IMG/VR virus record: IMGVR_UViG_3300045988_138358
DNA length: 64,000 bases
Source of the DNA: a virus
Taxonomy: Duplodnaviria > Heunggongvirae > Uroviricota > Caudoviricetes
Strand: one strand, 5' to 3'
Below, one piece after another: positions 1 through 64,000 of this stretch; positions within the stretch are counted from its first letter, which is position 1; each line of letters starts with the position of its first letter. The translations under genes were made by a program, and so were the position numbers. The notes beneath the pieces are model-generated. The model made no database searches. It saw only the letters and a list, made by a program, of their open reading frames with translations, and had not been told where the DNA came from.

Positions 1-1487
1 GTACTCAACAGGGGGATCTTTTCACCGCTGGTACCGAGTTCTCTTAAACCAAGGTATTGGATAACAGCAAGAACGCTTGTTTTGGCCAGAATATCGCGAC
101 CGACTGACGTTAAGTCAGTCTGAGAAACAGTGTCTGTACCGGTAAAGTACGGCAATTTATTTGCGCCTGTCGCAAGACCAGCAAGCGCGGTTAAAGTTGC
201 ATCAAGTGGCTGTTTCCCTGCCAGCGCATTTGTCATTGTTGTCGCAAAGTTCGGGTCATTGCCCAGTGCTGCTGCAAGCTCATTCAGGGTATCAAGAGCT
301 TCTGGTGATGAACCAACCAATGCGGATATGGCAGCTCTTACATAAGCGGTCGTAGCAATCTGCGTGTTATTCGTACCCTGTGCAGCGGTAGGCGCAGTAG
401 GTATTCCCGTTAATGCAGGACTTGCCAAAGGCGCTTTGAGAGCTAGGACATTGTTGATAGTTGTGCTGAAATTCGGGTCGTTATTGATCGCAGCCGCTAT
501 TTCTTTCAGCGTATCCAGTGTGCCAGGTGCGCCGTTGATAAGTGCCGTTATAGCTGCCTTAACAAAGGCTGTATTTGCAATCTGCGTGCTATTTGTGCCT
601 TGTGAGGCCGTAGGTGCTGTCGGCGTACCTGTGAACGCCGGGCTTGCCAAAGGCGCTTTGAGAGCCAGGGAATTGTTGATAGTTGTGCTGAAATTCGGGT
701 CGTTATTGATCGCAGCCGCTATTTCTTTCAGCGTATCCAGTGTGCCAGGTGCGCCGTTGATAAGTGCCGTTATAGCTGCCTTAACAAAGGCCGCATTTGC
801 GATCTGTGTGTTGTTTGTACCGGGTTCAGGTGTCGGCGAAGTCGGCGTACCTGACAGATGTGGACTATCGAGCGGAGCTTTTGTATCAACCAAATCATGG
901 AGAGTTTTGACAGCCAGAGGTGTAGCCGCTTTTCTTTCTTCTGTACTGCTTATTTCATTAGAGAATTCGACACCAACAGCACGGTTAACCCGGTATTTAA
1001 GCACAATCATTTCTTTCGTCACAGCCGTTGCGCCGTTAGGCACGATAACTCGACATAATTCAATTTGATTCTGCCCAATAGTATTGTCCGTACGCGCGTA
1101 AATTCTTGCAGCACTGACAGAAGATGCGCTCTCTACCTGTGTCGTTTTTACACCATGTTCAAAATTGGCTTCCAGCACAATAATGTTGGTAGCCCCAGCC
1201 TTTACCGAGACAGTCACATCTTCTATTTGCTGAACGGATATCTGAACATTATTTACATCTACTGAAGCAGCCCCTTTACCTTCTGAGTTTTCAGAAGTTA
1301 TACGGACGCTCAACCCTGTGCCGGGAACTGGTTCAAATCCACAGTAAAAGCCCGGCAAAACAATATTTTTAAGTTTTCTGTTAAGAGCCGAACTACTATA
1401 GAGTTCGAAATATTGAACATCAGCAAGCAACGGCTGTGAGACACCAGAGGATAGTGTCATTATGTTGTTCGTTTTATCAGCACCCAT
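1..1487 (-). CDS. side tail fiber protein, N-terminal portion (gene runs off the window start)
   Basis: Manual minus-strand translation from ATG at 1487 (GAGGG 8 nt upstream): collagen-like fiber repeats (NTQIANTAFVKAAI, APLASPAFTGTPTAPTA) and a block KQPLDATLTALAGLA..GRDILAK..IQYLGL resembling lambda Stf/T4 gp37-type fibers as I recall them. Absent from ORF track because no stop lies inside the window. Confidence 0.65.
   Translation of the reverse strand, partial: MGADKTNNIMTLSSGVSQPLLADVQYFELYSSSALNRKLKNIVLPGFYCGFEPVPGTGLSVRITSENSEGKGAASVDVNNVQISVQQIEDVTVSVKAGATNIIVLEANFEHGVKTTQVESASSVSAARIYARTDNTIGQNQIELCRVIVPNGATAVTKEMIVLKYRVNRAVGVEFSNEISSTEERKAATPLAVKTLHDLVDTKAPLDSPHLSGTPTSPTPEPGTNNTQIANAAFVKAAITALINGAPGTLDTLKEIAAAINNDPNFSTTINNSLALKAPLASPAFTGTPTAPTASQGTNSTQIANTAFVKAAITALINGAPGTLDTLKEIAAAINNDPNFSTTINNVLALKAPLASPALTGIPTAPTAAQGTNNTQIATTAYVRAAISALVGSSPEALDTLNELAAALGNDPNFATTMTNALAGKQPLDATLTALAGLATGANKLPYFTGTDTVSQTDLTSVGRDILAKTSVLAVIQYLGLRELGTSGEKIPLLS
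397..840. repeat. tandem ~222-bp direct repeats inside the tail fiber gene (two near-identical copies plus a degenerate third upstream)
   Basis: Near-identical ~150-bp cores at ~421-570 and ~643-792 seen directly; coordinates approximate. Confidence 0.6.
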
Positions 1488-1489
1488 AA

Positions 1490-1936
1490 TCAACCCTCAA
1501 CTTGCTCGATTGTCATGAGAATACTGTAACGTTTACCTTTATAGAGGGTATCTTGCTGGGTGCAAAGCACACCAAAAGCCTGTTCCTCAGCATCAACAAG
1601 CACAAGCGTGTTAAAGTCGTAAGGCGTGTTATCCGGCATTCTTTCTTGAGGGAAGGCTGCGTTGATAGTGATAATCCCATCCACACTGGACAATATCAGA
1701 TCGGACGCAGCAAACTGTTGAGCGTTACTCAATTTAAAATCGAGTGGAATGTCCGCTATATTCCAGCCTCCTGCACCATTAGCAGTTACCAAACCAGATT
1801 TGCACCAATACGCCTTAGAGATAACAAAACGCGCACCTTTGCCGATCGCCGACTCAGCGCGGCGTGAATAATAGTAGGAAAGCAATTGCGCCTTATACAG
1901 GCGGTTACCATCTCTTGCCTTTAAATTTTCAGCCAT
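1490..1936 (-). CDS. hypothetical tail/baseplate-associated protein
   Basis: ORF track 148 aa; stop 2 nt before the tail fiber start, inside the baseplate gene run. Confidence 0.4.
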   Translation of the reverse strand: MAENLKARDGNRLYKAQLLSYYYSRRAESAIGKGARFVISKAYWCKSGLVTANGAGGWNIADIPLDFKLSNAQQFAASDLILSSVDGIITINAAFPQERMPDNTPYDFNTLVLVDAEEQAFGVLCTQQDTLYKGKRYSILMTIEQVEG

Positions 1937-2030
1937 ACGAACATAGCCCCTTCATAAGCAATGAACCAAAGGAAAGTATGCTCAGTTTGTGATTTCCGTT
2001 GTTCTTCCCCCAAATGCGGGGGAAGAATTA

Positions 2031-2876
2031 TTAAACAGGTTGAAGGTGATAATCCAAAGGCCACGCATCGAGTGGGGTTACATCAAGATGTAATTGCTTT
2101 TCTGCCGTTCTGTTCGGTATGGCGTTAAGAGAAATATTGTCTACCTGGCAGGAGGTATCATTACGGGATAGCATATCAGCCATACTCTCAGTAACATAAA
2201 CACCTTCAATTACCGAAACATCCGTAGACAAGCAATTTAGTATTTCAGCCACTTCAGGGAATACAGCACTAAGCCGAAACGAGACGCCATCAAAAACAAT
2301 ATGCAATGGCAACAAAGGGGCTATTACTGTTTCGAAGTCAGATAACAATTTCTGCACAGCGGCTTCTTTATCCTGCTCTCCATATGAGCGATATAGCTTG
2401 TTCTGATCAACAACGACCAGCCCCCTTGATGTCAGGAAGAACTCACCGAATTGAGCCTGTGCCGTAGGTATTTCTATTTCGGTCGCAAAATATGAACCAT
2501 AGGGGTGTTTTTCTATATTTACAGGTGCATACAGCGGTTCCCAACTAACAGGAATACAACCGAATTCACGCCAGAATGTCTGCTCAATAGGCAAGATAGT
2601 GCCTTTAAAGTGCACTTCATCTAAACGTTGCGCCAGCAGCATTGGCCTGCGGGCCTTATCTTTTTCAGTGATAACGAAAAAACGCCCGTATTCAGCAATG
2701 CGGGCATCCATATCCTCACTGTCCATAGTGAAGAAGGATTTTCTGTTACTTATTCTTGTTAATATTGGTTCTACTGCCTCATTCCAGACATCCTGTAAAG
2801 CGTCGATAAAGGCACTCCAGAGATGTGAATCCTGTTTTACTTTAGTTAATCGTTCCTTAAGCCAATTATCTTTCAT
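2031..2876 (-). CDS. hypothetical baseplate/tail-fiber-associated protein
   Basis: ORF track 281 aa; lies between the J-like gene and the fiber gene. Confidence 0.35.
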   Translation of the reverse strand: MKDNWLKERLTKVKQDSHLWSAFIDALQDVWNEAVEPILTRISNRKSFFTMDSEDMDARIAEYGRFFVITEKDKARRPMLLAQRLDEVHFKGTILPIEQTFWREFGCIPVSWEPLYAPVNIEKHPYGSYFATEIEIPTAQAQFGEFFLTSRGLVVVDQNKLYRSYGEQDKEAAVQKLLSDFETVIAPLLPLHIVFDGVSFRLSAVFPEVAEILNCLSTDVSVIEGVYVTESMADMLSRNDTSCQVDNISLNAIPNRTAEKQLHLDVTPLDAWPLDYHLQPV

Positions 2877-2886
2877 GCCAACCTCA

Positions 2887-4317
2887 TTACGGGTAAGAAA
2901 TGCTGAACGTTGAAGATTTCACGTCAAGATAAATGAAGTCATTAAAGTAAACAGCATCTTTCATATTTTGTATTGTTATGTCGTAAGACAGAAACATATC
3001 CAGAGACTCTATTACTCGCCAAATATCTTTGACTTTTACCTGCGCATAGCATTGCTGGGAATCATCATCACTCTGTAGCAATAAACTGAACGAGGACGAA
3101 TCACGCCCAAAATTATCTTCCAACGCGGCTTTAATGGCATTTTTAGCATCGTCTATCAGAACACTTTTACGTGCAATGCCAGTAAAATTTATCGTAAAAG
3201 GCTGTTCATTTGTATCTACATACTCGAACCGCTTGTTCAGTTCATTTGGAACATTCTCCAGGGCTTTAAGTATTTCTGACTTAAGTTGCTCCTGGCTTAC
3301 GCCCGGCTTATGTCCACAAAAGAAAATCTTATTGATGTTACGCACATCAAATCCTGTTATTTTTTCTTGTAACGCTTCACCCCACACGTTCAGCCATGAC
3401 GTACCGTGTACCACGTTCTGGATGAATTGACGGTAATCACCGCCCCATACGACTTGTTCATCATATGCAACATAATACTGTGCGCGATTTCGGGTTTCTT
3501 CTGTGGTTTCCATGCCACCGCCGCCAGTAATGATCGAATCGGTTTTAAACTCCAAAGACTCTATGTATTGGGCAATATTTCCAGCTGGTTCTAACTTTTG
3601 TCCTTCAGCCAAAGTATAGTCGCCAAGGCTAGCCATAACATCAATTCTAACCTGACAACCTGCTGGCGGCATCATACCCATAGATCCGTCACCAAATTTA
3701 ACGCCAAGTTGTTCCGTTGGCTTATATGCCAATGAATAGTGCTTACTTTTGTCTCTGGACATTCGAAATAATGGGTTGTAGATCCATTTTTCTTCTACAC
3801 CATTTGTAATAACATAAACATCAAGGCTAGAGACTTCTTTTGTTAATTCTCTGGAAAGCAACAACGTCAGGAATAGCGTTTCCTTTTCAATATCAAATGT
3901 AACGCTTACGGCTTCGTGCTGTTTGACTTCTACACCAGAAACAGTTTTTCCAGCAGGAACAACCACACTGTTAATAATTGCTAAAGGAGTTTGGTCGCTA
4001 GCAAGCAATTCTGCCCCGGCTGGTAACGTAATATCCCGATCAGTTTTATTGGTTATCGACGTTGTTCCGTATGAAGCACTAACAAATCGTCCTACGTAGC
4101 TACGGTCTTCAGCAACCGCCAAAATACTTGACCGGCGCGTAGCTGTTGAAATAAGCCCCTCAGTAAGACCACGACTTGCAAATGTACGAGCAATATAAAT
4201 AAGCTGTGCTCCGAACACAGCGTGCATCTGCACAAACTGACTGTTTACAAATCGTGACCACCATGTATTTTCATTTAGCTTGGCGTTAAATTTGTCCAGT
4301 AATTCTGTAATGGTCAC
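2887..4317 (-). CDS. baseplate J-like protein
   Basis: ORF track 476 aa; directly follows and overlaps the gpW/gp25-like gene, the usual W-J order; assignment by size and position only. Confidence 0.4.
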   Translation of the reverse strand: MTITELLDKFNAKLNENTWWSRFVNSQFVQMHAVFGAQLIYIARTFASRGLTEGLISTATRRSSILAVAEDRSYVGRFVSASYGTTSITNKTDRDITLPAGAELLASDQTPLAIINSVVVPAGKTVSGVEVKQHEAVSVTFDIEKETLFLTLLLSRELTKEVSSLDVYVITNGVEEKWIYNPLFRMSRDKSKHYSLAYKPTEQLGVKFGDGSMGMMPPAGCQVRIDVMASLGDYTLAEGQKLEPAGNIAQYIESLEFKTDSIITGGGGMETTEETRNRAQYYVAYDEQVVWGGDYRQFIQNVVHGTSWLNVWGEALQEKITGFDVRNINKIFFCGHKPGVSQEQLKSEILKALENVPNELNKRFEYVDTNEQPFTINFTGIARKSVLIDDAKNAIKAALEDNFGRDSSSFSLLLQSDDDSQQCYAQVKVKDIWRVIESLDMFLSYDITIQNMKDAVYFNDFIYLDVKSSTFSISYP

Positions 4318-4694
4318 GCGCCCACCCCGCTTGATTTCTGCATAACAATATCCATGCTTCCACCTTTCGCATAAAAACTAATTAATAAAGAATCTTCAGA
4401 AATGGATGTACAGCGAATCCCCTGCACATCTAAACCAGGTAGATCTTGTCGTAGTTTTGTCATCATTCTCCCTTCAATAGCCACTTCGACTATGTGCGAA
4501 GTTTCAGAGCCGAATGGTTCATGCTTAAATTCTTCCATTGGATTTCCCCAGGACGGTAACCCATAAACGCTTCCTTCCGGGGTTCGTAGCCACTCGTCAA
4601 GGCGAGCCATCCAGGCTGCTGTATTTCCCTCTGCAATAATGACACCGCTTTCGTTCGTTTGAAGTCTTGCGTCTATTTCGTAAAGCATCAGCAT
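4314..4694 (-). CDS. baseplate wedge protein, gpW/gp25-like
   Basis: ORF track 126 aa; LRTPEGS motif and size match the gpW/gp25 family as I recall it; overlaps neighbours on both sides. Confidence 0.5.
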   Translation of the reverse strand: MLMLYEIDARLQTNESGVIIAEGNTAAWMARLDEWLRTPEGSVYGLPSWGNPMEEFKHEPFGSETSHIVEVAIEGRMMTKLRQDLPGLDVQGIRCTSISEDSLLISFYAKGGSMDIVMQKSSGVGA

Positions 4695-7600
4695 TAATCC
4701 TCCAGCAGAGCATCCAGCGACGGGTCATTAATAGTTGTGCTCGCACGTGGTCGCGGCTGCGGCTGCGATGTTTTGACAACCTTATCTGGATCGCCTTTTG
4801 TATTATTTTTGTTCACATTCAGAAGGTCTTTCAGGATGGAACAGACGTTATCCAGCGCCTTCAACATAGCAGGATCGTTATTTGCAGTGTCAGTAGTTAA
4901 TGGTTGTCTTATTCCGCTTCGAGCAAGATCGGTTACAGTGGGAAGCTGTGGCGGCATAGCAAGAAAAGGTTCCTGCACGGCTGACGCAGTGCCAAATATG
5001 GCGTTATTTGCCTCAGTTGATATTCCTTTGATGCTATCGGCAGTTTGTTGAATGCCATTATTTAGCCAACCACCAGCACTTTTTGTAAGTGGGCTAATCG
5101 CCCTGGCGATTGTTGAATTCTGCCCTGTAGCCTGATAGACAAAATCATTTAATATGCCAGTGCCATCGATGCCACCAACAAGCTGTGAAACGTTATCACC
5201 AATTGCAGGTAATACAGCCGAACCAATGCGCTTTATGCCTGTTAATGACGAATCAAACAAAGAACCAAGAAATCCCTTATCTTCGCCGTCTATTACCTTA
5301 TTGCCATTGTCATAGACCGGAATCCCTTTTGAGTTTACAGGTGTTTTTTTATTCTCTGTTGGCTGTGCAGCGTCAGAGAGAAGATCGACCGAAGACATAT
5401 CGCGTTCAGGTGTCGGCCTTTTTTGTATAGCCTCCCTGATATCAGCTACCTGTGGTGCTTTTTTGAATCCAAAAGATTTTCCGGTTAAGCCGGATATTTT
5501 TTCAGTCAGAGCCTGATCCATTCCCTTCGCCTTTTCTGAAAGCGAAGATATAGAACCAAATGAAGTAGCCGACGCAAAATCCTTCACCAAGTCCAGACTT
5601 GTTCCAGCAAGACTGGTAGCCGCGCCGCCAAATAAATCACTTACTCCACTGATACCGCTTTCATTTATGGCGATTAACCGCTCAAGCAAACTCGATGGCG
5701 AGCCAGTATTAACATCAGCGTTCTCTGGAATAATCGGTTGTGGTCGGTTACCTGTTTTTTGTGGCTTTTTGGCTGCCTGGGCATGTTGTGCAACCTCAAT
5801 TGGCTTAGGTGTTGCTGTTGGGACTGCATTCAATACAGGTTGTGCCGGAGATGTACCATCAGCATATCTCACCTTGCGACCAACGCTATATTGCGAATCA
5901 CGAGCAATTAGCTGACCGCCATTCTCTTTCTGAATTTTATTAAGCCGCGCCAATGTTTCATCGGAGAAGCGCCCCTCCCAACGACCGGTATTTGCATTGA
6001 ACGCCCCAAGAGCATTCTTAATAAACTCATTATTAACCGCAGGGTTTCCGCCTTCTTTCGTCGCAATAGCACGAACTAATTGCGTCATAACCTCCGGGTT
6101 GCTGACATCTATTTTTTCATTAGGCGATACACCAAGATATTTACTGACGTTATCAATATATTGGTTAGTATTGTTCTCATTTGGCGGTGCCCATTTTGAA
6201 ATGATGCTGGATACTGTTTGCAGCTTCTGATACCCGGCGGCAGCACTTGTACCGTTGTAATAACTCGATACCTGGTTTGCCAATGCCCGAATCCCTTCTT
6301 CGGGCGTATTAAACCGCGCAAAACGCTGTTCGCCTTTCGCGTTCGGCGCTTCCAGTACCGCCCCCTCCTGATTTGCAAAAACCAGGTTCCCCAGGTTGTT
6401 ATTCCGGTAATTCCTGTTCTTGGCGTTGCTTCCGCCTATATTCAGATCAGCCGTTATTGTATTTTTTTCAGGCGCTTTAAATTCGTCTGGCGATTTGTAG
6501 CCGTGTTCACCCACGCCATCCTCACCACTGCGCCCGCCCTGTAGCTGTCGGGCCAGATCATTAATTGCGGCTACCGTTTGCTTGGTGCCATCTTCAACGG
6601 CTTTCTTAACCTGCGCAGTGCCTTCGCTGCTTGATGAGAACGATTCTTTTAGGCTGCTGAATACGTTTTTTGTCGTGTCTATAGAACTATTTATGCCACG
6701 AGCAATATCTCCAGTATCAAAATTCTGAAGTTTTTCACCAGCCCCCTCAAAGCCTAACGCAGAAATCCCTTTACCTATCAGGTTGGTTGCGCCAGAAACT
6801 AAGCCGCCCATATCAAGCACATTAGCTGTTGCGTAAGCCGATTTTTGCTGTCTGGACACAGCATCATCATCACTTAAGCCAAAAGCTGCCTTTTGCGCCT
6901 CTGTATCTGTGTAACCATCTATGGCGTCATATCCAGCCATTGCCAGCGAACCGATGATAGGGACCGCTCTTGCCGCTGTGGATGCTGCTGATTTAACACC
7001 TATTTTTGCTGCACTTTTGAGGGCTACAGATTCAGTTTTTTTCTTTGCAATGACTTCGCCGGTTTTAATGGTGGCATCTTCAGCCACAACACCAGCTGAC
7101 TTCACGGCCTTAGCAGTATTTTTTGTTTCCTTTGCAATCCCCTTTGATGTATCGCTGATAGTGCTTACATCTTTGGGTTTGCTGATCTTATTTTTAACTA
7201 CTTTTGCTGCTCCGACACCAGTGCCAGCCGCAGCGCTACCGGCAGCAACTTTTTCGCCAGCGGAGAGTGCTTTTTTCCCAAGATTGCGGCCTTTCCTTTT
7301 CGATTTGTTCCGTTTATTTTTTCCCGTCTGATCACCAATATTGATTTTATTTCTTCTGCTTGCTCGATTTTTCCAGAGATCACTTAAGCCGAACTTATTT
7401 CCAGAAGACACTGATTTCCGAAGCTTAACTATCTCGTCAGAAACATTTTCCAGACCATCAATTATTTTGTTGTCATTGGTCTGAAGGATTTTGGTTTGCT
7501 CTTCTACTGCTTGTGCGGATTTTGTCTCAACAGCGTTATTGAATGCTTTTGCAGATGTTGCTTTTTGAGAATTCACCGCCGCCGGATAAGTAATTACTGG

Positions 7601-8485
7601 TGATATCGCTTTCGAGGCTGATGTTTCTTTTTTCCCCTTTTCTACCAATTCTTTAAGAGATTCTGCTTTACCTGTGATCTCTTTAGTTATGTCGTACATG
7701 CCACGAGCCGCCATCCATAACGGCCCACCAGCACCGACACCAGCTGCATTTGTTAAAGACTCTTCACTGGAAGACTGATTGCCATCTACCCCCATAATGG
7801 AACCTAGCTTTCTGAGAAAGCCAGCGTGTAATTTTGCGTCGGCTTTACGTGCGTTCTGCAATTCTTTTTTTCTGGCTACATCCTCATTGCTTTTTTGGGA
7901 TACAAAACGTCCATTACTATCCCGCAGCGGGCCTTTTAGACTTTGGGGGGATTGTGGTTCAAGAGGGGCTGAATTAGCAGCTACCGGTATAAAACCGTCC
8001 GATTTTCGGATGGTCTGACGTGATTGCACGGAGCGAACACTTTCTTGTGTGTTCGTTGCAACGATAGAGCGGTCCACGGTTTGGTTTATCGGTGCCCTTT
8101 CCTTTTTAGCAGGGAGACGTTTTTTATATGGGTTAGTTTTGACATCTCTAACGCTATCAGATGTACTTTGCTCGTAGTCTTTACGCCTGCGTGATAGTCT
8201 GTTGCTAACTCTGCCTTGCCTTTCGTCCTGTTGCGTTATGGTGCTTGCCCCAGAAAGAATGGCGTCTTTTACCTCAGCAAGAGCTTTAAGTTCGTTTGTG
8301 CTCGCCCCCTGTATAGCGTCAATTATTGCGATACGGTCTTTATTCTCTTTCAAAATAACCTCTCTTTTGCCAGCGCGATCAACGTTTCCCGGCTTGAGCT
8401 TTGTATTTTTCTTCCAGGGCTTTTGACATATGGAGTGCTCGCCATTGCGGTAATTGTTCAACGTCGCTAACGGGCTGATATCCAT
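4694..8485 (-). CDS. tail tape-measure-like / large internal tail protein
   Basis: ORF track 1263 aa, Ala/Gly/Lys/Ser-rich low-complexity stretches, immediately upstream of the baseplate genes. Confidence 0.5.
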   Translation of the reverse strand: MDISPLATLNNYRNGEHSICQKPWKKNTKLKPGNVDRAGKREVILKENKDRIAIIDAIQGASTNELKALAEVKDAILSGASTITQQDERQGRVSNRLSRRRKDYEQSTSDSVRDVKTNPYKKRLPAKKERAPINQTVDRSIVATNTQESVRSVQSRQTIRKSDGFIPVAANSAPLEPQSPQSLKGPLRDSNGRFVSQKSNEDVARKKELQNARKADAKLHAGFLRKLGSIMGVDGNQSSSEESLTNAAGVGAGGPLWMAARGMYDITKEITGKAESLKELVEKGKKETSASKAISPVITYPAAVNSQKATSAKAFNNAVETKSAQAVEEQTKILQTNDNKIIDGLENVSDEIVKLRKSVSSGNKFGLSDLWKNRASRRNKINIGDQTGKNKRNKSKRKGRNLGKKALSAGEKVAAGSAAAGTGVGAAKVVKNKISKPKDVSTISDTSKGIAKETKNTAKAVKSAGVVAEDATIKTGEVIAKKKTESVALKSAAKIGVKSAASTAARAVPIIGSLAMAGYDAIDGYTDTEAQKAAFGLSDDDAVSRQQKSAYATANVLDMGGLVSGATNLIGKGISALGFEGAGEKLQNFDTGDIARGINSSIDTTKNVFSSLKESFSSSSEGTAQVKKAVEDGTKQTVAAINDLARQLQGGRSGEDGVGEHGYKSPDEFKAPEKNTITADLNIGGSNAKNRNYRNNNLGNLVFANQEGAVLEAPNAKGEQRFARFNTPEEGIRALANQVSSYYNGTSAAAGYQKLQTVSSIISKWAPPNENNTNQYIDNVSKYLGVSPNEKIDVSNPEVMTQLVRAIATKEGGNPAVNNEFIKNALGAFNANTGRWEGRFSDETLARLNKIQKENGGQLIARDSQYSVGRKVRYADGTSPAQPVLNAVPTATPKPIEVAQHAQAAKKPQKTGNRPQPIIPENADVNTGSPSSLLERLIAINESGISGVSDLFGGAATSLAGTSLDLVKDFASATSFGSISSLSEKAKGMDQALTEKISGLTGKSFGFKKAPQVADIREAIQKRPTPERDMSSVDLLSDAAQPTENKKTPVNSKGIPVYDNGNKVIDGEDKGFLGSLFDSSLTGIKRIGSAVLPAIGDNVSQLVGGIDGTGILNDFVYQATGQNSTIARAISPLTKSAGGWLNNGIQQTADSIKGISTEANNAIFGTASAVQEPFLAMPPQLPTVTDLARSGIRQPLTTDTANNDPAMLKALDNVCSILKDLLNVNKNNTKGDPDKVVKTSQPQPRPRASTTINDPSLDALLED

Positions 8486-8499
8486 ATAGAGTCAGGTTG

Positions 8500-9321
8500 T
8501 TAATAATGGTTAGCCATCCATTCAGATCTAATTGATGGGATAAACTCTCTATTGAGAAAGGGGACGTACAGTGTGGTTGTCACATCTGCACCCTCCTTAG
8601 CGTTTTTGCAATGTTGCGGAGGCAGGATCAGTCGGCTTGTGCCTCTCTCAATAGACATTTTCAGGCCGTGGCGTAGGTCTTTTTGCATAAGCTGTATGCG
8701 AGCCACAAGCGGAGTAAATTCGGTTTCAAGCGCCATGCTTTCAATGATGTCAAAGCGTCGGTTAGCGGCCTGCGTGAAGTCCTCCGGATCGTCTTCAAGC
8801 GCCGTGCATAAAGCGAGTTCAGCAATTCGCATCCGTGCCACGCCAGCACTGTATTCGGGGCTTTTCATATCAGTAAGTGACGCTCGCATTCGTTCAAGGA
8901 GTTCCGCGCCTTTCCCGGTTAATGGTTTAAGTATCCAGTCAGTTGGTACTCCATTTACTGGTACGTTGGTTTTCACGTAAGGAGGTACAGTGAGTATTTC
9001 TACTGTTTGGGCCAGGTCGCTCAGGTTAATATCTGCATGATGCGTATTACCGCAGTGACTGCACTCATAGGAGTAGGTCATTACTGCATCGGGGCGCGAA
9101 TTAACAAATATCCACCAAAGAGCAGTTCTGCGATCCTGAACTGTCCAGTTAGCACTGTCGTTAATTTCACCATCCTGCATAGAGTTAAGGTACTCTGTAG
9201 TAGTAGCCTCATCTTCTGCCGGGTTCAGGTCAGAATATTTCAGCGCATCCTTCACGGTAGGGGCGTGGAACTGAATTTCTGTCTCAGGACGGGAAGGCAA
9301 TGGGAATTTTGGAATGTTCAA
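8500..9321 (-). CDS. hypothetical protein with Cys/His cluster (YSYECSHCGNTHH)
   Basis: ORF track 273 aa; sits between the replicon and the tape-measure-like gene. Confidence 0.35.
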   Translation of the reverse strand: MNIPKFPLPSRPETEIQFHAPTVKDALKYSDLNPAEDEATTTEYLNSMQDGEINDSANWTVQDRRTALWWIFVNSRPDAVMTYSYECSHCGNTHHADINLSDLAQTVEILTVPPYVKTNVPVNGVPTDWILKPLTGKGAELLERMRASLTDMKSPEYSAGVARMRIAELALCTALEDDPEDFTQAANRRFDIIESMALETEFTPLVARIQLMQKDLRHGLKMSIERGTSRLILPPQHCKNAKEGADVTTTLYVPFLNREFIPSIRSEWMANHY

Positions 9322-9426
9322 TTATTCCTCCGAAAAGCAGGTATCTGTTCATTTTCCAGAGGATAGGGAGTGTGTGATTTGCGATGGGGACTGAATGAAG
9401 ATCTTTGCCGGTCGAGAAGCGATTAT

Positions 9427-9445
9427 TGAGGGTGATTTTTACACC
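9427..9445. repeat. iteron-like sequence, inverted orientation, upstream of the origin
   Basis: tgagggtgatttttacacc is the reverse complement of the iteron core. Confidence 0.45.
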
Positions 9446-9463
9446 TTAAGTGACGCTACTCAC

Positions 9464-9472
9464 ATATCCACA
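9464..9472. promoter_or_regulatory. DnaA box-like sequence (ATATCCACA)
   Basis: One mismatch to the TTATCCACA consensus; followed at 9473-9530 by an AT-rich stretch with CCTTTTT repeats, a plausible unwinding element. Confidence 0.45.
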
Positions 9473-9567
9473 GAGTATTTTTATAAACCTTTTTCCATTT
9501 TTAATCCTTTTTAGATCCTTTTTAGGCGTCGCTGGAGCCAGTAGTGGCGCGGGCTGTAGAGGAGGCT

Positions 9568-9686
9568 GGTGTAAGATTTGCCCTCAATTAAATACGATCG
9601 GTGTAAGATTTGCCCTCAAAAGGTGTAAGATTTGCCCTCAAAAGGTGTAGTAATTGCCCTCAAAGTGATGTAAAAATTGCCCTCAC
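9568..9686 (+). repeat. iteron array upstream of repA: five ~19-bp iterons (GGTGTAAGATTTGCCCTCA and variants), the last four on a 22-bp period
   Basis: Copies at 9568, 9600, 9622, 9644 and ~9667 seen directly. Confidence 0.85.
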
Positions 9687-9709
9687 CATTTGAAGGATCA
9701 CACAGGGTT

Positions 9710-10465
9710 ATGAACAGAGCGGAATTAACAGCAAAAGCCGTCAGCCTGATTGAGTCAGCGACACCTATTAGTCGTAGTTTGGCACAAGCCAATGAGATCA
9801 CGGAGGCTGCTTATCACCTGACTCGCGACCAAAAGCGACTGTTGTTTATTGTGGTGGGAAGACTTCGCTATGCTTCTAAGGATGGCGTTCTTGGTTCAGG
9901 TGCCTGTGAGTTGACGGTCAACGAATATGCAGAGATGTATAATTTGCCCTCTGCTGAAGCCAGCAAGGATATTCGTAAGGCCATTTCAGGGCTTAGCGAG
10001 AAGAAAGTTACGATATATAACCCTGATGAATCGACCGAATCAGAAGACAGTTATGAGTCTTATCCCTGGATGATTAAGGATGCCTATTCACCACGGCGCG
10101 GGACTTACATTATTCATCTTAATCCATATCTCATGCCGTTTTTTACTCTGCTTGATAAGAGATTCACAAGGCTGAATTTTACCGAAGTATCTCGCCTTAC
10201 AAATCCTTATTCTATGCGGCTTTATGAGTCCTTATGCCAGTACAGGAAGGATGATGGAAGCGGCTTTGCCATACTTGGCGTCGAATGGATGCGGGAGCGT
10301 TATGGGTTACCAAAAAGCTATCAGCGGTATGCCGAATTTAAGAGAAGTTTTTTAACGAAGGCTGTAGCAGAGATTGAAAAAAATACAAAAATGAAAATAG
10401 TCTTCTCAGAGGTGACGGAAGGCGGCAAAGTTACCAGGATAAAATTTACCTATCAGCAGTCTTAA
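9710..10465 (+). CDS. repA: iteron-binding replication initiator RepA (Rep_3-like)
   Basis: ORF track 9677-10465 begins at a TTG; the ATG at 9710 (MNRAELTAK..) is the likelier start. Flanked on both sides by iterons; sequence has the feel of RepA/RepE-family initiators. Confidence 0.75.
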   Translation: MNRAELTAKAVSLIESATPISRSLAQANEITEAAYHLTRDQKRLLFIVVGRLRYASKDGVLGSGACELTVNEYAEMYNLPSAEASKDIRKAISGLSEKKVTIYNPDESTESEDSYESYPWMIKDAYSPRRGTYIIHLNPYLMPFFTLLDKRFTRLNFTEVSRLTNPYSMRLYESLCQYRKDDGSGFAILGVEWMRERYGLPKSYQRYAEFKRSFLTKAVAEIEKNTKMKIVFSEVTEGGKVTRIKFTYQQS

Positions 10466-10794
10466 GGGCAATTTTTACACCCCTCTCAAGGTGTAGAATT
10501 TGCCCTTAACGATCGGCAATTGAGGGCAATTTTTACATCTTAATTGCATGTATCTTGTTATTAGCAAGTTGTGTTTTTATATAACGTATTGATATGTAAG
10601 GACTATGTAAAAATCGCCCTCAACCAATATCGTGCGTATCGTGCATTCTTATTGCGCTTTTTTATTATCATTCACTGTGTTAACTGATTGATATTATTGA
10701 AATGTGTAAAGAATGCCTTCATTACAGATGAATTGATGATGTAAAAAATGCCCTCAAAATTGCGCTACCTTCCCTACCCGCTATCGTTGAGGGC
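10465..10794. repeat. downstream iteron cluster in both orientations (copy-control-like locus)
   Basis: Iteron-like sites at ~10465-10481 (inverted), 10490-10508, 10521-10539 (inverted), 10604-10622, 10701-10721, 10738-10756 and a partial at 10786-10794. Confidence 0.7.
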
Positions 10795-10846
10795 GTGGGT
10801 GCTGACGGGAAATGAGCAACCCTCCAGCACACATAATTAAAGCTAT

Positions 10847-11554
10847 TCAGAATTTGATCACTCCACTCACAGCCCCCTTTAACGCACTTGTAGCCATGCC
10901 AGCGGCACCGTTGACCAAAGCAGAAACACCTGAGCCTGCGGATGTGTATTTCTGGAAAGTGATTGGGTATGACAAGAACTCTGACACCTGATCACGTGAG
11001 CGTGTGATTTCCCCAAGTTGCGTAGGAAATACGCGCATTTCTTCTTCCAGTTCTTTTCCGCCGTCCTGAGTCACCCGGTAGACACGGATTTTCATCAGAT
11101 ATTCAGGAGGAAGGTTTATTGTTCCATCAGGATTTGTTACACGAGAACGACGCTCTTTGAACCAGTCCATGATCTTGCCATCTTCGGTATCCCTCACGGT
11201 CATAGTGACCGGTCCGGCGCTAACATAGGTTGGCTTGCTGAATTCTACGCTGCCGATCACCTTGCTTTCTGTCTCAATGTTTCCACTGCTGTAGGTGATA
11301 TCCTTCACGAACATATCGAAGCCGTTCAGGCCATCCACTTCAACGGTCCACTGCCACCCCTGGGCGTAACGGATACGCATAGCGGCAGCAACAATATTTT
11401 TCCCGTAGGCAATATCGCTACTGTAATTCCCGCTTACCCCGCCGCCTGATATGGCTTTATCAAGAATGTCGCTAATGAGGTTGCTGGTGAATGATTTCGT
11501 GTTAAATGACAATGCGGTGGTCAACGTTCTACCAACGCTGCTGAAAATACTCAC
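10847..11554 (-). CDS. hypothetical virion protein
   Basis: ORF track 235 aa in the tail gene run. Confidence 0.35.
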   Translation of the reverse strand: MSIFSSVGRTLTTALSFNTKSFTSNLISDILDKAISGGGVSGNYSSDIAYGKNIVAAAMRIRYAQGWQWTVEVDGLNGFDMFVKDITYSSGNIETESKVIGSVEFSKPTYVSAGPVTMTVRDTEDGKIMDWFKERRSRVTNPDGTINLPPEYLMKIRVYRVTQDGGKELEEEMRVFPTQLGEITRSRDQVSEFLSYPITFQKYTSAGSGVSALVNGAAGMATSALKGAVSGVIKF

Positions 11555-11569
11555 TCTGCGCCTCCAGCG

Positions 11570-12121
11570 TTAAAAAATGGTAGCCCCCGGAATAATGGCC
11601 CGGTTTGAGGACATTTTTTCCTCAATCTCCTGCACGCGGGCATATAGCGTGGCTTCATCGGGCAGATCGGAGTAGTCAAATTTCCCGTCGATGGACGCTC
11701 TACGCTGCCGGGCGACATTTCTTACATTGATAAGCGCCTCCAGATATTCCTCCAGCATTCCAATGATTGCAGGAGGCACTTGCCATTCATCCAGCTCTCT
11801 GTCGCGTAGATTAACCAGATACAGCATTCGAAAAGGCCAGCGTTCTGAACCTGTTAGCTCTAATTCAATAAATCCGGATAATTCATCCGAATAGACCAAC
11901 AAGCCGTTGTTGTCGGTAACATGAACCAGAGAGAGATAATCTTCTGGCAACGGGATTGCAGTACCACCAGCTTTTTCAAGTTTTAACGTTTTCACTACCC
12001 CTGCCCTGTCCTGATACGTGGTCAGAGCTTTGATCAGGAATGCTTTCAACGTTTCTTCTTCACGCACAAGCAGCGGATTAAATCGCTCTTTAACGCTTTC
12101 TAATAATTCAATTGGTGTCAT
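11570..12121 (-). CDS. hypothetical virion protein
   Basis: ORF track 183 aa. Confidence 0.35.
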   Translation of the reverse strand: MTPIELLESVKERFNPLLVREEETLKAFLIKALTTYQDRAGVVKTLKLEKAGGTAIPLPEDYLSLVHVTDNNGLLVYSDELSGFIELELTGSERWPFRMLYLVNLRDRELDEWQVPPAIIGMLEEYLEALINVRNVARQRRASIDGKFDYSDLPDEATLYARVQEIEEKMSSNRAIIPGATIF

Positions 12122-12175
12122 TGTTGCCTACAACTCAATAACAAGGATGTTCCCGCCACAAGGGCGGGATAGGGA

Positions 12176-12667
12176 TTATTCCGCCCAGTTGTAAACAATG
12201 CGCAGGGAAGGTTTAACGACCGCCGTTACGTCTTCGGATGAGAAGTCCACGGCGTCGGAATACACTTTGCAATGAGAATATGTGCGGATCAGACCTTTAT
12301 GGTTACCGCTATTCGATTCAGCCGCCGCCTGTAAGGTAATTTCCAGATATTCTTTTCCGTATACCATCTGTTTTACAGCGGCGAGAACTGCGCCTTCGAT
12401 AGTTTCCGCGCATGTGACCTGAAATTCACCAGAGTTGCGTAATGGTCCGTGCTGGTTGAATTTCATGCCACCGGGGGCGTAATCCTCCACATCTTCACGT
12501 GTCATTTCTGGTAACTGAGCTGTACGAACTAGTACAGACAGATGTTCGTAACCCTTAATGGTCATCCAATATTCAGAACCAATAAGTTTTTCGCCTGCAG
12601 CCAGGTTTTTATTAAACCGGGATTTTAGAAAGGCCATATCGGCTTTTGTATTTGCAAAACCGGACAT
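12176..12667 (-). CDS. hypothetical protein (tail tube candidate by size only)
   Basis: ORF track 163 aa, downstream of the sheath gene. Confidence 0.3.
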   Translation of the reverse strand: MSGFANTKADMAFLKSRFNKNLAAGEKLIGSEYWMTIKGYEHLSVLVRTAQLPEMTREDVEDYAPGGMKFNQHGPLRNSGEFQVTCAETIEGAVLAAVKQMVYGKEYLEITLQAAAESNSGNHKGLIRTYSHCKVYSDAVDFSSEDVTAVVKPSLRIVYNWAE

Positions 12668-12675
12668 AAATACTC

Positions 12676-13266
12676 CTACACAAAAACAGATGAGATATTG
12701 CTACGGTTGATCGATGTGTTACCGCTGCATTGCAGGGTTACCGTGTTATGAGTGAAATAGCCTTCCGGTGTGCGCGGGGCGTCCAGTTGGTAACTCACGC
12801 TTTTGATAACAACGTCGGTAAGGGCTATGTTCCTACCTATGTTTAACGTTACTGTCTCCGGGCGACGACCGAATGGCGCTACATTGTTCAGTTCCGGCGA
12901 TTCCATCTTCAGCAATGCTGTAATGGCTGCGTTCACTTCAAGTTGCGCGTTCGTTGTCGCCATGAAATCAATTATCAGATTAAATTCAGGCGGTTGCTGA
13001 CCTTCCCAAACAAGCATTGAGTTGAAGAGGGTTTTTGTTGTTACGCCGGTTGCGGTCTGAAGCGTATCTGCAAGAGAGCCAGCCGCAGCGCTAATACCGC
13101 CAAGCAAACCTCCTACTGACTGGTTTTCAAATGGTGATTGCCACATTGATGACAGTTCTGCGGTAGATCCTTCACCGATATAACCGACGACCATATCCTC
13201 TGAAGAGAGGATATAAACCTTCATTAACGGACTTATTCCGTCAGGCATTATCGCGCCGCAAATCAA
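12676..13266 (-). CDS. hypothetical virion protein
   Basis: ORF track 196 aa. Confidence 0.3.
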   Translation of the reverse strand: MICGAIMPDGISPLMKVYILSSEDMVVGYIGEGSTAELSSMWQSPFENQSVGGLLGGISAAAGSLADTLQTATGVTTKTLFNSMLVWEGQQPPEFNLIIDFMATTNAQLEVNAAITALLKMESPELNNVAPFGRRPETVTLNIGRNIALTDVVIKSVSYQLDAPRTPEGYFTHNTVTLQCSGNTSINRSNISSVFV

Positions 13267-13315
13267 ACGCTATTTCTCCCAGGTAGAGGCCACCTTTGCA
13301 GGCGGCCTATGTCAC

Positions 13316-14056
13316 TTACAAACCGCGTTTTTTGCGAATGCGCATTGATTTTTTGCGGTTGATATTCGCTACGGATGTATGTGCTTTGCGGCGTGCTTTT
13401 TTCAGCGCCTGTTTTTGCAATGACGTCATGCGGCGAGGACGCGGGCGTTTACGGATGATGGTAACCTTGCCATCACGAACCACTTTTTTACGTACCGCTT
13501 CCAGCATTGCGCTATCACCACCAGCAACGGTGTAAATGGCAATAGCTGTTTCCATCATGTCGGTGTCGCTTTCGGAAAGAGCGTCATAAACACGTTCGGC
13601 AGCTGAGTCATCTTCATCGTCGATCATTTCGGTTACATCGTCCTGATCAGCGCCAAGCGCAACAGCTGCATCAGCAAGAGCTGCGAGAGCATCGTTATAA
13701 GCATCGATTTGCTCATCGGTGAAATCGGTGTCTTCATCGATATCAGCCAGGCCAGCCATAGTGATTGCTAATGCATCAAATGAGTCAGCCTCCGGATCAC
13801 CATCTTCAACCCAACCAGCAAGCATGGAAGCTGCCAGGCTGCGCATATCACCTTGTGCACGGGATTCAACCGCTTCCATCATCGCGGTTTCAATGTCGCC
13901 TTTGGGCTTTGGTTGAGTGTCCTTTCCTTTCTGTCCTGCGCTTTCCAGCATGGCGTTATCATTATTGTCCTGCGTGGATTTATCACCGCTTTCAAAGCAG
14001 CCAGAACCGAAAATCGCACGCATAAAAGGATCAGCAGTATAATTTTTCATATTCAA
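13316..14056 (-). CDS. acidic hypothetical protein
   Basis: ORF track 246 aa, strongly Asp/Glu-rich centre. Confidence 0.3.
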   Translation of the reverse strand: MNMKNYTADPFMRAIFGSGCFESGDKSTQDNNDNAMLESAGQKGKDTQPKPKGDIETAMMEAVESRAQGDMRSLAASMLAGWVEDGDPEADSFDALAITMAGLADIDEDTDFTDEQIDAYNDALAALADAAVALGADQDDVTEMIDDEDDSAAERVYDALSESDTDMMETAIAIYTVAGGDSAMLEAVRKKVVRDGKVTIIRKRPRPRRMTSLQKQALKKARRKAHTSVANINRKKSMRIRKKRGL

Positions 14057-14094
14057 ACCTCTCTCCCCCGCATCATTTAGCGGGGGGTTATAAA

Positions 14095-15753
14095 TCAGCG
14101 CATCAGAATTGGCTTACCGACGATTCGGCGAGCTGTACCGGTCGGACAAACAGACCAGGACACTTCCCACAGATCGATGTCCTTTTGGACAACCTGAACA
14201 ACATATGGATCTTCGCCCTGGGACTTGTCACGTGGAGTAACCAGCGCACCGGCTGCAACGTAACGGTCAAGCAATTCAGTCATTGCTTTCATTAGCGTTT
14301 CTTTGGTAATGCCATCCGGTTCGTGCTTAATCGCCTGAGCTACTTCATAGAAATCTCTGGCGATGGCGTTCATCAAGGAAGACACATGCTGGAATCGCAG
14401 ATAGTTGTTTTTGCTGTAAGTTGTTAAAGAGTCGTCAATGTAAACGGACCCGTCAGCAGCAACTGAAACTGGATTAATGCGCGCAAGAACGAACGCTTCA
14501 CGATCAACTGCACCGATATTTGGAATTCGGGCAATGTTCTGTCGATCAATAATCGCGCGTGATATACCTGCAGGTGCGTAATGCCAACCACCAACATCCG
14601 GTACCAGCGCCACTCCTTTTGCTTTCGCTACGAATGCGTCGCAGCTAATGCCATAGACGACATTCATTCCAGTGAAAGTATCTCGGCAGGAGAGCGGGAA
14701 GTAGTAACGGCTTGGTTGATGTGAGCCGCCAAAACTATGGCTTTTCGCTTCTGAAATAGCGTTTTCAGGTGTCTGGTTGCCCTTCAGGTCATAGAACATG
14801 TCTACGCGAACATCTTCAGCCAGCTTTTTGATTGCGGCTAAGGCGGATGCGTCATAACAACCCAGTGACAGCAATGCGGTGTAATTAACCTCTGAAGCTT
14901 CGAGAACCTTTAATGCTTCCAGATAGTCTTCAGTGTCAATTTCGGACAGATCTCCATCAGTACCACCTTCAAAAGCTACATCCTCAAAAATGAGTTGAGC
15001 AGCGGATGCTTCTGCATTATCTGCCAGTACGGCACCAATGCGAGTGGACTGGCTTTCAAGCAGTGTCGGAATCCATGCTGGTTGGCCCATGTCGTTAGTG
15101 CCTTCTGGATTGAAAGACACCTGGTGGCTTTCCAGCACCTCAATGGACCCATCGGTTTGTTTTTCTTTCAGCGTCAGCGTAAAGAGTTCGCTTTCTTCAT
15201 CATCGCGAGTTAGTGATAACGTGCGATTTTGAGATGCATCACCATCTTTGATGAAGAATAATGCCTTCTCTTCACCTTTAATCCTGGGCGTCTCTTTGGG
15301 TGTGAAGGACACTGATTGAGTCGTTGCAGTTGAAGCAACACCAACGCTTAATGTGTCACCTGGATTTACTGTGGTTTCAGTAGGTTCAACGGAAAGTTCT
15401 TTGCTCGCCTTTGCCGCTTTTGCTTTGCCCACAACGGAAACAGAAATACCCGGCACCTTCATGTCTTTAGCGCAAACTCGAACGACATATCCAGAGCCGC
15501 CTTTTACTGCACGCTCCACGTGGCGATATGGTTCAAATGCCGCACCCTGGCGAGGGTGAATCGGTGAACCTAATACGCTTTGATAAGTCGTATCGTCAAC
15601 TTTCAGTACCTTACCCGGTGCGCCACGACGCGATATTACAAGCCCAGCAAAGACGGATGCGCCACCGCTGGTATTGGTGAGGGTAGCGTCAGCATTTACT
15701 GACATTACAGCAACGCCAGCTGCCTGCCCTACCGAAAAACTAATCTTATTCAT
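14095..15753 (-). CDS. tail sheath protein (candidate)
   Basis: ORF track 552 aa; size and position next to the capsid and Ig-like genes; no motif verified. Confidence 0.45.
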   Translation of the reverse strand: MNKISFSVGQAAGVAVMSVNADATLTNTSGGASVFAGLVISRRGAPGKVLKVDDTTYQSVLGSPIHPRQGAAFEPYRHVERAVKGGSGYVVRVCAKDMKVPGISVSVVGKAKAAKASKELSVEPTETTVNPGDTLSVGVASTATTQSVSFTPKETPRIKGEEKALFFIKDGDASQNRTLSLTRDDEESELFTLTLKEKQTDGSIEVLESHQVSFNPEGTNDMGQPAWIPTLLESQSTRIGAVLADNAEASAAQLIFEDVAFEGGTDGDLSEIDTEDYLEALKVLEASEVNYTALLSLGCYDASALAAIKKLAEDVRVDMFYDLKGNQTPENAISEAKSHSFGGSHQPSRYYFPLSCRDTFTGMNVVYGISCDAFVAKAKGVALVPDVGGWHYAPAGISRAIIDRQNIARIPNIGAVDREAFVLARINPVSVAADGSVYIDDSLTTYSKNNYLRFQHVSSLMNAIARDFYEVAQAIKHEPDGITKETLMKAMTELLDRYVAAGALVTPRDKSQGEDPYVVQVVQKDIDLWEVSWSVCPTGTARRIVGKPILMR

Positions 15754-15820
15754 GCTGGTTCTTATCCTCTAAAGCGAGAGAACGAGGCAAGGCTACCCAC
15801 GGTTAATGGGCAGCCTCTGA

Positions 15821-16099
15821 TCAGGATTCGCTTACCGTGAAGTTGTCGCCTACGGTTACTTCTTTCGTAGTTGGTTCAACACTGACGGCGCTTACGCTTT
15901 TAGGTGCCTCCCTAACAGTGACTGTGCACTGTGCTGTTTTATTGCCGTCATTTGTTTTGATTGTCAGCACTGCCTGCCCGGCCTTAAGAGCGGTACATGT
16001 AGTGCCATCAACCTGGACAATTTCAGGGTGATCTGACTCAACAGTGAAAGATTTGTCTGTTGCGTCAGATGGCGTGATAGTTACTTGAATGTTTGCCAT
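15821..16099 (-). CDS. Ig-like (Big_2-like) domain protein
   Basis: ORF track 92 aa with beta-rich T/V/S pattern typical of bacterial Ig-like folds. Confidence 0.5.
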   Translation of the reverse strand: MANIQVTITPSDATDKSFTVESDHPEIVQVDGTTCTALKAGQAVLTIKTNDGNKTAQCTVTVREAPKSVSAVSVEPTTKEVTVGDNFTVSES

Positions 16100-16246
16100 T
16101 CTTTTCTCCTGAACGCCCCTTATTCAGGGGCGTGTTTTTGCCTTACTTCTGCTTTGTTTTTTTCTGTGCCTTTGAAGTGTTCGCGGCGATAGTTTCACCT
16201 TCATCTACGTCAAGTGACGTTGGTGATACCGACACGTTCGCCACCA

Positions 16247-17944
16247 TCACTTTTTTTCGTTAACCTTGCCTGTCAGCATGTCGATAGCACCTTCTTTGGC
16301 GCGAGTCAGACGCAGGCGGGTGAAGTAGTTTTCACCGTTGCGAGGATGTACTTCGTTGATGGCACTGCCCCAGAGGGTGGTACGGTTAACGAGAGACGGA
16401 TTGGTTTCGTGCACGTAAGGGATTGCTGGGACTGCATCACCAGCAATCAGACCGGCTTTACCGATGCCTTCGCCACGCCCATAGAAGAAGATGTCATCCA
16501 GCCCGAAGTCATATCCCTGTGCCTGGAATTGCTCACAGACAGGTTGCGGCACTTCGTAAATACGAATCGTGCCAAACAGGGTGCCGATGTACTGTACATA
16601 CGGCGACTGAACGTAACCTGGTGCGATCTGGAAGTGCTGTGGAGGCAGAGAGCGCAGGAAGTTCGCGGCGTCACCACCAGCAAAGCCGCCACGAATACCC
16701 GTTGTCAGGGTACGATTTGCCATTTCTTGAGACAGAGCGTTTACTACGTGACGCAGGAGGCCGACCCAGGACTCATAGTTTTGAGCTTCCGGCAGAGCCA
16801 CATCAAATTCACGACCATAAACGGTATGGAATACCAGGGTGCGCAGACGCATGATGTCGGTTTCATGGGAGATCCAGTTACGCATCGCGGAGAACTGAAG
16901 TGCCGCTAATTCAAGGCCGTGCTCACGGCTTAAATCGGATGCGGACATTACCGTGTGTTCGGAAGCAATTACGTACTGGGACGGACGAACTTCGTACTTA
17001 CGCATAGCCTGGTTGATCACAGGAATCAGGCTTGGATTGCGCTCGATGTTAATTTCGACCTGAACAGCAATTTCAGTACCTTCTGGCGGAGCCTGGGTAA
17101 ATGTAATGTCAATGACACCAGTGTCATAGGCAACTTTGGCAGTCGCTGAGAAAGCATTACCTTTGCTGTCTTTAGCATTGAAATAAAGGTTGCCATCGCC
17201 GTCGTCAACTTTGGACGGTTTGCGGTTGATCAGCAGTTTGTTATAACCAGCGCGAAGCGGGCAGGATTGTCCCTCAAAATTTTGGATGTCGAACTGGAAG
17301 GTTTTGGTGCTGCCATCCCCTTTAGTGGAAAGGGTATACAGGCGCTTCATTTGAGAATAAACACCAGCTGACTGCATATTCAGTTCGTCACCTTGTTTGA
17401 AGGTGCCGAATTTTGTGCCTGCTACGTTGACCAGTTCATAAATATTTGACTCGTCACGATCACAAGGAACAAAAGTACAGGCATCACTGGTAGCAGCGCC
17501 CAGAGAGGCAGGCAGTATTAGTGCAGCATATTGAGCAACTTTCATTACGCCGTCAGAGCTACGCATTGATTGCGCGACAGACTCAAACATTGCCTTACCC
17601 GTGCCTTCATGGGTATCACTGGCACATTCAGTCATCAGGCGTTCAAGAGCCATGTGTGCGTTCGCCAGGATGTCACTTGCCGGGTAATGACCATGTTGAC
17701 GTTTATACTCATGCAGAGACATAGCCCACCCACCAGTGATCTGACGAGCGACCTCTGGATTTACGCCTTCAAACATAGGCACTTTCTGGATTGCTTTATC
17801 CAGGTTTTCCATCATTACTGCCTGGTCAGCAATCATGTTGCCTGCTGCATCGGTGGTCGGATCGACGGTCATAGCCATGACGCTTGCCGCCCGATTCATA
17901 ATCTCGCGCTCGCGATCACGAGCTGGCTGAATGTTTTTATTCAC
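16247..17944 (-). CDS. major capsid protein (candidate)
   Basis: ORF track 565 aa; first gene of a minus-strand late operon upstream of the sheath; assignment by size and position. Confidence 0.4.
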   Translation of the reverse strand: MNKNIQPARDREREIMNRAASVMAMTVDPTTDAAGNMIADQAVMMENLDKAIQKVPMFEGVNPEVARQITGGWAMSLHEYKRQHGHYPASDILANAHMALERLMTECASDTHEGTGKAMFESVAQSMRSSDGVMKVAQYAALILPASLGAATSDACTFVPCDRDESNIYELVNVAGTKFGTFKQGDELNMQSAGVYSQMKRLYTLSTKGDGSTKTFQFDIQNFEGQSCPLRAGYNKLLINRKPSKVDDGDGNLYFNAKDSKGNAFSATAKVAYDTGVIDITFTQAPPEGTEIAVQVEINIERNPSLIPVINQAMRKYEVRPSQYVIASEHTVMSASDLSREHGLELAALQFSAMRNWISHETDIMRLRTLVFHTVYGREFDVALPEAQNYESWVGLLRHVVNALSQEMANRTLTTGIRGGFAGGDAANFLRSLPPQHFQIAPGYVQSPYVQYIGTLFGTIRIYEVPQPVCEQFQAQGYDFGLDDIFFYGRGEGIGKAGLIAGDAVPAIPYVHETNPSLVNRTTLWGSAINEVHPRNGENYFTRLRLTRAKEGAIDMLTGKVNEKK

Positions 17945-18056
17945 GGTTAAGCCCTAAATTCGGGCGCGGCGTGAAGGTTCTTTTGACGGGCTAACAATAC
18001 CTACTTTGTGATTTAGTCAATAGGTTTAGTAAAATAAAATCTATTAACACGCATGT

Positions 18057-18088
18057 TGTTATGTGATTTAATTTTAGTTTTCTAACAC
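18057..18088. promoter_or_regulatory. operator-like site (degenerate TGTTATG-N17-TCTAACAC) in the divergent region between the capsid gene and 18103
   Basis: Recurrent motif, see findings. Confidence 0.45.
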
Positions 18089-18102
18089 AAATCATTAGAG
18101 TT

Positions 18103-18495
18103 ATGGCGTATCGAATCTTTGTTTCGTATAAAAATGGCGCTAAGAGCCACTCTCTGAACACAACAAGTCGCTTTCTTGTTGAGGCGCAGTTGGCATCAAT
18201 TCTTGCCGAAAGTGAGATACTCTCGCTCGCTCAACGGATCGTTATCCAGTTTTCTGGTAGAGATATACTCAATGTCCCCGCCCTCACCCCGGCCTCCGAA
18301 GTTATGGAATCAATTAAATGGCCTGTATGCGGATGTCCTGCCAGGGTTGAAGAGCCGGTAACAGCAACGCTCTACATGCCGAAAGCAGTAAGAGATTGGC
18401 TTGCTATGGTTGGTAATGGGAAAGTCAGTGCTGGACTTCGCAAGTTAATTGAAATGGCAGATATTCCTGAGTTAAAAAACGCATGGCGACAATGA
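18103..18495 (+). CDS. hypothetical protein
   Basis: ORF track 130 aa; ATG confirmed at 18103. Confidence 0.4.
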   Translation: MAYRIFVSYKNGAKSHSLNTTSRFLVEAQLASILAESEILSLAQRIVIQFSGRDILNVPALTPASEVMESIKWPVCGCPARVEEPVTATLYMPKAVRDWLAMVGNGKVSAGLRKLIEMADIPELKNAWRQ

Positions 18496-18511
18496 GTAAA
18501 CAAGGGACAAA

Positions 18512-18970
18512 ATGAGCCACGTTAACCCATCAAAAACACAATATCGCTTAATGCTGGCGATCGCGTCAGCTATACCAACCAGCCTGAATCCCCCGGCAGG
18601 CTATCCCGCTGTTGTTGATGATTGTTTTCAGTATTACGGAGAAGACATCCTGAGCCAGTCCAAAGCGCTCAAGCAGTTATGTAAGGCAGGTATTCTTCAC
18701 TGTATCGGAGATCCGGACGATTTTGTTGTTATGCTGGCGGATCGTGACTCTTTTCTACTGTCCTGGAAAGCCGGTGCGCGCGAAGCACGTTTGGGGAATG
18801 GTATTGGTTACATAGACTATAGTGATTGTCCGCTGGCATTTGCTGGTGGATATATGCATTGGCATGAGCGAAATAGAGGCCGTCAGCGTCAGTATCGCTT
18901 GAGTGACTTTAACGTCTGTCACGGTTTCGAAGAAGCTGACAGCCAGGACATCTGGCTTCAGGAGCCTTGA
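18512..18970 (+). CDS. hypothetical protein
   Basis: ORF track 152 aa; 17 nt after the previous gene. Confidence 0.4.
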   Translation: MSHVNPSKTQYRLMLAIASAIPTSLNPPAGYPAVVDDCFQYYGEDILSQSKALKQLCKAGILHCIGDPDDFVVMLADRDSFLLSWKAGAREARLGNGIGYIDYSDCPLAFAGGYMHWHERNRGRQRQYRLSDFNVCHGFEEADSQDIWLQEP

Positions 18971-19290
18971 TCCCCCTTCCCTTCCCAAATCTCCCTGTTT
19001 CTTTGGTTATTCAGTGCGTTTCGTTGGTTGCATTCGTCGATCGTGCTGAATAACTGTTCAGCGTATGTCGGATACTTGTTTAACAGCACTGGCGTGTCCT
19101 CTGGCACTAAACAAGGGGAGTAATCAATCAGATTTGCCTGCGGCTTGCTGGTGGCTTCTACGGTAATTTTCACTGGCACGCTGGTTGATGGCTTTTGCCC
19201 GTTCCCGCTGCATCCTGATAACGTCATCAGGCACACGCACATCGTTAATCCCAGCACGGCGTAACGCATTTTCAAGGCGAGTGATTTCAT
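18958..19290 (-). CDS. o-spanin-like outer membrane lipoprotein (Rz1-like)
   Basis: ORF track 110 aa; signal peptide ending in lipobox LSGC; overlaps the 3' end of the i-spanin gene in another frame. Confidence 0.5.
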   Translation of the reverse strand: MKSLALKMRYAVLGLTMCVCLMTLSGCSGNGQKPSTSVPVKITVEATSKPQANLIDYSPCLVPEDTPVLLNKYPTYAEQLFSTIDECNQRNALNNQRNREIWEGKGDQGS

Positions 19291-19597
19291 TCTGGCTTTC
19301 CTCTCGTTGTTTGATTAGGTTGGCATTCAGTTCTGCTGTTTTGCGCTGGTACTCCTTTTCCAGTGCTTTAATTCTTTCGTTTTCGGTCAGCATGGCTGAG
19401 CGAGCGTTCTCACTTAACTGTAATGCGGTAGAAAGCGTGTTGTTCGTGCTTTCCAGTTGTGATTTTGAGTCTTCAAGCGATCGGACATACCTGATGTGTT
19501 CGATAACTGCCGTCGTTGTTCGGTAAATTCCAGAAATGGCTAAAAGCGCAATTACAATCAAAATTATCTTTTTCAAAACCATCCTCTCCAGGTTCAT
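19124..19597 (-). CDS. i-spanin-like protein (Rz-like)
   Basis: ORF track 157 aa; N-terminal transmembrane helix then long coiled coil. Confidence 0.55.
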   Translation of the reverse strand: MNLERMVLKKIILIVIALLAISGIYRTTTAVIEHIRYVRSLEDSKSQLESTNNTLSTALQLSENARSAMLTENERIKALEKEYQRKTAELNANLIKQREESQNEITRLENALRRAGINDVRVPDDVIRMQRERAKAINQRASENYRRSHQQAAGKSD

Positions 19598-19652
19598 TTT
19601 TGGTGTTAAACATGTACCAATTTACATCCCTTTGTGTGCCTAAGTGGTGTTT

Positions 19653-20459
19653 CTATGGTTCCTTTTTGGTGTTCTTTTGGAGCGCATCGATAACGCCTTG
19701 TGGCATGATTAAACTGATTGCCGGACTCATTACTGCATCATCCAGTAGAGAACCAGTTAACGTGATGGCGACAGCGTTCTCTAAACCTTTGGTTGCCTGA
19801 GTGGTTGACGTTTTAATGCGACCTGTAAGGGCTACGACATCCTCACTTGCTGAGTTAATTTCGGAGAGTAAAACTTCGGCGGCTGTCACTGCTGCCCGTA
19901 AAGCATCAATTTCATCCTGAGTAATGACTGGAGCCTGAGCGCCCCCAGCACCACCCTGTCCACCATTGCTTTCACCACCACCAGCACTTCCGGTAGCTTC
20001 AATTTTTGCGTTAATGGCGTTCATGGCGGTTTTCAGAGCATCAAGTTTTAGCGCCGTCAATGCGTCCGTTAGAGATTGCGGAATGGAAACATTCCCCATT
20101 CCCTCAACAAGGGCGAAAGCAGGTATGGGGGTCAGCTCGTTACCTTTTGCGTAGCATTCCCAGCCAATCTTCATCTGTAACAGCTCTGATGGTTTGGTGT
20201 ATGGGGAAAGAGAATCAGCCAGTAATGAAGACGCTTTGCTGGCCTCATTGAGCTGTTCGGAAAATCCAAGCAATTGAGTCGTCCAGGCCGACACTGAATC
20301 AGGATAGGTTTTATCAGGGTGAACCATTTCCTGTATTGCGCTCGCGAGTGACGAGGCTTTTGAAGAAGCCGCCCGGCTTATGGTTATTGATTCCGGTGTG
20401 GAGGCACCAGCACCAGACAGAATTTGGAAGGCTTTAACTTCACCTATTGAATCAAGCAT
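19653..20459 (-). CDS. hypothetical protein with Gly-rich linker
   Basis: ORF track 268 aa. Confidence 0.3.
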   Translation of the reverse strand: MLDSIGEVKAFQILSGAGASTPESITISRAASSKASSLASAIQEMVHPDKTYPDSVSAWTTQLLGFSEQLNEASKASSLLADSLSPYTKPSELLQMKIGWECYAKGNELTPIPAFALVEGMGNVSIPQSLTDALTALKLDALKTAMNAINAKIEATGSAGGGESNGGQGGAGGAQAPVITQDEIDALRAAVTAAEVLLSEINSASEDVVALTGRIKTSTTQATKGLENAVAITLTGSLLDDAVMSPAISLIMPQGVIDALQKNTKKEP

Positions 20460-20743
20460 TATGCGACCTGAAAAATATCCTCGCCGTTAGCGATAACAGA
20501 ACCACAAGAAAGCGGATCGCCTACGCAGACTACTCCCTTTCCACCTATTGAATACCATGCCCGTGTCGATACAGCCGATCCGGGATGTGCACTGTTGCCA
20601 TCTGTATGGCTGGGAAACATGGCACCATCCACAACAACTGGCTTACCGTTGACGGTGAACCAGGGAACGGTTTCAGCTACCAGTCGCGGCGGAAATCCTC
20701 CGTGACCGGAACAAAGTGTGTCGCTGGTGGCTATTGCGCTCAT
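20459..20743 (-). CDS. PAAR-like small Cys/His protein (tentative)
   Basis: ORF track 94 aa; GKPVVVDG and GDPLSCG patterns; ATG confirmed at 20743. Confidence 0.3.
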   Translation of the reverse strand: MSAIATSDTLCSGHGGFPPRLVAETVPWFTVNGKPVVVDGAMFPSHTDGNSAHPGSAVSTRAWYSIGGKGVVCVGDPLSCGSVIANGEDIFQVA

Positions 20744-20836
20744 TCTTCATCTCCTGGTTATTCGCCTATTGTCATCACTTTGTTATTTCGTCACTCAAAG
20801 AGAGAGTGAAATCACGGAACATTTACAATTCCCGTT

Positions 20837-20868
20837 TTGTTCTCAAATTGTTCTCAAATTGTTCTCAC
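20837..20868 (+). repeat. parC-like centromere: three tandem 11-bp repeats (TTGTTCTCAAA)
   Basis: Seen directly; further TTCTCAAA copies near 20903 and 20989; upstream of parM. Confidence 0.6.
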
Positions 20869-21020
20869 TTCTATCCAAGTGCCCGGCAGGCGATTAAAGA
20901 TATTCTCAAAACAACCTCAATTATGACTCTTATTTATCTCTAATTATGTGGATTTTCGATGCCTCCTCTTTTAAAATCATGATTTGATTCTCAAATGTGT
21001 CTCAGAAGTGGAGCAAGAAG

Positions 21021-21977
21021 ATGCGCATTTTTATCGACGATGGTTCAACAAATATCAAAATGCTGTGGGAACACGACGGGGAAACTCGCACGCACATCAG
21101 CCCTAACAGCTTTAAGCGCGGATGGTCAGCAACATTTGGTGCTGGCAAGCCATTTAACTATGTCATTGACGACGAAAAGTATTCGTATGATTTGATCTCG
21201 CCAGATGTTCTGCCGACGAATAACGTGGAATGGCAATACAGCCCGCTTAACGTCCTGGCTGTTCACCACGCCCTGCTGACAAGTGGCATTGAGCCGCAGG
21301 AAGTAGAAATTGTGGTTACGCTGCCACTGGCGGAGTTTTACGACGACGACGCGCAATACAATCTCGATAACATCGAGCGCAAGAAAGCCAGCCTTATGCG
21401 CCCCGTCACGCTGAATAAAGGCAATGTATTCACGATTAAGAAAGTTACGGTACGCCCGGAGTCTATTCCGGCAGGAATTGGCCTGTGCGACAATCTGACC
21501 CCTGCCCACTCTGTTCTTATCGTCGATTTGGGTGGAACTACCCTTGATGTTTCAATGGTCGCCGGGCAAATGACGGCAGTTTCCCGTGTTTTTGGCGATT
21601 CGAATCTTGGCGTCTCTCTGGTTACCAGGGAAGTAAGGCAAGCACTTGCCAGAGCCAATACCGAAACGTCAAATTACAATGTCGATCAGCTCATTATTAA
21701 CCGCCACGATGAAGATTATCTGAACGACAATATCAATGACCCATCAGCTATTGGTGATGTGAAAAAGGCCATTGCTGCAAGTATTGACCGTCTGCGTACC
21801 CGCGTTCTTGATGTGATTGGCGATTTTAAAGGATATACGCATGTCATGGTGATCGGTGGCGGCGCACCGCTGGTGGCTGATGCAATTCGCGAGCAAGTTA
21901 ATATTCGCGATGACCGTTTCTTCGTGGCGGATGACCCGCAACTTGCTCTTGTTCATGGCCTGAAAGCAATCGGTTAA
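21021..21977 (+). CDS. parM: actin-like partition ATPase ParM/StbA
   Basis: ORF track 20997-21977 starts at GTG; ATG at 21021 has GGAG upstream. N-terminus MRIFIDDGSTNIK..ISPNSFKR closely resembles R1 ParM as I recall it. Confidence 0.75.
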   Translation: MRIFIDDGSTNIKMLWEHDGETRTHISPNSFKRGWSATFGAGKPFNYVIDDEKYSYDLISPDVLPTNNVEWQYSPLNVLAVHHALLTSGIEPQEVEIVVTLPLAEFYDDDAQYNLDNIERKKASLMRPVTLNKGNVFTIKKVTVRPESIPAGIGLCDNLTPAHSVLIVDLGGTTLDVSMVAGQMTAVSRVFGDSNLGVSLVTREVRQALARANTETSNYNVDQLIINRHDEDYLNDNINDPSAIGDVKKAIAASIDRLRTRVLDVIGDFKGYTHVMVIGGGAPLVADAIREQVNIRDDRFFVADDPQLALVHGLKAIG

Positions 21978-21983
21978 CGAGGT

Positions 21984-22328
21984 ATGTCCATGTCTCAGGA
22001 ACGTAAGAAAGTGATGATTTATCTTCGCCCAGGGGCTTATGCCAATGAAAAGGCGGCGAGCGAGAAGATAAAAAAACATAGCGATATGGCAAGAACTGCA
22101 TTGTTGGCAGGGCTTGCGCTGGGAGAAGTCGATAGCAGGCTTCCTGGATTACTGGCTTCCCTGCTGACCGAAGACAATAACCCGGAGCAGATCCGAAAAA
22201 TGCTGGCATCCTTCCTGGAATTACCTGCTGCTGTTGAGGAGCACCCTGCCGCCATTGAGCCAGCGAAGGAGCAAGTTGTTGCCAAAAGCGTGTCGGCGCG
22301 TAATCTTGCTGATTCTCTACCTGATTGA
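21984..22328 (+). CDS. parR: partition adaptor ParR-like
   Basis: ORF track 114 aa, immediately downstream of parM. Confidence 0.55.
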   Translation: MSMSQERKKVMIYLRPGAYANEKAASEKIKKHSDMARTALLAGLALGEVDSRLPGLLASLLTEDNNPEQIRKMLASFLELPAAVEEHPAAIEPAKEQVVAKSVSARNLADSLPD

Positions 22329-22347
22329 TGGTCAAAACTCTATTTTA

Positions 22348-22372
22348 AGGCTGCAAATTGCAGCCTTTTTTG
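22348..22372 (+). terminator. intrinsic terminator after parR
   Basis: Hairpin AGGCTGCA..TGCAGCCT followed by a T-run. Confidence 0.6.
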
Positions 22373-22575
22373 TTCCTTTTTGGTGTTAAAATGGCATCAA
22401 AGCGACACCAAATGGGCGTCGTTAATGTACTGGTGCATACTTGGTGCTAATTTAGTGCTATTCAGGCGCAAAACGTGTACCAGTATCCATCGGATTTGAT
22501 GTTATACTTCCGGCATTAAGAATGGTGCTATTGCTGTACCGTTGATGTGTAAAAGTGGTGCCGTTTTAGTGTAAA
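22372..22575. repeat. dispersed GGTG(C/T)TA and GTACCAGT motifs upstream of parA
   Basis: About eight copies seen directly; candidate centromere/operator for the ParA-RHH pair. Confidence 0.45.
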
Positions 22576-22600
22576 AATAGAGCCAAAATAAAGCCGAGGT

Positions 22601-23248
22601 ATGGACATGATTATCCTGGTAGCAAGTCAAAAGGGAGGCTGTGGCAAGTCAACCACCAGCGTCAATATTTGTGCCGAGCTGGCCCGAAAAAACAAAGATG
22701 TCGTCTTGATTGATGCTGATAAGCAGGGAACGGCAGCTCGATGGGCGTCAGACCGTAATTCGTCCGAAGTGACACCAGTTATTCATTGCGTCCAGAAGTT
22801 TGGAAATATTCGAGAAACTCTGCTCGATCTTAACAATCGATATGAATACGTGGTTGTTGATACCGCAGGTCGTGATAGTAAAGAGATGCGCACAGGTATA
22901 ACGGCGGCGGATATTCTATTGGTTCCATTCAGGCCGTCTCAGCCAGATTTGGACACGCTGGCACACTTTGTTGAGGTGTTTGAAGAGGCTTTGGATCTGA
23001 TGCCTAATCCCAATATTAAGGCGTGCGCAGTCTTAACTATGGCCCCGTCAAATCCGGTTGTGAATGAAGCAAATGAGGCCAAAGAGTATCTGGCAGAATA
23101 TCCGCAACTGAAATTGCTGAAAACCATTATTCGCGATCGCAAGGTTTACCGCGACTGCATGGCTGAAGGAAAGGGTGTTGTTGAGATGGATAACGGTAAG
23201 GCGAAAGGTGAAATTCAGATGTTAGTTAAGGAGTTGCTAAGTGATTAA
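22601..23248 (+). CDS. parA: small ParA-family partition ATPase
   Basis: ORF track 215 aa; deviant Walker A KGGCGKST; ATG and SD confirmed. Confidence 0.75.
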   Translation: MDMIILVASQKGGCGKSTTSVNICAELARKNKDVVLIDADKQGTAARWASDRNSSEVTPVIHCVQKFGNIRETLLDLNNRYEYVVVDTAGRDSKEMRTGITAADILLVPFRPSQPDLDTLAHFVEVFEEALDLMPNPNIKACAVLTMAPSNPVVNEANEAKEYLAEYPQLKLLKTIIRDRKVYRDCMAEGKGVVEMDNGKAKGEIQMLVKELLSD

Positions 23249-23525
23249 ACGTCGAGAACCAGCTAAAGCGCCTAAGGCTACTGATCCGGAACTTGAGCGA
23301 AGAATTGAAGAGTTCGCCAGCAAAGCGGATTTAATCCCGGATGAAATTACAACGGGGAAGGTGCTTGATAAAGATGCGCCGCGCGACTTTAAATCCATAC
23401 GCGTGAGCTTTAATGAATATGAGTACGGGGTGCTCGATGCGTTAAGCAAAAAGCTTAACCGCAGCAAATTGAACCTGATTCGACATGCCATCCTCATGCT
23501 TGCTGAGTCAGAGGATGCTAAATGA
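23241..23525 (+). CDS. RHH DNA-binding partner (ParG-like)
   Basis: ORF track 94 aa; overlaps the parA stop. Confidence 0.45.
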   Translation: MIKRREPAKAPKATDPELERRIEEFASKADLIPDEITTGKVLDKDAPRDFKSIRVSFNEYEYGVLDALSKKLNRSKLNLIRHAILMLAESEDAK

Positions 23526-23644
23526 TACCGATTTGATGCCTTATTGGCGTCTATCGTGTACCAGTGCAATAATGTGTCAAAGTGGTGCCATAATGGTGTT
23601 AATATACAGCCATATTGATATCAAATTGACACTGTATCGGCATC

Positions 23645-23669
23645 AAAAAGCCCCAGGCGGGGCTTTTTC
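23645..23669. terminator. bidirectional intrinsic terminator between the parA-RHH pair and dam
   Basis: GC hairpin flanked by A-run and T-run. Confidence 0.6.
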
Positions 23670-24577
23670 TATTTGAGCGTTGCAATGATATCGTTAGCGA
23701 CTATTCGCGTGGATGCTTTGCATGACACGGACCGTCTGGCTGGCATGTGGTACAGCTTAAAACCGTTTCTTTCGTACAATTCGCGAATTTTTGGCGCGCC
23801 ACTGTTTGTTATTACTATCTTTGCACCGCGCTGGTGGGCCGCCACCAACAGTGATACAAGCCGTTTTTGTTCATCGAAAAGGAAGCTATTTCCTGAATAG
23901 CTGGTAAATCCCTCTGTATCTGGCAGCGGCTCATACGGCGGATCACAAAAAATCACATCGTCTTCACCAGCCGCCTCGATGACACCAGCAAAGTCACCTG
24001 ATACAAAGGAAGTGTTTTTGAGTACGTCATCAGCCAAAAATGCCTTCATCTCTGCATGTGGGAAGTAGGGCGCTTTGTATTTGCCATACCCCACGTTGAA
24101 CTCGCCATTTTGGTTGTACCGCGTTACGCCATTAAAACAGTGACGATTAAGGTACAAAAATGCGGCAGCATGATGTAGTTGGTCATACTTTCCTCTGTTA
24201 AATGCCTCACGCACTTCGAGGTAAGCGTCAGCGTTGTTGTAATTTTTGAAAAAACTATATGACAGCGTGACGAGCGAATGTCCTTCTCGCTGCAATGTCT
24301 GATAGAAGTTAATCAGGTCACCGTTAATATCATTAAGCAGGTTGTGGCGAAATCCTGCATTCGTAAATACGGAACCGCCACCAACGAATGGTTCTATTAA
24401 CCGCTTACCGTGTGGTAGATGCTCAAGCACTGTAGGCAATTCTGAGAATTTACCACCTACCCATTTGAATATCGGACGCTCATATTCATCCGGAGTCCGA
24501 ATGGTGCGCATATAGCTAATTTCAGCCATCGTATCCTGTTTTTCTATGGCTATGCTTGCTATAGATTTACTCATAGA
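23669..24577 (-). CDS. dam: DNA adenine methyltransferase (Dam family)
   Basis: ORF track 23669-24670; FKWVGGK and DPPY motifs; ATG at 24577 (MSKS..) has AAGGGGG upstream, the track N-terminal extension is probably not translated. Confidence 0.8.
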   Translation of the reverse strand, partial: SMSKSIASIAIEKQDTMAEISYMRTIRTPDEYERPIFKWVGGKFSELPTVLEHLPHGKRLIEPFVGGGSVFTNAGFRHNLLNDINGDLINFYQTLQREGHSLVTLSYSFFKNYNNADAYLEVREAFNRGKYDQLHHAAAFLYLNRHCFNGVTRYNQNGEFNVGYGKYKAPYFPHAEMKAFLADDVLKNTSFVSGDFAGVIEAAGEDDVIFCDPPYEPLPDTEGFTSYSGNSFLFDEQKRLVSLLVAAHQRGAKIVITNSGAPKIRELYERNGFKLYHMPARRSVSCKASTRIVANDIIATLK

Positions 24578-25319
24578 GCACCCCCTTATTCGCTTCGAAA
24601 ACTGCCTTTGCGAATCCATGTGGAGTAGCACTTCGAAAATTAGCCCTGTCAGGCCCTGGTGGCGCGGCATGGATTCTGTTATCTGGCTTGCCTAATGATT
24701 CGTCCATTAGGGCATCAGGCATGACAAAGCCCTGGCCGCTCCAGAGGCATGTTTTTTTTGTGTAGTTATCTTCCTGACAATATGCAGTGAAGAAGTAAGG
24801 GTGAAAGATGTGATCTGGCTTACGCCAGAATGTCGATATTTTGCTGACCGGATTTTCAATCATGTACGGACAACCGATCATCTTTGCAATGTCATAACAC
24901 TGCCAGACAACCTGCATTGCTTTGAACTGGAAAACCGGATCTTTATTAGCCTTGTCCGAAAACCAGCGCGCGCCGGAAACAGCCAGGTCAGTACACGGTG
25001 GGAACCCGGCCAGAAACACGATGCGCTGCAAATTCTTACGGAGAAAAGCGTATACTTCATCGCTATCGATGATCGCACTAATACGCGTCAGAACGGCACC
25101 TGATTGCATCCGCTCGTCACTGGTCGATAAGTGCTGTGGATCGACGATAGCGGCATCGACACCGTATTCCAGCCAGGGGGCAACCATTGCCCCCGTAAAA
25201 TCACAAAGACTCACAACAAGCTGTCGGTTATTATCGTTCTGCTTCACCGCCAATGGCCTCCACCAGCGCGTTAAACAGTGCAGATAATTCGCCCGTAAAG
25301 AGCACGAAATCAGCATCAA
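24567..25319 (-). CDS. C5-cytosine methyltransferase-like protein, short
   Basis: ORF track 250 aa; motif IV-like GFPPC and ENP; too short for a complete C5 enzyme; overlaps dam start. Confidence 0.4.
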
Positions 25320-26136
25320 ATCGTTGTGCTACATCCTCCCGGTCGATATCGTCGTTCTGGTCATAGAGATCATCACAGAATGTCAGGGCTTTGATACTCA
25401 TATCATCGTTGACTCTGAACGACGCACGGTCCATCCAGTTAATTGCAACGGTCGTAGCTACTTTCCCCGCCTCAATGTGAGACATAATCTCGTCGGACTG
25501 TAGATCAACTTTGTTGCAGCGAACGGCACCACCATTATCGAGCAGACCCTTTAATGTGGCGTCTTCACCTGCTGTAAATCCGGCAGGGAAGCCGCTTTTA
25601 AACCACTCGGTCATTGTAATTTCCAGCGGTTCGCGTGGTGTGAATGGAATGACAGGCAGGCTGCCGAGCGACTTTCGCAATAAAGCCAGCTGGTCCTCTG
25701 CCTTTTTGGCGCTGCTTGCCTCAACGAATACCAGATGGTTGCTGCGGTCGATCAGGATTTTGGCGAGTGATTTTCTCGTGAACGCGCGAGGCAAAAGTGA
25801 ATGCAGGACTTCATCTTTAAGACTGTCTCTTTCCGTTTTCTTCAGCTTGCGGGCTTGCTCTTCTTCGAGTTTCAGGACTTTTTTCTGCAACTCTTCCTTG
25901 AGCACCTGCGAGGGGAGAATTTTTTCTTCTCGCTTATGCTGTATTAGCAGAAAACCCTGGTATTCATGGGTGAGGTTGTCACCAAGAACAGGTGTCCAAC
26001 CGACTTTAGCTGTGTCCTGAGAACCGCAAGGAGTAAACACGAATTTGCTAAGAGCATCGGATACTTCTGCGGCACTCCAGTTAACTTCACGTGAAAGACG
26101 ATAGATGAAGATGTTTTTGAAAGCGACTGATCTCAT
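25231..26136 (-). CDS. rdgC: recombination-associated protein RdgC-like
   Basis: ORF track 301 aa; N-terminal pattern matches RdgC as I recall it. Confidence 0.6.
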
Positions 26137-26143
26137 GTTTCAC

Positions 26144-26185
26144 CAATTGTGTTAGAAAATTCTATTCAATTATCTAACACAATTG
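26144..26185. promoter_or_regulatory. operator-like perfect inverted repeat CAATTGTGTTAGA-N16-TCTAACACAATTG
   Basis: 13-bp perfect arms, 16-bp spacer, ends ~8 nt upstream of the rdgC start. Confidence 0.6.
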
Positions 26186-26195
26186 GATGTGTTTT

Positions 26196-26849
26196 CTATC
26201 CCTTCTTGAAATCAAAGTTGCTTGCGATGGCCTGGAAGGTGCCTCCAGCCTTGAAATCAATATTTTCGTCGGCTGTCACAGTAATGTTTTTGCCATTAAC
26301 GCTGATGTTATCGGCTGATTTGACGTTAACACTCCCTCCCGCATTCACTACTACATCAGCCGGACCAATGATGTATATCTGCCCTGATTCATTCATTCCA
26401 ATCCTTGAGCCTGCTGCCGTATTCGCTATTTCATATCCACCGCCAGCCGTTCGCACTTCGAGCACATTGTTGCGGTGAATCACGAAATCTTTTGTCGCCG
26501 AAAATTGCGGGCGGGGAGGCGCTCCGTCTACTTCTGGTGGCGTCCAGCCGCTACCATTGCCTGACGCCTCCGGCGCGACGTTTGGTACTCCTCCAGGCGC
26601 ATCCTGAGCTGCGCCAACTATCATTGGGCGTCTGGTATCAATTCGACCATTAACATCCAGATAAGGAAACTCTACCCATACCAGGTCGCCTTTTACTGTA
26701 GGTACAAACGCGTTACCTATGGGTAACAGGTATTCTGCCCAGGGTAGATCGTCATCAGGAACGCCATTCCAGTCTGGTAAAACACGGACCTGAGCACGCA
26801 TAAGCCCTGCCGGGTGCACAGTTCCAACAATTTGCGCTCTACGCTTCAT
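26196..26849 (-). CDS. baseplate central spike, gpV-like (tentative)
   Basis: ORF track 217 aa; beta-helix-like C-terminal repeats. Confidence 0.4.
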   Translation of the reverse strand: MKRRAQIVGTVHPAGLMRAQVRVLPDWNGVPDDDLPWAEYLLPIGNAFVPTVKGDLVWVEFPYLDVNGRIDTRRPMIVGAAQDAPGGVPNVAPEASGNGSGWTPPEVDGAPPRPQFSATKDFVIHRNNVLEVRTAGGGYEIANTAAGSRIGMNESGQIYIIGPADVVVNAGGSVNVKSADNISVNGKNITVTADENIDFKAGGTFQAIASNFDFKKG

Positions 26850-27826
26850 TTGTTCGGCACTCCTAATATCATTCGTGTTGTGTAGCCTACGCGGTCTTCA
26901 AAGTGCGCAACATTTTTTACTATCAGCTTGCGGGGCATTGATTCATCAATGCGGTTTTCCTGGTCATAGCGGTATACGATAATCTCTATTACCATTCCCG
27001 GTTTTATATCCGGATTGCCTGCGACTTCTATATCCATTTTGGGGACGAGAGACAGCTGCATATTGCGAAGAGTTTCCATATCAGAGTCGGATATATAACG
27101 CACTGGGAGTGAGCTATCGCCATATTCGACGTAGCCATCGGTCATGGAATACCCAACAAAACGATATTGATTCTTTGCTGTTGTCGCATGTTCCTGTTGG
27201 AGTAGGCGCATTTTGGACAAAGTGTATTCTGCTTTAGGGTTATTCCCCTCGTAGGTAAATGATGGCGTTTGCTTCATCAGATCAGCCAGGGTGTAAAAGT
27301 TAAATTCCCCACGGCATACCCAACATAATGCACCTTTGTCTCGCGCTATCTGCGAGAGCATTTTTGACGGTTTGTCACCGGCATTCAGATGATATGTAAC
27401 TGCGCGTTTTAGCACGCTGCTGGTAATTTTAAGCTTGCCGGAATATGCCTTGAATATAGCGTCTGGTGTTTTGTTGGTATGTAAATTTGTGCGCGGGGAG
27501 GGGATCTTAAACCTGCGCACGTCTTCACTGACAGCAATAACGGTAACAACATCACCAGCCAGCATTGCAGACGTAACAAAGAAGTCTGTTTTAAAAGTGC
27601 CTGCATTACCGTTTGGATCGCCCATTTCAGCCACCAGCGATGCACCGTATTTGGCTTTCCAGTCATCAATTACAGTGCCGGTAGCGTCATGAATTTCCAG
27701 TTTTAGCAAAGGGGCTTTGAGGCTGGTTTTTTCTACATATACTGCGGTAAAAATCCAGTCTCGTGGCACTTTGTTATCGTTAATGAGCACTGACTGTAGA
27801 AAATATTGTTGTAACTCCTGGGCCAC
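26846..27826 (-). CDS. hypothetical baseplate hub candidate
   Basis: ORF track 326 aa; overlaps the spike gene start. Confidence 0.3.
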   Translation of the reverse strand: MAQELQQYFLQSVLINDNKVPRDWIFTAVYVEKTSLKAPLLKLEIHDATGTVIDDWKAKYGASLVAEMGDPNGNAGTFKTDFFVTSAMLAGDVVTVIAVSEDVRRFKIPSPRTNLHTNKTPDAIFKAYSGKLKITSSVLKRAVTYHLNAGDKPSKMLSQIARDKGALCWVCRGEFNFYTLADLMKQTPSFTYEGNNPKAEYTLSKMRLLQQEHATTAKNQYRFVGYSMTDGYVEYGDSSLPVRYISDSDMETLRNMQLSLVPKMDIEVAGNPDIKPGMVIEIIVYRYDQENRIDESMPRKLIVKNVAHFEDRVGYTTRMILGVPNK

Positions 27827-27829
27827 TTA

Positions 27830-28597
27830 TCACCCCATAGATATCGAGGTTTCGGTAATAATACGTTTTGCGTCCAACTCCCATGCTGTGATCACGTCTG
27901 CAATCACACTTATCGGCGCTTGTGTGGCATAAATACGCTCTTCTCCAATTGGTGCCGAAACATCCGTAAATCCGACTTCTTTGGCATCCTGTATCGAGCA
28001 AATCAGCGGGACCGGGACACGAACAAGGTGAGTGGTTGCTTCAAATTGTGTACCTGTCATCAGGCGAAGCCGTGCGCCCAGCGAATTACACATCAGACTC
28101 ATGGTCGCTTTATCAGTTGCCATTAACGTAACGTCATACGTCAGAATGGCCTGGGTGTATTCCAGTTCTGCTAAAGGCATTCCGGTATCCGGTTCGCAAA
28201 AACTGGCTACTTTTTTGCGGTCAATCTGCTGATCATCGTTGATATAATTGATATCCATAGTGCGTGAGATATTGACCAGGGGGAGAGCATCCCGGTTAAT
28301 GTTCTGGTTTTCAGGTTTTCTCCCTTGCCCGGCATTTGCGCGACGAACTGCTTTAAGAAACTCGATCGCATTGTCGAAACGGGCCACATAGACACGCTCT
28401 GCTGGTGGACGATTCAGGAATGACGCAAAGCGTTTTTCTTCCGGCGCGGGGGCCACCAGTAAGATATCAGAAAAGATATTGCTGATTAGCGTAGCAAACG
28501 CGTTATCCACGTTTTCAAAGCCCGTGGTCTGGAATTTTCCTGTGCGTGAGGTTTGCCATTCACCTGTTCGCGCCAGGAGGGTTTTATTTGAAGTCAT
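27830..28597 (-). CDS. hypothetical protein
   Basis: ORF track 255 aa. Confidence 0.3.
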   Translation of the reverse strand: MTSNKTLLARTGEWQTSRTGKFQTTGFENVDNAFATLISNIFSDILLVAPAPEEKRFASFLNRPPAERVYVARFDNAIEFLKAVRRANAGQGRKPENQNINRDALPLVNISRTMDINYINDDQQIDRKKVASFCEPDTGMPLAELEYTQAILTYDVTLMATDKATMSLMCNSLGARLRLMTGTQFEATTHLVRVPVPLICSIQDAKEVGFTDVSAPIGEERIYATQAPISVIADVITAWELDAKRIITETSISMG

Positions 28598-29487
28598 TCG
28601 ATCACTCCGTTTTGAGTCGTATCAAAATTCCTGGCAGGTATGCAGTAGTAAAGCGAACCAACATGCTGTGTGCCGTAGCTAAAAATACGGTGCACGTACC
28701 ACCAGCGGCGGGCTACGCCGTTTACCATCTCTTCATTCCATTCAAGAATTGATCCGACGGGGACGTTATTTGCTGCAATACGCAGAATCAGAACATCATC
28801 GGTTAAGCCATCCTGCTCACCGTCTGCGTCAATCGCATGGAAAGAGTCACGCCCGTCCGGGTTATCCAGCACATAAACGATTTCAGGTTCCTGGTAAGTC
28901 AGTTCGCGCTGGTTGTTATCCAGTTCAGTGAATGACTCTTCTCCTGTTTCGTCGCTGACTACCCCATATGTGCCAACATCTGGTCGATATAAGAGAGCCT
29001 GAAACGCGTCTGGGCTGGATTCAATAATCAGCATCCAGTCTGCGCGGATTTGGTCGTTAAAGGCTTTATGCCCGTTATAGCGTGCTTTTAGCTGTGGAGT
29101 TGGTTCTCTGCCAGCCAGGGAAGGTGGAAGTATGGCTATATCTGATTCGGCAGCATCCGGAGTAAGGCCAGCGTTGCTATCAGCAAAATTATCATGGCTA
29201 TCAGCTTTGGCGGCGGGTTGCTCTTCCAGAATGCTGAATGAATCCGAACCGGTATTGCCATGTTCCGGCGCACCTCCTGCATTCGCTTCAATCGGCGCTG
29301 GCGTTTCTCTCTGCGTGCTGTCATGTTCTGACTCCTTACTTGCCAGGTTTGCATCGTCAGCAAACCATTCGTCAAAACGGCCCATAAGCATCCTCAAAGG
29401 TCGATCTGTCAGGTATCGAAAGGAAGATTTTCGGGAGATTGTGATTTTGGATGAAGGAGGGGGAATCCATAAAATGCACTTGCGCAC
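28594..29487 (-). CDS. hypothetical acidic protein
   Basis: ORF track 297 aa; true start may be the ATG near 29385 with GAGG upstream. Confidence 0.3.
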   Translation of the reverse strand: MRKCILWIPPPSSKITISRKSSFRYLTDRPLRMLMGRFDEWFADDANLASKESEHDSTQRETPAPIEANAGGAPEHGNTGSDSFSILEEQPAAKADSHDNFADSNAGLTPDAAESDIAILPPSLAGREPTPQLKARYNGHKAFNDQIRADWMLIIESSPDAFQALLYRPDVGTYGVVSDETGEESFTELDNNQRELTYQEPEIVYVLDNPDGRDSFHAIDADGEQDGLTDDVLILRIAANNVPVGSILEWNEEMVNGVARRWWYVHRIFSYGTQHVGSLYYCIPARNFDTTQNGVIE

Positions 29488-29547
29488 AGTGCAACAGTGC
29501 GCTATAGTTATGGCATTCGGTAATCATCACGGAGGATCAAATGACTA

Positions 29548-29850
29548 ATGACCAAAAAAATTAACATAAAGGATTTCAGGGATGCGTGGCTTGATGATTT
29601 TTTTGAATTTTCAACACCACATAGAAAGATACCTCCTGATATTCATATGACATTGTCACGGAAGTTGGACATTATCAATGCCGCAACTACCTGTAAGGAT
29701 TTAAGATCACCACCAGGTAATCGGTATGAGGAACTGTCAGGGAAGCTAAATGGCTATTCATCAGTAAGGGTGAATAAGCAATATAGGTTAATTTTTAAGT
29801 GGGTTAACGGAAAGGCCGAGGACTTGTATCTCGACCCTCACAAATACTAA
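29548..29850 (+). CDS. higB: HigB-type killer toxin
   Basis: ORF track 100 aa; C-terminus matches the HigB/killer-protein family pattern as I recall it; toxin-first order. Confidence 0.7.
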   Translation: MTKKINIKDFRDAWLDDFFEFSTPHRKIPPDIHMTLSRKLDIINAATTCKDLRSPPGNRYEELSGKLNGYSSVRVNKQYRLIFKWVNGKAEDLYLDPHKY

Positions 29851-29920
29851 AACAGATACCCGGTTACGGACCGGGTTCTGACCAGAGTCCACTTAATACG
29901 CACGCTAGTAAGGGCAAAAA

Positions 29921-30259
29921 ATGAAACAGGCAACCAGAAAACCGACGACCGTAGGTGATATCCTTCTGTACGAATACCTGGAGCCGTTAGAGCTGAAGAT
30001 CAACGAGTTAGCAGAAATACTTCATGTTCATCGTAACACCGTAAGTGCTCTTGTTAATAATAATCGTAAGCTAACGATGGATATGGCATATCGCCTGGCA
30101 AAAGCATTCGATACTTCTGTAGATTTTTGGATTAATCTTCAGACCGCAGTAGATCTGTGGGAAGTCGAAAATGATATGCGCGTTCAGGAAGAGTTAAGTC
30201 GTATCAATACTGCTGAAAAATTTATTTCTCAGCGGAACCTGAATAAAAAAGCAGCCTGA
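29921..30259 (+). CDS. higA: HigA-type HTH antitoxin
   Basis: ORF track 112 aa; XRE-type HTH. Confidence 0.7.
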   Translation: MKQATRKPTTVGDILLYEYLEPLELKINELAEILHVHRNTVSALVNNNRKLTMDMAYRLAKAFDTSVDFWINLQTAVDLWEVENDMRVQEELSRINTAEKFISQRNLNKKAA

Positions 30260-30276
30260 TATAGTAAAACACATAC

Positions 30277-30309
30277 AAAAAGCCCACTTAGCAAGTGGGC
30301 TTTCCTTTG
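30277..30309 (+). terminator. intrinsic terminator after higA
   Basis: Hairpin AGCCCACTT-agca-AGTGGGCT then a T-rich tract. Confidence 0.55.
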
Positions 30310-30315
30310 TAATTA

Positions 30316-30516
30316 ATGAACATTAAACCTATCCGTACAGAACAAGATTATGAGGCCGCACTGCGTGCGGTCGAACCGATGTTCGATAACGAACCGGAAA
30401 TGAATACTCCGGAAGGTGATTTCTTTGAGGTTATGAGTCTTCTCATTGAGGAGTACGAGAAGAAACATTACCCAATTCAGCCACCATCACCTGTTGAATC
30501 TTTTAACTATCCATAA
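30316..30516 (+). pseudogene. truncated antitoxin-like gene: N-terminal domain only, HTH domain missing
   Basis: ORF track 66 aa; the ORF stops where the AT-rich insert begins. Confidence 0.45.
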
Positions 30517-30537
30517 TAAAAGTAATCAGGATAAGCT

Positions 30538-31266
30538 ATGATGTCAGAAAAAGTTACAGATAATCCGTCTATAAATGAAACAGAACTAAAATCATTTTCT
30601 GAAATAATAAAAGATAAAATATTTAACAAGGTTTTTGCATATGTTGTCATTTCTTTTCTAATTTTTAACTGGAAGGATATTTTAATTATATTAAAGTCAA
30701 AGGACGACATCCTATATACATTATCTATTGTTTTTGTTGGTGGTAATGTCCCGTTCTTTGATAATTGGATTGTATCCCCGTGGGTTTATCACGTTGTAAT
30801 CCCATTTGTTTATGGAGTATTTGCATCTGTGTTAGCTCCTATTCTCACACTGAAGATATCTAAGCTAACAAGTAAATTATACACTGAAATAAGATATTTA
30901 GATGAAGCTGCTGATTATGATAAAAGAATAGAATTGCAAAGAAAGAAAACAAAGTTAAATCAAGCAACCAATGACGCTAAATATTCAAAACAAATCTTAG
31001 ATGAAAATGAAAATAAACTTAATGACCTAGCTAAGAAACAGCGAGAAATTTGCGGCGCGATAAAACTATTGCATACTGATGTTGGCAGTATTATTGAGCT
31101 ATATAAAAATAAGGGGGTTAGCATTGAATCTCCGCAAGATTTATGTGATTTTATAGTCGCTATAAAAAGCACATCATTCTATAATGATGACAAGCATTTT
31201 AATAAATTGGTGTCTGATATTTCCAGTTTGTTTGATAATACTGGAATTGATCTTTCAAAAAAATGA
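30538..31266 (+). CDS. AT-rich membrane protein with C-terminal coiled coil
   Basis: ORF track 242 aa; hydrophobic helices then Lys/Glu-rich coiled coil; GC content visibly lower than flanks. Confidence 0.5.
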   Translation: MMSEKVTDNPSINETELKSFSEIIKDKIFNKVFAYVVISFLIFNWKDILIILKSKDDILYTLSIVFVGGNVPFFDNWIVSPWVYHVVIPFVYGVFASVLAPILTLKISKLTSKLYTEIRYLDEAADYDKRIELQRKKTKLNQATNDAKYSKQILDENENKLNDLAKKQREICGAIKLLHTDVGSIIELYKNKGVSIESPQDLCDFIVAIKSTSFYNDDKHFNKLVSDISSLFDNTGIDLSKK

Positions 31267-31299
31267 AAGCCCAGCATAAACTACTAGGCTATGTGTGGT

Positions 31300-32493
31300 T
31301 TATGCTTTTTTCACGTACTCTATAAACATCTTCTCAGCCTGTTCTTGTGGCGTTCCAGCCATGACAAGCGCATCAATGAACGCCTGCTTCTTCAGTGCGA
31401 ACTGATCGGCAAGGCGTTGCTGAAGTTCCTTATTTTTCTGTTTCTCACGTTGCAAGGCCGCTTCTTTTGCAGCCGCCCGTTTTTTCTGTGCGTCTGACAA
31501 CTTTCTGGCCCTGGTCAATTGGTCACGTAGCTTGTCGATCTTGCCGTTGTCCTTTGCCAGTTTTGTACTTAAAGCTGCCTGGCGTTTCTGATAGAGCCTC
31601 CATTCGCGTTTGGCGGCTTCAACGTTCGTTTTACTGCTACGATTGCGATTAAACTCCTTCTCGTCTTCTTTTGAGAAGTGTTTAGTTGTACGGCGGCGAT
31701 CGTCACCAAATGCAATTTGCGTTGCAGCCTTTTGTAGCGCACGAGCAATACTCATTTGCCAACTGGCGGACTGTAACCGCGTCATTGAGTGGATCACGTG
31801 TTTACAGGCGACGCCTTGCAGCTTCGGGTTGCGAACTTTTGGATAGGCGTATTCTTTTGGCGGTGCCAGGGCAAAGTTACCCGCAGTGGCGATGTAACGA
31901 TACCAGTATTGATGACGACCACAGTCACAATCGAAAGACACTCGCCCGGCGCACAGTGATTTAGTGATTTTGAGAGCTGATTTATCGTCTTCTGCGATGT
32001 CATCAACCATCTGATCCCATTCTTCAAAGCGTATCCGGACGATATGGTGCTGGTGGACGGATATATCCGATGCTTCTACGCGGATATTAATCACATTGTG
32101 GCGAAGAGATACGGGGGTAGCTCTTTTGATACCAGATCCGTCATCCACGGCGTTATTTGCACGCTTAATATCGATTGCCTGGCTGGATGCCACCAGCTGG
32201 GCGTATGTGATGCCAGCCGTCTTGCTGTCATATTTTTCGCGCGTTTTACTCCGTAGCTTTTCGAAACCTTTCAGGTCGTCTCGCGTGAAGAACGTGCCGC
32301 CTTTTTTCTTCCCTAACTTGAGAATATCTTCGGCGGATTTGTTCCTCAGTCTACCTGGCGTCAGCGTCCGGTGAGCTTGTCGGCGCTTACGGGTTTGTTC
32401 TTTCCTGATAATCTCGAATAAACGCGTGAAGTCCTTAGAGGACAGGCCGTCAGTGATATAGCGCCCGTCCTGGTTTTTCAGGAAATCAGGCAT
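31300..32493 (-). CDS. hypothetical protein with SWIM-like CxC..CxH cluster and basic coiled-coil tail
   Basis: ORF track 397 aa. Confidence 0.4.
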   Translation of the reverse strand: MPDFLKNQDGRYITDGLSSKDFTRLFEIIRKEQTRKRRQAHRTLTPGRLRNKSAEDILKLGKKKGGTFFTRDDLKGFEKLRSKTREKYDSKTAGITYAQLVASSQAIDIKRANNAVDDGSGIKRATPVSLRHNVINIRVEASDISVHQHHIVRIRFEEWDQMVDDIAEDDKSALKITKSLCAGRVSFDCDCGRHQYWYRYIATAGNFALAPPKEYAYPKVRNPKLQGVACKHVIHSMTRLQSASWQMSIARALQKAATQIAFGDDRRRTTKHFSKEDEKEFNRNRSSKTNVEAAKREWRLYQKRQAALSTKLAKDNGKIDKLRDQLTRARKLSDAQKKRAAAKEAALQREKQKNKELQQRLADQFALKKQAFIDALVMAGTPQEQAEKMFIEYVKKA

Positions 32494-32815
32494 TTTCTAT
32501 CTCCGGTTCCGCGCTTGCGTAATCACGGATCTTGTTCCTCAGCCATGCCACATCAGGAAGAGTTAACGTGGTCCCTGCGGGCATTTCTTCCATTTCTGAC
32601 TCATGGCCCACCAGCACCCGGAATACCCAGCGCAAATCTGCATTGCCATACGCCCTGTAGGCTGCAAGGTCTGAACGATATACTTCATCAATCTTTATCG
32701 TGTACTGGAAATTATCAGAGTGATACTCCGATACCCGCTTAATCATTTCCTGGTGAAACAGCGCACGAAAAATATCGTCTTCAATGTACCTATCGTCGAG
32801 TCTGCTATAGCCCAT
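32486..32815 (-). CDS. hypothetical protein
   Basis: ORF track 109 aa; overlaps the downstream gene by 8 nt. Confidence 0.35.
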   Translation of the reverse strand: MGYSRLDDRYIEDDIFRALFHQEMIKRVSEYHSDNFQYTIKIDEVYRSDLAAYRAYGNADLRWVFRVLVGHESEMEEMPAGTTLTLPDVAWLRNKIRDYASAEPEIENA

Positions 32816-33008
32816 AACAAAGCCTCTCAGTCATAACCTGGGGGAAACTGTATGCAGGGTGTGAAATGCGAGAAACAGACAGGCCACCAGTTCAGGGGGA
32901 TGTGGTTCATAAATCCCCTCACTGGTGACAAGTGACTTTCATTAATCTTTATGCGGGGGCCAGCTTCATTTGCTGGCATTAGATTAAAAATTAAACGGAG
33001 TGAATAAC

Positions 33009-33143
33009 ATGGATGTTATCTTCGAATTATTAATGCTAATTGATCTGTTTATGAACGCTTCATTGACCACTCAAATACTGGCGTCAATATTTTTGTTACT
33101 CTTCTACCTGGTATTGAGGGAGTTAACAAAGCTACTAATGTGA
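33009..33143 (+). CDS. small hydrophobic protein, 44 aa
   Basis: Hand-found; ATG 33009 with GGAG ~10 nt upstream; stop abuts the stop of the convergent minus gene. Confidence 0.3.
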   Translation: MDVIFELLMLIDLFMNASLTTQILASIFLLLFYLVLRELTKLLM

Positions 33144-33797
33144 TCAAAGTATCACGGTATCTTCATCAACTTCTTTCCCAGTCAGTGTCTTTGACTGGGA
33201 GGTGCCTGCTTTAACTTTTTCATGCCCAATAATGGACAGGAACGAAGCGAGTATGCCTGTTTTTTGCTCTTTCTCGACTGTACCGGTCATCTGCTCTACG
33301 TAATCCGCACTGGCTACATTGTGGTATACGGTCGCGTAGCAACACAGGATCATCAAAATATGCTCCGGCCTGATATCCTGCCAGTTCACCCGGTAGACTT
33401 CTTCTCCGTTACCGTTGTATTCGGTGTCAACGATGGAGTCAGGGATTTCGAAAGCACCTTTGTTATTTTGCGGCAGGGATAATAGCTTCTGGAGTTTTAA
33501 CTCTCTGTATCTTTCCATCCCGACGATGATTGCTGCTCTGCCATCGGCATGACGGGTCTTGAGAGTCACCTGGCTTGCTCCGGTGCCAGCGGAGATCGTT
33601 GGCGTAATTTCGTCTACCAGTACCTTAAATTTGCTTTTCCGCAGGGCTGCTATAGCTGGAGGAATTTTTTGCTTTTGCTCCAATGCTGACGCGGGAAGGG
33701 GTTTTACTTCGTTAATAATGAGAGCACCGTCTTTCAGTATTGCAGTGAGCATTTGAGGCTTGCTGGTGGTCAGGCTGAATATTGCGATCTTTTCCAT
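33144..33797 (-). CDS. hypothetical protein
   Basis: ORF track 33144-33839 starts at GTG inside a terminator hairpin; ATG at 33797 with SD GGAGGAAGG is the likelier start. Confidence 0.4.
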   Translation of the reverse strand: MEKIAIFSLTTSKPQMLTAILKDGALIINEVKPLPASALEQKQKIPPAIAALRKSKFKVLVDEITPTISAGTGASQVTLKTRHADGRAAIIVGMERYRELKLQKLLSLPQNNKGAFEIPDSIVDTEYNGNGEEVYRVNWQDIRPEHILMILCCYATVYHNVASADYVEQMTGTVEKEQKTGILASFLSIIGHEKVKAGTSQSKTLTGKEVDEDTVIL

Positions 33798-33824
33798 TGT
33801 CCTTCCTCCACGGATGACGGATAC

Positions 33825-33849
33825 AAAAAAAGGCCGCACATGGCGGCCT
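33825..33849 (-). terminator. leader terminator/attenuator-like hairpin just upstream of the RBS of the 33797 gene
   Basis: Minus strand AGGCCGC-loop-GCGGCCT followed by six or seven U. Confidence 0.5.
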
Positions 33850-34065
33850 GCTTTGGCGTTATGACTCCCTACCGCGCTTCGGCTGAAAGTTAATCGTCAA
33901 AAGAACCTTCAACGGGAGCCGTTAGCGCGATGGATTATGTGCAGTTTGTGATTTCCAAAATAGTGTCAACCACTTTTGGTGGATTTTATTTTTTAACCGA
34001 AATTTGGCCTAAATCATGTTTATGTAGTTAATTGTTTTTATAACATAAAACTTCATTTTGTTTGC

Positions 34066-34689
34066 ATGAAGGATGGTGTAGTGAAGTTAAGGGCTTTAGG
34101 GGCCGCGCTCGCGGCTATGTTGGGATGCGTATCTGCTAATACTGCCAATGCAACTGCGTTACCTGCACAATTCAGGGCAGGGCAGCAGGTTATGAATAAC
34201 GCTGGTGGAGATCATTCACAAGCGGCCATTATGGACTTTTGCAAGAGGGAGGGCATTCCATTACGGCCTGTTGGAACTCAGTTTATTGGTAAAACTGACT
34301 TTTGCGTTTTTGCATATACAGCATATCTGACGGACAAAGCTATAACAAAAACAGGTTATTCAACCAAAGATACTCTTTCCAGATTAAGTCAGGGATGGCA
34401 GCAATTCGAAGTGTATCGCCAGCAAGGATTAGGTGAGTTATTGCAACCTCTTTTTATGCTTGCGTTGGTGCCAGAGGGGCAGCAATTTTTGGTTAAAAAG
34501 GGAATGCTTCGCCAAAGTGATATTGCCGGGTTCGATAGCATGATGGCTTATGAGCGCAAACTAACCGAGCAGCGAAATAAAAAACCATCTGCTTCATGTG
34601 TGCAAAGTAAAACAGCAGAATACAGTGCAGTAGCCGGGCCTTTAGCCAAACAAATGGCAGAGCAATGGTGTAAAAAATACGGGCAATAA
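34066..34689 (+). CDS. predicted secreted protein
   Basis: ORF track 207 aa; N-terminal signal peptide. Confidence 0.4.
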   Translation: MKDGVVKLRALGAALAAMLGCVSANTANATALPAQFRAGQQVMNNAGGDHSQAAIMDFCKREGIPLRPVGTQFIGKTDFCVFAYTAYLTDKAITKTGYSTKDTLSRLSQGWQQFEVYRQQGLGELLQPLFMLALVPEGQQFLVKKGMLRQSDIAGFDSMMAYERKLTEQRNKKPSASCVQSKTAEYSAVAGPLAKQMAEQWCKKYGQ

Positions 34690-34709
34690 GTTACGCAGCG
34701 GAGGCAGAA

Positions 34710-35102
34710 TTGAAAAGATTGGCTATTGCTTTACTGGCGTCTTTCCCTTTGATCGCGAGCGCCGGAAATTTACAAGTTAAGTGCGGTCGGTTTGATATAA
34801 AAATCTATCCAGATGCCATATTTCTGAATGGGAATAAGGTTGATAACGCACACCGAAAAACTGAATCTGACGTAATGAGCTATGTGTTCCAGGAGTATGC
34901 GGAGATGGGGGGAACTTACACGCTGTACTCGCTGGATGTTCCTTCTCGCGGTGATATGACATTATCCCATCAATGGCAGAACGCCGATGGCGAAGCTCTG
35001 CGCGAGGTTAAAACAGAAAAATGTGGCACTTTCCATTCTTTTAAAGGGAAAGCGCCAAATGTTAAATCTGTGCTTGAAAAACAGCGCGCAGGTGAGCTTT
35101 AA
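34710..35102 (+). CDS. predicted secreted protein
   Basis: ORF track 130 aa; signal peptide ending ASA. Confidence 0.4.
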   Translation: MKRLAIALLASFPLIASAGNLQVKCGRFDIKIYPDAIFLNGNKVDNAHRKTESDVMSYVFQEYAEMGGTYTLYSLDVPSRGDMTLSHQWQNADGEALREVKTEKCGTFHSFKGKAPNVKSVLEKQRAGEL

Positions 35103-35489
35103 ACACCTTTAACCACGGAGATGCCGTTCCCTGCACGATAGCGGCGGGGAACGGAATTCTCCATCAGGTCACGAATTACTCCCGCCTCATGTAGTTCCAC
35201 TGTTTCCCAGTATCTGTTTGTCACCAATTACGCCCCTTTCCGCCAGGGGAAGGTATGAACGAGCTTCTGCTTCGGTTGCAGCCATGACGCAGATATACAG
35301 GTGTTTTTGGCAGGAATAGAAACGCCAGATAAATTCAGAATGAGTTGGGGTGGGGATAGTAGCGATATTGGCAGCCTCCTTTGACTAAGTTAAGGAGCTA
35401 CCGCGTGAGGTTCCAATCCCGGCACCCGTTTTTCTAAGGTGCCGTAGAAATATACCCCACGATAAGGCCAGGGCGCAAAAGTCAGTATT

Positions 35490-35657
35490 TTATGCTTTGG
35501 CGGATTTCTTCCGGGCTTGCTTGCAGGCGTAGGCCATTGCTTTAGCTTTCACTTCATCCAGCTTCCCGGTGATCACTTCTTTTCCGAGAGTGACAAACCA
35601 GTCATAGCAACCGCCAGTGATGTTCTGGATTTGAAAGTTGAGGTAGCGAACGGTCAT
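35490..35657 (-). CDS. small basic protein, 55 aa
   Basis: Hand-found; ATG with GGGGG upstream; Lys-rich C-terminus. Confidence 0.25.
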   Translation of the reverse strand: MTVRYLNFQIQNITGGCYDWFVTLGKEVITGKLDEVKAKAMAYACKQARKKSAKA

Positions 35658-35978
35658 TTTGACACCCCCAGCGCGAGTAAAGAATGCAGATTATCGCGTG
35701 AGTGGCGGACAACGAGTGATGGGAAAAGACAGTAGCTGTTCATAGTGTAGTGACTCCTTGCTTTCGGAGCCGCCTTCGACTGTTCCACGGTCTGGTGGCG
35801 GCGCAATAAAGGCTGGAACACCGTGAGTCAACGGGGGCTTTTCAGCCACCTATATTGCACCGCCATAGGTATAGCGGCGGCAATAATACGAAAAACTAAA
35901 CAGTTTGTCTCAAAAAGTTGACCGGTGTGCCAATCGGTAGTGAATGTACATCGGAGAAATTTACAATTCAACTTAAAA

Positions 35979-35989
35979 TGTTAGAAAAC
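35979..35989. promoter_or_regulatory. operator-like half-site TGTTAGAAAAC overlapping the ref stop codon
   Basis: Recurrent motif. Confidence 0.35.
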
Positions 35990-36567
35990 TAATTTATCAA
36001 TTCAATCGCCATCTGATACAACGTCATTTCATCGGCATTGTGCCGCATGAAATCTGCTTTTCCGCCTATTTTTCCATCAGCATGAACAGGGACCAGCCAG
36101 GGATATTGTTCTCGGACCTCGGCTGGCGCTGCGTACTGGTGGTGCCATTTACACAAAGGGAGGACATATTTATGCGCGTTCTCTGCCGTTCTCCCGAAGA
36201 TATGGTGCAGGGATACCACTGGGCTATGTTGCCCGTGAATATGGCAGGCAATGCAGGGGAGAGTACCGATAGCGGTCTGTATCCGGCGTTCATCGGCTGT
36301 GAGTGATCTGCCCTTCAGGCCGCGTGACGTGCGTGTTTTTTTGGGCGGAGCGGATACCGCTTTATCTTTTCTCCGCTGTTCATATTGCTTTGCTTTTTCA
36401 ATTTTCTTTTGCCGATATTCAGGCGATGCGGCTTTTTCTCTCGCTCGCTGCTGCTGGCGTTGAGCTTGTTGAAGGCGCTTTGCCCTTTGTTCCTCTCGCC
36501 AGGCTGGGTCAGCCAATTTTTGCATGGCTTTTTGTCTCTGTTTCTCCCAATAACTCTGTTTCTGCAT
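35989..36567 (-). CDS. ref: Ref-like HNH endonuclease (P1 recombination enhancement function family, tentative)
   Basis: ORF track 192 aa; Lys/Arg/Gln-rich N-terminus plus C-terminal Cys/His nuclease-like core. Confidence 0.5.
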   Translation of the reverse strand: MQKQSYWEKQRQKAMQKLADPAWREEQRAKRLQQAQRQQQRAREKAASPEYRQKKIEKAKQYEQRRKDKAVSAPPKKTRTSRGLKGRSLTADERRIQTAIGTLPCIACHIHGQHSPVVSLHHIFGRTAENAHKYVLPLCKWHHQYAAPAEVREQYPWLVPVHADGKIGGKADFMRHNADEMTLYQMAIELIN

Positions 36568-36615
36568 GATGGCAGTCTCTTACTTTTCAACGATTTTTCT
36601 ATGATTGATCAAAAT

Positions 36616-36645
36616 TGTTAGATATTCAAAATTGATTTTCTAACA
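36616..36645. promoter_or_regulatory. operator-like inverted repeat TGTTAGA-N16-TCTAACA
   Basis: Between divergent ref and the 36688 operon. Confidence 0.55.
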
Positions 36646-36687
36646 CAAAATATTAATATCATTCCTGATAACTGTTTGGAGGACATG

Positions 36688-36840
36688 ATGCTTATAGCTT
36701 TAAGTGCGATCCACCAGCCATCTGTGAATGAAATTGGCCTGTTCTATGTGTTGTTTTTCGGGGCGTTGGCGCTACTTGAGCTTGGTATTGAGCTTTTCGC
36801 AGTGCTTATGTTTTGCGTCACGATTTTGGGGAAATTTTGA
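36688..36840 (+). CDS. small hydrophobic protein, ~50 aa
   Basis: Hand-found; GGAGG upstream; its stop overlaps the ATG of the next gene (TGATG). Confidence 0.3.
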   Translation: MLIALSAIHQPSVNEIGLFYVLFFGALALLELGIELFAVLMFCVTILGKF

Positions 36841-37463
36841 TGGTGAAACGTGTTTTGAAAATTTACATCGCGGGGCCGATGACTGGTTATCCAGATTACA
36901 ACCGTGCGGCGTTTAATGCGAAAGCGAGCGAGCTGATGGCTGAAGGGCATATCGTTCTGAATCCAGCTGTGTTACCTGGTGGCCTTTGTCAGAGTGAATA
37001 CATGGATATTTGCCTGGCAATGGTGCGTTCTGCTGATGCGATCTATCTGCTTAAGGGATGGGATGTGTCCGCAGGAGCACGTGCAGAACACGCTCTGGCT
37101 GAAAAACTGGGGTTGACGGTAATTTATGAAGCACCATCTGACACAGATTGCAGAATGGCAGCGCATCTTTACCGTGAACTGGTCGATGCGTTACGTGATG
37201 TTGCTATTGAATGTCACGGCACGGATCAGCTTCGCGCTCGCTTAAGCCAAACCCTTTCCAGTTACCTGTCTTTAGCTGAAGGATACAACCTCCGGCAGCG
37301 GAGAATGGTCAAATTAATCACGCGTTTATCTCAATCCCTGGCAAATGCCGAACCAACTAATCCGCTACCTAATGACGCAATGAATTATCTGAAGTCATGC
37401 GGCGTTGTTTCTGAAGATGCAGTTCGTTTTGTGGAGTTTATGTCTCAGAGGATGTCGGCGTGA
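36840..37463 (+). CDS. nucleoside 2-deoxyribosyltransferase-like (DUF4406-like) protein
   Basis: ORF track 36813-37463 starts at TTG; ATG at 36840 (MVKRVLKIYIAGPMTG) likelier. Confidence 0.5.
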   Translation: MVKRVLKIYIAGPMTGYPDYNRAAFNAKASELMAEGHIVLNPAVLPGGLCQSEYMDICLAMVRSADAIYLLKGWDVSAGARAEHALAEKLGLTVIYEAPSDTDCRMAAHLYRELVDALRDVAIECHGTDQLRARLSQTLSSYLSLAEGYNLRQRRMVKLITRLSQSLANAEPTNPLPNDAMNYLKSCGVVSEDAVRFVEFMSQRMSA

Positions 37464-37777
37464 GCTGGCGGGGATGGGGAAGGGCAGAAATCATGATACT
37501 CCGCCAGTGCGCCGGAACTATGACGGTAGAGAGTATTGGGAAGCTGATCGGTCGTACCGGTGATGCCGTCAGGACTAAAGCGCGAGAGCTGGGGATCAGA
37601 ATGATTCTGAAAGGTGACTTTCACCAGTCAGCCAAATATCGGCAGAGCGATATAGAGCTGGCGCGGCAGCTTCATCAGTGCGGTGTTCCCCGCCGTGAGA
37701 TCGCAGAAAAACTCGAAATGCCCCTGGGCATGATTAATCAGTACGTTTATTTCGAAAGGAGAGTGCATGAAGTCTGA
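37460..37777 (+). CDS. putative HTH DNA-binding protein
   Basis: ORF track 105 aa. Confidence 0.35.
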   Translation: MSWRGWGRAEIMILRQCAGTMTVESIGKLIGRTGDAVRTKARELGIRMILKGDFHQSAKYRQSDIELARQLHQCGVPRREIAEKLEMPLGMINQYVYFERRVHEV

Positions 37778-38468
37778 AGGTTTAACGCCAGAGCAACTGG
37801 CGGAGATCGAGCTTTACTATCCGTTACGTGAACGTTATTCACCGAAACCAGCGCCTAAATGCCCTGTTTGTGGCGAGGAAATGTCAATGCAGCGCATATC
37901 TGGATCACATGTTGTTTATGCCTGTTCCGGCATGGAGGATGACGGATGCTTCAAAACTGGACGAACTTATGCTGACGAGCATTACAAAAATTCGCGCATA
38001 TCAGTAGTTGATGGTAGCGATCCTGATGTGATTGAACTGCTTGACGAGAAAGTGGAGATGGCCCTAACGCTTGAGAAGCTGCGTGTTGAGCTGGAGGCCG
38101 CTAAAAAGTGTATTGCAGAGCTGGAAAGCAATAGCGGGGCGCTGGTGGCGGAATGCCAAAACAAAAAAGCAGCACTTGAGGCAATTCTTAGCCATCTCCC
38201 AATTAATCATCCAGATATAGACATCGCATGCGTAGCGAACATAGCTCATAACGAGTTAGGTGAAGCGAAAAGCACTATATCTGAGGCTTATCTTGTAGAA
38301 ATACAGGCTCAGGGATTGGAGGCATTCGCTTTGACGATGCGCGATACCGGAGATGATCCATTTTTTGATTCCGTTGCTTCTGCTTGCGCGGATGCGGCCG
38401 ACAGGTTCGCAGCCCTGCTTCGTAAAGGACAATCCTGCCTGCGCCCGAACTTTGAAGGGGAAAGATGA
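37767..38468 (+). CDS. Ea22-like mosaic paralog
   Basis: ORF track 233 aa; shares the LRVELEA coiled-coil module with three downstream paralogs. Confidence 0.45.
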
Positions 38469-38791
38469 TGACCACATCTCATTCTGCAATTACCCAGGAA
38501 AAAGCCTTCCACATACTCGAACGATTAGAAACGCTCGCTACGGAGGAGAAGATATCCCCGGAGATGCTGGTCGAGTGCAGCCGTGTGATATTGCGTCGCA
38601 AGAACGACATCGCGCGGCTGACATCTGGCGCACCATCCGTATCAGCCAGTCCAACGCTTTATTGCAGCTTCTGCAACAAATCCCAGCACACCGTTAAAAA
38701 GTTAATTGCCGGGGACAACGCTTTCATCTGCAACGAGTGCGTGAAAGATTGCAACAACATTATCCAGGAAGAGCAAAGGGAATCAGCATGA
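38465..38791 (+). CDS. protein with C-terminal ClpX-type zinc-binding domain
   Basis: ORF track 108 aa; [39 protein letters not shown] is near-identical in pattern to the N-terminal zinc finger of E. coli ClpX as I recall it; no AAA+ module follows. Confidence 0.6.
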
Positions 38792-39504
38792 AATTTTCCA
38801 AATTTTCTGAGTTGGTGAATCGTATTTTGTCCGACAACCACAGCCATCGTCGCGATATGGATGTAACGATCGTTGTTCATTCGCCTGGTCGCATCGGTTC
38901 AACACCATCAGTTGAGGTTCAGTCAATTCAGGTGGGTTTTGATTGGGATGCCGGGAAAGTGCTGATTTTCCCAGCACAGCCACTGACCACGCTAACACCA
39001 GAACAGATTACTGATATCACGGATAGTGTGCGCAAAGGTCAGTCTTGGCACGCATATCAGGAATACAAGAAGCATAAAGAGCAGTTGGAAAAATTGTCGA
39101 TTGAACTGGATGCTGCAAGACGGCGCATTACAGAACTGGAGAGCGAACGCGCGGTGCTGGCGGCGGAGAATGCGGAGCTGAAGTCTGTGCACCCTCAACC
39201 ATTCGGAGCTGAGATGATGAAGGCTCTTGATGCGTATGAGAAGCATCAGGATGAAGTGCCAGAGACTGGAATGCTCAATGCATTTTTCATCTTGCGCGAC
39301 AGTATCTGTGTTGACACCCCAGCCACCGATGCTTTCCTGGCTGAAGTACGGGCGCAGGGGGTAGAGATGTACGCAGATAACCTCGACAACGGAGCAGACG
39401 ACGCAGAACGAGGTGGTTTTGATTATGCCGTTAAGTTTCTACGCAGTGAAGCGTCTAGTGTACGTTTGTTCGCCGACCAGCTTCGCAAAGGAGGCAGCCA
39501 GTGA
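38788..39504 (+). CDS. Ea22-like mosaic paralog
   Basis: ORF track 38737-39504; ATG at 38788 with AAGGGAA upstream. Confidence 0.45.
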
Positions 39505-39794
39505 ATATCGACACGACAATAACGATCGATACGCTCCTAAATACCGGTCTGGCACTTCTCGGTTGGCTTTACATCATGTCCCGTACATGGCGATGGCTGG
39601 GTTCCATTTTCCTGAAACAGTGGAAAAAACGGCGCAAACAGGAACTACGCCAGAAGGCATTAGAAGCGTTCTATGACGCATTTGAACTTGGCAGCATTGA
39701 ACCAGGCACAACAGCGAGGATAGCGACAAAAGGTGACCTGATGATCGTGATGTTCCGACAGGAGAAAGCAAATGGCAGCAAAGCGAATGACTAA
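39501..39794 (+). CDS. small membrane protein
   Basis: ORF track 97 aa; one hydrophobic helix. Confidence 0.35.
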   Translation: MNIDTTITIDTLLNTGLALLGWLYIMSRTWRWLGSIFLKQWKKRRKQELRQKALEAFYDAFELGSIEPGTTARIATKGDLMIVMFRQEKANGSKAND

Positions 39795-39999
39795 TCGCGA
39801 ACTTGTTGATGCCGCGATTGAACTTGCTGGCGATTTTTATTCCATGATGGGTTACGAGCATCGACCTGGTTTTAAGTATTGGGAGTCACCGCATCCGCAA
39901 GAACAACAGGTGTTTGAAATGGCCTGCCGCGCTTTTGAAGTTATTCGCGGTTCTGATGTGATGGACGCGGTTGCTGATTTGGAGGATGTTGCAGAATGA
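39772..39999 (+). CDS. hypothetical protein
   Basis: ORF track 75 aa. Confidence 0.3.
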
Positions 40000-40679
40000 T
40001 CACCGTTAACGACCAGGCGTTATATAGCCGTATTGATGGTTCAGGATACAGAAACATATGGGTTGTTGGTGATTTGCACGGTTGCTACACCCTGCTTATG
40101 AATGAACTCCATCGTGTGGATTTTGACCCGGCGCAGGATTTACTGATATCAGTCGGCGACCTTATCGATCGCGGCACTGAAAATGTCGAATGCCTGGAGT
40201 TATTGCAAATGCCCTGGTTCCGGGCTGTCATGGGTAACCATGAGCGGTTGATGATCGATGCGTTAAGCCCAGCTGGAAACGTGAATAACTGGCTAATGAA
40301 TGGCGGTCAGTGGTTCTTTATGCTGGATAGTGATAAGGAAGTTTTAGCCAGGGCGCTGGTGGAGCTGGTAAGGCAATTGCCTCATATCATTGAGCTGAAC
40401 ACCGGGCAGGAGACTATTGTCATTGCTCATGCTGACTATCCGGATAGAGAGTATCAGTTCGGTAAGGCTGTGCCGCTTTTCAATGTCATCTGGTCGCGCG
40501 ACCGTGTTAGTGATTCGATAGATGGCATCGGTGAAGAAATTACAGGTGCAGATCGATTTATCTTCGGACACACCCCGGCTAAAAGCCCAAAAGCATTCTG
40601 GAACCAGCATTATATCGATACTGGTGCTGTATTTTGCGGAAACCTGACGCTAATGCAGGTGAAGGGAGGGCAATCGTAA
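39996..40679 (+). CDS. serine/threonine protein phosphatase (lambda-type metallophosphoesterase)
   Basis: ORF track 227 aa; GDLHGC, GDLIDRG and GNHE motifs. Confidence 0.8.
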
Positions 40680-40711
40680 GCCGGGTTACATCGTTTACGC
40701 GCTCAAAAGTG

Positions 40712-40741
40712 TGTTAGATTGTTGATTTTAATTTTCTAACA
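40712..40741. promoter_or_regulatory. operator-like inverted repeat TGTTAGA-N16-TCTAACA
   Basis: About 40 nt upstream of the 40784 gene. Confidence 0.55.
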
Positions 40742-40783
40742 TATTATTTTACCGCTCGGAACAAAACAGAGTCGGTATGCATT

Positions 40784-41779
40784 ATGAGTGCAATAATCAC
40801 CCCATATGTCGTAAATGAAACTGGTGTGGCTGTCTTTCCTGTAGATAAGCCCACCAGCAATTACATCGGCGCAGGCCGCCGTTTTCTTATCTCCCCATTG
40901 CCGCGCGAACAGGCTGAAAACACCCCTGATGGCGTCGTGGACCTGAATTATTCCCTGGTTGCCAACCAGTCACTGACACCCTTTTTTCAAAGTGAGCGCG
41001 TATTTAATGCGTTAGGTGGCGAGGATTCTATCGTTCACTGGGTTAGCACCAACATTCACGATTGCCAGGCGCATGATAAGCGCGATTGTAGCCACCAGCT
41101 AACCACTCACTTCTATAACGGTTCTGCCGTTCGCCTGTGCTGGAAGCATGATGCGGAATACATGATGAAGGGGTACAGCAAGCTGGACGACCAGTTATCC
41201 CTGAATCGCGCCAACTGGGTTATGAACTGGGCTGCGAGCGAGTTAAAACTACCGCCAGAACGCGATCTGAGCATGGTTGAACTCACTTTTTGGGCCATTC
41301 GCCGGAATCTGAAAGATGAGCTGCCAGATGAAGCCGGGCGCATTGCATTTTGTCAGCCAAAAACTGAAATCCCTACCGGTACGCTGAAAGAATCAGATAT
41401 CACCTGGGAGCGCAGTACGCGCGAGCTGGTGGACATAACCGCAGAGCAGATCGTCAACCTGTCTGTAGATGAGGATTCTGGCCTCCTATATATGCGCCGT
41501 CCAAAAACCTTACTCGGAAAAAGCCCGGCTTATCTCCGCTTTGTGGTTTCTCGTCCGTGCATCGGATGCGGTGGCAAAGTTAACCACCCGTTCATGTACC
41601 GCGCCCGCTCGTTAAACGAACACGACCGCTGGGCTGTTCCTCTTTGCGATGACTGCGCCAGAAGCGCAGAAAACGATGTCCGGGCATGGGAAAAAGCACA
41701 TGGCATACGCCTTTACGTAGCCGCTAACCAGCTTTTTGACTTCGCCATCGAGCGCGGAGTGATCACGTTCAATAACTGA
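40784..41779 (+). CDS. DUF968-like prophage protein with C-terminal Cys cluster (tentative)
   Basis: ORF track 331 aa. Confidence 0.4.
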   Translation: MSAIITPYVVNETGVAVFPVDKPTSNYIGAGRRFLISPLPREQAENTPDGVVDLNYSLVANQSLTPFFQSERVFNALGGEDSIVHWVSTNIHDCQAHDKRDCSHQLTTHFYNGSAVRLCWKHDAEYMMKGYSKLDDQLSLNRANWVMNWAASELKLPPERDLSMVELTFWAIRRNLKDELPDEAGRIAFCQPKTEIPTGTLKESDITWERSTRELVDITAEQIVNLSVDEDSGLLYMRRPKTLLGKSPAYLRFVVSRPCIGCGGKVNHPFMYRARSLNEHDRWAVPLCDDCARSAENDVRAWEKAHGIRLYVAANQLFDFAIERGVITFNN

Positions 41780-41792
41780 TGGGAACAATGCA

Positions 41793-42092
41793 ATGAGTCA
41801 AGGTAATGGTGACGGAGCTGCAAAGTGCAGAATCTCCACTTGTTTGATTAATGACAAAAAAATAGAACCGTGCGCGGCGTTGGCACAATCTCTGGAGCAG
41901 GATGCTGAATACACGACGCGGAAAGGTCTGCTGAAATACAAAATCTATAACCATGAATTAATTCATTCACAAGACCTGATCATGCTGCGATCAGGCGAGT
42001 TTTCTAAATCGCCGATTCGAATTTCATTTTGCCCGTTCTGTGGTGAAAGTCTGAAAACGCGGGAAGCGGAGGCAACCAGTGAGCAAAATTAA
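41793..42092 (+). CDS. small zinc-ribbon-like protein
   Basis: ORF track 99 aa; CPFCG motif. Confidence 0.3.
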   Translation: MSQGNGDGAAKCRISTCLINDKKIEPCAALAQSLEQDAEYTTRKGLLKYKIYNHELIHSQDLIMLRSGEFSKSPIRISFCPFCGESLKTREAEATSEQN

Positions 42093-42696
42093 CTATCAAG
42101 AACTGCGCGAGGCGGCGGAACAGGCAACGCAAGATGAATGGGTAGCATATATTTTGCCGGGTCATAACGGCATTTATCCTGCGCGCACATCTGAGGGTAG
42201 GCATTGCGGATACTTTATTGACTGGCCTGGCATTGATGGACAAAGGAATGCTGGTGCTAATGCCCGTTATATCGCTGCTATCCCACCAAAAGTTGCGTTG
42301 TCACTACTGGATGAAATTAAACGTCAGGAGGACTCAAATATTGATGCTATGTGCCGTATTGCAGAGCTTGAAACTAATATCGCGGCGCTGGTGGCAGAGA
42401 ACGCCGGACTGAAACACGCAATGGCCGTAACTCTTGAGCATGTGTCGGTAACGGATGCAGGGCAGGCCGGAGTTGCTGCGATGATTATTAATGATGCCCT
42501 GCACCACAGCGAAACGCCAGCTACCGACGCTTTCATGGCGGAAGTGCGGGCGCAGGGGGTGGATATGGCTCGTAACGCGATGATTGATTTTGTTGATGGT
42601 GAAGTTGGGCCAAACAAGAACGTTCCGGGTCTGATTAGAGGCGCAGAGATATGCGTAAGTATTGCTGAACAGCTTCGCAAAGGAGGCAACCAGTGA
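42079..42696 (+). CDS. Ea22-like mosaic paralog
   Basis: ORF track 205 aa; N-terminal INYQELREAAE and C-terminal ATDAFMAEVRAQG..QLRKGGNQ modules shared with paralogs. Confidence 0.45.
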   Translation: MSKINYQELREAAEQATQDEWVAYILPGHNGIYPARTSEGRHCGYFIDWPGIDGQRNAGANARYIAAIPPKVALSLLDEIKRQEDSNIDAMCRIAELETNIAALVAENAGLKHAMAVTLEHVSVTDAGQAGVAAMIINDALHHSETPATDAFMAEVRAQGVDMARNAMIDFVDGEVGPNKNVPGLIRGAEICVSIAEQLRKGGNQ

Positions 42697-43178
42697 GCGA
42701 AATTAATTACCAGGCACTGCGTGAGGCGGCGGAACGTGCAACTCCAGCAATGGAACGCCTGTTAATGTTGCCAGCTGATGATGATTTGTTAAGTGAACAG
42801 GAACTTAAAGATTACGGTGTGGATATTGATGCGCTCAACGCCTTCAAATTTCTGATCGGACCAGAAACCGTGCTGGCGCTGCTGGATGAACGGGAAAGAA
42901 ACCAGCAATACATAAAACGCCGCGATCAGGAGAACGAGGATATTGCGCTAACGGTAGGGAAGCTGCGCGTTGAGCTTGAGGCAGAAAAACAGCGGGCAAA
43001 GGATCTGTTTATGGAAAATGCTCGGCTTAAGTCAGGTATAGCCGGTCTGATACACCTCGGTATTCGATATGCGGATGTTGAGGTCATGAAAATTGCTGGA
43101 GATGCCCAGCTTTCTACCCCATGCACTGACAGCATCATAAACAGCATTGCAACAGGCATTCGCATCGAAGGAGAGTGA
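42693..43178 (+). CDS. Ea22-like mosaic paralog
   Basis: ORF track 161 aa. Confidence 0.4.
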   Translation: MSEINYQALREAAERATPAMERLLMLPADDDLLSEQELKDYGVDIDALNAFKFLIGPETVLALLDERERNQQYIKRRDQENEDIALTVGKLRVELEAEKQRAKDLFMENARLKSGIAGLIHLGIRYADVEVMKIAGDAQLSTPCTDSIINSIATGIRIEGE

Positions 43179-43179
43179 C

Positions 43180-43953
43180 ATGACCACTTTAACCGACAAA
43201 GAACTGATTAAAGAAATCAAAGAGCGCATAGGCAGCTTGGACGTTCGAGACAATATTGAGCGCCGTGCTTATGAAATTGCACTGGCATCGATGGAAGCAG
43301 ATCCAGTTGCTTATATTTTCAAACATCCGGCCGGGAAATTATTCTGGGCTTTAACGGATGAAAGCAATAAAGAGCAAGCGGACGTTATTCCTGTTTATGC
43401 CGCCCCTCCAGTACCAGTAGTACCTGCTGCATTACCTGAGAACGACGATGATGACGGGCATGACATTGATTATCTTGAGCCATCTGAAGTTTACTCGCTT
43501 GGGCGAACAGCTGGCTGGAACGCCTGCCGTGCTGCCATGCTTCATGGTGCCGAACCTGTAAGCCAAACTTACAAGTTGCCTCCCCTGTCATCCAACGAAG
43601 TAAACGACGCGGCATGGAAATTACGCAACATGCTTACTGAACACGGTCCTCTTAATGGGCGTCAGTTCAACAATCTGAAAGGTTGCTTCTATGAGGCATT
43701 AAAGGTCGCAATGCGCAACTATCCGGTAACTCCGGATGGTTGGATAAGCTGTAGTGAGCGAATGCCGGATACCAAAACAGCCGTTCTTGTTGCCAAGGAG
43801 TTTGATAGGAAAGGTGACTGGCGAATGAAATGGGCGACTTACATCCCGGGGCATCCTGACGCTAATGATGGGTGGATCATTCCTGGGGCGTCGTGGAAAC
43901 CGTCACACTGGATGCCGCTACCAGAACCGCCGCAGGAGGTTAACCGTGGCTAA
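43180..43953 (+). CDS. DUF551-like protein (tentative)
   Basis: ORF track 43147-43953; ATG at 43180 has GGAG upstream. Confidence 0.4.
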   Translation: MTTLTDKELIKEIKERIGSLDVRDNIERRAYEIALASMEADPVAYIFKHPAGKLFWALTDESNKEQADVIPVYAAPPVPVVPAALPENDDDDGHDIDYLEPSEVYSLGRTAGWNACRAAMLHGAEPVSQTYKLPPLSSNEVNDAAWKLRNMLTEHGPLNGRQFNNLKGCFYEALKVAMRNYPVTPDGWISCSERMPDTKTAVLVAKEFDRKGDWRMKWATYIPGHPDANDGWIIPGASWKPSHWMPLPEPPQEVNRG

Positions 43954-44227
43954 CCTTCAACTGGCAGTTAACGGTGAATATTTCGACCAGATGAAGTCTG
44001 GAGAGAAAACGGAAGAGTATCGCTTGTGTAATGACTACTGGAATAAGCGAATTCTGTTCCGCGAGTATGACCGCCTGATTATCACAAAGGGATATCCGAA
44101 GCGCGATGATTCCAGCCGCAGAATAGACGTCCCGTATGACGGATATGAAATCAAGACAATCACGCATCCCCACTTCGGCGATAAACCGGTAAAGGTTTAC
44201 GCGATAAAGGTAAATATCAATGGCTAA
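43946..44227 (+). CDS. small ASCH-like protein (tentative)
   Basis: Inferred GTG start at 43946 after GGAGG; ORF track lists a different N-terminus from 43865. Confidence 0.25.
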   Translation: MANLQLAVNGEYFDQMKSGEKTEEYRLCNDYWNKRILFREYDRLIITKGYPKRDDSSRRIDVPYDGYEIKTITHPHFGDKPVKVYAIKVNING

Positions 44228-44624
44228 ATTTCAAAGAAATATTATTTTTCTGGCAATGTTATCTGCCTGTCATTTATCTCATGCATCGGTTATTGCTGCG
44301 GGAGCTGCGGCAACCGCTGTAATTAGCGCCTCATCCGCCAGCGAGCATGAGCAACGTACTGCAATCAATGCATCTGCCAATACCACCACGGTATCAGTAA
44401 CACAAGAAAAGCCGAATATCGGCTTTGTTACTTGTGGCAAGCGATATGGTGAAATGGTTGGCTCTCTTGGTTGCGTAATGTGGCAAGACGACGACCGAAC
44501 AGAAATTCCGTGGAACTCATGGCCTGGCTACATTCTTGGTAAGAAGCTGCCCACCAGCTATGAAGTAAATGCTATTTCGTTCGACCAATATAACAGTGTT
44601 GCAACGGTCTATTTCTCTTATTAA
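44220..44624 (+). CDS. predicted secreted protein
   Basis: ORF track 134 aa; signal peptide. Confidence 0.35.
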   Translation: MAKFQRNIIFLAMLSACHLSHASVIAAGAAATAVISASSASEHEQRTAINASANTTTVSVTQEKPNIGFVTCGKRYGEMVGSLGCVMWQDDDRTEIPWNSWPGYILGKKLPTSYEVNAISFDQYNSVATVYFSY

Positions 44625-44636
44625 CACGGAGTAATT

Positions 44637-44930
44637 ATGTGGCGCGGTAATAATCATGGTGGAAGCCAGATGATACTTACCGAATATCAGCTCGACCACA
44701 AAACCAATAAATCACGCTCAGTATATTTGCTTCGGCACAATAGCCGCGTAAGGAATACCGTGCTGGAGCAAAATCTGACCGTTGAAATGGATAATTCGGG
44801 GAACTTCAAGCCAACAATTTCGCTTGATGATTTTCCGCGTGGTTTAAGCGAAAGAGAAGCCATGCTGAAATTAGCAGAATGGCTTCAGAGGTTAAGTATT
44901 GTTATTGAAGATAACTGGAGTCAACCATAA
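44637..44930 (+). CDS. hypothetical protein
   Basis: ORF track 97 aa. Confidence 0.3.
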   Translation: MWRGNNHGGSQMILTEYQLDHKTNKSRSVYLLRHNSRVRNTVLEQNLTVEMDNSGNFKPTISLDDFPRGLSEREAMLKLAEWLQRLSIVIEDNWSQP

Positions 44931-45106
44931 TGAAAAACAGAAAGAAATTTTGGATTACTTTTTTGTTTGTATGCCTTTGCGGTTTATTTATTTTATTAGC
45001 TGGTGGTGTTAAATGGGGTACGGTGGGGTGTGGTTTTTGGAGCGGGGTTACTCTTTTCGCAGCCTGGCTTATCGCCAACTTTGAGTCAGGCGGAGGGTAT
45101 TGGTAA
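44930..45106 (+). CDS. small membrane protein, 58 aa
   Basis: Hand-found; ATG overlaps the previous stop (TAATG). Confidence 0.3.
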   Translation: MKNRKKFWITFLFVCLCGLFILLAGGVKWGTVGCGFWSGVTLFAAWLIANFESGGGYW

Positions 45107-45185
45107 GTGGTCTTATTCCCCACTTCATAACGGATATCACGCTCGTGATAACGGATATTCCAATTTTGATAACGGATAAGGCCAA

Positions 45186-45395
45186 ATGAAGCATTTTTTA
45201 AGGTTGGCATTTGTTCTGGCGCTATTTGATCCTCCGGCTGCAATGGCTGGAGAACAGCAACATTGCACAAAAGAGAATGAACCCCCTTTCATCGTTATTC
45301 AATGCGATGACGGAACGGTGACTGTGGTTAATGTAAGAAATGACCGTGTAGCTGTTTGCCGTAAAGGCGAACCATGCAAGGAAATAAAACTATGA
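45186..45395 (+). CDS. small secreted protein
   Basis: ORF track 69 aa; signal peptide. Confidence 0.3.
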   Translation: MKHFLRLAFVLALFDPPAAMAGEQQHCTKENEPPFIVIQCDDGTVTVVNVRNDRVAVCRKGEPCKEIKL

Positions 45396-46150
45396 CAAGA
45401 ATCACTAAAGAGCGTATTTCAGATATTATTTCCCGTATCGAAATGTATGGTCACGGTGCTGGATATACGGCAGATGAAGTATTGGCACTTGCCCAAATGG
45501 CTTTGGCGGCTTGCAAAGATGATAAAAAAATGAAGCTTATCGACTTGTTAGTGAAGGAGCTGCCTAAGTGCGGCGGGTGGCCTGATGGTATGATCGATTG
45601 TCGCCTGCTCAGTGCCAATTTAATGGCGCCATGCGCGACTTTTGCTTTTGGCTCAGACCACAAAAAAGACACGTTCTTTGGGCGCAATTTTTGTTGTGAG
45701 ATTGAGCTTCCAATTGGTGACCTTGATAGCGATGAATACCTGTCAGTTGTCACTCGCGAACAATACGAATCAGCTCTCATAGCGTCGCAGAAAGTCGAGT
45801 TCAATGGTGATGAACTTGAAAGTAAGACTTACAGGTTGGATTTTGGGCAATGGCTGGAACAGCAACGCGGGAAAATCGATGTGGACTGTGGTTGTGTGTC
45901 CACTGAAACATTCATGCACTGGCTGCGGGTAGCTTACGAGGCTGGCAACCATCCGGATTTTCCGGATAGTTCCCAACAATCGCCCAAGAAAAGCGTAAAA
46001 ACCACTCTGGAAAGAGGCTATCTTGAGGCCGCATTAAAGATTAAGCCTGGCCATACGCTAGGCGTCATTGATGCCATGTTGGTTCATGAAATGGCGAAGG
46101 CTTTATTGCCGCTGGTGGCTGATAAAATTCCGAATAAAGCCGATATCTGA
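45374..46150 (+). CDS. hypothetical protein
   Basis: ORF track 258 aa. Confidence 0.3.
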   Translation: MQGNKTMTRITKERISDIISRIEMYGHGAGYTADEVLALAQMALAACKDDKKMKLIDLLVKELPKCGGWPDGMIDCRLLSANLMAPCATFAFGSDHKKDTFFGRNFCCEIELPIGDLDSDEYLSVVTREQYESALIASQKVEFNGDELESKTYRLDFGQWLEQQRGKIDVDCGCVSTETFMHWLRVAYEAGNHPDFPDSSQQSPKKSVKTTLERGYLEAALKIKPGHTLGVIDAMLVHEMAKALLPLVADKIPNKADI

Positions 46151-46189
46151 TCACCATGCTAAAATCCCCTCAATTCACAGAGGGGATTT

Positions 46190-46462
46190 TTGTATATGTT
46201 GCATAGAGTTTTATGGAAAAGCGTTATTGTCGGCGCGATACTGGCTATATCTGGGTGTGCAATGGTGCAATACAACGACGGTGAAAAGGTAAGCATACAG
46301 TCAGATGGTTGGTATGGCCTGGATAGCCTGCAAAAAACCGCAGATAAAGCCTGTCAGCAATATGGGAAGTCTAAAGCAGTATATCAGCATAGCGCGAACG
46401 CTAACCCTCATCTAGCGCCCGGTTCTGGTGTTCAGAATACCATCTGGAAATGTGAGCCTTAA
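46190..46462 (+). CDS. predicted lipoprotein
   Basis: ORF track 90 aa; lipobox ISGC. Confidence 0.4.
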
Positions 46463-46464
46463 AT

Positions 46465-46716
46465 ATGAGCGACTGGAATATTGCAGCTAAAAGTCAGGAA
46501 GAACGGGATAAGGTTAACGTTGATCTGGCTGCCAGCGGTGTGGCGTACAAAGAGCGATTGAACATACCTGTCATAGCTGAACAGGTAGCCCGCGAGCAAC
46601 CAGAGAATCTGCGCACCTATTTCATGGAACGGCTACGGCACTACCGGCAGTTAAGCCTCCAGTTGCCAAAAGGGAGCGATCCGGTGTATCAGAACGAGGA
46701 TGCACCAAAAAAATAG
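46465..46716 (+). CDS. hypothetical protein
   Basis: ORF track 83 aa. Confidence 0.3.
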
Positions 46717-46801
46717 CGGCAAGATGGGGGAGAAATGTGATTAGCCCCCAGCGTGGCGCGCCTACAAACCCAGCTTTCACAAACTATGCCTTTTCAATGT
46801 A

Positions 46802-46821
46802 TACTGTATGAATAAACAGTA
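46802..46821 (+). promoter_or_regulatory. LexA box (TACTGTATGAATAAACAGTA)
   Basis: CTGT-N8-ACAG palindrome ending 19 nt upstream of the humD ATG. Confidence 0.75.
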
Positions 46822-46839
46822 TCATTAAGGTAAAACGCT

Positions 46840-47229
46840 ATGGGCTTCCCTTCTCCTGCGGCGGATTATGCAGAGAGCCGCATTTCTCTTGATCAGCAAC
46901 TAATCAGACATCCTTCCGCGACCTACTTCATGCGGGCGGCAGACAGCCATCACCGTGAGGGAATATTGCAAGGTGCTTTGCTGGTGGTTGATTCCTCACT
47001 TACTCCGGTTGATGGTTCACTGCTTATATGCGCTATGGAGGGTGAATATCGCATAAAGAGATACAGGAAGTATCCGCGCCAGCACCTGGAGGATTTAAGC
47101 ACCGGGAAGAAAGAGGCGTTACCAGTAGATGACGATGGATACACGGGCAGTAATGCTGTTTTTGGTGTGATCACTCATGTCATCAATGATGCCCGAAGTG
47201 GGGAGTTTGATTATAGACCTGTGATTTAA
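46840..47229 (+). CDS. humD: HumD-like, pre-truncated UmuD' homolog
   Basis: ORF track 129 aa; begins MGFPSPAADY, i.e. at the position of the UmuD self-cleavage site as I recall it. Confidence 0.65.
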   Translation: MGFPSPAADYAESRISLDQQLIRHPSATYFMRAADSHHREGILQGALLVVDSSLTPVDGSLLICAMEGEYRIKRYRKYPRQHLEDLSTGKKEALPVDDDGYTGSNAVFGVITHVINDARSGEFDYRPVI

Positions 47230-47239
47230 GGCGCATAAA

Positions 47240-47270
47240 GAAGCCCGCCAGACCAGGCGGGCTTTTTGTT
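47240..47270. terminator. intrinsic terminator between humD and the convergent minus operon
   Basis: Hairpin AGCCCGCC-loop-GGCGGGCT followed by TTTTGTT. Confidence 0.65.
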
Positions 47271-47274
47271 GATA

Positions 47275-48369
47275 TCATTCAATGATTTTTTCGGCTGTCA
47301 GCCAGCTAATTTCGTGCCTGTCTTTCGGCGGTTTTAGCATGTGAGCATATTCAGCGACATGCTCCCACGGAATTGTTTTTGCCCACTCAACGATAGCATT
47401 GTGATCTGCAGTGAAGAGTGGAATAGTGTGCGATTTCAACCATTCTAATGTCGTGACGCCATGTTTTTTGGCGTGGTGCTGCGCATGATGCCGGGCTATC
47501 ACTCGTAATGGCATTGTCCATTCACTACCATCAGGCATCGAAAAGCGCATTGTCTTCGGCATATCTGATTCAAGAACAGCCTCCCTAATACCAGGGAACT
47601 CACCAAGAATCATACGACGATAGTCATCACTATTTCGCCCGCCATACCTTTCGGCAAAATGATCAAGATATTCTTGGGTAATAAATGGTGAATCCTCCGC
47701 ACTCAGCTTAATGGCTTTATATACACCACTCGGATTATCTTCAGCTAAAGCACGTCCATGATGTGAATCATAAAAAAAGCCTATTTCCTCTGGTGACGGA
47801 ATTGAAGTGAGCAATATGCGTGAATCACCACTAGTCATGCTTGCCCACACAATGCTGTATGCCCGATCGCTGATATGTGCGGAATCCACAATAATGAATA
47901 AAAGATGGTCGGCGTAGTGACCTGCAATGCTATCTTCATAGTTAAGGCGGTAGTTACAAAAGCACATTCCCCAAAATTCATTGAACATCAGACCGCTATC
48001 ACCGACCTTAAAATACTCAATGATAAAAGGTTGTTTTTTCAGCAATGCCTCCCAACATTGCCACACATATGCAACAATTCCTCTTTTGCAAACATTTGAT
48101 TTTGGATAAACAATTACTGTCCGGGAATCAGGATACATAATCGTATAAAGGGTACTAATAACAGCAAGCACTTGCGGTCGTCCGATCCCATACGGAGTGG
48201 TGACAGTAGCTTTTGCATTATTGGGCTGTATAGCTTCAACAATTTGTTGTTGCTGGTGGCTTAAATCAATATCAAACAATTCTTTTGCTGCCAGTACCCA
48301 ATTGTCTTTATATTTCTCCACCAGCGACAGCCAGCGCGGATCTTTATAAATATTGCTCTTAGTCGCCAT
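47275..48369 (-). CDS. terminase large-subunit ATPase-domain paralog with degenerate Walker A and B, no nuclease domain
   Basis: ORF track 47275-48660; likelier start ATG 48369. Aligns by eye with the PacB-like protein at 53517-55025, but GHGTGKS is PYGIGRP and LDEAS is VDSAH. Confidence 0.6.
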   Translation of the reverse strand: MATKSNIYKDPRWLSLVEKYKDNWVLAAKELFDIDLSHQQQQIVEAIQPNNAKATVTTPYGIGRPQVLAVISTLYTIMYPDSRTVIVYPKSNVCKRGIVAYVWQCWEALLKKQPFIIEYFKVGDSGLMFNEFWGMCFCNYRLNYEDSIAGHYADHLLFIIVDSAHISDRAYSIVWASMTSGDSRILLTSIPSPEEIGFFYDSHHGRALAEDNPSGVYKAIKLSAEDSPFITQEYLDHFAERYGGRNSDDYRRMILGEFPGIREAVLESDMPKTMRFSMPDGSEWTMPLRVIARHHAQHHAKKHGVTTLEWLKSHTIPLFTADHNAIVEWAKTIPWEHVAEYAHMLKPPKDRHEISWLTAEKIIE

Positions 48370-49126
48370 CTGCCACTTCCTTAACTTCTTCTTTGGCCTG
48401 TTCTGCAATCGCCGCACGGCATTTCGCCCTGGCCGTAGCGATTGCTTCAGCACGCACATCATCAGGAATCGTTGACGTGATATACATATCCAGTTCTTCG
48501 GCGCGGAACACTGTTTGGTCCAGATATTCGCGTAGCATCCAGGTAAATTCGAAATCACACGCGATAATCTCTGCGCTACCTTCTGCACCATTTGGGAAAT
48601 GAATAAAAGCCTGTTTAGCCAAACCGATAACACGACATGCGGTTGCCAAAACAGCGGCAACCAGGTTTACATTTTCACACGCTACGGGCTGATTAACGCC
48701 GGAGATTACTCCATTTAACTGTCGGTTATATGGAAGGTAGTTTGAGATGCGTTCTACGCGCCATGTGCCAGTCAGGCTGCCATTCTTAAAGATAATTGGT
48801 GTAACGGATAGCCCAAGCTCGCGTATAAGTCGTTGCGCTATAGCAGGATCATTAAACATGTCTAATGCTACACATTCGAAAGACTGTGCAAGGGTAAACA
48901 GTTCTTCCAGAGAGTAGTCTTTGCCCCTGGCGGTGATGTAACGATGAACGCCGCTTTCTGCATCACTCCATATAGCTACGCCATGCTCTTCATTCAGCTC
49001 TTCATTAAAGCCGAGATACGTCATGATAGTACGTTCAATCGTGTCAAACGGCAGTGACATGTCGGCGTTAACAGCCACCAGCAGGCCATTACGCAAGCGG
49101 TATTGAATTGCTTTAGTATTTTCCAC
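48359..49126 (-). CDS. hypothetical protein
   Basis: ORF track 255 aa; overlaps the downstream gene start. Confidence 0.35.
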   Translation of the reverse strand: MENTKAIQYRLRNGLLVAVNADMSLPFDTIERTIMTYLGFNEELNEEHGVAIWSDAESGVHRYITARGKDYSLEELFTLAQSFECVALDMFNDPAIAQRLIRELGLSVTPIIFKNGSLTGTWRVERISNYLPYNRQLNGVISGVNQPVACENVNLVAAVLATACRVIGLAKQAFIHFPNGAEGSAEIIACDFEFTWMLREYLDQTVFRAEELDMYITSTIPDDVRAEAIATARAKCRAAIAEQAKEEVKEVADGD

Positions 49127-49132
49127 GTTAAA

Positions 49133-49597
49133 TCACTCCACTACAAACCAGTCACATGCCAGTAAGTCGCCTACAGAAGGCGCCCACGGAACAACTACAC
49201 CTTGTGCATTTTTTAAGGCGAAATAAGCACCATACGGAACGAGATCGCCGGGGAAATATCCCTTAATGGCTTCCATTCGTGCCGGGTACTGTCCTTCAGG
49301 AACCAGCCAGCAGAATTGGTTTTCGCCGTTCCACCCGCGCCGGGCAACTTTCTTGCCATCCTTCAGCCACATCAGCGCGTCAGAAAAGTCGGCTGCTTCA
49401 AGGTCGATTTCTTCTTGCTGGGTGGTGATGCCACCAGCAGAAATAGTTACGCTCCCGGTAAGATTAATCATCACGCCGTTGTCATCCGTAATGATGACCG
49501 TGGTTCCATTTTTGGAGGCGTCGTTAACCAGGCCATAGCGTTCCTCAGATGATTTGGGAAGGAACTTAAAAAGCTCTTTCGTTGCCATGTTATTCAT
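49133..49597 (-). CDS. fusion protein with C-terminal DUF2829-like (Tad2-like) domain
   Basis: ORF track 154 aa; C-terminal ~90 aa (ALMWLKDGKKVARRGWNG .. VVPWAPSVGDLLACDWFVVE) match the DUF2829 hallmark pattern as I recall it. Confidence 0.55.
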   Translation of the reverse strand: MNNMATKELFKFLPKSSEERYGLVNDASKNGTTVIITDDNGVMINLTGSVTISAGGITTQQEEIDLEAADFSDALMWLKDGKKVARRGWNGENQFCWLVPEGQYPARMEAIKGYFPGDLVPYGAYFALKNAQGVVVPWAPSVGDLLACDWFVVE

Positions 49598-49611
49598 AGT
49601 CTTTTCTCTGC

Positions 49612-50106
49612 TTATAACTTTTCGTACTGAAGCGGTGAACGCTTAATTTCAAAGTGGCCTTCCGATGTGCTACCAAAGCCACCAGCGCCTCGCTCTGTTT
49701 CATCGAGTTCATCAACTTCTACCAGCGATACCGGTTCAACACGCTCAAAAATGCCTTGCATGACCGCCATTCCTGGCTTGAGGCAAACGCCTTCACCACC
49801 GGGATCTGTAATCAGTTTTGCCATGATTTCACCGCGATAATCGGAGTCGATAATTCCTACGCAGTTAGCCAGGCGAGTATGTTTTTTGCAGCCCAATCCG
49901 GAACGCGGATAGAGTTTCAGACACCAGCCGGGCGGGATCTCCATAGCCAGTCCGGTGTACACCCACCAGCTTGAGGAAATTGCACCATTGCTATCGACAC
50001 ATGGTTTTATTTCAACAGCCTCAAAATCCATCGCCGCCGATCCGGAGGTGGCATAAGCTGGAAGTTTTGCTGCCGGATGTAGGCGTTTCACTTTTACGTA
50101 AATCAT
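49612..50106 (-). CDS. dut: dUTPase (trimeric dUTP pyrophosphatase family)
   Basis: ORF track 164 aa; motifs SAAMDF, GIIDSDYRGE and RGAGGFGSTS. Confidence 0.8.
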   Translation of the reverse strand: MIYVKVKRLHPAAKLPAYATSGSAAMDFEAVEIKPCVDSNGAISSSWWVYTGLAMEIPPGWCLKLYPRSGLGCKKHTRLANCVGIIDSDYRGEIMAKLITDPGGEGVCLKPGMAVMQGIFERVEPVSLVEVDELDETERGAGGFGSTSEGHFEIKRSPLQYEKL

Positions 50107-50579
50107 TGTTTTTTAGCTCTCTGCGTGAATGTGTAAACCCGACGTTTGATATGTGGAACGGTAGGAACAGGAAGACAGGAACTTTCAATAACTCCTTGCT
50201 CCTCCAGCGATCGCACCGCCCGCAAGAACTGCGACGTGTCGCCGCCAAACTGGCGGGCATAGGTGCTGCCGTTATGAAGTATTTGAGCTATTACCCGAGC
50301 TTTTGTCTGGCTGTCACGATATGCGAATAGCCGCACGGCCTCTTCTGGCGCAATCGCTAACTGATAGCCTTTCCCGGCACGGTGTCGAATGAATCCATGC
50401 GCCAGTAGGTTTTTGAGTTCGTTACGAGTGCGAACAGATCCGTAACCCAGGAAGTGTGGATTGATAACGACTGGCTTAAACCATTCCGTAGGTGCTTTAG
50501 CTAATAGAGCTAACAGCTTCCCGGATAATTCTGGATAGGAAGACGGGTAACAATTCAGAGATGGGTAATAAGTTTTCAC
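50103..50579 (-). CDS. hypothetical protein
   Basis: ORF track 158 aa. Confidence 0.3.
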   Translation of the reverse strand: MKTYYPSLNCYPSSYPELSGKLLALLAKAPTEWFKPVVINPHFLGYGSVRTRNELKNLLAHGFIRHRAGKGYQLAIAPEEAVRLFAYRDSQTKARVIAQILHNGSTYARQFGGDTSQFLRAVRSLEEQGVIESSCLPVPTVPHIKRRVYTFTQRAKKQ

Positions 50580-50920
50580 CGACGCCCCCTTGCAGGATAT
50601 CGACCGGCATTAGTATCCGGTGCAATAAAGCCGGTAGTGGGGCGAGTGAAAGCGAGATTAATCTTCTCGACCATAGTGCGATAATTTTCCTGATAGTGGG
50701 CCAGGAGTTTTTCGGCGGCAATGATGGTTACTTTCCGGACGTAGCTTTCTGCTTCCTCCAGATTTCGCCAGTTTTTTTCGAGGGTAAACACAGGGACGGC
50801 CTCAAGCCCGGTCATGATGCCGAACACAACGACAGCATGACTGTTCTTAACACCAGCGGCGAAGGTTACGGTGTAACCATCCACCTTGAAGCGTCTTGAT
50901 TCCGTGATTTGACTCTGCAA
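50576..50920 (-). CDS. hypothetical protein, first gene of the operon
   Basis: ORF track 114 aa; TTG start preceded by GGAGG. Confidence 0.3.
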   Translation of the reverse strand: MQSQITESRRFKVDGYTVTFAAGVKNSHAVVVFGIMTGLEAVPVFTLEKNWRNLEEAESYVRKVTIIAAEKLLAHYQENYRTMVEKINLAFTRPTTGFIAPDTNAGRYPARGRR

Positions 50921-50977
50921 AGCACCCTCCTAAATAGGCGAGGGTACTTTACAGCAAAGACGTTAATCTAAAAAGAT

Positions 50978-50987
50978 GTGTTAGAAA
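50978..50987. promoter_or_regulatory. operator-like half-site GTGTTAGAAA upstream of the 50920 operon
   Basis: Recurrent motif. Confidence 0.4.
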
Positions 50988-50993
50988 TTTAAT

Positions 50994-52022
50994 TTACGAA
51001 TCCATCAGGCGGCTATTAGCCCCCACAGACACGCCGCCACGGCGAAGATACCGCATAAGTGTTTCCGGTTTCTTCCAGGTTCCTTCCTGCATGATCTCCA
51101 CCATAGACACCTGCTTTTCAGCCATATCAATAGCGGCCCCGACGCGTGCACTATGCCCGGTCCACGTCCGGTATCTTCCTTTGTTTGGCGTAGCATCTCT
51201 TTTATTCAGCAACACCCAGGCGTCGCTGAATATTTTCTCCATTGCAGGTGCAGTAAGGGGCGTTGTCGTGATCCTGGCCTTATTGCTACGGTGTATCGGC
51301 GGGAACAGCACTGCGTCAGGATGTTCGCGAAGCCCGGAAACATCCAGCCAGTCATTCAGCACAGCGGTAGTGCGACGGGAAAGCACCTTATCAAGCCCGG
51401 CGGCGGTCGTTATTGTCTTCGTGTGTGAAATATGTAGCGTGACAGTGTCACCTGTTTGGTCCAGATCTCCTACACGAATACGCGAGATTTCCGACATACG
51501 CATCAGCGTATTGTATGCAACAAAGAGAAAAGCCCGGTTGCGCAGGTCCACCAGCCGTTCTGACCTGGACAACAGGACGTCGAGCAGTTTCAGATCGTCC
51601 CACCGCAGCGGTATAGCCTGGCCTGTTCGTTCGCCTTTTTCAGTTGCCGCTTCGCGCCGGATGCGCCGCATAGCCAGAGAAACACTTTTATCATCCGAAA
51701 GTGGCGGAAGGCCACAATGCGAAAGCAGCATGTTCAGCATGGCGTAGTGCTTATCAATGGTGGTCGAAGCCAGATCGGCATCATGCAGCTGAAGAAAATA
51801 CTCGCGGGCCATTTCTGGTGAGATCGGAAACCAGGCAAGCTGGCGAGCGTGACACCAGCGCGCCCAGGAATGAAACACCAAACGGAGGTCGCGCAGAGTA
51901 TTCGGCGCATAAGCTCCCTGGTCATTCATGAACCGCATAAAGTTTTCTGCGGCTTCCTGGTACTCTTTGCCAATGTTGCGCAGAAAACCACCGGAACTGC
52001 CAGAGATAATTAATTCACTCAT
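50994..52022 (-). CDS. cre: Cre-like tyrosine site-specific recombinase
   Basis: ORF track 342 aa; C-terminus WTGHSARVGAAIDMA..EIMQEGTW..MRYL matches P1 Cre (WSGHSARVGAARDMA..EIMQAGGW..MNYI) as I recall it, catalytic His/Arg/Trp/Tyr in place. Confidence 0.85.
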   Translation of the reverse strand: MSELIISGSSGGFLRNIGKEYQEAAENFMRFMNDQGAYAPNTLRDLRLVFHSWARWCHARQLAWFPISPEMAREYFLQLHDADLASTTIDKHYAMLNMLLSHCGLPPLSDDKSVSLAMRRIRREAATEKGERTGQAIPLRWDDLKLLDVLLSRSERLVDLRNRAFLFVAYNTLMRMSEISRIRVGDLDQTGDTVTLHISHTKTITTAAGLDKVLSRRTTAVLNDWLDVSGLREHPDAVLFPPIHRSNKARITTTPLTAPAMEKIFSDAWVLLNKRDATPNKGRYRTWTGHSARVGAAIDMAEKQVSMVEIMQEGTWKKPETLMRYLRRGGVSVGANSRLMDS

Positions 52023-52173
52023 GAAACTATTTAACCTCTATATACAGATGACGCTACGCGAAAAATATAAAAATGACAGGGTAGCTATAAGTTAATTTTC
52101 AAGATTCAAGCCTTTGATTCGATGCACGTATTTTCAGTGATGTCAATACTGATCATCTACCCATGATTATAGC

Positions 52174-52207
52174 CTAACTTTAAATAATGCCAATTATCTA
52201 AAGTTAG
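52174..52207. other. lox-like site: 13-bp inverted repeats around an 8-bp spacer (CTAACTTTAAATA-ATGCCAAT-TATCTAAAGTTAG)
   Basis: Seen directly; arms match 12 of 13; same 13-8-13 layout as loxP; ~150 bp upstream of cre. Confidence 0.6.
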
Positions 52208-52379
52208 AAATTTAGGAATTTTTTTCCTTTCCGCGCAGATGGGCAATGCATTGCTGGTGTGGGCTTTAAGTTATGCCTGGCAGTTTTTAAGCAGAATTTT
52301 CTAAATTGGATGATAAAAAAATGCATCTTGATCCTTTACTCACCCTGTTATTCGGCATAGATTTGTCATAGTAATTTTA

Positions 52380-52390
52380 TGTTAGAAAAC
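52380..52390. promoter_or_regulatory. operator-like half-site TGTTAGAAAAC just upstream of the 52408 gene RBS
   Basis: Recurrent motif. Confidence 0.4.
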
Positions 52391-52407
52391 TAAATCGAGT
52401 AGGAATA

Positions 52408-53445
52408 ATGAGTAAGAAGTCGATCGAGAAAGAGTACAAACGGTTCCTGCAAACCGCTGAACGGTGGAAAGAGCTGGTGGTCGCAAACTCTGTTTTCCAT
52501 GATACCAGTTATTCCGGCGAGGAATTCCGCCATGTTGCACTAACACATGATCAGAATGTGCTAGAAGAAGCTGAAAAGTGCCTCACAGAATGGAAAGCCT
52601 TTGTTGACTTGTGCCGTAACGCTGACGGCAAAGCGTCTAACATTGTTGAGTCTGTATATTCTCCGATCCCATTCATTATCGAGGACACAAATCAAAGCAC
52701 GCATATTGTTGTGCAAAGCGCGACCACCACCCGCTCATTTACGCGCGAAAATCTGCTCAAAAAATATGATGCAATTATAAAGAAAAGCCTGAAAAACAAG
52801 ATATTTTCGCAGATTGTTGGTGCACTTGAAGAAGAGCGCCGTTTTTTCGCATCAGAACCTGAAGGGGAAGTTTACCGGGCGCGCAAAGATGGATACACAG
52901 ATGTAGTGCTTACAACAAACATTGAAGGCAGCAATGCTCTGTCACGATTCAGGGTAGGCGCACACGGAGCCTTAGTGTTCGCAAAACTTCCGAACACCAC
53001 AGTGCCCGTTGTTAATAATGTCGGCGAACGTCGCAGCATTACTATTTATTCTGGGGTTGAGTCGATACCTTGCGGCCTGCTTGGTGACTTTAGTCTCTAT
53101 CGCGTTCGCGATCTGGAGAAACACCAACCAAGCTATGTTGCGAAGTCATACATCTTGCGAAACATCGACATCCGCAATGAGAGCTTAAAGAACAAATCAG
53201 CCAAAATGCTTGAGGAAGCCGATCCGGCTATTCGCCATATCATTGAGCGTAAAATACAGACAGCACGCGAAGCGATGGCGAGACTGAATAAAATGGATCT
53301 GGAGTTGTTAGACGTAATGATGACATCCGGAGATGACCTGACAGGCATAAAACTGACAGACGCGCGGAAAAGATACGGTAAAACCATAGAAGAACGTTAC
53401 GGGTTCACTTTCTCCCAAACACAGCACGCCGCTAAACTCTGGTAA
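52408..53445 (+). CDS. hypothetical protein
   Basis: ORF track 345 aa; AT-rich upstream region; between lox-cre and the terminase genes. Confidence 0.4.
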   Translation: MSKKSIEKEYKRFLQTAERWKELVVANSVFHDTSYSGEEFRHVALTHDQNVLEEAEKCLTEWKAFVDLCRNADGKASNIVESVYSPIPFIIEDTNQSTHIVVQSATTTRSFTRENLLKKYDAIIKKSLKNKIFSQIVGALEEERRFFASEPEGEVYRARKDGYTDVVLTTNIEGSNALSRFRVGAHGALVFAKLPNTTVPVVNNVGERRSITIYSGVESIPCGLLGDFSLYRVRDLEKHQPSYVAKSYILRNIDIRNESLKNKSAKMLEEADPAIRHIIERKIQTAREAMARLNKMDLELLDVMMTSGDDLTGIKLTDARKRYGKTIEERYGFTFSQTQHAAKLW

Positions 53446-53516
53446 TCACAAGCCCCGCATTGCCGGGGCTTTATCCGGTGCGCCGTAAAACCCCGTCCTT
53501 CAGGGCGTGGAGGATG

Positions 53517-55025
53517 TCAAATATCCAGATCTGGCATTTCTACATCTGCAAGAACCTGATCGCGGAAGGTAGCCATTTCAGCGCCGATATCTTCATTAGC
53601 AGGAACATAGTCCACCAGCATTGTAAAGCAGTAGGTATCCCATCGGTCAGGTGATTTGATGTTCAGCTTTTGCCGCATGTGCTCCTTGCGCATCATCGCC
53701 ATCTTCCCTTCTTCATTAAGTAAAAAGGGGATTTTTGACGCTTGCTCTGCCGTTTTAGGGTCGCTGTCTATTCGCATACGACCTGACTTTATGGCATCAC
53801 GAGCCATAATATTTGCGTAGGCACGCTGGTTAACAAAACGCTCCTTGTCTTTGTTCGAAAACATGGGTTTCCCCCACCGAATCCGTACCGGATTAGCCCC
53901 ACGGCGCACCAGCTGCGCACAGGTATCTGAACCAAAACCGTCTGCGTCAACCGCGATTGTAATATTCGGGTATTTATCCGGCGTGCATTCGTTGTATATA
54001 AAGTCAGCAAAAGCCAGCGGGTCCATAGTCCCTGGCATTTCCATTACCTTAAAGTTAACAACACGCCGCTTTTCCCGGTGACCAGACACTTTACAGATAT
54101 TAAGAACTGACTTGTCTCGCCCGTTACCAACGTCAGCAGTAGCCACCCATCCCCAGTTTTTCTCCAACAACACCTTGCGCCGCGCAGCGCGATCGCATTC
54201 ATCACGACCAAGCAAATAGCCGTTAATCTCCCGAGGAAACTGACCAAGAACCTTGACCATGTACTCAATAGAATCGCGCCCGCCATATTCTAGGAGTTTC
54301 TGCCTGATGAATTGTGGTGTGACGAACGGTGATTCTTCTGAGTTAAGAACAATTGCTGTCCAGATCCCTTTCGGGTTGTCTGGGGTTTTAGCTTGAGAAT
54401 GGTGCGAATCGTAGAAATAACCACTTGGCCTTGTTGGCTGGGATAGCATCAACATTCGGTTATCTTCTTCAGTCAGAGCGCCAGTCATTACGCCGATCGC
54501 TTTATCAGATATACCTGATGCTTCATCCAGAATTAGAAGCAAATGTGCCGCGTGCTCCCCCGCCAGAGCTTCTTCGTTACCGAGTCGATAGCCTTTGCAG
54601 AGAACTTCCCAGATCCCCTTTCGAGAGCGTTCATAAAACATGGTGTCAGACAGGACAAAATAGGTCTGTAACCACCCATGACGCTTAACGGCATTCGCCC
54701 AATACTGTTTAACGTATTTGAATACACCTGTCTTAACCTGACCTATTTTGTTAGCAACAATGATGACACGGGCATCGGGGAACAGAATCAAATAAATCAG
54801 CAACAACATAGCCGTTAGCGACGATTTCCCTGTACCGTGACCAGAGGTAACAGTGGTTCTGCTCCCTTTTTGCTGTACGGACTGGATAATCTCCTGCTGC
54901 TGGTGGGAGGGAAACATCCCGAATATATCAACAACAGCCTGGGTAAAGTTGTAGCGGTATTTGATTACCATATCGCGCCAGCGTGGATCGCTGGTGACGC
55001 ATTTAATCTTGCGCCCACCAGCCAT
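53517..55025 (-). CDS. terminase large subunit (PacB-like)
   Basis: ORF track 502 aa; intact Walker A SGHGTGKS and Walker B ILDEAS; start overlaps upstream stop (TAATG). Confidence 0.8.
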   Translation of the reverse strand: MAGGRKIKCVTSDPRWRDMVIKYRYNFTQAVVDIFGMFPSHQQQEIIQSVQQKGSRTTVTSGHGTGKSSLTAMLLLIYLILFPDARVIIVANKIGQVKTGVFKYVKQYWANAVKRHGWLQTYFVLSDTMFYERSRKGIWEVLCKGYRLGNEEALAGEHAAHLLLILDEASGISDKAIGVMTGALTEEDNRMLMLSQPTRPSGYFYDSHHSQAKTPDNPKGIWTAIVLNSEESPFVTPQFIRQKLLEYGGRDSIEYMVKVLGQFPREINGYLLGRDECDRAARRKVLLEKNWGWVATADVGNGRDKSVLNICKVSGHREKRRVVNFKVMEMPGTMDPLAFADFIYNECTPDKYPNITIAVDADGFGSDTCAQLVRRGANPVRIRWGKPMFSNKDKERFVNQRAYANIMARDAIKSGRMRIDSDPKTAEQASKIPFLLNEEGKMAMMRKEHMRQKLNIKSPDRWDTYCFTMLVDYVPANEDIGAEMATFRDQVLADVEMPDLDI

Positions 55026-56389
55026 TAGTCATCCTCCGGCGGTTCTATCGCAATATCATCATCTCCGGCGTCATACCCTGCATCTGATGCATCATAATCA
55101 CCGTAAATTTCAGCCGTTGCCGAAGGGTCAATGTCCAACTCTTCATCGTTGGCCTCGAATTCCCCAGCCTTACGCTCGCCATTGTGGTCGTAATCTCCGC
55201 ACCCCAGATCTTCAACAATGGTTGCCACATCCGCCCGGCGCTCTGCCAGCCATTGCGGATGGTTAGCCTGAAGCGATGCAAACTCCTTCGCTTCTTTGTC
55301 CAGCTGTTCATCATCAACATCATTGATGTCAGAAACTGGAGGTTCGAGAAGAGTGATAGCTTTCGCCGCGCGCGCCGCGAGGATAGCCGGGACACTGACA
55401 CCCTGACGCTCGATGTATTCAGCAACACCGATATCGTCCAGCTCCTCGCGCTCACGCATACGTATAGCGGCGGCGATAACTCTGGCTGCGCGTGCGTCAG
55501 CGCCAATGCGATATTCAATCTCTTTGCCACGCTGTTCGGCCTGTAGGCGTGCTAATTCGAGTTTTTCTCTGGCCTCGGCCTCTCTGAATGCTTGCTGGCG
55601 AGCACCCTGACGAAGTTTTTCATCACCCTGTCGCAGCTTTTGTTCGGACTGATATATCGCTGCCAACCTACTGATAAAATCGTTCATGTAGTAGGCCGCG
55701 TCACTGATTAGACCGAGAAGTCGCTGCCCAGGGTGCATTCCTTCTGGCTGTTCATCACCCAGGGCGTCTATCTCCGCCTGTAGGCGTTCGGCCTCCTGAT
55801 CAACAATGCTTTGGTACTGAAGTGCGCGTTCTTGCGCCATTTGAATTGCTAACCGCAGGTGCTCTTCTGCGCCGTTCTTCATCATGTCGCGAGCCACACT
55901 CGTAGTGGGCAACGTGGCACGCTGCACAGCACCGCCAGGGATCATTGCTGAAGATCCCTCGATTTTTGAGGCGCATTTATCTTCGGTGGGGATCATTTTC
56001 GCCATTTTTTCGCGCAATGATCTCCTGACAGATTCTTTTATCTCATTGTTATTATTTGCATTATTTTCATGATCCGAAGTTTTCTTTCTCGGCATACTTC
56101 GGAAAGAACCTGTGCCCTGCGAATTGTCAATTTCTGTAAATTTTGTTGTTTCTGTACCCTCTTCTGGTCTTTTTTTTGCTCTTCCTGCCCGTTTTTTTTG
56201 AGGTGATTTGGTGCTTTTTTTTGTAGTCTTCACCTGCGACCGCACCTCATTTTTTTTCATATTGAGATGCTTTCTGGCGGTATTGAAGCTAAGGTCGTGT
56301 TGCTCGCAGTATTCCTTTACGGTGATCCCTTTTTCTTCACGCAACGCTATAAATTTGGCGCGGTGCTCTTCCCAATTAACCAGACTCAT
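55025..56389 (-). CDS. terminase small subunit-like (PacA-like) protein
   Basis: ORF track 454 aa; N-terminal HTH-like segment, acidic C-terminus, coupled to the large subunit gene. Confidence 0.5.
   Translation of the reverse strand: MSLVNWEEHRAKFIALREEKGITVKEYCEQHDLSFNTARKHLNMKKNEVRSQVKTTKKSTKSPQKKRAGRAKKRPEEGTETTKFTEIDNSQGTGSFRSMPRKKTSDHENNANNNNEIKESVRRSLREKMAKMIPTEDKCASKIEGSSAMIPGGAVQRATLPTTSVARDMMKNGAEEHLRLAIQMAQERALQYQSIVDQEAERLQAEIDALGDEQPEGMHPGQRLLGLISDAAYYMNDFISRLAAIYQSEQKLRQGDEKLRQGARQQAFREAEAREKLELARLQAEQRGKEIEYRIGADARAARVIAAAIRMREREELDDIGVAEYIERQGVSVPAILAARAAKAITLLEPPVSDINDVDDEQLDKEAKEFASLQANHPQWLAERRADVATIVEDLGCGDYDHNGERKAGEFEANDEELDIDPSATAEIYGDYDASDAGYDAGDDDIAIEPPEDD
55940..56075. 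other. GATC hexamer cluster inside the PacA-like gene (candidate pac site)
   Basis: Five GATC within ~135 bp as GGATCA, AGATCC, GGATCA, TGATCT, TGATCC. Confidence 0.35.
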
Positions 56390-56778
56390 AAAGCAACACC
56401 ACGCTTTTTAACGGCGGCATTCCACAGCTTATTCGCCATGTCCACCAGCTCTCGTTGCTCTTTTCGCGCCTGTTCGACTGATTTCCTGCTACAGTTTTTA
56501 ACCAGTAAGCTACCGTATTCAGGGGTGCGCCCGCGCACCTTGAACTGATATCCGTTCAGGCCATGCAACCAGTATTTCCGTGGGTAAACACGATCATCAA
56601 GCTCACAAATAGCTCGGCTTGACCGCACAAAATGCCGAATGATGTTGGTTACACTTACTCGTGAAACATGAAGGTGAGGATATTTTTCTTTAGCTAGAGT
56701 GGTGATTTCGGTGACTGTCAGATAGCAGTCAGCCCTAATCATGATATCCGCAATTTCTGCGCTGCTGATATGCTCCAT
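56386..56778 (-). CDS. hypothetical protein
   Basis: ORF track 130 aa; overlaps the PacA-like start; operator-like site upstream. Confidence 0.3.
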   Translation of the reverse strand: MEHISSAEIADIMIRADCYLTVTEITTLAKEKYPHLHVSRVSVTNIIRHFVRSSRAICELDDRVYPRKYWLHGLNGYQFKVRGRTPEYGSLLVKNCSRKSVEQARKEQRELVDMANKLWNAAVKKRGVAL

Positions 56779-56856
56779 TAATCCCCCAGGCAGGAAATGA
56801 CCGAGGGGATGATAATGAGAATGTTATTTCTGTATAGACTGGCAAAAAGTTGGTTA

Positions 56857-56886
56857 TATTAGAAAATTAATTCCATTCATCTAACA
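56857..56886. promoter_or_regulatory. operator-like inverted repeat TATTAGA-N16-TCTAACA
   Basis: Between the 56887 gene stop and the 56778 gene start. Confidence 0.5.
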
Positions 56887-57279
56887 CTACCAGCGAGATA
56901 AGCGAACGACGTGTTTTACCTTAGCGATCCACTTACCACGTGAGTTATTAATTACGGCCTGCGCCACCTTTAAGCTGACTTCAAAATCAGCCTTACGACC
57001 ATCAGAATCCACCAGCGTTGCACCGTCTATTTCCGGCAGGCTTAAATAATCCTGTTCTACCTCTAATGGCATTGACGGCTCTCTGAATGGTGTCAATTGC
57101 CGAGCTTTCCAGATAAAGCGAACTCTCAATCCCCTATAAGCCATTACCATGTAGCCTGTTATCGTGCTCTTATGGCCTGCATCAGTACGCGCAGCATTAC
57201 ACGATACAATCTTACAGGTGACGATATTCCACTCCACGTTGGAGACTTCGTGAATGCTTAATTTTGTTGTCTCGTACAT
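56887..57279 (-). CDS. hypothetical protein
   Basis: ORF track 130 aa. Confidence 0.3.
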   Translation of the reverse strand: MYETTKLSIHEVSNVEWNIVTCKIVSCNAARTDAGHKSTITGYMVMAYRGLRVRFIWKARQLTPFREPSMPLEVEQDYLSLPEIDGATLVDSDGRKADFEVSLKVAQAVINNSRGKWIAKVKHVVRLSRW

Positions 57280-57854
57280 CAGAATGCCTCCCAGTCAGTT
57301 GCGATAATATCCACGCCAGTTGCGAACCAGTCTGTCTGCGCCTGTAAATCCCCATTCATCATTACCAGGCGAGGCATAACCATCACATCGCACCCTTCCA
57401 CAATATCGAATGCCTCTTCCGGCAAGAATTCGAAGAGCTTTTCTTTGCTGCCAATGCTGCCACGGAACATCGATAAATAGCTCCCTTTAGGCCATGATGC
57501 CCGGCGGGCATCCAGCCCCTTCATCATCCAGAACATGGCGGCAGAAAAATTGATGTTCTTTTTGGCGATGAAAACATTATTGGCTTCTGTTTGCTTCAGA
57601 AACTTAATTAGCCTTGCCATCGACTCGGATAACGCTACGTATGGCTCATGATTGGCTGCGGACACGCTCACACCATGTAATCCAACACTGACTACCGTCA
57701 TATCGCCGCTTTGAGCGGTTTCAATGTTGACACCTTTGCGAACTAACGAGGCATAAAGTTCCTCTCGCTTTTGTGTCCAGCGTTCCCGCTGACCGATGAA
57801 GTCACTCAATATGAGGTCTGCTTCTGCATACGCGTTATCGTTCGCCGTTAACAT
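57279..57854 (-). CDS. fusion protein with C-terminal DUF2829-like (Tad2-like) domain, more divergent
   Basis: ORF track 191 aa; C-terminal half (AAMFWMMKGLDARRASWPKG .. PRLVMMNGDLQAQTDWFATGVDIIATDWEAF) follows the same pattern. Confidence 0.4.
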   Translation of the reverse strand: MLTANDNAYAEADLILSDFIGQRERWTQKREELYASLVRKGVNIETAQSGDMTVVSVGLHGVSVSAANHEPYVALSESMARLIKFLKQTEANNVFIAKKNINFSAAMFWMMKGLDARRASWPKGSYLSMFRGSIGSKEKLFEFLPEEAFDIVEGCDVMVMPRLVMMNGDLQAQTDWFATGVDIIATDWEAF

Positions 57855-57974
57855 AACGTCTCCTTTTTACACGCGCGACCATCCCTCGGTTAAACCGATA
57901 GAGATGTCGAAACTTCGTATTAATTAAGGGTTACAGCCTGAGCGGCTATATGATGAATTGAAAGGAGTTGTGGC

Positions 57975-57989
57975 GGTGGTGCCTCCACC
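57975..57989. ncRNA. short hairpin GGTGG-TGCCT-CCACC
   Basis: One of three hairpins with identical loop and covarying stems. Confidence 0.3.
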
Positions 57990-58307
57990 TGCCAGGTTAG
58001 CCACTCCTGGCGACGTCACTTATCAGAACGTAGTGAATGAAAATGGCTTCGTCACGAGCGCATAGCCGCAATTACCACAACGGAAACGGCGCTCACGCTA
58101 ATTAAACGCCTTTTCCTGTTGTGCGCCGTACTCTTCCGGCTGTCACACCGAATCGCCAGGGTGGTGAGTCCTCGGTCCGACGATATGAACGGGGCTTGCA
58201 CATTCCGGCTACCTGGTTTGTTGCCTGAGCTAGGGGAAAAGGTAACCCCTTTAACGTCACCAGACCGCTAACGACGCATGTGCCATACGCCGTGTTACAA
58301 CCAAATA

Positions 58308-58383
58308 TGGTGGCCCCTACCGGACTTGAACCGGTGACCGTGCGATTATGAGTCGCCAGCTCTAACCACTGAGCTAAAGGGCC
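58308..58383 (-). tRNA. tRNA with CAU anticodon (Ile2 lysidine-type or Met)
   Basis: Hand-folded cloverleaf, 7-bp acceptor stem, T-loop TTCAAGT, CCA encoded; close to E. coli ileX as I recall it. Confidence 0.75.
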
Positions 58384-58392
58384 AGATTACTG

Positions 58393-58521
58393 TTAATTCC
58401 GCTTACGCTTTTTGCCAGAACCGCGTAAGGCTTTTGCCGCTTGCTCGATCCCATATGCAACCACCAGCAGAAATAAAAATGTCCAACCAGGGTTCTTATC
58501 GGCAAAGGCCCAAAAATCCAT
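58393..58521 (-). CDS. small hydrophobic protein, 42 aa
   Basis: Hand-found; one hydrophobic helix and basic tail; ends 10 nt before the CAU tRNA. Confidence 0.25.
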   Translation of the reverse strand: MDFWAFADKNPGWTFLFLLVVAYGIEQAAKALRGSGKKRKRN

Positions 58522-58572
58522 CACTTGCAGCTACCTTTTAAGACAAAACGCCATTGCTGTTAGATTGCGGTG

Positions 58573-58587
58573 CCTGGTGCCTCCAGG
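58573..58587. ncRNA. short hairpin CCTGG-TGCCT-CCAGG
   Basis: Second of three hairpins with identical loop and covarying stems. Confidence 0.3.
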
Positions 58588-58795
58588 TGACGTTAACCAG
58601 TTAACAATTAACGCCGGGATGTTTGATTTAACCACTAAGGAGGATTGTTTTAACTGTTCCGCGTGCGCTTAGCCGCATTCACCGCAATGGTAAGAGCACT
58701 TGGCTGGCTGGGCGGCGATGACGCCTGTACGCATTTGGTGATCCGGTTCTGCTTCCGGCATTCGCTTAATTAGCCAAATACTCTTAACGTTGCGC

Positions 58796-58882
58796 TGGCG
58801 GAGAGTAATGGAATCGAACCATCATCGCTTGCGCAATGGGACGGTTTTCAAGACCGCTTGAGCACCATGCTCCCTACTCTCC
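58796..58882 (-). tRNA. tRNA-Ser-like (UGA anticodon, long variable arm), divergent
   Basis: Hand-folded: 7-bp acceptor stem, anticodon loop CTTGAAA, long variable arm, T-loop TTCGATT, discriminator G, CCA encoded; D-arm unusual. Confidence 0.55.
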
Positions 58883-59028
58883 GGCCGTTGTGGTGGCCGG
58901 TACTGAATCTCCGGCATACGGTGCAGCCAATTAGGACTACGGACGATCACCGCTCGCGAAAGGGAAGATTTGCGGCCGCATTTCCCTAACATCCAAGAAA
59001 GCTATCGCATCAGTCTGCGAATCCACCA

Positions 59029-59118
59029 CAACGTTGAGAACACTGGTTGTCACGCTGCAACGCAACATTTATTCGTAGATTGGGATATGACCCCGTTACG
59101 TCAGTGTTCTCAACGTTG
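59029..59118. ncRNA. long hairpin: perfect 17-bp inverted repeats around a 56-nt interior
   Basis: Arms at 59029-59045 and 59102-59118 are exact reverse complements. Confidence 0.4.
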
Positions 59119-59265
59119 TAGTACCGGTTACGGTTCCGGCCAGGCCTCTTCCTCAACGGGGTATTCTCCATACGGACTACCGTTTATTGGTCGTTCCTGC
59201 GGTTTATGTTGTGAAGCCAGATGCTTATCTTCTGGTTGCTTCAAAGAGCTGCACTTCATCACAAC

Positions 59266-59339
59266 GGTAAGGGTACTTCGTAGGGATTCGAACCCTCTGC
59301 CAAGCACGGCGATCTCCGACGTCGCAAAATACCCTTACC
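59266..59339 (-). ncRNA. tRNA-like element: 10-bp closing stem around a canonical T-arm, no canonical cloverleaf
   Basis: Closing stem GGTAAGGGTA/TACCCTTACC with internal T-arm-like hairpin; I could not fold it as a standard tRNA. Confidence 0.35.
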
Positions 59340-59347
59340 TGTTGTGT

Positions 59348-59423
59348 TGGTGCCGATTAACGGACTCGAACCGCTGACATCCTGCTTACAAGGCAGGCGC
59401 TCTACCAACTGAGCTAAACCGGC
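59348..59423 (-). tRNA. tRNA-Thr (UGU)
   Basis: Hand-folded cloverleaf; anticodon loop CTTGTAA; T-loop TTCGAGT; CCA encoded. Confidence 0.75.
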
Positions 59424-59425
59424 AT

Positions 59426-59502
59426 TGGCGATGGTGGGTGGATTCGAACCACCGACCGACAGCTTAGAAGGCTGCTGCTCTATCCTACTGAGCTACACCA
59501 TC
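59426..59502 (-). tRNA. tRNA-Arg (UCU)
   Basis: Hand-folded cloverleaf; perfect 7-bp acceptor stem; anticodon loop CTTCTAA; 2 nt from tRNA-Thr. Confidence 0.75.
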
Positions 59503-60005
59503 ACTTGCCGGTTACGTCTCCGGCGAGGGCTTCCACCTCCGTATGCTTTTCGGCGCACCGCGCCCTGGCTGCAATTCGGTAACAGGGGATGCACAACCCT
59601 GGCTTCCAGCGTGATTAGCGCCTTCAGCATGACGGGATATACCCGTAACCAACAAACTTTCCCATATACCATCAAACAATGGCTGTTACGCGGGAGGGAC
59701 GTAACAGGTAAGGGCGCTGACCAGAAAGACCTGACCCTTCTCATTCATCTGGTTAATCACACCAGCGCCCTTGCCTGTTATGCCTCCCCGTTCCCTAATA
59801 CACAGACGGGGACACTCTGCGGTCGATTTTTTGACGGGGGACGACTCATACCCCGTGGCGTCTGGCTTCTTAGGCCGCTACCATCATCAGATCATCGTTT
59901 GCATTTACTTTAATGGTCGGTTTCTAAACCGCCGCAAAGCCGCTAACCATGACGAAAACCCTAAAAAAGCCCACCCGAAGATGGGCAAATACGCTACATC
60001 TCACA

Positions 60006-60084
60006 CAAGAAAGAAGCCGACTGCCTGAGCTGGATTCACTTTCAAATGCCCGCAGAAAGGGAACACAAGTCGGCTTCTTTCTTG
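60006..60084. ncRNA. long hairpin: perfect 17-bp inverted repeats around a 45-nt interior
   Basis: Arms at 60006-60022 and 60068-60084. Confidence 0.4.
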
Positions 60085-60212
60085 ATGCGGCACTCTCTCC
60101 GCCCGTCACCGCTCTGTCTCGGTTGTCGCGTTTGCCACGCCAGCCATAACGAGGTTTAAAGTCTTTGCACGTTTCCATCACTCGACTGCCGTCTGTGGCT
60201 GTTCGTTGCAGC

Positions 60213-60227
60213 GGGGGTGCCTCCCCC
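60213..60227. ncRNA. short hairpin GGGGG-TGCCT-CCCCC
   Basis: Third of three hairpins with identical loop and covarying stems. Confidence 0.3.
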
Positions 60228-60300
60228 TGGGGATATCCCCGGCCTTACCCCATTCTTTCAAGACACAATGCAAGGCCGCATCCGCATAGGTGCATTACCG

Positions 60301-60367
60301 CAACATTAAGGAGACTTAGGGCAAAAGGTAATCGCCACAAAAAAATCCCTATGCCTCCTTAATGTTG
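60301..60367. ncRNA. long hairpin: 13-bp perfect inverted repeats, 41-nt interior with nested TAGGG/CCCTA pairing
   Basis: Seen directly. Confidence 0.35.
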
Positions 60368-60375
60368 AGGATGTG

Positions 60376-60434
60376 CATTGATGATGATTCGATGCGGCGA
60401 GTCCCGTTACTCTCTGCCGGACCATCATCAATGA
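60376..60434. ncRNA. hairpin: 11-bp perfect inverted repeats (CATTGATGATG / CATCATCAATG), 37-nt interior
   Basis: Seen directly. Confidence 0.35.
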
Positions 60435-60576
60435 ACATCTTAAAAAGACCTTCCGTGGCTCAACATGTCTTGTCGTTTACTCCGTAAAGTGCTCTCTCTG
60501 AAACCACTTTACGCACTAAACCTGCTGAACTTTGGCTTGCTCGGTGCCAAAGCGAATCCCTGTATGCATGTAATTT

Positions 60577-60584
60577 TCTAACAC
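60577..60584. promoter_or_regulatory. operator-like half-site TCTAACAC in the tRNA island
   Basis: Recurrent motif. Confidence 0.35.
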
Positions 60585-60709
60585 TTTAATTTGTTATTTG
60601 CTGGTGGGCGAACAACAACCAATAAGTGACTATCAAGCCCAGCAAGCGAAATGTGGCAACGCTCCACCAGCAAGGAAAATTCTAAGTTAAGTTACTCTCA
60701 CAATCAATA

Positions 60710-60740
60710 TGTTCGTTTGGTGAAATTAGATTTCTAACAC
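60710..60740. promoter_or_regulatory. operator-like degenerate palindrome (TGTTCGT-N16-TCTAACAC) at the 3' end of the 60742 gene
   Basis: Recurrent motif. Confidence 0.4.
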
Positions 60741-60741
60741 A

Positions 60742-61950
60742 TTATTTCCCATAAAGATCTTCTACGCCCCCATTCTTCTTGTCCCATTCGTTAGCCCACA
60801 CCCGGCAGGCATCAATAATTTCTTGACGACGGTCGCCCTGCATAAAGGGGATGCTTTCATGAAAACTACTTGGGATACAGGCCACGCTGAATACGGTATC
60901 AAACGCAGTCTGTTTGATAGCTTCCAACGTCTCTGGGCGCATTTTCAATTCATCGATCGGCGCATCCTTAGAGTCCATAATCCGGCGATGCAGGCGCGGG
61001 AAATCAGTCTCCAGGTACGCCATAATTTTATCTGCCAGGCATTCGTCTATATCGGTATTCCAGTCCGTTTCGAAGCCGGGCAGGCGATAGTAAAGCGGCG
61101 TTCCCCATACTGATGGGATCACATCCATCGTCAGCAGGCGGTTGGTTCTAATTTGTTGATGGTAATTAGCCGTCAACAGAGCTTCACCACGCTGACCAGT
61201 CTCCGCAACCAGACCATGCGGGTACTCATGGATATAGGCAATAGCATCCACCCCGTCATACATGAGCGGGAATGTCTCTGGCCTTTGTCCCATACCACAA
61301 GCGCGGTTCAGATCATGACCAAGCTGTGAGCACTCTCGTTTCAGCGTTTCAATAATGTTCTGCGCTGCTGCTAACTTTTTACGCAGTGTGACGCCTTCGC
61401 CTTGATACTTAATGCATTGCTGATTCAGCTCTGTTAAACGCTCTTTTAGTTCCCGACGCTCTCTTTTCAGCGCACGGTTATCCTTCTCCGCAACATCCAG
61501 TCGTTTTGACAGACTGGCTGGATAGTCTTTTTTGTAACGACTCAAATCGGCTTCTGCGGATTTGCGCAGTGTGTTTGCCTGTTCAAGACGCGCTTCCAGA
61601 TTGCCGATCTCACTACGCATATTCGCGGCAAATTGATTAACAGCATTGCCAAGACTTTCAACTGTCGCTGATACGCCTGTGACTTGTGAAAAACGGATCA
61701 AGCCATCATTAACGGCTTGTTGATATTCCTCAAACTGATCCACCAGCTTGTTGTAATCAACCGTCCCTTCCTCAAGTAGCTGGTTGATCTCCGCGACCAG
61801 GTTATCAGTAGTGGCAATGACGCTCTCATGTAGCCGTCTAGACAGGTCATCCCCCGGATTCCGCTTTTGAATAAGGGCGATCTGTGTCCGCAGCGTTTCA
61901 ATCGCGGCTGAGATGATTTCCAGATTAGAAGTATCAGTTTGTTGACTCAT
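60742..61950 (-). CDS. hypothetical protein, N-terminal coiled coil plus C-terminal globular domain
   Basis: ORF track 60742-61962; the second ATG at 61950 has a better RBS. Confidence 0.4.
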   Translation of the reverse strand: MSQQTDTSNLEIISAAIETLRTQIALIQKRNPGDDLSRRLHESVIATTDNLVAEINQLLEEGTVDYNKLVDQFEEYQQAVNDGLIRFSQVTGVSATVESLGNAVNQFAANMRSEIGNLEARLEQANTLRKSAEADLSRYKKDYPASLSKRLDVAEKDNRALKRERRELKERLTELNQQCIKYQGEGVTLRKKLAAAQNIIETLKRECSQLGHDLNRACGMGQRPETFPLMYDGVDAIAYIHEYPHGLVAETGQRGEALLTANYHQQIRTNRLLTMDVIPSVWGTPLYYRLPGFETDWNTDIDECLADKIMAYLETDFPRLHRRIMDSKDAPIDELKMRPETLEAIKQTAFDTVFSVACIPSSFHESIPFMQGDRRQEIIDACRVWANEWDKKNGGVEDLYGK

Positions 61951-61982
61951 TGCAGTTCCCATTGTTTTTGCAAAATTAGTTT

Positions 61983-61990
61983 TCTAACAT
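61983..61990. promoter_or_regulatory. operator-like half-site TCTAACAT ~25 nt upstream of the 61962/61950 gene
   Basis: Recurrent motif. Confidence 0.4.
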
Positions 61991-62064
61991 ATTTTATTAG
62001 TATGAGAACAAGATCGAAAGATGTGATAAACAAAAAACCCGCTAATCGGCGGGTTTTTGAGCGG

Positions 62065-62379
62065 TTATTGTGTCATTGCCTGGTAGATAAAATACACGAT
62101 GCATACCGGTACGATAGCCCATTGCAGCAATGAAAGCAGCCTCATGGCTGTCATTGGAGTAACTCCGTCTACGTATTCCTTCTCTGACATTTTCCCTAAC
62201 CAACTAACCGACAAAAGGGTCGAGTTCTCCCCCATTTCCAGCTCCCTGAGGGCTTCCCGGATTAAAGGCGCTGTTACCACCTTGCGGGCAGTGTTGAGCG
62301 TAATGCTCCGCGTCCTCCCGGCGTCATCGGCAAACGCCAGGTTCACATGATATTTTTTGCTCAATGTACAAACTCCCAA
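62065..62379 (-). CDS. hypothetical protein with C-terminal transmembrane helix
   Basis: ORF track 104 aa. Confidence 0.3.
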   Translation of the reverse strand: MGVCTLSKKYHVNLAFADDAGRTRSITLNTARKVVTAPLIREALRELEMGENSTLLSVSWLGKMSEKEYVDGVTPMTAMRLLSLLQWAIVPVCIVYFIYQAMTQ

Positions 62380-62561
62380 TCATCAGCGCCTGTACTTTCC
62401 GGGGTAATGTGAACCTTATCACCAGTGACAATATTCCGAGCCTCTATTGTTCCATTGCTGTGTTTCAACAACTCAACACACAATGGTTGCTGCCAGGAAC
62501 GACGGCGAGCAACAACGTTAGCACCAGCAGGGATAAGTTCAGCCACGTTAAGTAAACGCAA
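62361..62561 (-). CDS. hypothetical protein
   Basis: ORF track 66 aa. Confidence 0.3.
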   Translation of the reverse strand: MRLLNVAELIPAGANVVARRRSWQQPLCVELLKHSNGTIEARNIVTGDKVHITPESTGADDWEFVH

Positions 62562-62575
62562 AACGATTTCTCCGT

Positions 62576-63067
62576 TTAATCAAGACAAACATATTCCGTG
62601 ATAGCTTTTATGGCTTCAGCGGCACTGCGCGCCTCAAAGCAGTAGTAACCTGCTTCGGTGAGGCGAGTCATCCAGACGAGTTGTTCGGGAGTCAGGCGAT
62701 TTCTCCCATGTTTCATCTCAATGCGCATTCCGTGGTATCCCCCACAAGCAAGGTCTATAGAAAGATCGGGATATCCCTTCTTTTGGCCCTCTGCCACCAT
62801 TTTTATTGCCGTCCTTATGCCTCGCAGACCGCCGTTTGGAGTGGCGTGTGTATGCTCATACACATAGCGCATATTGCGATACAACCAATCCAGGACGCGT
62901 ACCTGCTCGTAATGCTCATGGTTCCTTTTGATTAGATCTGGGTTTTTCTCCAGTTCTCTGAGAGCTGCGGCATGTGGTGATGTTTCAGAATATTCACTGC
63001 GACGCCTTCTTTTTCTCGCTATTTTTCTAACACACCCATTGATAGTAAATAAGCGAAATAATAACAA
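62576..63067 (-). CDS. VRR-NUC domain nuclease (start uncertain)
   Basis: ORF track 163 aa from a TTG; C-terminal ~100 aa show a VRR-NUC-like pattern (TPNGG, GYPDLSI, IEMKHGRNRLTPEQ); an operator-like site lies inside the annotated N-terminus. Confidence 0.45.
   Translation of the reverse strand: MLLFRLFTINGCVRKIARKRRRRSEYSETSPHAAALRELEKNPDLIKRNHEHYEQVRVLDWLYRNMRYVYEHTHATPNGGLRGIRTAIKMVAEGQKKGYPDLSIDLACGGYHGMRIEMKHGRNRLTPEQLVWMTRLTEAGYYCFEARSAAEAIKAITEYVCLD
63026..63033. promoter_or_regulatory. operator-like half-site TCTAACAC
   Basis: Recurrent motif. Confidence 0.35.
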
Positions 63068-63206
63068 CTGCGTTAGATTTGTAAAACAAGAGAGATACTA
63101 CTCAAGGCTGGGCTATATGCAACAGGTCGGATTTGCTTTTAGAGTAAAAAGTGACCTTAATCAACAAGGAGGGTAAATCGCATGGCATTTACCCAACTTG
63201 TTATTT

Positions 63207-63467
63207 TTAAAGGTTTATTTTATCCGGTTCGGATATTTCTGTGATTGTCTTGTCGATTGCGATCAACCACCCTTCATAGGTTAAATCATCAACAAGCTCT
63301 ACCAGTTTGTCTTCTGTATGAGGGAAGTATACCCAGCTCCAGCTCGCTGGGTTTTCTGCTTTTCGCAGCGTAAAAACCTTCTTGTAACGGTGAAACTCAA
63401 GGACATACCCCTTCGATATGGAATATTCCTTTAGGTCTTCGACCGTAAACCTACGATTCTTTCGCAT
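63207..63467 (-). CDS. hypothetical protein
   Basis: ORF track 86 aa. Confidence 0.3.
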   Translation of the reverse strand: MRKNRRFTVEDLKEYSISKGYVLEFHRYKKVFTLRKAENPASWSWVYFPHTEDKLVELVDDLTYEGWLIAIDKTITEISEPDKINL

Positions 63468-63469
63468 GG

Positions 63470-63904
63470 CTACCCCATGATTCGATATTTCTCTATTGAC
63501 TCGTCGTAACTTGTGTACACGTATGGCTCTGTATCATCAGCATAAGGTGCGACTTCCAGAGCATGAACGGGATTGTATACCGCGTCATTTTCCAGGCGAT
63601 CGCTCGAATACAGATGCCCAGCCAAAACCGTAAGCGCCGGGCGACTCATTTTGTAGATCTCTGCCACATCACTATCTACAACTTGTCCAAATGATATGTC
63701 GCCGCGCTCCAGCAATATCGTTTTGAGCGCGGGCCACCACGGACCATAAAGGTGATAAAGCTGTGGATTTTTCTTCAGTCTTTCTACCATGCCATCAAGA
63801 TAAACTGTCAGGTATTCTTCTTCACTCCTGCCATTGAGTGCCTGCGGCAAGATTTCCTCAAGGTAGGATTCCGTCGGTTTTACAGTGTCAATTAGTGTCG
63901 TCAT
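63470..63904 (-). CDS. hypothetical protein
   Basis: ORF track 144 aa. Confidence 0.3.
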   Translation of the reverse strand: MTTLIDTVKPTESYLEEILPQALNGRSEEEYLTVYLDGMVERLKKNPQLYHLYGPWWPALKTILLERGDISFGQVVDSDVAEIYKMSRPALTVLAGHLYSSDRLENDAVYNPVHALEVAPYADDTEPYVYTSYDESIEKYRIMG

Positions 63905-64000
63905 TCAAATTCGGCCCCGGTTGGGGCCGCTCCTTATCTGTTAGGCCGCATCGGCGATTATTTTACGCAGTTCATCTACCGAGTAACGCGTAGATACCAT

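Follow-up and report, generated by a model that had tools for sequence, protein, structure and literature searches.

The locus at positions 29,548 to 31,266 of the window, as we call the whole stretch of 64,000 nucleotides that was analysed, raises the question of how an intact toxin-antitoxin pair came to lie next to what looks like half of a second antitoxin, and of what the AT-rich gene behind it does. The window belongs to a D6-like, P1-related phage-plasmid with E. coli and Salmonella as hosts, in which four plus-strand ORFs (HigB, HigA, a 66-aa ORF and a 242-aa ORF) lie between two minus-strand tail genes. All four are genes with significant HMM matches and not chance ORFs, and every feature described in the original prediction was found where it had been placed. 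In this work T1 denotes the PF05015 HigB, A1 its HigA, T2 a PF09907 HigB, A2 a K-12-type HigA and M the membrane/coiled-coil gene, and L-numbers designate the relatives' loci compared with the window. The features are the following:

28594..29487, minus strand: left flank, homologue of P1 tail gene 7 (D6 annotation 'similar to P1 gene 7'; 98% amino acid identity across relatives)
29448..30308, plus strand: cassette 1, swappable, with promoter region, PF05015 higB, higA and terminator (homology to the T2-type loci L002/L003 ends at 29447 and resumes at 30309)
29548..29850, plus strand: T1, HigB-like toxin of 100 aa, RelE-superfamily mRNA interferase (PF05015 E=4.4e-35, profile 1-91/91)
29921..30259, plus strand: A1, HigA antitoxin of 112 aa, HTH_3 (TIGR02607 E=7.9e-30, 102.5 bits against a cut-off of 47.7; PF01381 E=7e-11)
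30279..30303, no strand assigned: hairpin 3' of higA, similar to an intrinsic terminator acting in both directions (scan: 11-13 bp stem; fold -17.9 kcal/mol, z=-4.8)
30316..30516, plus strand: A2 remnant (ORF3), 66 aa (PADLOC PD-Lambda-2_B positions 1-65 of 402, E=2.5e-16)
30498..31304, plus strand: cassette 2, swappable and AT-rich, carrying the M allele (no or 68-78% partial DNA homology to other allele types up to about 31305)
30538..31266, plus strand: M (ORF4), 242 aa (phrog_8191 E=1.8e-122, a family without assigned function)
31264..31313, no strand assigned: hairpin and U-run where M and gene 25 converge, terminator-like in both directions (fold -18.2 kcal/mol, z=-3.4, then UUUUUU)
31300..32493, minus strand: right flank, homologue of P1 tail gene 25 (D6 annotation; 56% amino acid identity to P1 gp25)

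The gene 7 homologue at 28594..29487 is annotated in relatives in a shorter form, of 264 aa. In P1 itself genes 25 and 7 are contiguous and the cassette is absent; in D6-like loci either T2 or T1 plus A1 comes first, followed by A2 and then by M, and both layouts occur with several M alleles. The GC content is 44% in the conserved part of the 66-aa ORF, 29.5% in M and 49-50% in the flanking tail genes. An Rfam scan of 29000-31800 found no RNA family, promoter sites in the locus were no more frequent than in shuffles, with none positioned to drive ORF3 or M, and the phage-plasmid papers searched by term do not mention the locus. The region is probably an accessory cassette expressed in lysogens, on the strand opposite to the tail genes and in a recombination hotspot, a statement that belongs to the overall explanation favoured below and shares its standing.

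The first two genes form an intact, toxin-first HigB/HigA pair, as had been predicted, both genes being matched over their full length (PF05015 and TIGR02607) and lying on the same strand with a 70-nt spacer. T1 also matches phrog_3066, GraT (PDB 6F8S_B, E=2.8e-14) and the P. vulgaris HigB 4MCT_B, and it is 100% identical in the window and in D6; the nearest structure match of A1 is E. coli YbaQ (2EBY_A, E=1e-53). With Rts1/GraTA-type HigB-HigA type II systems (PF05015 plus TIGR02607) the pair shares its gene order, the full-length matches and the Xre-type HTH antitoxin, and nothing notable sets it apart from them, the window antitoxin being nearest to the orphan YbaQ. The hairpin at 30279-30303 closes the higBA cassette, the next ATG lying 12 nt further, and cassette 1 stands in place of the 383-nt PF09907 higB cassette of other D6-like elements. 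A HigBA pair carried on a plasmid would be expected to play an addiction role; within the same favoured explanation, the PF05015 higBA cassette is likely to be the working addiction module of the window.

Phage D6 has a 119-aa orf72, whose residues 1-65 are matched by the 66-aa ORF at 91% identity; the D6 protein consists of an N-domain and an HTH_3 domain (residues 63-115, past the window breakpoint) and aligns in full length, N-domain and HTH both, to K-12 HigA 5IFG_B (E=9e-8). The 119-aa form is present in D6 and in 15 other loci, which agrees with the prediction that the ORF covers just one of two antitoxin domains, the N-terminal one. Its codons 1-60 are homologous to A2 and are followed by six new codons, after which come four in-frame stops; a read-through fusion with M was considered, as the two share a frame, but was rejected on account of these stops. 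The end of the homology, at window position 30497 or A2 codon 61, is also the compositional break that had been described, GC falling there from 44% to 29.5%. A Pfam search of the ORF gave no match, HTH_3 included, and the remnant lacks, besides the HTH domain, the hairpin that follows the intact antitoxin. K-12 HigA wraps HigB with its N-terminal helices and carries the HTH at its C-terminal end (PMC7984235). The 119-aa relatives resemble E. coli K-12 HigB-HigA (YgjN/YgjM; 5IFG) over both parts, whereas the window has codons 1-60 only, with the HTH half deleted and the PF09907 toxin absent. The ORF thus represents codons 1-60 of a 119-aa HigA of the E. coli K-12 type, which is unrelated to the upstream higBA, and RefSeq already marks it as a pseudogene ('incomplete; missing C-terminus').

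In relatives, A2 is paired with a PF09907 HigB (T2) ending 4 nt upstream, which is present in L002, L003, L022, L024, L025, L028 and L029; a tblastn search of the whole window for a PF09907-type toxin found none. The original prediction had missed that the truncated antitoxin is not a relative of the pair upstream of it, and that its own PF09907 toxin appears to have been displaced by the PF05015 higBA. The fate of A2 follows the toxin present, since the gene is intact in all seven loci retaining T2 and has been disrupted three independent times, each in a T1+A1 locus: by the codon-61 junction of the window, by a frameshift near codon 53 in L026 and by a nonsense codon 69 in L021. The pN/pS of A2 is 0.01 among T2-context alleles vs 0.10 among T1+A1-context alleles (pS 0.15-0.20). 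A toxin swap that orphaned the 119-aa antitoxin, together with the crossover at codon 61, would make the 66-aa ORF a decaying relic and no designed part. As a separate observation, all three disruptions leave an N-domain ORF, of 54-68 aa, which could mean that the relic is still useful; selection preserving the N-domain was set aside, three events being too few.

The lost partner also relates the locus to a known defence system. The relatives' T2 matches PD-Lambda-2_A (E=1e-41) and their A2 matches positions 1-119 of PD-Lambda-2_B (E=4e-43); PD-lambda-2 is an anti-phage system that depends on its third gene for defence (Vassallo et al., 2022, PMC9519451). Both consist of a HigB-like, a HigA-like and a third gene (PMC9519451), but A2 is without the C-terminal ImmA/IrrE-type peptidase domain of PD-lambda-2B, a region absent from the window (positions 1-65) as well as from full-length relatives (1-119 of 402), and the third gene is M in place of a P4 antitoxin relative. 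Compared with PD-lambda-2, the window has B cut to its first 65 positions and A missing: a PADLOC search of the window HigB gave no match, so that component A is lacking, as is component C, given that M and its homologues had no PADLOC match at E<=0.1 or E<=0.01.

M starts 21 nt past the 66-aa ORF, in the same orientation, and is preceded by AGGA, which resembles a Shine-Dalgarno sequence. Its hydropathy peaks twice, around residues 43 and 95, and the AlphaFold model contains a single long helix at residues 81-192 (pLDDT 77.8 with a 24-sequence alignment, raised from 50.7 with two sequences only). The predicted parts are a conserved two-helix membrane domain (~26-112), a coiled coil (~113-192) and a small C-terminal helical domain. 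On this model M is a membrane and coiled-coil protein, much as had been suggested from the letters, of a rare and hypervariable family. Where a terminator was expected behind it, a terminator-like hairpin is present, and the minus-strand version of the hairpin at 31264-31313 was also picked up by the terminator scan. A word-indexed protein search with M yielded two alleles only, and it was an exhaustive HMMER search that revealed the family, with 41 clusters among 1.84e9 representative proteins; a contig scan with a 9-sequence M alignment gave one locus, a stand-alone gene in Enterobacter. No significant or informative match to M was found in Pfam, NCBIfam, PADLOC, PDB or BFVD: Pfam and NCBIfam gave sub-cut-off coiled-coil noise, a PDB profile search with the family alignment did the same, and Foldseek of the model against BFVD and PDB had non-significant best E-values of 2.1 and 2.5, the best in PDB being potassium-channel pore domains. 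The PHROG families matched by the M family (phrog_8191, 13369, 22645 and 4780) have no annotated function, and neither sequence nor fold similarity to annotated families was detected in PADLOC-DB v2, PHROGs, BFVD or PDB.

M is not new to this position. Relatives with the intact 119-aa antitoxin hold a homologue of 242-259 aa in the same slot, with 58% to 35% amino acid identity; the comparison with related elements thus yielded the uninterrupted antitoxin that had been anticipated, but with M already beside it. There are at least eight M allele groups (35-80% identity), with a mean pairwise identity of 55% for the membrane domain against 23% for the coil and 27% for the C-terminal part, a GC content of 29-33% in all D6-like alleles and, inside the window's allele group, a dN/dS of ~0.2-0.6 vs ~0.1 for gene 25. 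Towards other allele types the flanks of cassette 2 are 95-99% identical, with the exception that D6 re-aligns from 30607 (89% over 30607-32600), and the boundaries at which alleles have been exchanged are fixed, in plasmid prophages from E. coli, Salmonella, Shigella and Enterobacter that otherwise hardly differ. Loci L023 and L028 have a frameshifted M, and the window type is intact in about 70 plasmid records. Among 5,426 complete E. coli genomes, 51 carry this allele and 51 the codon-61 junction, which points to a single ancestral event at that codon; the junction also occurs in Salmonella and Shigella, and the allele has since diverged to 95-100% nucleotide identity. None of the relatives' loci compared contained a source for the 40 nt that separate the breakpoint from the start of M. 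Given the homologous M in the same slot beside an intact antitoxin, the window M is best described, on comparative grounds, as an allele swap with its left junction at A2 codon 61, by swap alone or by swap plus deletion. The original prediction had proposed instead that new AT-rich cargo was recently inserted and took out the HTH half of this locus's own antitoxin, as would befit a GC and homology break that falls exactly where the conserved part of ORF3 ends. This reading is now highly improbable, because a homologue of the same length follows the intact antitoxin in D6 and many relatives and is equally AT-rich there; nor can the event be called recent, given the spread of the junction and the divergence of the allele behind it.

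The company of M varies as well. In every phage-plasmid locus examined it lies behind a toxin-first RelE-superfamily pair, directly 3' of three different ones: T2-A2, a K-12-like HigB103-HigA139 (L027, L042) and a ParE/RelE87-HTH124 (L035). In chromosomal islands it occurs without any toxin-antitoxin pair, beside serine recombinase or invertase genes, and it also adjoins integrase or invertase genes at island edges; conversely, pTB423 carries T2-A2 without M. The nearly invariant A2 and an M of 35-80% identity do not co-vary. A P1-like contig and the Klebsiella plasmid pKp1198 match at 96% over a stretch that begins 194 nt before higB and ends precisely with the M stop codon, with M broken by a ~1 kb insertion in pKp1198 and IS903B at the match in most Klebsiella records. 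From this match, higB-higA-M appears to move as one unit onto Klebsiella plasmids, and M also occurs alone. It may be observed that the repeated linkage of M to RelE-type pairs and the shared higB-higA-M block argue for some functional coupling, against an 'autonomous' M.

Taken together, the explanation that we favour, and hold to be rather probable, consists of two nested replacements of an ancestral module, leaving a relic A2 and an autonomous M with an exclusion or abortive role. The ancestral module would have comprised a PF09907 HigB (K-12-type, PD-lambda-2A-like), a 119-aa HigA with a toxin-wrapping N-domain and a C-terminal HTH, and M. In the first replacement, a self-contained PF05015 higB-higA-terminator unit would have displaced the PF09907 toxin and its promoter, orphaning A2; in the second, M would have been exchanged for another allele, the crossover at A2 codon 61 removing the HTH and the hairpin behind the antitoxin. 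M would then act alone, needing neither the relic nor the lost toxin, as an inner-membrane protein of lysogens that may exclude superinfecting phages or competing elements or abort their infection, its conserved membrane domain serving as anchor or effector and its hypervariable cytoplasmic coil and C-terminal part conferring specificity. As there is no convincing sigma-70 promoter for ORF3 or M, expression of M in the window is assumed, probably by read-through from the higBA promoter.

A function of M in phage exclusion or abortive infection is plausible. Prophages encode inner-membrane superinfection-exclusion and abortive-infection proteins, e.g., HK97 gp15, T4 Imm, lambda RexB and lactococcal Sie2009. 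M can be likened to these as a small membrane protein encoded by an accessory gene next to structural or integration genes, rich in alleles and likely expressed in the prophage; to our knowledge, a long cytoplasmic coiled coil and a linkage to HigBA are not features of such proteins. With no match of M in PADLOC or in any other annotated family, the proposed role rests on context and evolutionary pattern. M could alternatively have a membrane role outside defence, for instance as a viroporin or small ion channel, in the timing of lysis or in plasmid maintenance, its variability reflecting weak constraint and no arms race. A dN/dS that is below 1 and never clearly positive, the frameshifts in L023 and L028, the interruptions in Klebsiella and the two-membrane-helix pore domains among the non-significant Foldseek matches (E>2) would all suit such a role. 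P1, however, makes virions and lyses without M, and the gene is encoded, together with toxin-antitoxin genes, on the strand that does not carry the late operon; its extreme allele turnover inside 95-99% identical flanks and its island-edge position by integrase or invertase genes, typical of accessory genes, also make a role of this kind rather unlikely.

Other readings couple M to its neighbours or give the remnant a task. HigB-HigA-M may be one tripartite module, like PD-lambda-2 or a toxin-antitoxin-chaperone system, in which M senses phage, sets specificity or acts as membrane effector in an abortive infection that relies on HigB, and works in the window with the PF05015 HigBA. The constant position of M behind toxin-first pairs on phage-plasmids, the Klebsiella block that stops at its last codon and the resemblance of T2 and A2 to two parts of a system that needs a third gene for defence (PMC9519451) speak for this; but M is solitary in chromosomal islands, the pair occurs without it, its alleles change freely beside an A2 that does not vary, and do so with two unrelated types of toxin, and in the window type M persists with the original toxin and antitoxin gone, all of which leaves the tripartite module doubtful. 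A broader version is about as tentative: higB-higA-M would be an unrecognised mobile three-gene module of P1/D6-like phage-plasmids and large Klebsiella plasmids, with M as exclusion specificity sensor or effector that can be re-coupled to unrelated RelE-family pairs, and the window would be a natural 'rewired' version whose A2 N-domain acts as an anti-addiction peptide against rival plasmids. Taken by itself, the idea that the 66-aa ORF is a functional mini-antitoxin, neutralising the PF09907 HigB of competing incompatible D6-like plasmids without binding DNA, draws on the retention of the whole region aligning to the HigB-wrapping helices of K-12 HigA (PMC7984235), on an ORF intact in 9/9 IMG/VR copies and on the N-domain spared in all three HTH losses. 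It would have a target, since intact A2 is found in about half of E. coli D6-like plasmids and some of these retain T2. Against it, A2 is under relaxed selection where T1+A1 is present, the 0-1 substitutions within the window-type lineage are too few to reveal constraint, and three events beyond codon 52 are not significant (roughly (67/119)^3 = 0.18); moreover, the ORF follows a strong terminator hairpin by 12 nt with no promoter found for it, the T2 gene is absent from the window and RefSeq counts the ORF as a pseudogene. We regard the mini-antitoxin as a minor possibility. Least probable of all is an antitoxin-first pair of the A2 remnant and M, in which M would be a membrane toxin: the genes adjoin each other on one strand, 21 nt apart, with AGGA before M, but an invariant A2 does not co-vary with a hypervariable M, each occurs without the other, M is intact where A2 is frameshifted (L026) or carries a nonsense codon (L021), and other alleles have a terminator-like hairpin between them.

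Neither the HigBA pair nor the antitoxin remnant is out of the ordinary, the latter being already a RefSeq pseudogene; on the favoured explanation of two replacements and an autonomous M, they illustrate clearly, in a natural setting, how one toxin-antitoxin cassette displaces another at a phage-plasmid hotspot and how orphan antitoxins decay. The part worth following is M, which is very rare and unannotated, combines a conserved membrane core with a hypervariable cytoplasmic part and can travel together with HigBA. If M is indeed an exclusion or abortive determinant, it would represent a new membrane protein family in prophage-encoded immunity and would help to explain the competition among widespread P1/D6-like plasmids, which also spread resistance genes.

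The 2-kb region that holds these genes aligned with Escherichia phage D6, a phage-plasmid related to P1, at 89% identity in two pieces, and it matched 116 PLSDB plasmids whose hosts are E. coli, Salmonella and Shigella, with identity reaching 100%. These plasmids are ~75-95 kb in size, and nearly all are non-mobilizable. Positions 28594-32815 of the window were compared with P1 itself (L039; NC_005856, 74.3-78.5 kb), where the late operon 26-25-7-24-6-5 is contiguous, genes 25 and 7 being 3 nt apart. Therefore, the island at 29448-31304, which lies on the + strand, opposite to the tail genes, with hairpins on both sides, is an accessory insertion particular to the D6-like lineage. The tail genes flanking it (49-50% GC) are 95-100% identical among relatives. 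The features of the region are as follows:

Left flank, - strand, homologues of P1 genes 6, 24 and 7 (D6 annotation)
29548-29850, + strand, ORF1, HigB-like toxin, full-length PF05015 match (E=4.4e-35)
29921-30259, + strand, ORF2, HigA antitoxin, TIGR02607 and HTH_3
30279-30303, hairpin (-17.9 kcal/mol, z=-4.8) ending the higBA pair, 12 nt ahead of ORF3
30316-30516, + strand, ORF3, 66 aa, matches to PD-Lambda-2_B and phrog_10398
30538-31266, + strand, ORF4 (M), 242 aa, membrane and coiled-coil protein, phrog_8191
Right flank, - strand, homologues of P1 genes 25 and 26 (D6 annotation)

The late operon of the D6-like lineage is split by an opposite-strand cassette with bidirectional terminator-like hairpins, and transcription of genes 7-24-6-5 would therefore presumably depend on a late promoter of their own or on anti-termination. 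A second variable spot was observed at 32816-33143, flanked by the homologues of gene 26 and mat. Five relative loci (L002, L005, L017, L026 and L040) carry an extra RelE/ParE + HigA pair there on the - strand; in the window the spot holds no more than an AT-rich spacer (36% GC), which includes a hydrophobic ORF of 47 aa (33000-33143).

The closest solved relatives of the ORF1 toxin are GraT and the HigB of P. vulgaris, and that of the ORF2 antitoxin is E. coli YbaQ (E=1e-53). The two genes belong to the PF05015/TIGR02607 HigBA family, and we infer that they form the active addiction or stress module of the plasmid prophage. YbaQ (PDB 2EBY) is a chromosomal orphan HTH protein of E. coli K-12 and, being so close to the ORF2 HigA, may be a leftover antitoxin of this lineage.

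No match to ORF3 was found in Pfam and NCBIfam searches; it aligned with positions 1-65 of the 402 of the PADLOC profile PD-Lambda-2_B (E=2.5e-16) and with phrog_10398 (66 positions). Its D6 counterpart, orf72, has 119 aa, with residues 1-60 near-identical and an HTH_3 domain thereafter, and RefSeq records ORF3 as a pseudogene, 'incomplete ... missing C-terminus'. The 119-aa antitoxin of relatives, here named A2, matched PD-Lambda-2_B over positions 1-119 (E=4e-43) and aligned in both halves with E. coli K-12 HigA (5IFG_B; E=9e-8). In pF374-2, pTB423 and five IMG/VR loci, A2 begins 4 nt 3' of T2, a 100-aa HigB matching PF09907 (E=3.3e-34) and PD-Lambda-2_A (E=1e-41). A2 is thus the antitoxin partner of a K-12-type HigB and has no relationship to the PF05015/TIGR02607 pair upstream in the window. 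In K-12 HigA, two helices on the N-terminal side wrap HigB and the HTH lies at the C-terminus (PMC7984235), a layout by which ORF3 retains the toxin-binding half and lacks the DNA-binding half. Within the K-12-type HigA family, ORF3 is a fragment that fails two defining features, the HTH and the cognate toxin, and a search for a T2 homologue in the window found none.

In the hydropathy profile of the protein M, two peaks stand out, around residues 43 and 95. The model of M, built from a 24-sequence alignment (pLDDT 77.8), has helices at 31-53 and 81-192 and, at the C-terminus, a small domain of helices.

When aligned pairwise by BLAST with seven relatives, the window shows sharp boundaries that delimit two nested swaps. 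Homology to T2-type loci ends at 29447 and resumes at 30309; therefore, a cassette of 861 nt, made up of a promoter region, higB (PF05015), higA and a terminator, stands in the window in place of a 383-nt PF09907 higB cassette. Homology to every other type ends at 30497 (+/-9), which is codon 61 of A2, and most types regain backbone-level identity only at 31305-31307, where gene 25 has its 3' end, the stretch in between giving partial matches of 68-78% to the 5' half of M; the exceptions on the right side are the relative locus L005, which resumes at 31123, and D6, aligned continuously from 30607. In the other allele types the variable segment starts past the A2 stop and a conserved hairpin, GGCGGTCTGGATGACCGC, and then a T-rich run; the window has neither this hairpin nor the HTH half of A2. 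The anatomy given in the original prediction, namely an intact HigB/HigA pair, the N-terminal part of a two-domain antitoxin stopping at an AT-rich boundary (here measured as a fall in GC from 44% in ORF3 codons 1-60 to 29.5% in M) and a protein with hydrophobic helices and a coiled coil, agrees with all these results, and we hold our description of the region to be very probably correct.

The insertion of a recent new cargo, proposed at the same time, did not stand. Relatives with an intact A2 already hold an M homologue of 242-259 aa in the same slot (58% amino acid identity to the window M in D6, and 43%, 43% and 37% in the other three of the first four relatives), and IMG/VR and metagenome loci supply additional allele groups. 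Each toxin arrangement, T2 alone or the PF05015 pair (T1+A1), occurs with several M alleles. M is the regular occupant of the slot, and the event is therefore better described as an allele replacement with its left crossover inside A2. Among 5,426 complete E. coli genomes, 51 carry the window M allele and likewise exactly 51 the truncation junction, which indicates one ancestral event in a lineage that is now common (full-length A2 occurs in another 44). The window-type M has since diverged to 95-100% nucleotide identity and, therefore, the event is not especially recent.

The 14 distinct DNA alleles of A2 differ with a pS of 0.15-0.20 and encode almost invariant proteins (93-100% identical), with pN/pS of 0.01 beside T2 and of 0.10 in the T1+A1 context. 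A2 is intact in all seven T2-context loci; its three independent disruptions are all found in the T1+A1 context:

Window 30316-30516, recombination junction at codon 61
Relative locus L026, 3558-3939, frameshift near codon 53
Relative locus L021, 3512-3871, nonsense codon 69

This pattern is what loss of the toxin would be expected to produce in an antitoxin; the antitoxin is an orphan, the constraint on A2 is relaxed, and the ORF3 relic is treated here as a pseudogene. A retained mini-antitoxin or anti-addiction peptide would be compatible with the open frame of the N-terminal toxin-binding domain in all three disruptions, which span codons 53-69, a coincidence that is statistically weak (~0.18 by position alone). 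The T2 toxin is absent from the window, and the divergence within the window-type lineage is too small for measuring constraint on ORF3; we consider such a peptide improbable.

M belongs to phrog_8191, annotated as of unknown function, and gave nothing significant in Pfam, NCBIfam, PADLOC, BFVD or, by sequence or fold, the PDB; it falls in no described family. M is rare, varies by domain and is mobile. Exhaustive searching of 1.84 billion representatives with HMMER yielded only 41 clusters at E<=1e-3. The near-invariant positions (S39, N44, I48, S54, P89, G93 and P101) are all in the membrane part, and mean pairwise identity among nine alleles is 55% in residues 26-112, 23% in the coil and 27% in the C-terminal part. 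D6-like alleles all have 29-33% GC, and dN/dS in the window's allele group is ~0.2-0.6 vs. ~0.1 for gene 25. In two IMG/VR loci M is split into two frames (L023, 3859-4634; L028, 3974-4701), either as a frameshifted pseudogene or through an error of assembly. The top Foldseek PDB matches of the modelled residues 1-107 (window 30538-30860) were pore domains of K+ channels with two membrane helices (MthK, Kv2.1 and THIK1). These matches lie below significance (E>2, probability <0.1), and a conserved selectivity-filter motif is absent from M; a channel-like effector would be only a weak lead.

M also occurs in other contexts. The more distant P1-like contig L027 and the Enterobacter plasmid L042 have a PF09907 HigB of 103 aa and a HigA of 139 aa followed by M, with toxin-antitoxin genes 97% identical and unrelated M alleles, and in the P1-like contig L035 M follows a ParE/RelE toxin (87 aa) and an HTH protein (124 aa). 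M homologues were found on 54 large Klebsiella plasmids of IncFIB/IncHI1B type, other than phage-plasmids; the one examined, pKp1198 of Klebsiella pneumoniae (L041, 2959-5748), has the same HigB103-HigA139-M trio, its M broken by a ~1-kb insertion, and for most of the remaining records the annotation places IS903B at the M match. Since pKp1198 and L027 share 96% homology over a stretch that begins 194 nt upstream of higB and ends exactly at the M stop codon, higB-higA-M can be transferred as a single unit. One lone M homologue lies between housekeeping genes in Enterobacter; others, in islands of E. coli and of Citrobacter, face a convergent gene for a small serine recombinase or DNA invertase. 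The distant chromosomal homologues of the latter two (~22% identity; L030, L032-L034, L036 and L038) stand alone, 3-14 nt from the convergent gene (phrog_125); in L036 M is directly 3' of a large serine integrase, and at several such loci the island adjoins cls/yciY and a YCII gene. Conversely, pTB423 has T2-A2 without M. In the same hotspot, the D6-like element L026 has a further cargo gene, a 159-aa ORF (4832-5311) that separates M from gene 25 and matched nothing in Pfam, PHROG or PADLOC.

We hypothesize that M is an autonomous accessory protein of the inner membrane that would act in superinfection exclusion or abortive infection, its variable cytoplasmic part possibly being the specificity element. 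The position and strand of M, its allele turnover in near-identical backbones and its integrase-proximal cargo sites are consistent with such a function, which we put forward tentatively. As the post-A2 hairpin is deleted and no promoter for M was detected in the window, M would probably be expressed from the higBA promoter by read-through. Among rival functions, the main one is that HigB, HigA and M form a true three-part system similar to PD-lambda-2, whose third gene is required for defence and not for neutralisation (PMC9519451); we judge this rather unlikely. The window locus itself is not a PD-lambda-2 system, since components A and C are missing and only 65 of the 402 positions of component B remain, without the peptidase. 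That the A2 remnant and M form an antitoxin-toxin pair, as their adjacency might suggest, is also unlikely, because A2 and M do not co-vary, either can be present where the other is missing, and some loci with an intact M have a broken A2.

The toxin-antitoxin parts of this region are of an ordinary kind, and RefSeq already marks the truncation. What is novel is the family of M, together with its modular and hypervariable link with HigBA cassettes, and M may plausibly be a new exclusion or defence component.

Follow-up and report, generated by a model that had tools for sequence, protein, structure and literature searches.

The window, by which we mean the whole 64-kb stretch of DNA analysed, is a D6-like phage-plasmid of the P1 family. 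On its minus strand lies mat (33144..33797, ATG at 33797), an ORF for a 217-aa homologue of the maturation control protein that shares 98% identity with D6 Mat and 33% with P1 Mat. In its predicted fold the protein looks RNase H-like (terminase-nuclease or RuvC-like), the nuclease domains of large terminases being nearest. The Shine-Dalgarno sequence of mat, GGAGGAAGG (33801..33809, minus), is preceded by a hairpin with a U-run. The first-pass annotation had pointed to this arrangement, a strong minus-strand hairpin and U-run 15 nt before the Shine-Dalgarno sequence and start codon of a 217-aa gene, and each of these elements was found where it had placed them (33849-33825 with 7 bp and U7, 33809..33801, and 33797, respectively).

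The hairpin, AGGCCGC-CAUGU-GCGGCCU (33831..33849, minus), was identified by a terminator scan, folding and pairing in homologues. Its stem has 7 bp, 6 of them G-C, closed by a 5-nt loop, and folds alone with -13.1 kcal/mol. It runs directly into a tract of 7 U that includes the last stem base (33825..33831, minus; the P1 counterpart ends at ~2815), and 15 nt separate the end of this tract from the Shine-Dalgarno sequence of mat. A GC-rich hairpin followed directly by a U tract is the signature of intrinsic (Rho-independent) terminators. In 17 distinct homologue sequences the stem is 100% paired, with 1 pair changed on both sides, and the position of the terminator is kept in every Mat clade examined; P1-type phages carry a different but equivalent terminator at the same place, and the U tract of the Pantoea clade contains an interruption (UUUCGCCUUUU). 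A single hairpin of this kind is not rare, as 6 terminator-like hairpins were found in 3 kb against 3.4 expected. Judged by its sequence, the hairpin upstream of mat is an intrinsic-terminator-type structure between a promoter and the ribosome binding site of mat, the placement that had been suggested.

Which promoter this is had been left uncertain. A TTGACA box (33965..33970, minus) had been offered as a candidate -35, and the only -10-like hexamer there, CATAAT (33934..33939, minus), had been set aside for poor spacing. The TTGACA box is indeed present and is conserved in alignments of mat upstream regions, but its gap to the -10 varies from 17 to 25 nt. Because 25 nt separate it from CATAAT in the window, it does not make a proper sigma-70 promoter; a sigma-70 promoter scan made no call at the mat upstream region, and we rejected TTGACA as a working -35. 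A sigma-54 reading was also dropped on inspection, the GG-to-GC spacing being wrong. CATAAT itself turned out to be the -10 of a late promoter. It lies 3 nt after the box AAATCACAAACT (33943..33954, minus), which corresponds in D6-type phages to the '-22 region' of P1 and recurs at 4 other late operons. The pattern AAATCACAAaCT-N3-(-10 hexamer) occurs in 5 copies in the window against 0.78 expected; all five boxes are on the minus strand, each ahead of structural operons and nowhere else, and the gap to the -10-like hexamer is 3 nt at 5/5. The P1 annotation places the late promoters LPmat and LP23 at sites homologous to the mat and capsid promoters of the window, and inside each clade the mat leader and the capsid gene share one type of box. 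According to PMC10695390, late genes of the P1 family are switched on by the activator Lpa at many promoters. With a -10 and an upstream box at fixed spacing, no -35, and recurrence before late operons, the promoter of the mat leader is, on these sequence features, a P1-family late (Lpa-type) promoter, which also supplies a usable late-promoter motif for D6-like elements. Transcription is predicted to start near 33928-33926 (minus). Among the five late promoters, the mat copy alone has a structured leader and a terminator downstream.

The transcript bounded by this promoter and terminator would be a leader RNA of ~104 nt (33825..33928, minus), predicted by folding and a covariance model to consist of a three-way junction, a linker and the terminator. 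Both the MFE and the centroid folds of the 104-nt leader coincide with the covariation-supported structure (-37.6 kcal/mol). The outer junction helix, H1, pairs GGCUCCC (33914..33920, minus) with GGGAGUC (33863..33869, minus). Within it, H2 (33884..33911, minus) pairs UGAAGGUU with AACUUUCA around a 12-nt loop, CUUUUGACGAUU, and H3, GCCG-AAGCG-CGGU (33871..33883, minus), contains an invariant GCGCGG (33877..33872). Among the homologues H1 is 94% paired with 2 pairs changed on both sides, H2 is 87% paired with 3 such pairs, and H3 is 85% paired. Over the whole leader, 92% of the cells in the alignment of 17 distinct sequences are paired, compared with 38-54% in slid controls, figures to be read knowing that the alignment, built from a hand-set structure, had been fitted to the covariance model; 7 pairs in total are changed on both sides. 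The covariation score was 0.243 vs 0.131, and 0/500 shuffles scored as high. MAFFT with RNAalifold on all non-P1 clades recovered the terminator alone because the 5' half of the leader was misaligned.

The covariance model matches the window at 33824..33933 with 139 bits and recovers all non-P1 clades at E values of 1e-8 to 1e-11. The same architecture stands ahead of mat in P1, in JK004, in the Klebsiella/Citrobacter clade and in the Pantoea clade, with Mat proteins 33-50% identical. The P1-clade leader, predicted to run from about 2703 to 2815 in P1, has this architecture with 3 compensatory pairs in the outer helix; since the D6-clade model did not detect it, homology between the P1-clade and D6-clade leaders is deduced solely from position and architecture. 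One Mat lineage, Pantoea sp. CCBC3-3-1 / P0180, has no junction leader. The leader core is more conserved than both flanks and the start of mat, and in every clade 141-157 nt lie between the -10 and the mat start codon, with the terminator right before the Shine-Dalgarno sequence. As a side observation, the mat ORF of P1 given in GenBank has its start within the leader RNA, and the leader analysis corrects this gene model.

A search for complements to the leader led to the major capsid gene, the homologue of P1 gene 23 (16247..17944, minus, GUG start), which has its own late promoter with the box AAATCACAAAGT (18003..18014, minus) and the -10 hexamer TATTGT (17994..17999, minus). The 5' strand and loop of H2, UGAAGGUUCUUUUGACG (33895..33911, minus), are perfectly complementary to CGUCAAAAGAACCUUCA (17972..17988, minus), which begins 6 nt after this -10, at about +1, and so forms the 5'-terminal 17 nt of the late capsid mRNA, 16 kb away. 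This is the only complement of at least 12 nt to the leader in the window, with 0.0007 expected. In addition, the capsid UTR contains CCGCGC (17964..17969, minus), the complement of the invariant GCGCGG of H3. CCGCGC overlaps with the 5' strand of a hairpin, GCCC-N7-GGGC, in which the capsid Shine-Dalgarno sequence lies; a contact of 5-7 nt is not significant alone, and we consider it a possible second site.

The complementarity is conserved while its sequence changes. In 44 genome-matched pairs of leader and capsid UTR we found 12 distinct duplexes of 13-18 bp in which the two sites co-vary, together comprising 168 Watson-Crick pairs, 14 G.U pairs and 5 mismatches. Cognate duplexes have energies of -20 to -31 kcal/mol vs -7 to -17 kcal/mol for combinations across distant clades, and their z-scores against shuffled UTRs were -3.1 to -5.9 in 13/13 pairs. 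Compensated double changes convert, for example, CUUUUGAC/GUCAAAAG into UUUUUGGC/GCCAAAAA and CCCUUUUC/GAAAAGGG into CUCUUUUCA/UGAAAAGAG. JK004 served as an out-of-sample case: its leader predicted the capsid UTR UGAAAAGAGUCCC, and UGAAAAGAGUUCC was observed, giving a duplex of 12 Watson-Crick pairs and one G.U. The P1 clade has a Watson-Crick complement of just 10 nt without interruption (13 bp with one G.U). Because the clades are related phage-plasmids, the co-variation represents few independent events, in about six lineages. In Xenorhabdus/Yersinia-type contigs the capsid UTR is CGUCGAAAAGCUGAC, and an exact 16-mer scan of their available DNA, which does not include mat, returned the capsid UTR itself only. 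A pattern search for the leader of the L418 clade gave 59 matches, all unrelated; for L361, one of several further capsid clades of Xenorhabdus, Yersinia, Rosenbergiella and Plesiomonas types, we expect the leader sequence GUCAGCUUUUCGACG, with G.U allowed. Separately, an anti-Shine-Dalgarno role at the 5' end of P1 gene 23 mRNA (CUCUUCC vs GGAAGAG) was considered and abandoned because the likely start site is downstream of CUCUUCC.

Together, these features are those expected of a base-pairing trans-acting sRNA, namely a short non-coding transcript (~104 nt) bounded by its own promoter and terminator, as far as sequence alone can tell, and an exposed region with conserved, co-varying complementarity to a target mRNA. 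We consider it fairly probable that a terminated, leader-derived antisense RNA targets the capsid mRNA and that mat is expressed by read-through. To us the leader looks like a regulatory RNA rather than a simple attenuator, since throughout the P1 family its H2 loop matches the start of the capsid mRNA and co-evolves with it. The late promoter would produce a structured RNA of ~100 nt that is the 5' leader of mat and is ended by the intrinsic terminator. Most transcripts would stop there, yielding a small RNA made up of the junction (H1, H2, H3), an A-rich linker and the terminator hairpin with its U tail, and a minority would read through into mat mRNA, termination presumably being efficient but leaky. 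The freed leader, or perhaps the read-through mRNA by way of its 5' UTR, would then pair with the late mRNA of the major capsid protein, the 5' strand and loop of H2 lying on its first 13-18 nt and GCGCGG perhaps making the second short contact with CCGCGC.

The same complementarity and co-variation would support equally well the reverse direction, with the mat leader as the target of a regulator formed by the capsid mRNA 5' end. By pairing with H2, this regulator would reshape the nascent leader and alter termination or mat translation, so that Mat awaits abundant capsid mRNA; the terminator sits between the junction and mat, and a nuclease-like Mat might need tight, conditional expression. 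We regard this reading as unlikely, given that the paired segment lies 60 nt upstream of the terminator, that folds and inspection revealed no conserved alternative pairing of the freed strands with either terminator arm, and that a trans RNA would have to reach the nascent leader during transcription of ~60 nt.

A purely cis-acting unit is a somewhat weaker contender, and we find it quite improbable. The leader would be an attenuator or antitermination element resembling lambda pR'-tR' or HK022 put, in which late RNA polymerase is allowed past the terminator by the structured leader or a phage protein, and nothing would depend on the match to the capsid UTR. Its layout of promoter, structured leader, strong terminator and gene fits; moreover, PMC10695390 mentions that P1 is suspected of encoding antiterminators and, citing Windle et al. 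1988, that attenuator-antiterminator control has been proposed for the neighbouring ref. Such a unit leaves unexplained both the unique 17-nt complement and co-variation over 12 duplex types with wobble-only substitutions, and it would have to work without an alternative antiterminator fold, a leader peptide or an Rfam match. Folding of the nascent leader in 12 representatives revealed no conserved pairing with the 5' arm of the terminator and no conserved antiterminator fold, and there is no conserved leader ORF or leader peptide, since the sole ATG/GTG codons sit in the variable terminator loop. Classical attenuators are marked by an antiterminator that engages a terminator arm and is mutually exclusive with the terminator, or else by a leader peptide; neither was found, and of the initial proposal of an attenuator or a short leader RNA only the second half fits the comparative data.

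Complementarity could also arise if a late regulatory protein bound two inverted copies of a DNA site, at +1..+17 of the capsid promoter and in the DNA of the mat leader; both stretches lie just downstream of late promoters, and a protein site would likewise co-vary with its protein. The type of substitution speaks against such a site. All single substitutions within clades (7/7) yield G.U and none A.C, which favours RNA-RNA pairing over a shared DNA site; these changes and that in JK004 would be mismatches in DNA, and by chance only half of transitions would yield G.U. Furthermore, on the transcribed strands the two stretches are invariably antisense to each other, a covarying hairpin contains the leader copy, and the motif is absent from the other three late promoters, leaving a shared site highly improbable. 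Finally, a chance hairpin in ordinary terminator-like sequence with chance complementarity, common as terminator-like hairpins are, has a negligible probability, as it is contradicted by position, fold and complementarity kept in clades with Mat proteins 33-50% identical.

If the leader-derived RNA does act on the capsid mRNA, the result could be activation, stabilisation or repression; the consequence that we prefer, at low confidence, is that the capsid mRNA is protected or opened and capsid synthesis is boosted. A boost would be expected because, in D6-like clades, two nested helices enclose the capsid Shine-Dalgarno sequence and GUG start, and the 5' strands of these helices overlap both target sites. 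Blocking these sites in silico opened the start codon in 6/8 clades, weakly and inconsistently, and the P1-clade capsid UTR folds differently from those of D6-like clades. Why a regulator should be co-expressed with its target is not obvious, as leader and capsid RNAs both come from late promoters. P1vir grown in a delta-hfq host was described as having smaller heads and a lower burst (preprint 10.64898/2025.12.28.696737), which is circumstantial with regard to leader pairing. A wider claim, which we advance tentatively as a possibility, is that the P1 family, P1 included, has an unrecognised late riboregulator that arises by premature termination of the mat leader and is required to stabilise the capsid mRNA or unlock its translation.

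For seventy years P1 has served as a model phage and as a tool in genetics, and its relatives are widespread phage-plasmids of Enterobacterales, many with resistance genes. To our knowledge, accounts of late gene control in P1 have been confined to the activation of promoters by Lpa. If a conserved late RNA pairs with the capsid mRNA, virion morphogenesis would gain a post-transcriptional layer, and P1 would have a second antisense system in addition to c4. One late promoter would give much regulator and little of a nuclease-like maturation protein, and synthesis of the head protein would be coupled to DNA maturation via RNA.

We found no description of a mat-leader RNA in the accessible full-text literature. 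Rfam 15 identified 3 tRNAs only in the whole window; the best match to the window leader, isrK, reached 14.7 bits where its gathering score is 50 and was confined to the terminator, and the P1 leader and the P1 gene 23 upstream region had no match. Among known mechanisms, activation or stabilisation by pairing in a 5' UTR is exemplified by the 'anti-antisense' action of DsrA and RprA on rpoS and by 5'-end protection of cfa by RydC. The mat leader resembles these in its predicted pairing far upstream of the Shine-Dalgarno sequence, at the 5' end of its target, and in that the capsid Shine-Dalgarno sequence and start codon of D6-like clades lie in an inhibitory nested structure that overlaps the pairing sites. 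It differs in that the predicted opening is weak and inconsistent and that the P1-clade UTR folds in another way. The late leader of lambda ('6S RNA', pR'-tR'), which is subject to antitermination by Q, shares with the mat leader a late promoter, a strong terminator within 100-200 nt before late genes and a short transcript by default. The mat leader departs from it in that P1-family late genes are activated by Lpa at many promoters and that 1/5 late promoters of the window has a terminator; no Q-like factor or binding element was identified for it, and we know of no antisense target of lambda 6S RNA.

The C4 RNA of P1 and P7 and the CI RNA of P4 (RF01695) offer a further comparison. Like the mat leader as proposed, they are encoded by phage-plasmids, are cut or terminated out of an operon leader, have a compact fold of an outer stem with two hairpins, and bind their target mRNA close to its 5' end, at one or two short sites, through exposed hairpin sequences; in the P1 annotation, the a'/b' loops of c4 pair with a2/b2. 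The similarity does not extend to sequence or structure: at E <= 10 the C4 model had no match in the window leader or the P1 leader, whereas P1 c4, the positive control, scored 68.8 bits against a gathering score of 45 bits. Nor does the leader have the position of C4 RNAs, which lie upstream of icd/ant and target these in their own transcript; the mat leader would target the major capsid mRNA, 16 kb away. C4 is made from an early promoter controlled by C1 and is matured by RNase P, whereas the mat leader has a late promoter and would, unlike C4, end at an intrinsic terminator upstream of mat. A parallel in origin is offered by rnTrpL from the trp attenuator and by SreA and SreB from SAM riboswitches of Listeria, trans-acting sRNAs that arise by premature termination of 5' leaders. 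As proposed for the mat leader, one promoter serves both a terminated leader that pairs in trans and a downstream gene expressed by read-through. The mat leader stands apart from these RNAs in having neither a leader peptide nor a known ligand-sensing fold and in being viral, late and directed at the mRNA of a structural protein, and it would, if the proposed mechanism holds, be a clean and genetically tractable 5'-leader-derived sRNA in a virus.

The 217-aa ORF at 33144-33797 (minus strand) is a homologue of the P1 'maturation control' gene mat, and the window belongs, as a D6-like element, to the P1 phage-plasmid family: it is 96.6% identical to phage D6 across mat plus the sequence upstream of it, and ~100 plasmids of E. 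coli, Salmonella and Shigella match it at up to 99.9% identity. The first-pass annotation placed a strong hairpin and U-run about 15 nt ahead of the mat SD and start codon, and this proved accurate: the hairpin AGGCCGC-CAUGU-GCGGCCU (33849..33831, minus strand; -13.1 kcal/mol when folded by itself) is directly followed by a U-run ending at 33825, 15 nt before the SD GGAGGAAGG (33809..33801) and upstream of the ATG at 33797. Given that the gene upstream of mat is divergent (34066 onwards, plus strand), the terminator cannot serve an upstream gene. This divergent gene (34066-34689) encodes a 207-aa protein with a signal-peptide-like N-terminus in place of the D6 simB-like gene, and similarity to D6 ends ~50 nt into it, i.e. 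from ~34117. A near-identical plasmid (CP125036.1) carries an IS (transposase) at 18749-19957 between mat and the gene 26/25 homologues, a position corresponding to the gap 32816-33143 of the window, and therefore these baseplate genes are independent of read-through from the mat leader promoter.

The candidate -35 element TTGACA (33970..33965, minus strand) was also correctly reported to have a badly spaced -10; CATAAT (33939..33934, minus strand), the sole -10-like hexamer near it, lies 25 nt away, and a sigma-70 promoter scan upstream of mat gave no call. Exploring the region immediately 5' of the conserved leader block, we found AAATCACAAACT followed by 3 nt and CATAAT. The late-promoter 12-mer (at most one mismatch) occurs in five copies in the window versus 0.78 expected, all on the minus strand and all ahead of structural operons. 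These boxes, of the motif AAATCACAAaCT-N3-(-10 hexamer), lie at 1984-1995 before a 148-aa ORF, at 9369-9380 before the tail operon, at 18003-18014 before the capsid gene, at 29436-29447 before the tail/baseplate operon and at 33943-33954 before mat; in 5/5 the hexamer is exactly 3 nt downstream, its second base being A and its sixth T. Judged by sequence, this arrangement corresponds, in the D6 type, to the late promoter of P1 ('-22 region' plus -10), and the recurring motif supplies a usable consensus for D6-type late promoters. In the deposited P1 annotation, late promoters are listed ahead of both genes, LPmat at the homologous position for mat and LP23 for the capsid gene; other clades carry a clade-specific box, e.g. 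ACAAAGTACAAAC, ahead of the mat leader and the capsid gene alike. Among the five late promoters of the window, only that of mat has a long structured leader and a terminator downstream of it; from the -10, transcription of this leader is predicted to start at ~33928-33926.

Between the -10 and the U-run, ~110 nt are conserved far above their flanks, and also above the first mat codons, in aligned mat upstream regions of divergent plasmids; the farthest BLAST match (Enterobacter) covers the leader block only. Analysis of Mat loci gathered from genomes and viral contigs revealed the same layout in every major clade (D6-like, two Klebsiella/Citrobacter-type groups, L088, Pantoea and P1/P7/JK004), with Mat identities to the window Mat of 33-99%: a late-type promoter whose -10 lies 141-157 nt ahead of the start codon and, immediately 5' of the SD, a GC-rich hairpin followed by a U tract. 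Both MFE and centroid folds of the predicted 104-nt RNA (33928 to 33825, minus strand) contain a three-way junction made of the outer helix H1 (GGCUCCC/GGGAGUC) and the inner hairpins H2 (UGAAGGUU/AACUUUCA, 12-nt loop) and H3 (GCCG/CGGU), and in the 3' part a 13-nt linker and the terminator. A covariance model built from the D6 clade and this structure recovered all non-P1 clades full-length (E 1e-8 to 1e-11). In the alignment of 17 distinct sequences, which was fitted to the model, 92% of cells were paired versus 38-54% with partners slid, seven pairs were altered on both sides, and the covariation score was 0.243 versus 0.131 when shuffled (0/500 shuffles as high). The P1-clade leader was not detected by the D6-clade model; RNAalifold of seven P1-type variants gave the same architecture, in which an outer helix of 9 bp (three compensatory pairs) encloses two inner hairpins and is followed by a linker and a terminator of 8 bp. 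The D6 clade could also form an alternative 5' helix, CGCGCU/AGCGCG, for which one compensatory change was seen. A metagenome contig representing a further Mat clade (L418, 180-412; Mat 41% identity) carries the full leader, with the site GAGGUUCUUUUGGCG and a U7 terminator. A Mat lineage of ~35% identity, from Pantoea sp. CCBC3-3-1 / P0180 and a Logan contig (L416, NZ_CP034366.1, 90-310; L417), has a sigma-70-like promoter and a short leader in which the three-way junction is missing and mat is preceded by a short hairpin only.

A search for sequences complementary to the H2 loop returned a single site in the window, 17988..17972 (minus strand), where the capsid sequence CGUCAAAAGAACCUUCA could form 17 perfect base pairs with the leader sequence UGAAGGUUCUUUUGACG (33911..33895; 5' strand and loop of H2). 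This is the only leader complement of at least 12 nt in the whole 64 kb (0.0007 expected), and complements of 10-11 nt occur at chance frequency in the window. Since the site starts 6 nt past the -10 (TATTGT) of the late promoter upstream of the major capsid gene (P1 gene 23 homologue; 16247..17944, minus strand), it lies where the capsid late mRNA begins, at its extreme 5' end. In D6-type and P1-type RNAs alike, the first inner hairpin supplies the pairing segment, namely its 5' strand and the 5' half of its loop. A possible second contact, GCGCGG of the leader with CCGCGC of the UTR in non-P1 clades and GGCAC with GUGCC in the P1 clade, is too short for significance alone.

Matching capsid loci from viral contigs to mat-leader loci via contig name, we found equivalent complementarity in every clade at the same two places, the sequences varying together. 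Besides the D6-like duplex (17-18 bp), the predicted pairing of leader and capsid UTR is GAGGUUUUUUGGCG with CGCCAAAAAACCUC in the L088 type (14 bp), UGAUGGAAUUUUUGAC with GUCAAAAAUUCCCUCG in Pantoea (16 bp), (UGA)GGGUACUUUUGAC with GUCAAAAGUAAC... in Klebsiella/Citrobacter (13-16 bp), UGGAUCCCUUUUC with GAAAAGGGAUUCA in P1 (13 bp) and UGGAACUCUUUUCA with UGAAAAGAGUUCCG in the L258 type (14 bp). The 44 genome-matched pairs reduce to 12 distinct duplexes, from related lineages, with 168 Watson-Crick pairs, 14 G.U pairs and five mismatches. RNAduplex energies were -20 to -31 kcal/mol for cognate or same-clade combinations and -7 to -17 for distant cross-clade ones, and every cognate pair exceeded shuffled UTRs by 3.1-5.9 SD. 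All seven within-clade single substitutions yield G.U and none A.C, where chance predicts G.U for half of all transitions, which argues for selection on an RNA duplex and not on a shared DNA site. As an out-of-sample test, the JK004 leader loop GGGACUCUUUUCA predicted UGAAAAGAGUCCC after the capsid late promoter; the actual UTR, UGAAAAGAGUUCC, forms 12 Watson-Crick pairs and one G.U with the leader. UTRs of distant capsid loci (L358, L359, L361-L364, ~340-400) open with a GUC(A/G)A(A/G)AAG-type sequence right past the promoter, e.g. CGUCGAAAAGCUGACUCCC, suggesting that the pairing system extends to Xenorhabdus/Yersinia-type relatives.

We propose that most transcripts would halt at the terminator, freeing an RNA of ~100 nt that would base-pair with the capsid mRNA, and that read-through would yield Mat. 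A conserved hairpin, GCCC-N6-8-GGGC (window 17942-17971, minus strand), encloses the SD in the capsid 5' UTR of the D6-like clades and is nested within a long-range helix that joins the GUG start region to the 3' end of the pairing site, so that pairing could open the ribosome-binding region or shield the mRNA 5' end against decay. Blocking of the sites in silico gave weak and inconsistent opening, and the P1 capsid UTR folds unlike those of the D6-like clades. The capsid start codon is GUG or UUG in all non-P1 clades. A regulation in the reverse direction, with the capsid UTR governing termination in the mat leader, seems less likely; it has no structural route to the terminator. Of the first-pass reading as an attenuator or a short leader RNA, the latter holds, and a classical attenuator is rejected because folds of nascent leaders from 12 representatives contained no conserved structure competing with the terminator and no conserved leader ORF was found.

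Under the proposed release of an antisense RNA, Mat would be the read-through product. Mat has no Pfam domain; AlphaFold models it (mean pLDDT 79) with an RNase H-like fold, for which the best PDB matches are nuclease domains of large terminases and then RuvC-type and poxvirus-type resolvases (Foldseek E 5e-4, TM 0.44-0.5), suggesting a DNA-maturation nuclease and not a 'control' protein. A nuclease required in small amounts would fit leaky read-through expression, which we offer as a lead. In the P1 GenBank record (NC_005856, 2716-2829), the mat CDS begins at 2716, inside the leader RNA; the leader stretch is annotated as the Mat N-terminus and no terminator or RNA is listed there. The conserved P1 start codon, ATG at 2827, yields a 213-aa protein in line with PGAP-annotated plasmids, and a 1-nt indel polymorphism among P1-like contigs (GGGGCGCT vs GGGGGCGCT) disrupts the long reading frame.

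Full-text literature searches found no such RNA described; older P1 and D6 papers could hold an earlier description. Rfam identified only three tRNAs (58311-59502, minus strand) in the whole window, its local E-value scan returned isrK alone (14.7 bits, restricted to the terminator), and the P1 leader had no match. The same library detects the genuine P1 c4 RNA and its a1b1 element; C4 antisense RNA had no match in the whole-window scan, though its model detects P1 c4, and an immunity RNA in D6-like elements, if one exists, must be divergent. As far as sequence comparison goes, the mat leader is best regarded as the source of a new antisense RNA of the P1 family, expressed late and with the capsid mRNA as its predicted target.

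Follow-up and report, generated by a model that had tools for sequence, protein, structure and literature searches.

What occupies the interval between mat and ref in this phage-plasmid? In the window (the whole 64,000-nucleotide stretch of DNA analyzed here), two genes for apparently exported proteins are followed by a gap of 886 bp (35103-35988) that holds no long open reading frame and in which a 55 aa basic ORF is the only obvious one. The gap is flanked by the gene for Ref (35989-36567, minus strand; Pfam RecA_dep_nuc match, E=7e-35). The window is a D6-like, P1-type phage-plasmid, comparison with D6 and related plasmids having established both the identity of the element and its synteny with the window. 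The mat-ref interval is known as a variable region (PMC6799933), as it is in the loci compared here, and in the window it comprises two independent, convergent modules: module A (34066-35102, plus strand), an exported-protein operon of two genes, and module B (35988 down to 35099, minus strand), a remnant of a secondary immI-type operon. We hold this combination of an exported pair and a half-deleted secondary immI operon to be, with good confidence, the best overall explanation of the locus. None of the results overturns the current understanding of P1-type immunity.

Scars of a second immI-type operon

A preliminary description had found no convincing gene in the gap apart from the 55 aa ORF, and had called for a comparison with relatives in search of gene remnants. 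This comparison reveals remnants of pmgF and icd; more broadly, the whole gap can be aligned with the immI-like operon that neighbors ref in D6 and ~118 related plasmids, the matched segments being the pmgF remnant, the icd remnant, half of an isrK-like element, orf85, orf86 and a C4-like RNA gene (hereafter referred to as c4-1). By these alignments, the gap is a partly deleted remnant of a secondary, antisense-RNA-controlled anti-repressor operon of the immI type. The intact operon, present in D6 and most of the related plasmids, consists of an isrK-like leader, a C4 RNA, icd, a Rha/KilA-type anti-repressor gene and a pmgF-like gene. Conserved small genes and RNAs, which the preliminary description had named as evidence against a decayed slot, do fill the corresponding stretch in homologs: isrK-like and C4 RNAs above the Rfam gathering scores, icd, orf85 and ant.

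The minus-strand stretch 35099-35226 is a pmgF-like 3' remnant comprising the last 42 codons of the gene, with 41/42 identity to the C-terminus of a 103 aa PmgF-like protein in locus L003; it is convergent with the 130 aa gene of module A, whose stop it overlaps by 4 bp. A 20 nt filler (35227-35246, minus strand), delimited by alignment to intact relatives, marks the junction of a 1.28 kb deletion that took the 3' end of icd, a 313 aa Rha/KilA-type anti-repressor gene and the 5' end of pmgF. The same alignment places the first 40 codons of icd at 35247-35366 (minus strand), with the start codon mutated from ATG to ATC (35366-35364) and the reading frame joined to the pmgF remnant in a different frame; the intact icd counterpart in L003 encodes 71 aa and matches NF033153. 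The former icd ribosome-binding site AAGGAGG and the b2 target of the lost C4 RNA align at 35375-35385 (minus strand), where the b2 target has changed from GCAAAAGG to GUCAAAGG.

A second deletion, of 189 bp, eliminated both the canonical C4 RNA gene and the terminator of the isrK-like element, leaving a hybrid a1/a2 target site, GAUUGGAACC, at its junction (35409-35418, minus strand). Alignment shows that this deletion truncated the isrK-like element (the a1b1 leader), whose 5' half (35419-35442, minus strand) survives as the first 24-34 nt only. In relatives, the 189 bp absent from the window hold isrK-like (62.5 bits) and C4 (76.7 bits) elements, both above gathering, and the intact isrK-like element reaches 59-62.5 bits (gathering score 50) in D6, L003 and L004. 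D6 and L003 carry isrK/a1b1, C4, icd and ant, and L004 carries the same set without ant; in the window no intact canonical stage was found, its C4 RNA gene, icd and anti-repressor gene being deleted or truncated. The a' segment of the canonical C4 RNA and both flanking repeats co-vary, pairing GUCUCAA with UUGAGAC twice in D6, and GUUCCAA with UUGGAAC twice in the E. coli plasmids. The gene for this canonical C4 RNA is annotated in relatives as an 'ash family protein' CDS.

The 1.28 kb deletion junction occurs in 10 PLSDB plasmids, among the ~118 with the module, and the 189 bp junction in eight, all of them inside the set of 10. From this nested presence we infer that the 1.28 kb deletion, with its loss of the anti-repressor gene and of the adjoining ends of icd and pmgF, came first. 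Recombination between the 10 bp a1/a2 target repeats would then have produced the 189 bp deletion, making the RNA's own target repeats the recombination substrate, and the icd start codon and the b2 site would have been mutated last. The plasmids thereby offer a natural deletion series of three forms (full, represented by CP095127; anti-repressor deleted, represented by CP125036; anti-repressor and C4 deleted, as in the window), which fits the expectation that an antisense repressor can be dispensed with only after the toxic targets it controls have been lost. In the nearest complete plasmid, which shows 99.7% identity across the region, a primary C4-icd-Rha anti-repressor locus survives beside repL, beyond the limits of the window; we propose that loss of the second stage was tolerable for this reason.

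The preliminary description had read the gap as a possibly decayed or replaced slot for restriction-modification or other cargo, by analogy with P1, which it described as having restriction-modification genes beside ref. Decay is indeed evident, since the scar left by two deletions and by the start-codon loss makes up roughly half of the gap; the decayed content, however, is a secondary immI-type operon and not restriction-modification cargo. P1 does carry res/mod near ref, and the clear variability of the mat-ref interval would also suit such a slot. Yet ref and mat are immediate neighbors in P1, with res/mod situated beyond mat rather than between the two. Neither restriction-modification genes nor res/mod remnants were found in the gap or at the equivalent position in the relatives examined. 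Because the gap aligns throughout to immI-type sequence of relatives, we consider the cargo-slot reading refuted, its probability being close to nil.

The C4-like RNA gene c4-1 and its small genes

In addition to the 55 aa ORF, the gap holds a structured RNA gene and a second small ORF, which together with the gene scars limit the earlier statement that it lacks a convincing gene to the absence of a long ORF. Module B begins at an operator-like motif with the core AAnTTAnTTTTCTAACA (35979-35988, minus strand) that abuts the ref stop codon. The longer operator-like sequence AATTAGTTTTCTAACA (35972-35990) is a candidate site for a D6-type C1. The motif is enriched in the window (18 sites with at most one mismatch, against 5.7±2.3 expected), and the annotation of P1 places a C1 operator, Omat, at the position equivalent to 35979-35988. 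A putative sigma-70 promoter, TTGAAT-17-TACATT (35943-35971, minus strand), was hand-picked from the sequence and falls below the 9/12 criterion of the promoter scanner; it is kept as TTGAnn-17-TA(c/a)ATT in L006, L009, L010 and L012. Between this promoter and c4-1 lies a terminator- or attenuator-like leader hairpin with a U-run, GAUUGGCACACCGGUC AACUUUUU (35911-35935, minus strand). For module B as a whole, we infer promoter, operator, RNA processing and translational coupling from sequence and by analogy with P1.

The c4-1 gene (35791-35870, minus strand) was identified as encoding a C4-type antisense RNA by its match to Rfam RF01695, its fold and its compensatory pairs. The match scores 40.2 bits, below the gathering score of 45 and thus short of the cut-off for membership, with E=2.4e-5 in a 4.5 kb search and 3.4e-4 over the whole window. 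The minimum free energy fold (-36.2 kcal/mol) has the C4 architecture, in which a long outer stem encloses two hairpins and a single-stranded junction. Between the window and L006, compensatory double changes preserve six outer-stem pairs, and the outer stem of L012 shows one-sided G-U changes, this evidence spanning three distinct lineages only. Because MAFFT/RNAalifold placed the divergent L006 stem wrongly, the sequences were aligned by hand to count the pairs; in this alignment L006 lacks one C of the hairpin-2 loop, with no effect on the stem columns. No annotation of c4-1 exists in RefSeq phage-plasmids, many of which seem empty in a stretch that is probably a regulatory locus.

Two putative targets follow on the same strand. 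An a2-type target, UGGAACA (35781-35787, minus strand), is complementary to the single-stranded UGUUCCA of c4-1 and begins 4 nt past the 3' end of the RNA, as in P1. About 35 nt after the end of c4-1, sequence complementarity identifies a b2-type target, GAGUCA (35756-35751), that pairs with UGACUC of the hairpin-2 loop and overlaps the Shine-Dalgarno sequence AAGGAG (35759-35754) of a 29-codon ORF, the two elements together spanning 35751-35759 (minus strand). The a' and b' segments of c4-1 occupy the same structural positions as those of P1 C4 (a' at nt 51; b' in the hairpin-2 loop). D6, L003 and L012 retain the complementarity to both targets, and L006 retains that of a'.

The 29-codon leader ORF (35654-35743, minus strand), a short form of D6 orf86, was delimited by comparison with L012 and L006: its Shine-Dalgarno sequence and first codons are those of a 61 aa Icd-like gene in both loci. 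These 61 aa positional equivalents score 47 and 63 bits, respectively, against the Icd-like HMM NF033153 (cutoff 25 bits), which the 29 aa product does not match. The stop codon of the leader ORF overlaps the start of orf85 (ATGA). The latter (35490-35657, minus strand) is the 55 aa ORF, identical to D6 orf85, and encodes a basic protein (pI 9.6) with a GGCYDW motif, assigned to PHROG 7786. Searches of Pfam, NCBIfam, PADLOC and PDB with orf85 gave no match, and D6 was the only match in a tblastn search of 50,697 phage genomes. In L012 and L006, orf85 comes after the Icd-like gene, in a stand-alone unit that runs from c4-1 through the Icd-like gene (NF033153, 47-63 bits) and orf85 to a terminator. 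The gene holds the position of the regulated effector in a C4-controlled operon, and its occurrence in a stand-alone c4-icd-orf85 operon makes it a small candidate effector under C4 control.

It could be argued that the gap is dead DNA in its entirety, and that the C4-like match and the 55 aa ORF are relics that have not yet decayed. The sub-gathering score of c4-1, a leader ORF reduced to 29 codons that no longer match the Icd family, and the demonstrable decay of the downstream half of the operon would all agree with this reading. Against it, orf85 is under purifying selection (dN/dS 0.11-0.32 among homologs of 51-89% identity), the RNA stem is kept through six compensatory changes, and the complementarity of a'/b' to a2/b2 is kept in diverged loci. 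Moreover, the c4-1/orf85 unit is conserved in ~118 plasmids, and the complete stand-alone operon with its terminator is found in L012 and L006. We therefore regard wholly dead DNA as unlikely, and c4-1 as probably a C4-type RNA that is retained and working, as its sequence and the analogy with P1 suggest. In the proposed mechanism, c4-1 would be cut from the operon leader transcript and would pair with a2 and b2, masking the ribosome-binding site of the 29-codon leader ORF. As orf85 would be translationally coupled to this leader ORF, c4-1 would hold its expression down in cis and in trans, like P1 C4 acting on icd/ant.

The exported protein pair

The two co-directional signal-peptide genes noted in the preliminary description are borne out, both ORFs being confirmed and their signal features conserved in full-length homologs. 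The first gene (34066-34689, plus strand) encodes 207 aa when read from the ATG at 34066. RefSeq uses a GTG at 34081 (202 aa), which is the likelier start because the Shine-Dalgarno sequence AAGGA lies upstream of it. The second gene (34710-35102, plus strand) encodes 130 aa, with a TTG start and a GGAGG Shine-Dalgarno sequence. A simple n/h/c-region scan called signal peptides in both proteins, whose N-termini are rich in K/R and lead into a hydrophobic core (mean Kyte-Doolittle 2.3-2.4) and an AXA cleavage motif. The predicted cleavage sites lie between ANA and TALPA in the first protein and between ASA and GNLQ in the second, so that the 130 aa protein would be cut after ASA. These features recur in all full-length homologs, with a conserved xLPA at the mature N-terminus, and they support the prediction that both proteins are exported with Sec-type signal peptides. 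A lipoprotein assignment of the 207 aa protein, based on an MLGC lipobox, was rejected: the lipobox is non-canonical and its Cys is replaced by Gly in close homologs.

The 207 aa protein is all-alpha and belongs to PHROG 12786, a family without assigned function. Its mature part contains four cysteines, of which C80 is invariant and C59, C178 and C202 are at least 90% conserved, and a GYSTKDT motif is conserved in the family. The 130 aa protein (PHROG 13864) is beta-rich, with two cysteines in the mature part; its structure model is poor (pLDDT 64) and yields non-specific matches to generic small beta-barrels. Identity across relatives is 37-88%, the dN/dS of the 130 aa gene is 0.10 (synonymous sites in the 207 aa family are saturated, so that no dN/dS is obtainable there), and two natural fusions, P0024 and P0027, join the two families into one protein. 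Such conservation, selection and fusion indicate that the genes are real. The families are extremely narrow, with 21 matches among 1.84 billion representatives and none in a tblastn search of 50,697 phage genomes. Pfam, NCBIfam and PADLOC searches with the pair and the 55 aa protein returned nothing beyond PHROG families without assigned function, and PDB sequence and profile searches with the small proteins of the window gave no match.

BLAST against D6 and a motif scan define an upstream/promoter region of the exported operon (33800-34080, plus strand): positions 33800-34123 of the window match positions 1908-2230 of the D6 locus (L002), upstream of orf79, at 94.1% identity, a similarity that runs through the first 43 nt of the exported-protein ORF. 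Behind this same promoter region, D6 carries a SimB-like gene, orf79, and orf80 in the slot of the pair. The pair keeps its position in L006, L009, L010 and L012, and in L009 a 207-family gene is followed 10 bp downstream by a SimB-like gene. Matches to the pair were found in 74 plasmids (49 over at least 80% of its length), against 56 with the alternative D6 cassette. The exported pair is thus an exchangeable accessory cassette. It is carried by a plasmid type that is frequent among E. coli and Salmonella of clinical and animal origin.

The two proteins, one helical and the other beta-rich, may act together in the periplasm, and the likeliest role of the pair would be a prophage envelope function, such as superinfection exclusion. 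Contextual support for exclusion, which the preliminary description had already suggested, comes from the SimB-like gene sharing the slot and promoter in D6 and from the operonic SimB-like gene in L009. BLASTP against SimA, SimB and SimC detected no similarity of either protein (E>0.4), hhalign against SimC gave a probability of 0.5% or less, and hhalign against D6 orf79 reached 2.9%, in the signal peptide region only. Immediately before the first gene, at 34036-34045, lies a degenerate operator-like sequence; it could point to repression in lysogens, which would be at odds with an exclusion role. The pair might alternatively be a periplasmic moron unrelated to exclusion (a toxin or lysozyme inhibitor, an immunity protein or a host-interaction factor), a reading to which we give somewhat less than an even chance. 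It has to contend with the slot and promoter shared with the SimB-like gene of D6 and with the SimB-like gene directly after the first gene in L009, and the fold matches available come from the non-specific, low-confidence model of the 130 aa protein. The pair is a compact, tractable candidate for lysogenic conversion or exclusion.

Wider reading and comparison with known systems

A bolder interpretation, which we advance tentatively and consider rather doubtful, is that operator/promoter, c4-1, leader ORF and orf85 constitute an undescribed minimal immI-type switch, and that the two exported proteins form a previously unseen periplasmic superinfection-exclusion system of two components, for which Sim-type genes can substitute. 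If so, orf85 would be the effector of the switch, for instance a miniature anti-repressor of the D6-type C1 repressor, and D6-like phage-plasmids would employ as many as three C4-type RNAs, each with its own pairing specificity.

Among known systems, module B resembles the immI locus of P1 and P7 (c4 - icd - ant1/ant2; Rfam RF01695 and RF03163) in its promoter beside a C1-operator-like site, in an RNA of ~77-80 nt with an outer stem, two hairpins and a single-stranded a' segment, and in a'/b' segments complementary to a2/b2 just downstream on the same transcript. As in immI, b2 lies over the Shine-Dalgarno sequence of a short ORF coupled to the effector, with almost identical spacing, and intact relatives of the window have the a1b1/isrK leader, icd and the anti-repressor. 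It differs in that the retained RNA scores below the family gathering threshold, a 29-codon relic stands in place of Icd as the leader ORF, and the effector is a 55 aa protein unrelated to Ant1/2. Furthermore, the locus lies between ref and mat instead of beside sim/repL, and represents a second copy, arranged in tandem with a canonical module that the window has lost.

The isrK-like and C4-like pairing has been described as structurally homologous to seqA and CI RNA of satellite phage P4 (PMC3632133). As in P4 and in Gifsy-1 IsrK, the intact relatives combine an isrK-like leader, including a terminator, with a C4-like RNA downstream, whereas the window keeps only the isrK-like 5' part, its C4 partner being gone; P4-type alpha/sid genes are not present.

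Module A is reminiscent of the P1 sim operon (simA-simB-simC), being by prediction a small operon of signal-peptide proteins beside an immI-type locus on a P1-type plasmid prophage, with a SimB homolog taking its slot in D6 or standing behind a 207-family gene in L009. Neither sequence nor profile comparison, however, relates its proteins to SimA, SimB or SimC.

The closest counterpart of the whole locus is phage D6 (MF356679, orf79-orf87), which has ref, c4-1, orf86 and orf85 in common with the window at 98.6% identity, shares its mat, and matches the upstream region of the exported operon at 94%. D6 has the SimB-like orf79 and orf80 where the window has the 207/130 aa pair, keeps the full isrK-C4-icd-ant-pmgF stage, and encodes in it a second C4 RNA with a different a' specificity, GUCUCAA.

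Genomic setting and contents of the gap

The 2.9 kb surrounding the finding is 99.7% identical to the E. coli plasmid NZ_CP150992.1 (87.6 kb, non-mobilizable, rep_cluster_1704) and 96.6–99% identical to dozens more ~90-kb plasmids from E. coli, Shigella and Salmonella. Among sequenced phages, D6 is the sole match (97.9%), confined to the window from 35247 onward. In annotated relatives the order runs from P1 gene-25/26-like tail genes through mat and the interval studied here to ref, whose product matches Pfam RecA_dep_nuc (E=7e-35). These matches, together with the gene order in relatives, identify the window as a D6-like, P1-type phage-plasmid and place the finding in the mat–ref interval. 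The preliminary description had tentatively modeled the gap on restriction-modification genes beside ref in P1, an analogy that fails because P1 res/mod sit on the far side of mat, and ref and mat are separated by just 78 bp containing the C1 operator Omat.

Elsewhere in the window, a low-GC island (30450-31270; GC 0.28-0.32 versus ~0.48 in its surroundings) looks like foreign cargo and contains a 242-aa ORF (30538-31266, + strand), annotated as hypothetical in relatives and hydrophobic in its N-terminal half, coiled-coil-like in its C-terminal half. A tRNA cluster at 58311-59502 comprises three tRNAs (65-73 bits); a tRNA-Sec-like match (58799-58883; 46.6 bits) scores slightly below the Rfam gathering score of 47, and an STnc100-like match (58566-58686; 39.4 bits) is also under its gathering score.

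The 886-bp gap (35103-35988) is, as first described, without any long ORF except a 55-aa basic ORF at 35490-35657 (- strand). Its minus strand was aligned with D6 (L002), CP095127 (L003) and CP125036 (L004), and this comparison with related elements accounts for all of its bases, identifying the gap as a secondary operon of the known immI type in a half-decayed state. Read from ref toward the exported-protein genes, it comprises an operator-like motif abutting the ref stop codon; a promoter; c4-1, a C4-like RNA located by Rfam scan (35791-35870, - strand); a short ORF corresponding to D6 orf86; the 55-aa ORF, corresponding to D6 orf85; only the initial ~30 nt of an isrK-like element; the 10-bp sequence GATTGGAACC (35418-35409); the icd ribosome-binding site and first 40 icd codons, with the ATG replaced by ATC; 20 nt of filler; and the final 42 codons of a pmgF-like gene, overlapping the stop of the 130-aa exported-protein gene. 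The earlier notion of a decayed slot thus holds as regards the half-decay of the gap, and gives way as regards its contents. The finding stands, and most of it has an explanation. On the minus strand just upstream of mat (33831-33849), AGGCCGCCATGTGCGGCCT followed by T7 forms a strong terminator-like hairpin, the first terminator that read-through from the truncated operon would reach, having passed the exported-protein genes in antisense.

Deletion junctions and the retained RNA unit

At the position equivalent to 35409-35418, intact relatives carry an extra 189 bp holding the 3' part and terminator of the isrK-like RNA (59-62.5 bits, gathering score 50) and a canonical C4 RNA (76-76.7 bits, gathering score 45), both scored with Rfam. 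At either end of this segment stands a copy of GAUUGGAACC, a sequence that complements the single-stranded a' segment of the lost C4 RNA (GUUCCAA). The D6 counterparts change in concert (L002 5175-5393 versus L003 4882-5100), with GUCUCAA in a' and UUGAGAC in both repeats, against GUUCCAA and UUGGAAC in the E. coli plasmids. Since the repeats and a' vary together, the repeats are target sites a1 and a2 of this RNA, and the deletion in the window is a recombination between the two. The hairpin-2 loop of the lost RNA, CCUUUUGC, matches GCAAAAGG at b1 in the isrK-like leader and again, in intact relatives, at b2 over the icd Shine-Dalgarno, where the window reads GUCAAAGG. The concerted change between D6 and the E. 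coli plasmids is a P1-versus-P7-like specificity switch; c4-1, unlike this second C4 RNA, is unchanged between them.

A further 1.28-kb deletion, common to the window and CP125036, removed the icd 3' end, the gene for a 313-aa Rha/KilA-type anti-repressor and the pmgF 5' end. In PLSDB, the c4-1/orf85 segment occurs in 118 plasmids, the anti-repressor segment in 112, the 1.28-kb junction in 10 and the 189-bp junction in eight, all eight within those 10. These nested junctions fit an order in which the anti-repressor would have been lost first, and then its now-unneeded antisense repressor. We hold the anatomy and deletion history of the gap with high confidence. In two E. coli assemblies (L010/L011, 3672-5361), an IS200/IS605-family element (a 408-aa TnpB-like protein plus Y1 transposase) inserted at the orf85 3' end cuts the end of that gene, replaces the downstream stage and cuts the 130-aa gene to 75 aa, an independent route to losing the same region. 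A RefSeq/GenBank CDS for a 39-aa 'ash family protein' (L003 4846-4965, L004 3586-3705), absent from the window, overlies the canonical C4 gene (4882-4969 in L003, Rfam 76.7 bits) and probably represents mis-annotation of an RNA gene; the 179-bp segment bearing it occurs in 322 PLSDB plasmids.

The retained RNA, c4-1, is the sole C4-family match within the window, scoring 40.2 bits (E=2.4e-5), under the gathering score of 45, and it folds into the C4 architecture (-36.2 kcal/mol). The a2 and b2 targets annotated for P1 C4 complement nt 51-57, a single-stranded junction, and the hairpin-2 loop, the c4-1 equivalents of which are UGUUCCA (likewise nt 51-57) and UGACUC (hairpin-2 loop). An exact complement of UGUUCCA lies at 35787-35781, 4 nt past the c4-1 end, the same distance as the a2-type target in P1, and an exact complement of UGACUC at 35756-35751 shares bases with the Shine-Dalgarno (AAGGAG) of a 29-codon ORF. 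The stop of this ORF and the start of orf85 overlap in turn, as ATGA. This layout is found also in D6, CP095127 and L012, an 80-kb E. coli contig; L006, an 83.6-kb contig from a more distant phage-plasmid, has two a2-type sites, the second immediately upstream of the Shine-Dalgarno. Compared with L006, where the copy is divergent, c4-1 retains six outer-stem pairs through two-sided changes. On these sequence features, the retained half of the operon looks functional, and we assign c4-1 a putative role as a C4-type antisense RNA with moderate confidence.

The dN/dS of orf85 is 0.11-0.32 (homologues 51-89% identical). In L012 and L006, c4-1 is followed by a full 61-aa Icd-like ORF (NF033153 at 47 and 63 bits, respectively; cutoff 25), orf85 and a terminator, and the second stage is wholly absent. 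Because it stands without that stage, the series c4-1, icd and orf85 constitutes an immI-type unit complete in itself, with orf85 in the position that ant has in P1. The 29-codon ORF of D6 and the window starts in the manner of these icd genes (MNS/MNI) and is best read as a shortened derivative of icd. A variant arrangement, with orf85 preceding isrK-C4-icd, occurs in the relative L009. For orf85, the effector of this divergent C4-type RNA module, our searches turned up no earlier characterization, and our confidence in any specific role for it is low.

The exported proteins

The two co-directional signal-peptide ORFs reported earlier are both present, each with a basic N-terminus, a hydrophobic core and an AXA site (ANA|TALPA in the first protein, ASA|GNLQ in the second). 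The first encodes 207 aa from ATG 34066, or 202 aa from GTG 34081, the start used in RefSeq and most database members, with an AAGGA Shine-Dalgarno upstream; the second encodes 130 aa from a TTG preceded by GGAGG. Signal-peptide features occur in all full-length homologues, which also conserve xLPA at the mature end. Neither protein matched Pfam, NCBIfam or PADLOC, and both match PHROG families without assigned function. The exported proteins fall into 10-11 clusters in a set of 5.8 billion proteins. When 1.84 billion representatives were searched by profile, 21 first-family proteins came up, and the pair was not found in any sequenced phage searched; distant members reside on small Rep3-type plasmids. 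Together they form a genuine two-protein family, confined to plasmids and phage-plasmids.

Two of the profile matches, P0024 (277 aa) and P0027 (281 aa), are natural first-to-second family fusions, which is direct evidence for joint action of the two proteins. The P0024 gene lies likewise in the mat–ref interval, in L006, and a first-family gene adjoins mat also in L009, L010 and L012. The 207-aa model is confident (pLDDT 83) and all-helical, with no structural neighbors found; that of the 130-aa protein is weak (pLDDT 64), shows eight strands and resembles generic small barrels only. Conserved cysteines (one invariant and three nearly invariant in the first protein, two in the second) would fit periplasmic disulfides.

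Across the upstream region and the opening 43 nt of the ORF as begun at GTG, identity to D6 is 94%; the D6 counterpart runs up to and includes the annotated start of orf79, the body of which is SimB-like (52% to P1 SimB). In L009, a SimB-like gene (product 55% identical to D6 orf79 and 54% to P1 SimB) follows the first-family gene after 10 bp. The D6-type cassette occurs in 56 PLSDB plasmids, and matches to the pair in 74 (49 over at least 80% of its length). Given the shared upstream region, the L009 order and these counts, the pair is one of at least two alternative exported-protein cassettes in this slot. The annotated N-terminus of D6 orf79, VKLMVLGTALAAKM... (L002 2188-2260), is the leftover start of a gene of the 207-aa family, the true SimB-like signal peptide starting at MFFIKNGKRF..., from an internal Met; the loss of that gene in D6 was probably a deletion from an L009-like arrangement. 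The pair itself has no similarity to SimA, SimB or SimC. An exclusion function is only a guess, if a reasonable one, and any specific role is proposed with low confidence.

Operator-like sites and the primary immunity locus

The predicted promoter of the secondary operon (TTGAAT-17-TACATT, 35971-35943), which falls below the 9/12 cut of the promoter scanner, recurs as TTGAnn-17-TA(c/a)ATT in L006, L009, L010 and L012. Just upstream, against the ref stop codon, lies TTTTCTAACA. If up to one mismatch is allowed, the window contains 18 sites of this motif versus 5.7+-2.3 expected, about three-fold over shuffles; nine are exact (18078, 26150, 35979, 36636, 40732, 52380, 60574, 61980 and 63023) and nine have one mismatch, and the extended consensus is AAnTTAnTTTTCTAACA. 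Two copies flank the divergent ref/DUF4406 region, and a degenerate copy lies 20 nt upstream of the 207-aa gene. In core and placement the motif resembles the C1 operators of P1, where Omat overlaps the ref end, and we infer that it is a putative operator of a D6-type C1 repressor.

Outside the window, NZ_CP150992.1 carries at 83555-85098 (L018 15556-17099) a canonical C4 locus adjoining the lytic replication gene, with an a1b1/isrK leader, C4 RNA (71.9 bits), icd and a Rha-type anti-repressor. As this primary locus adds to the two ref-adjacent RNAs, intact D6-like elements have three C4-type RNAs; and because the nearest complete plasmid keeps it, loss of the secondary stage is tolerable. A study of D6-like Salmonella plasmids has described their ImmI region, and the ref-adjacent locus here is the second region of that study. 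PMC3632133 describes paired isrK-like and C4-like RNAs as homologues of P4 seqA and CI RNA.
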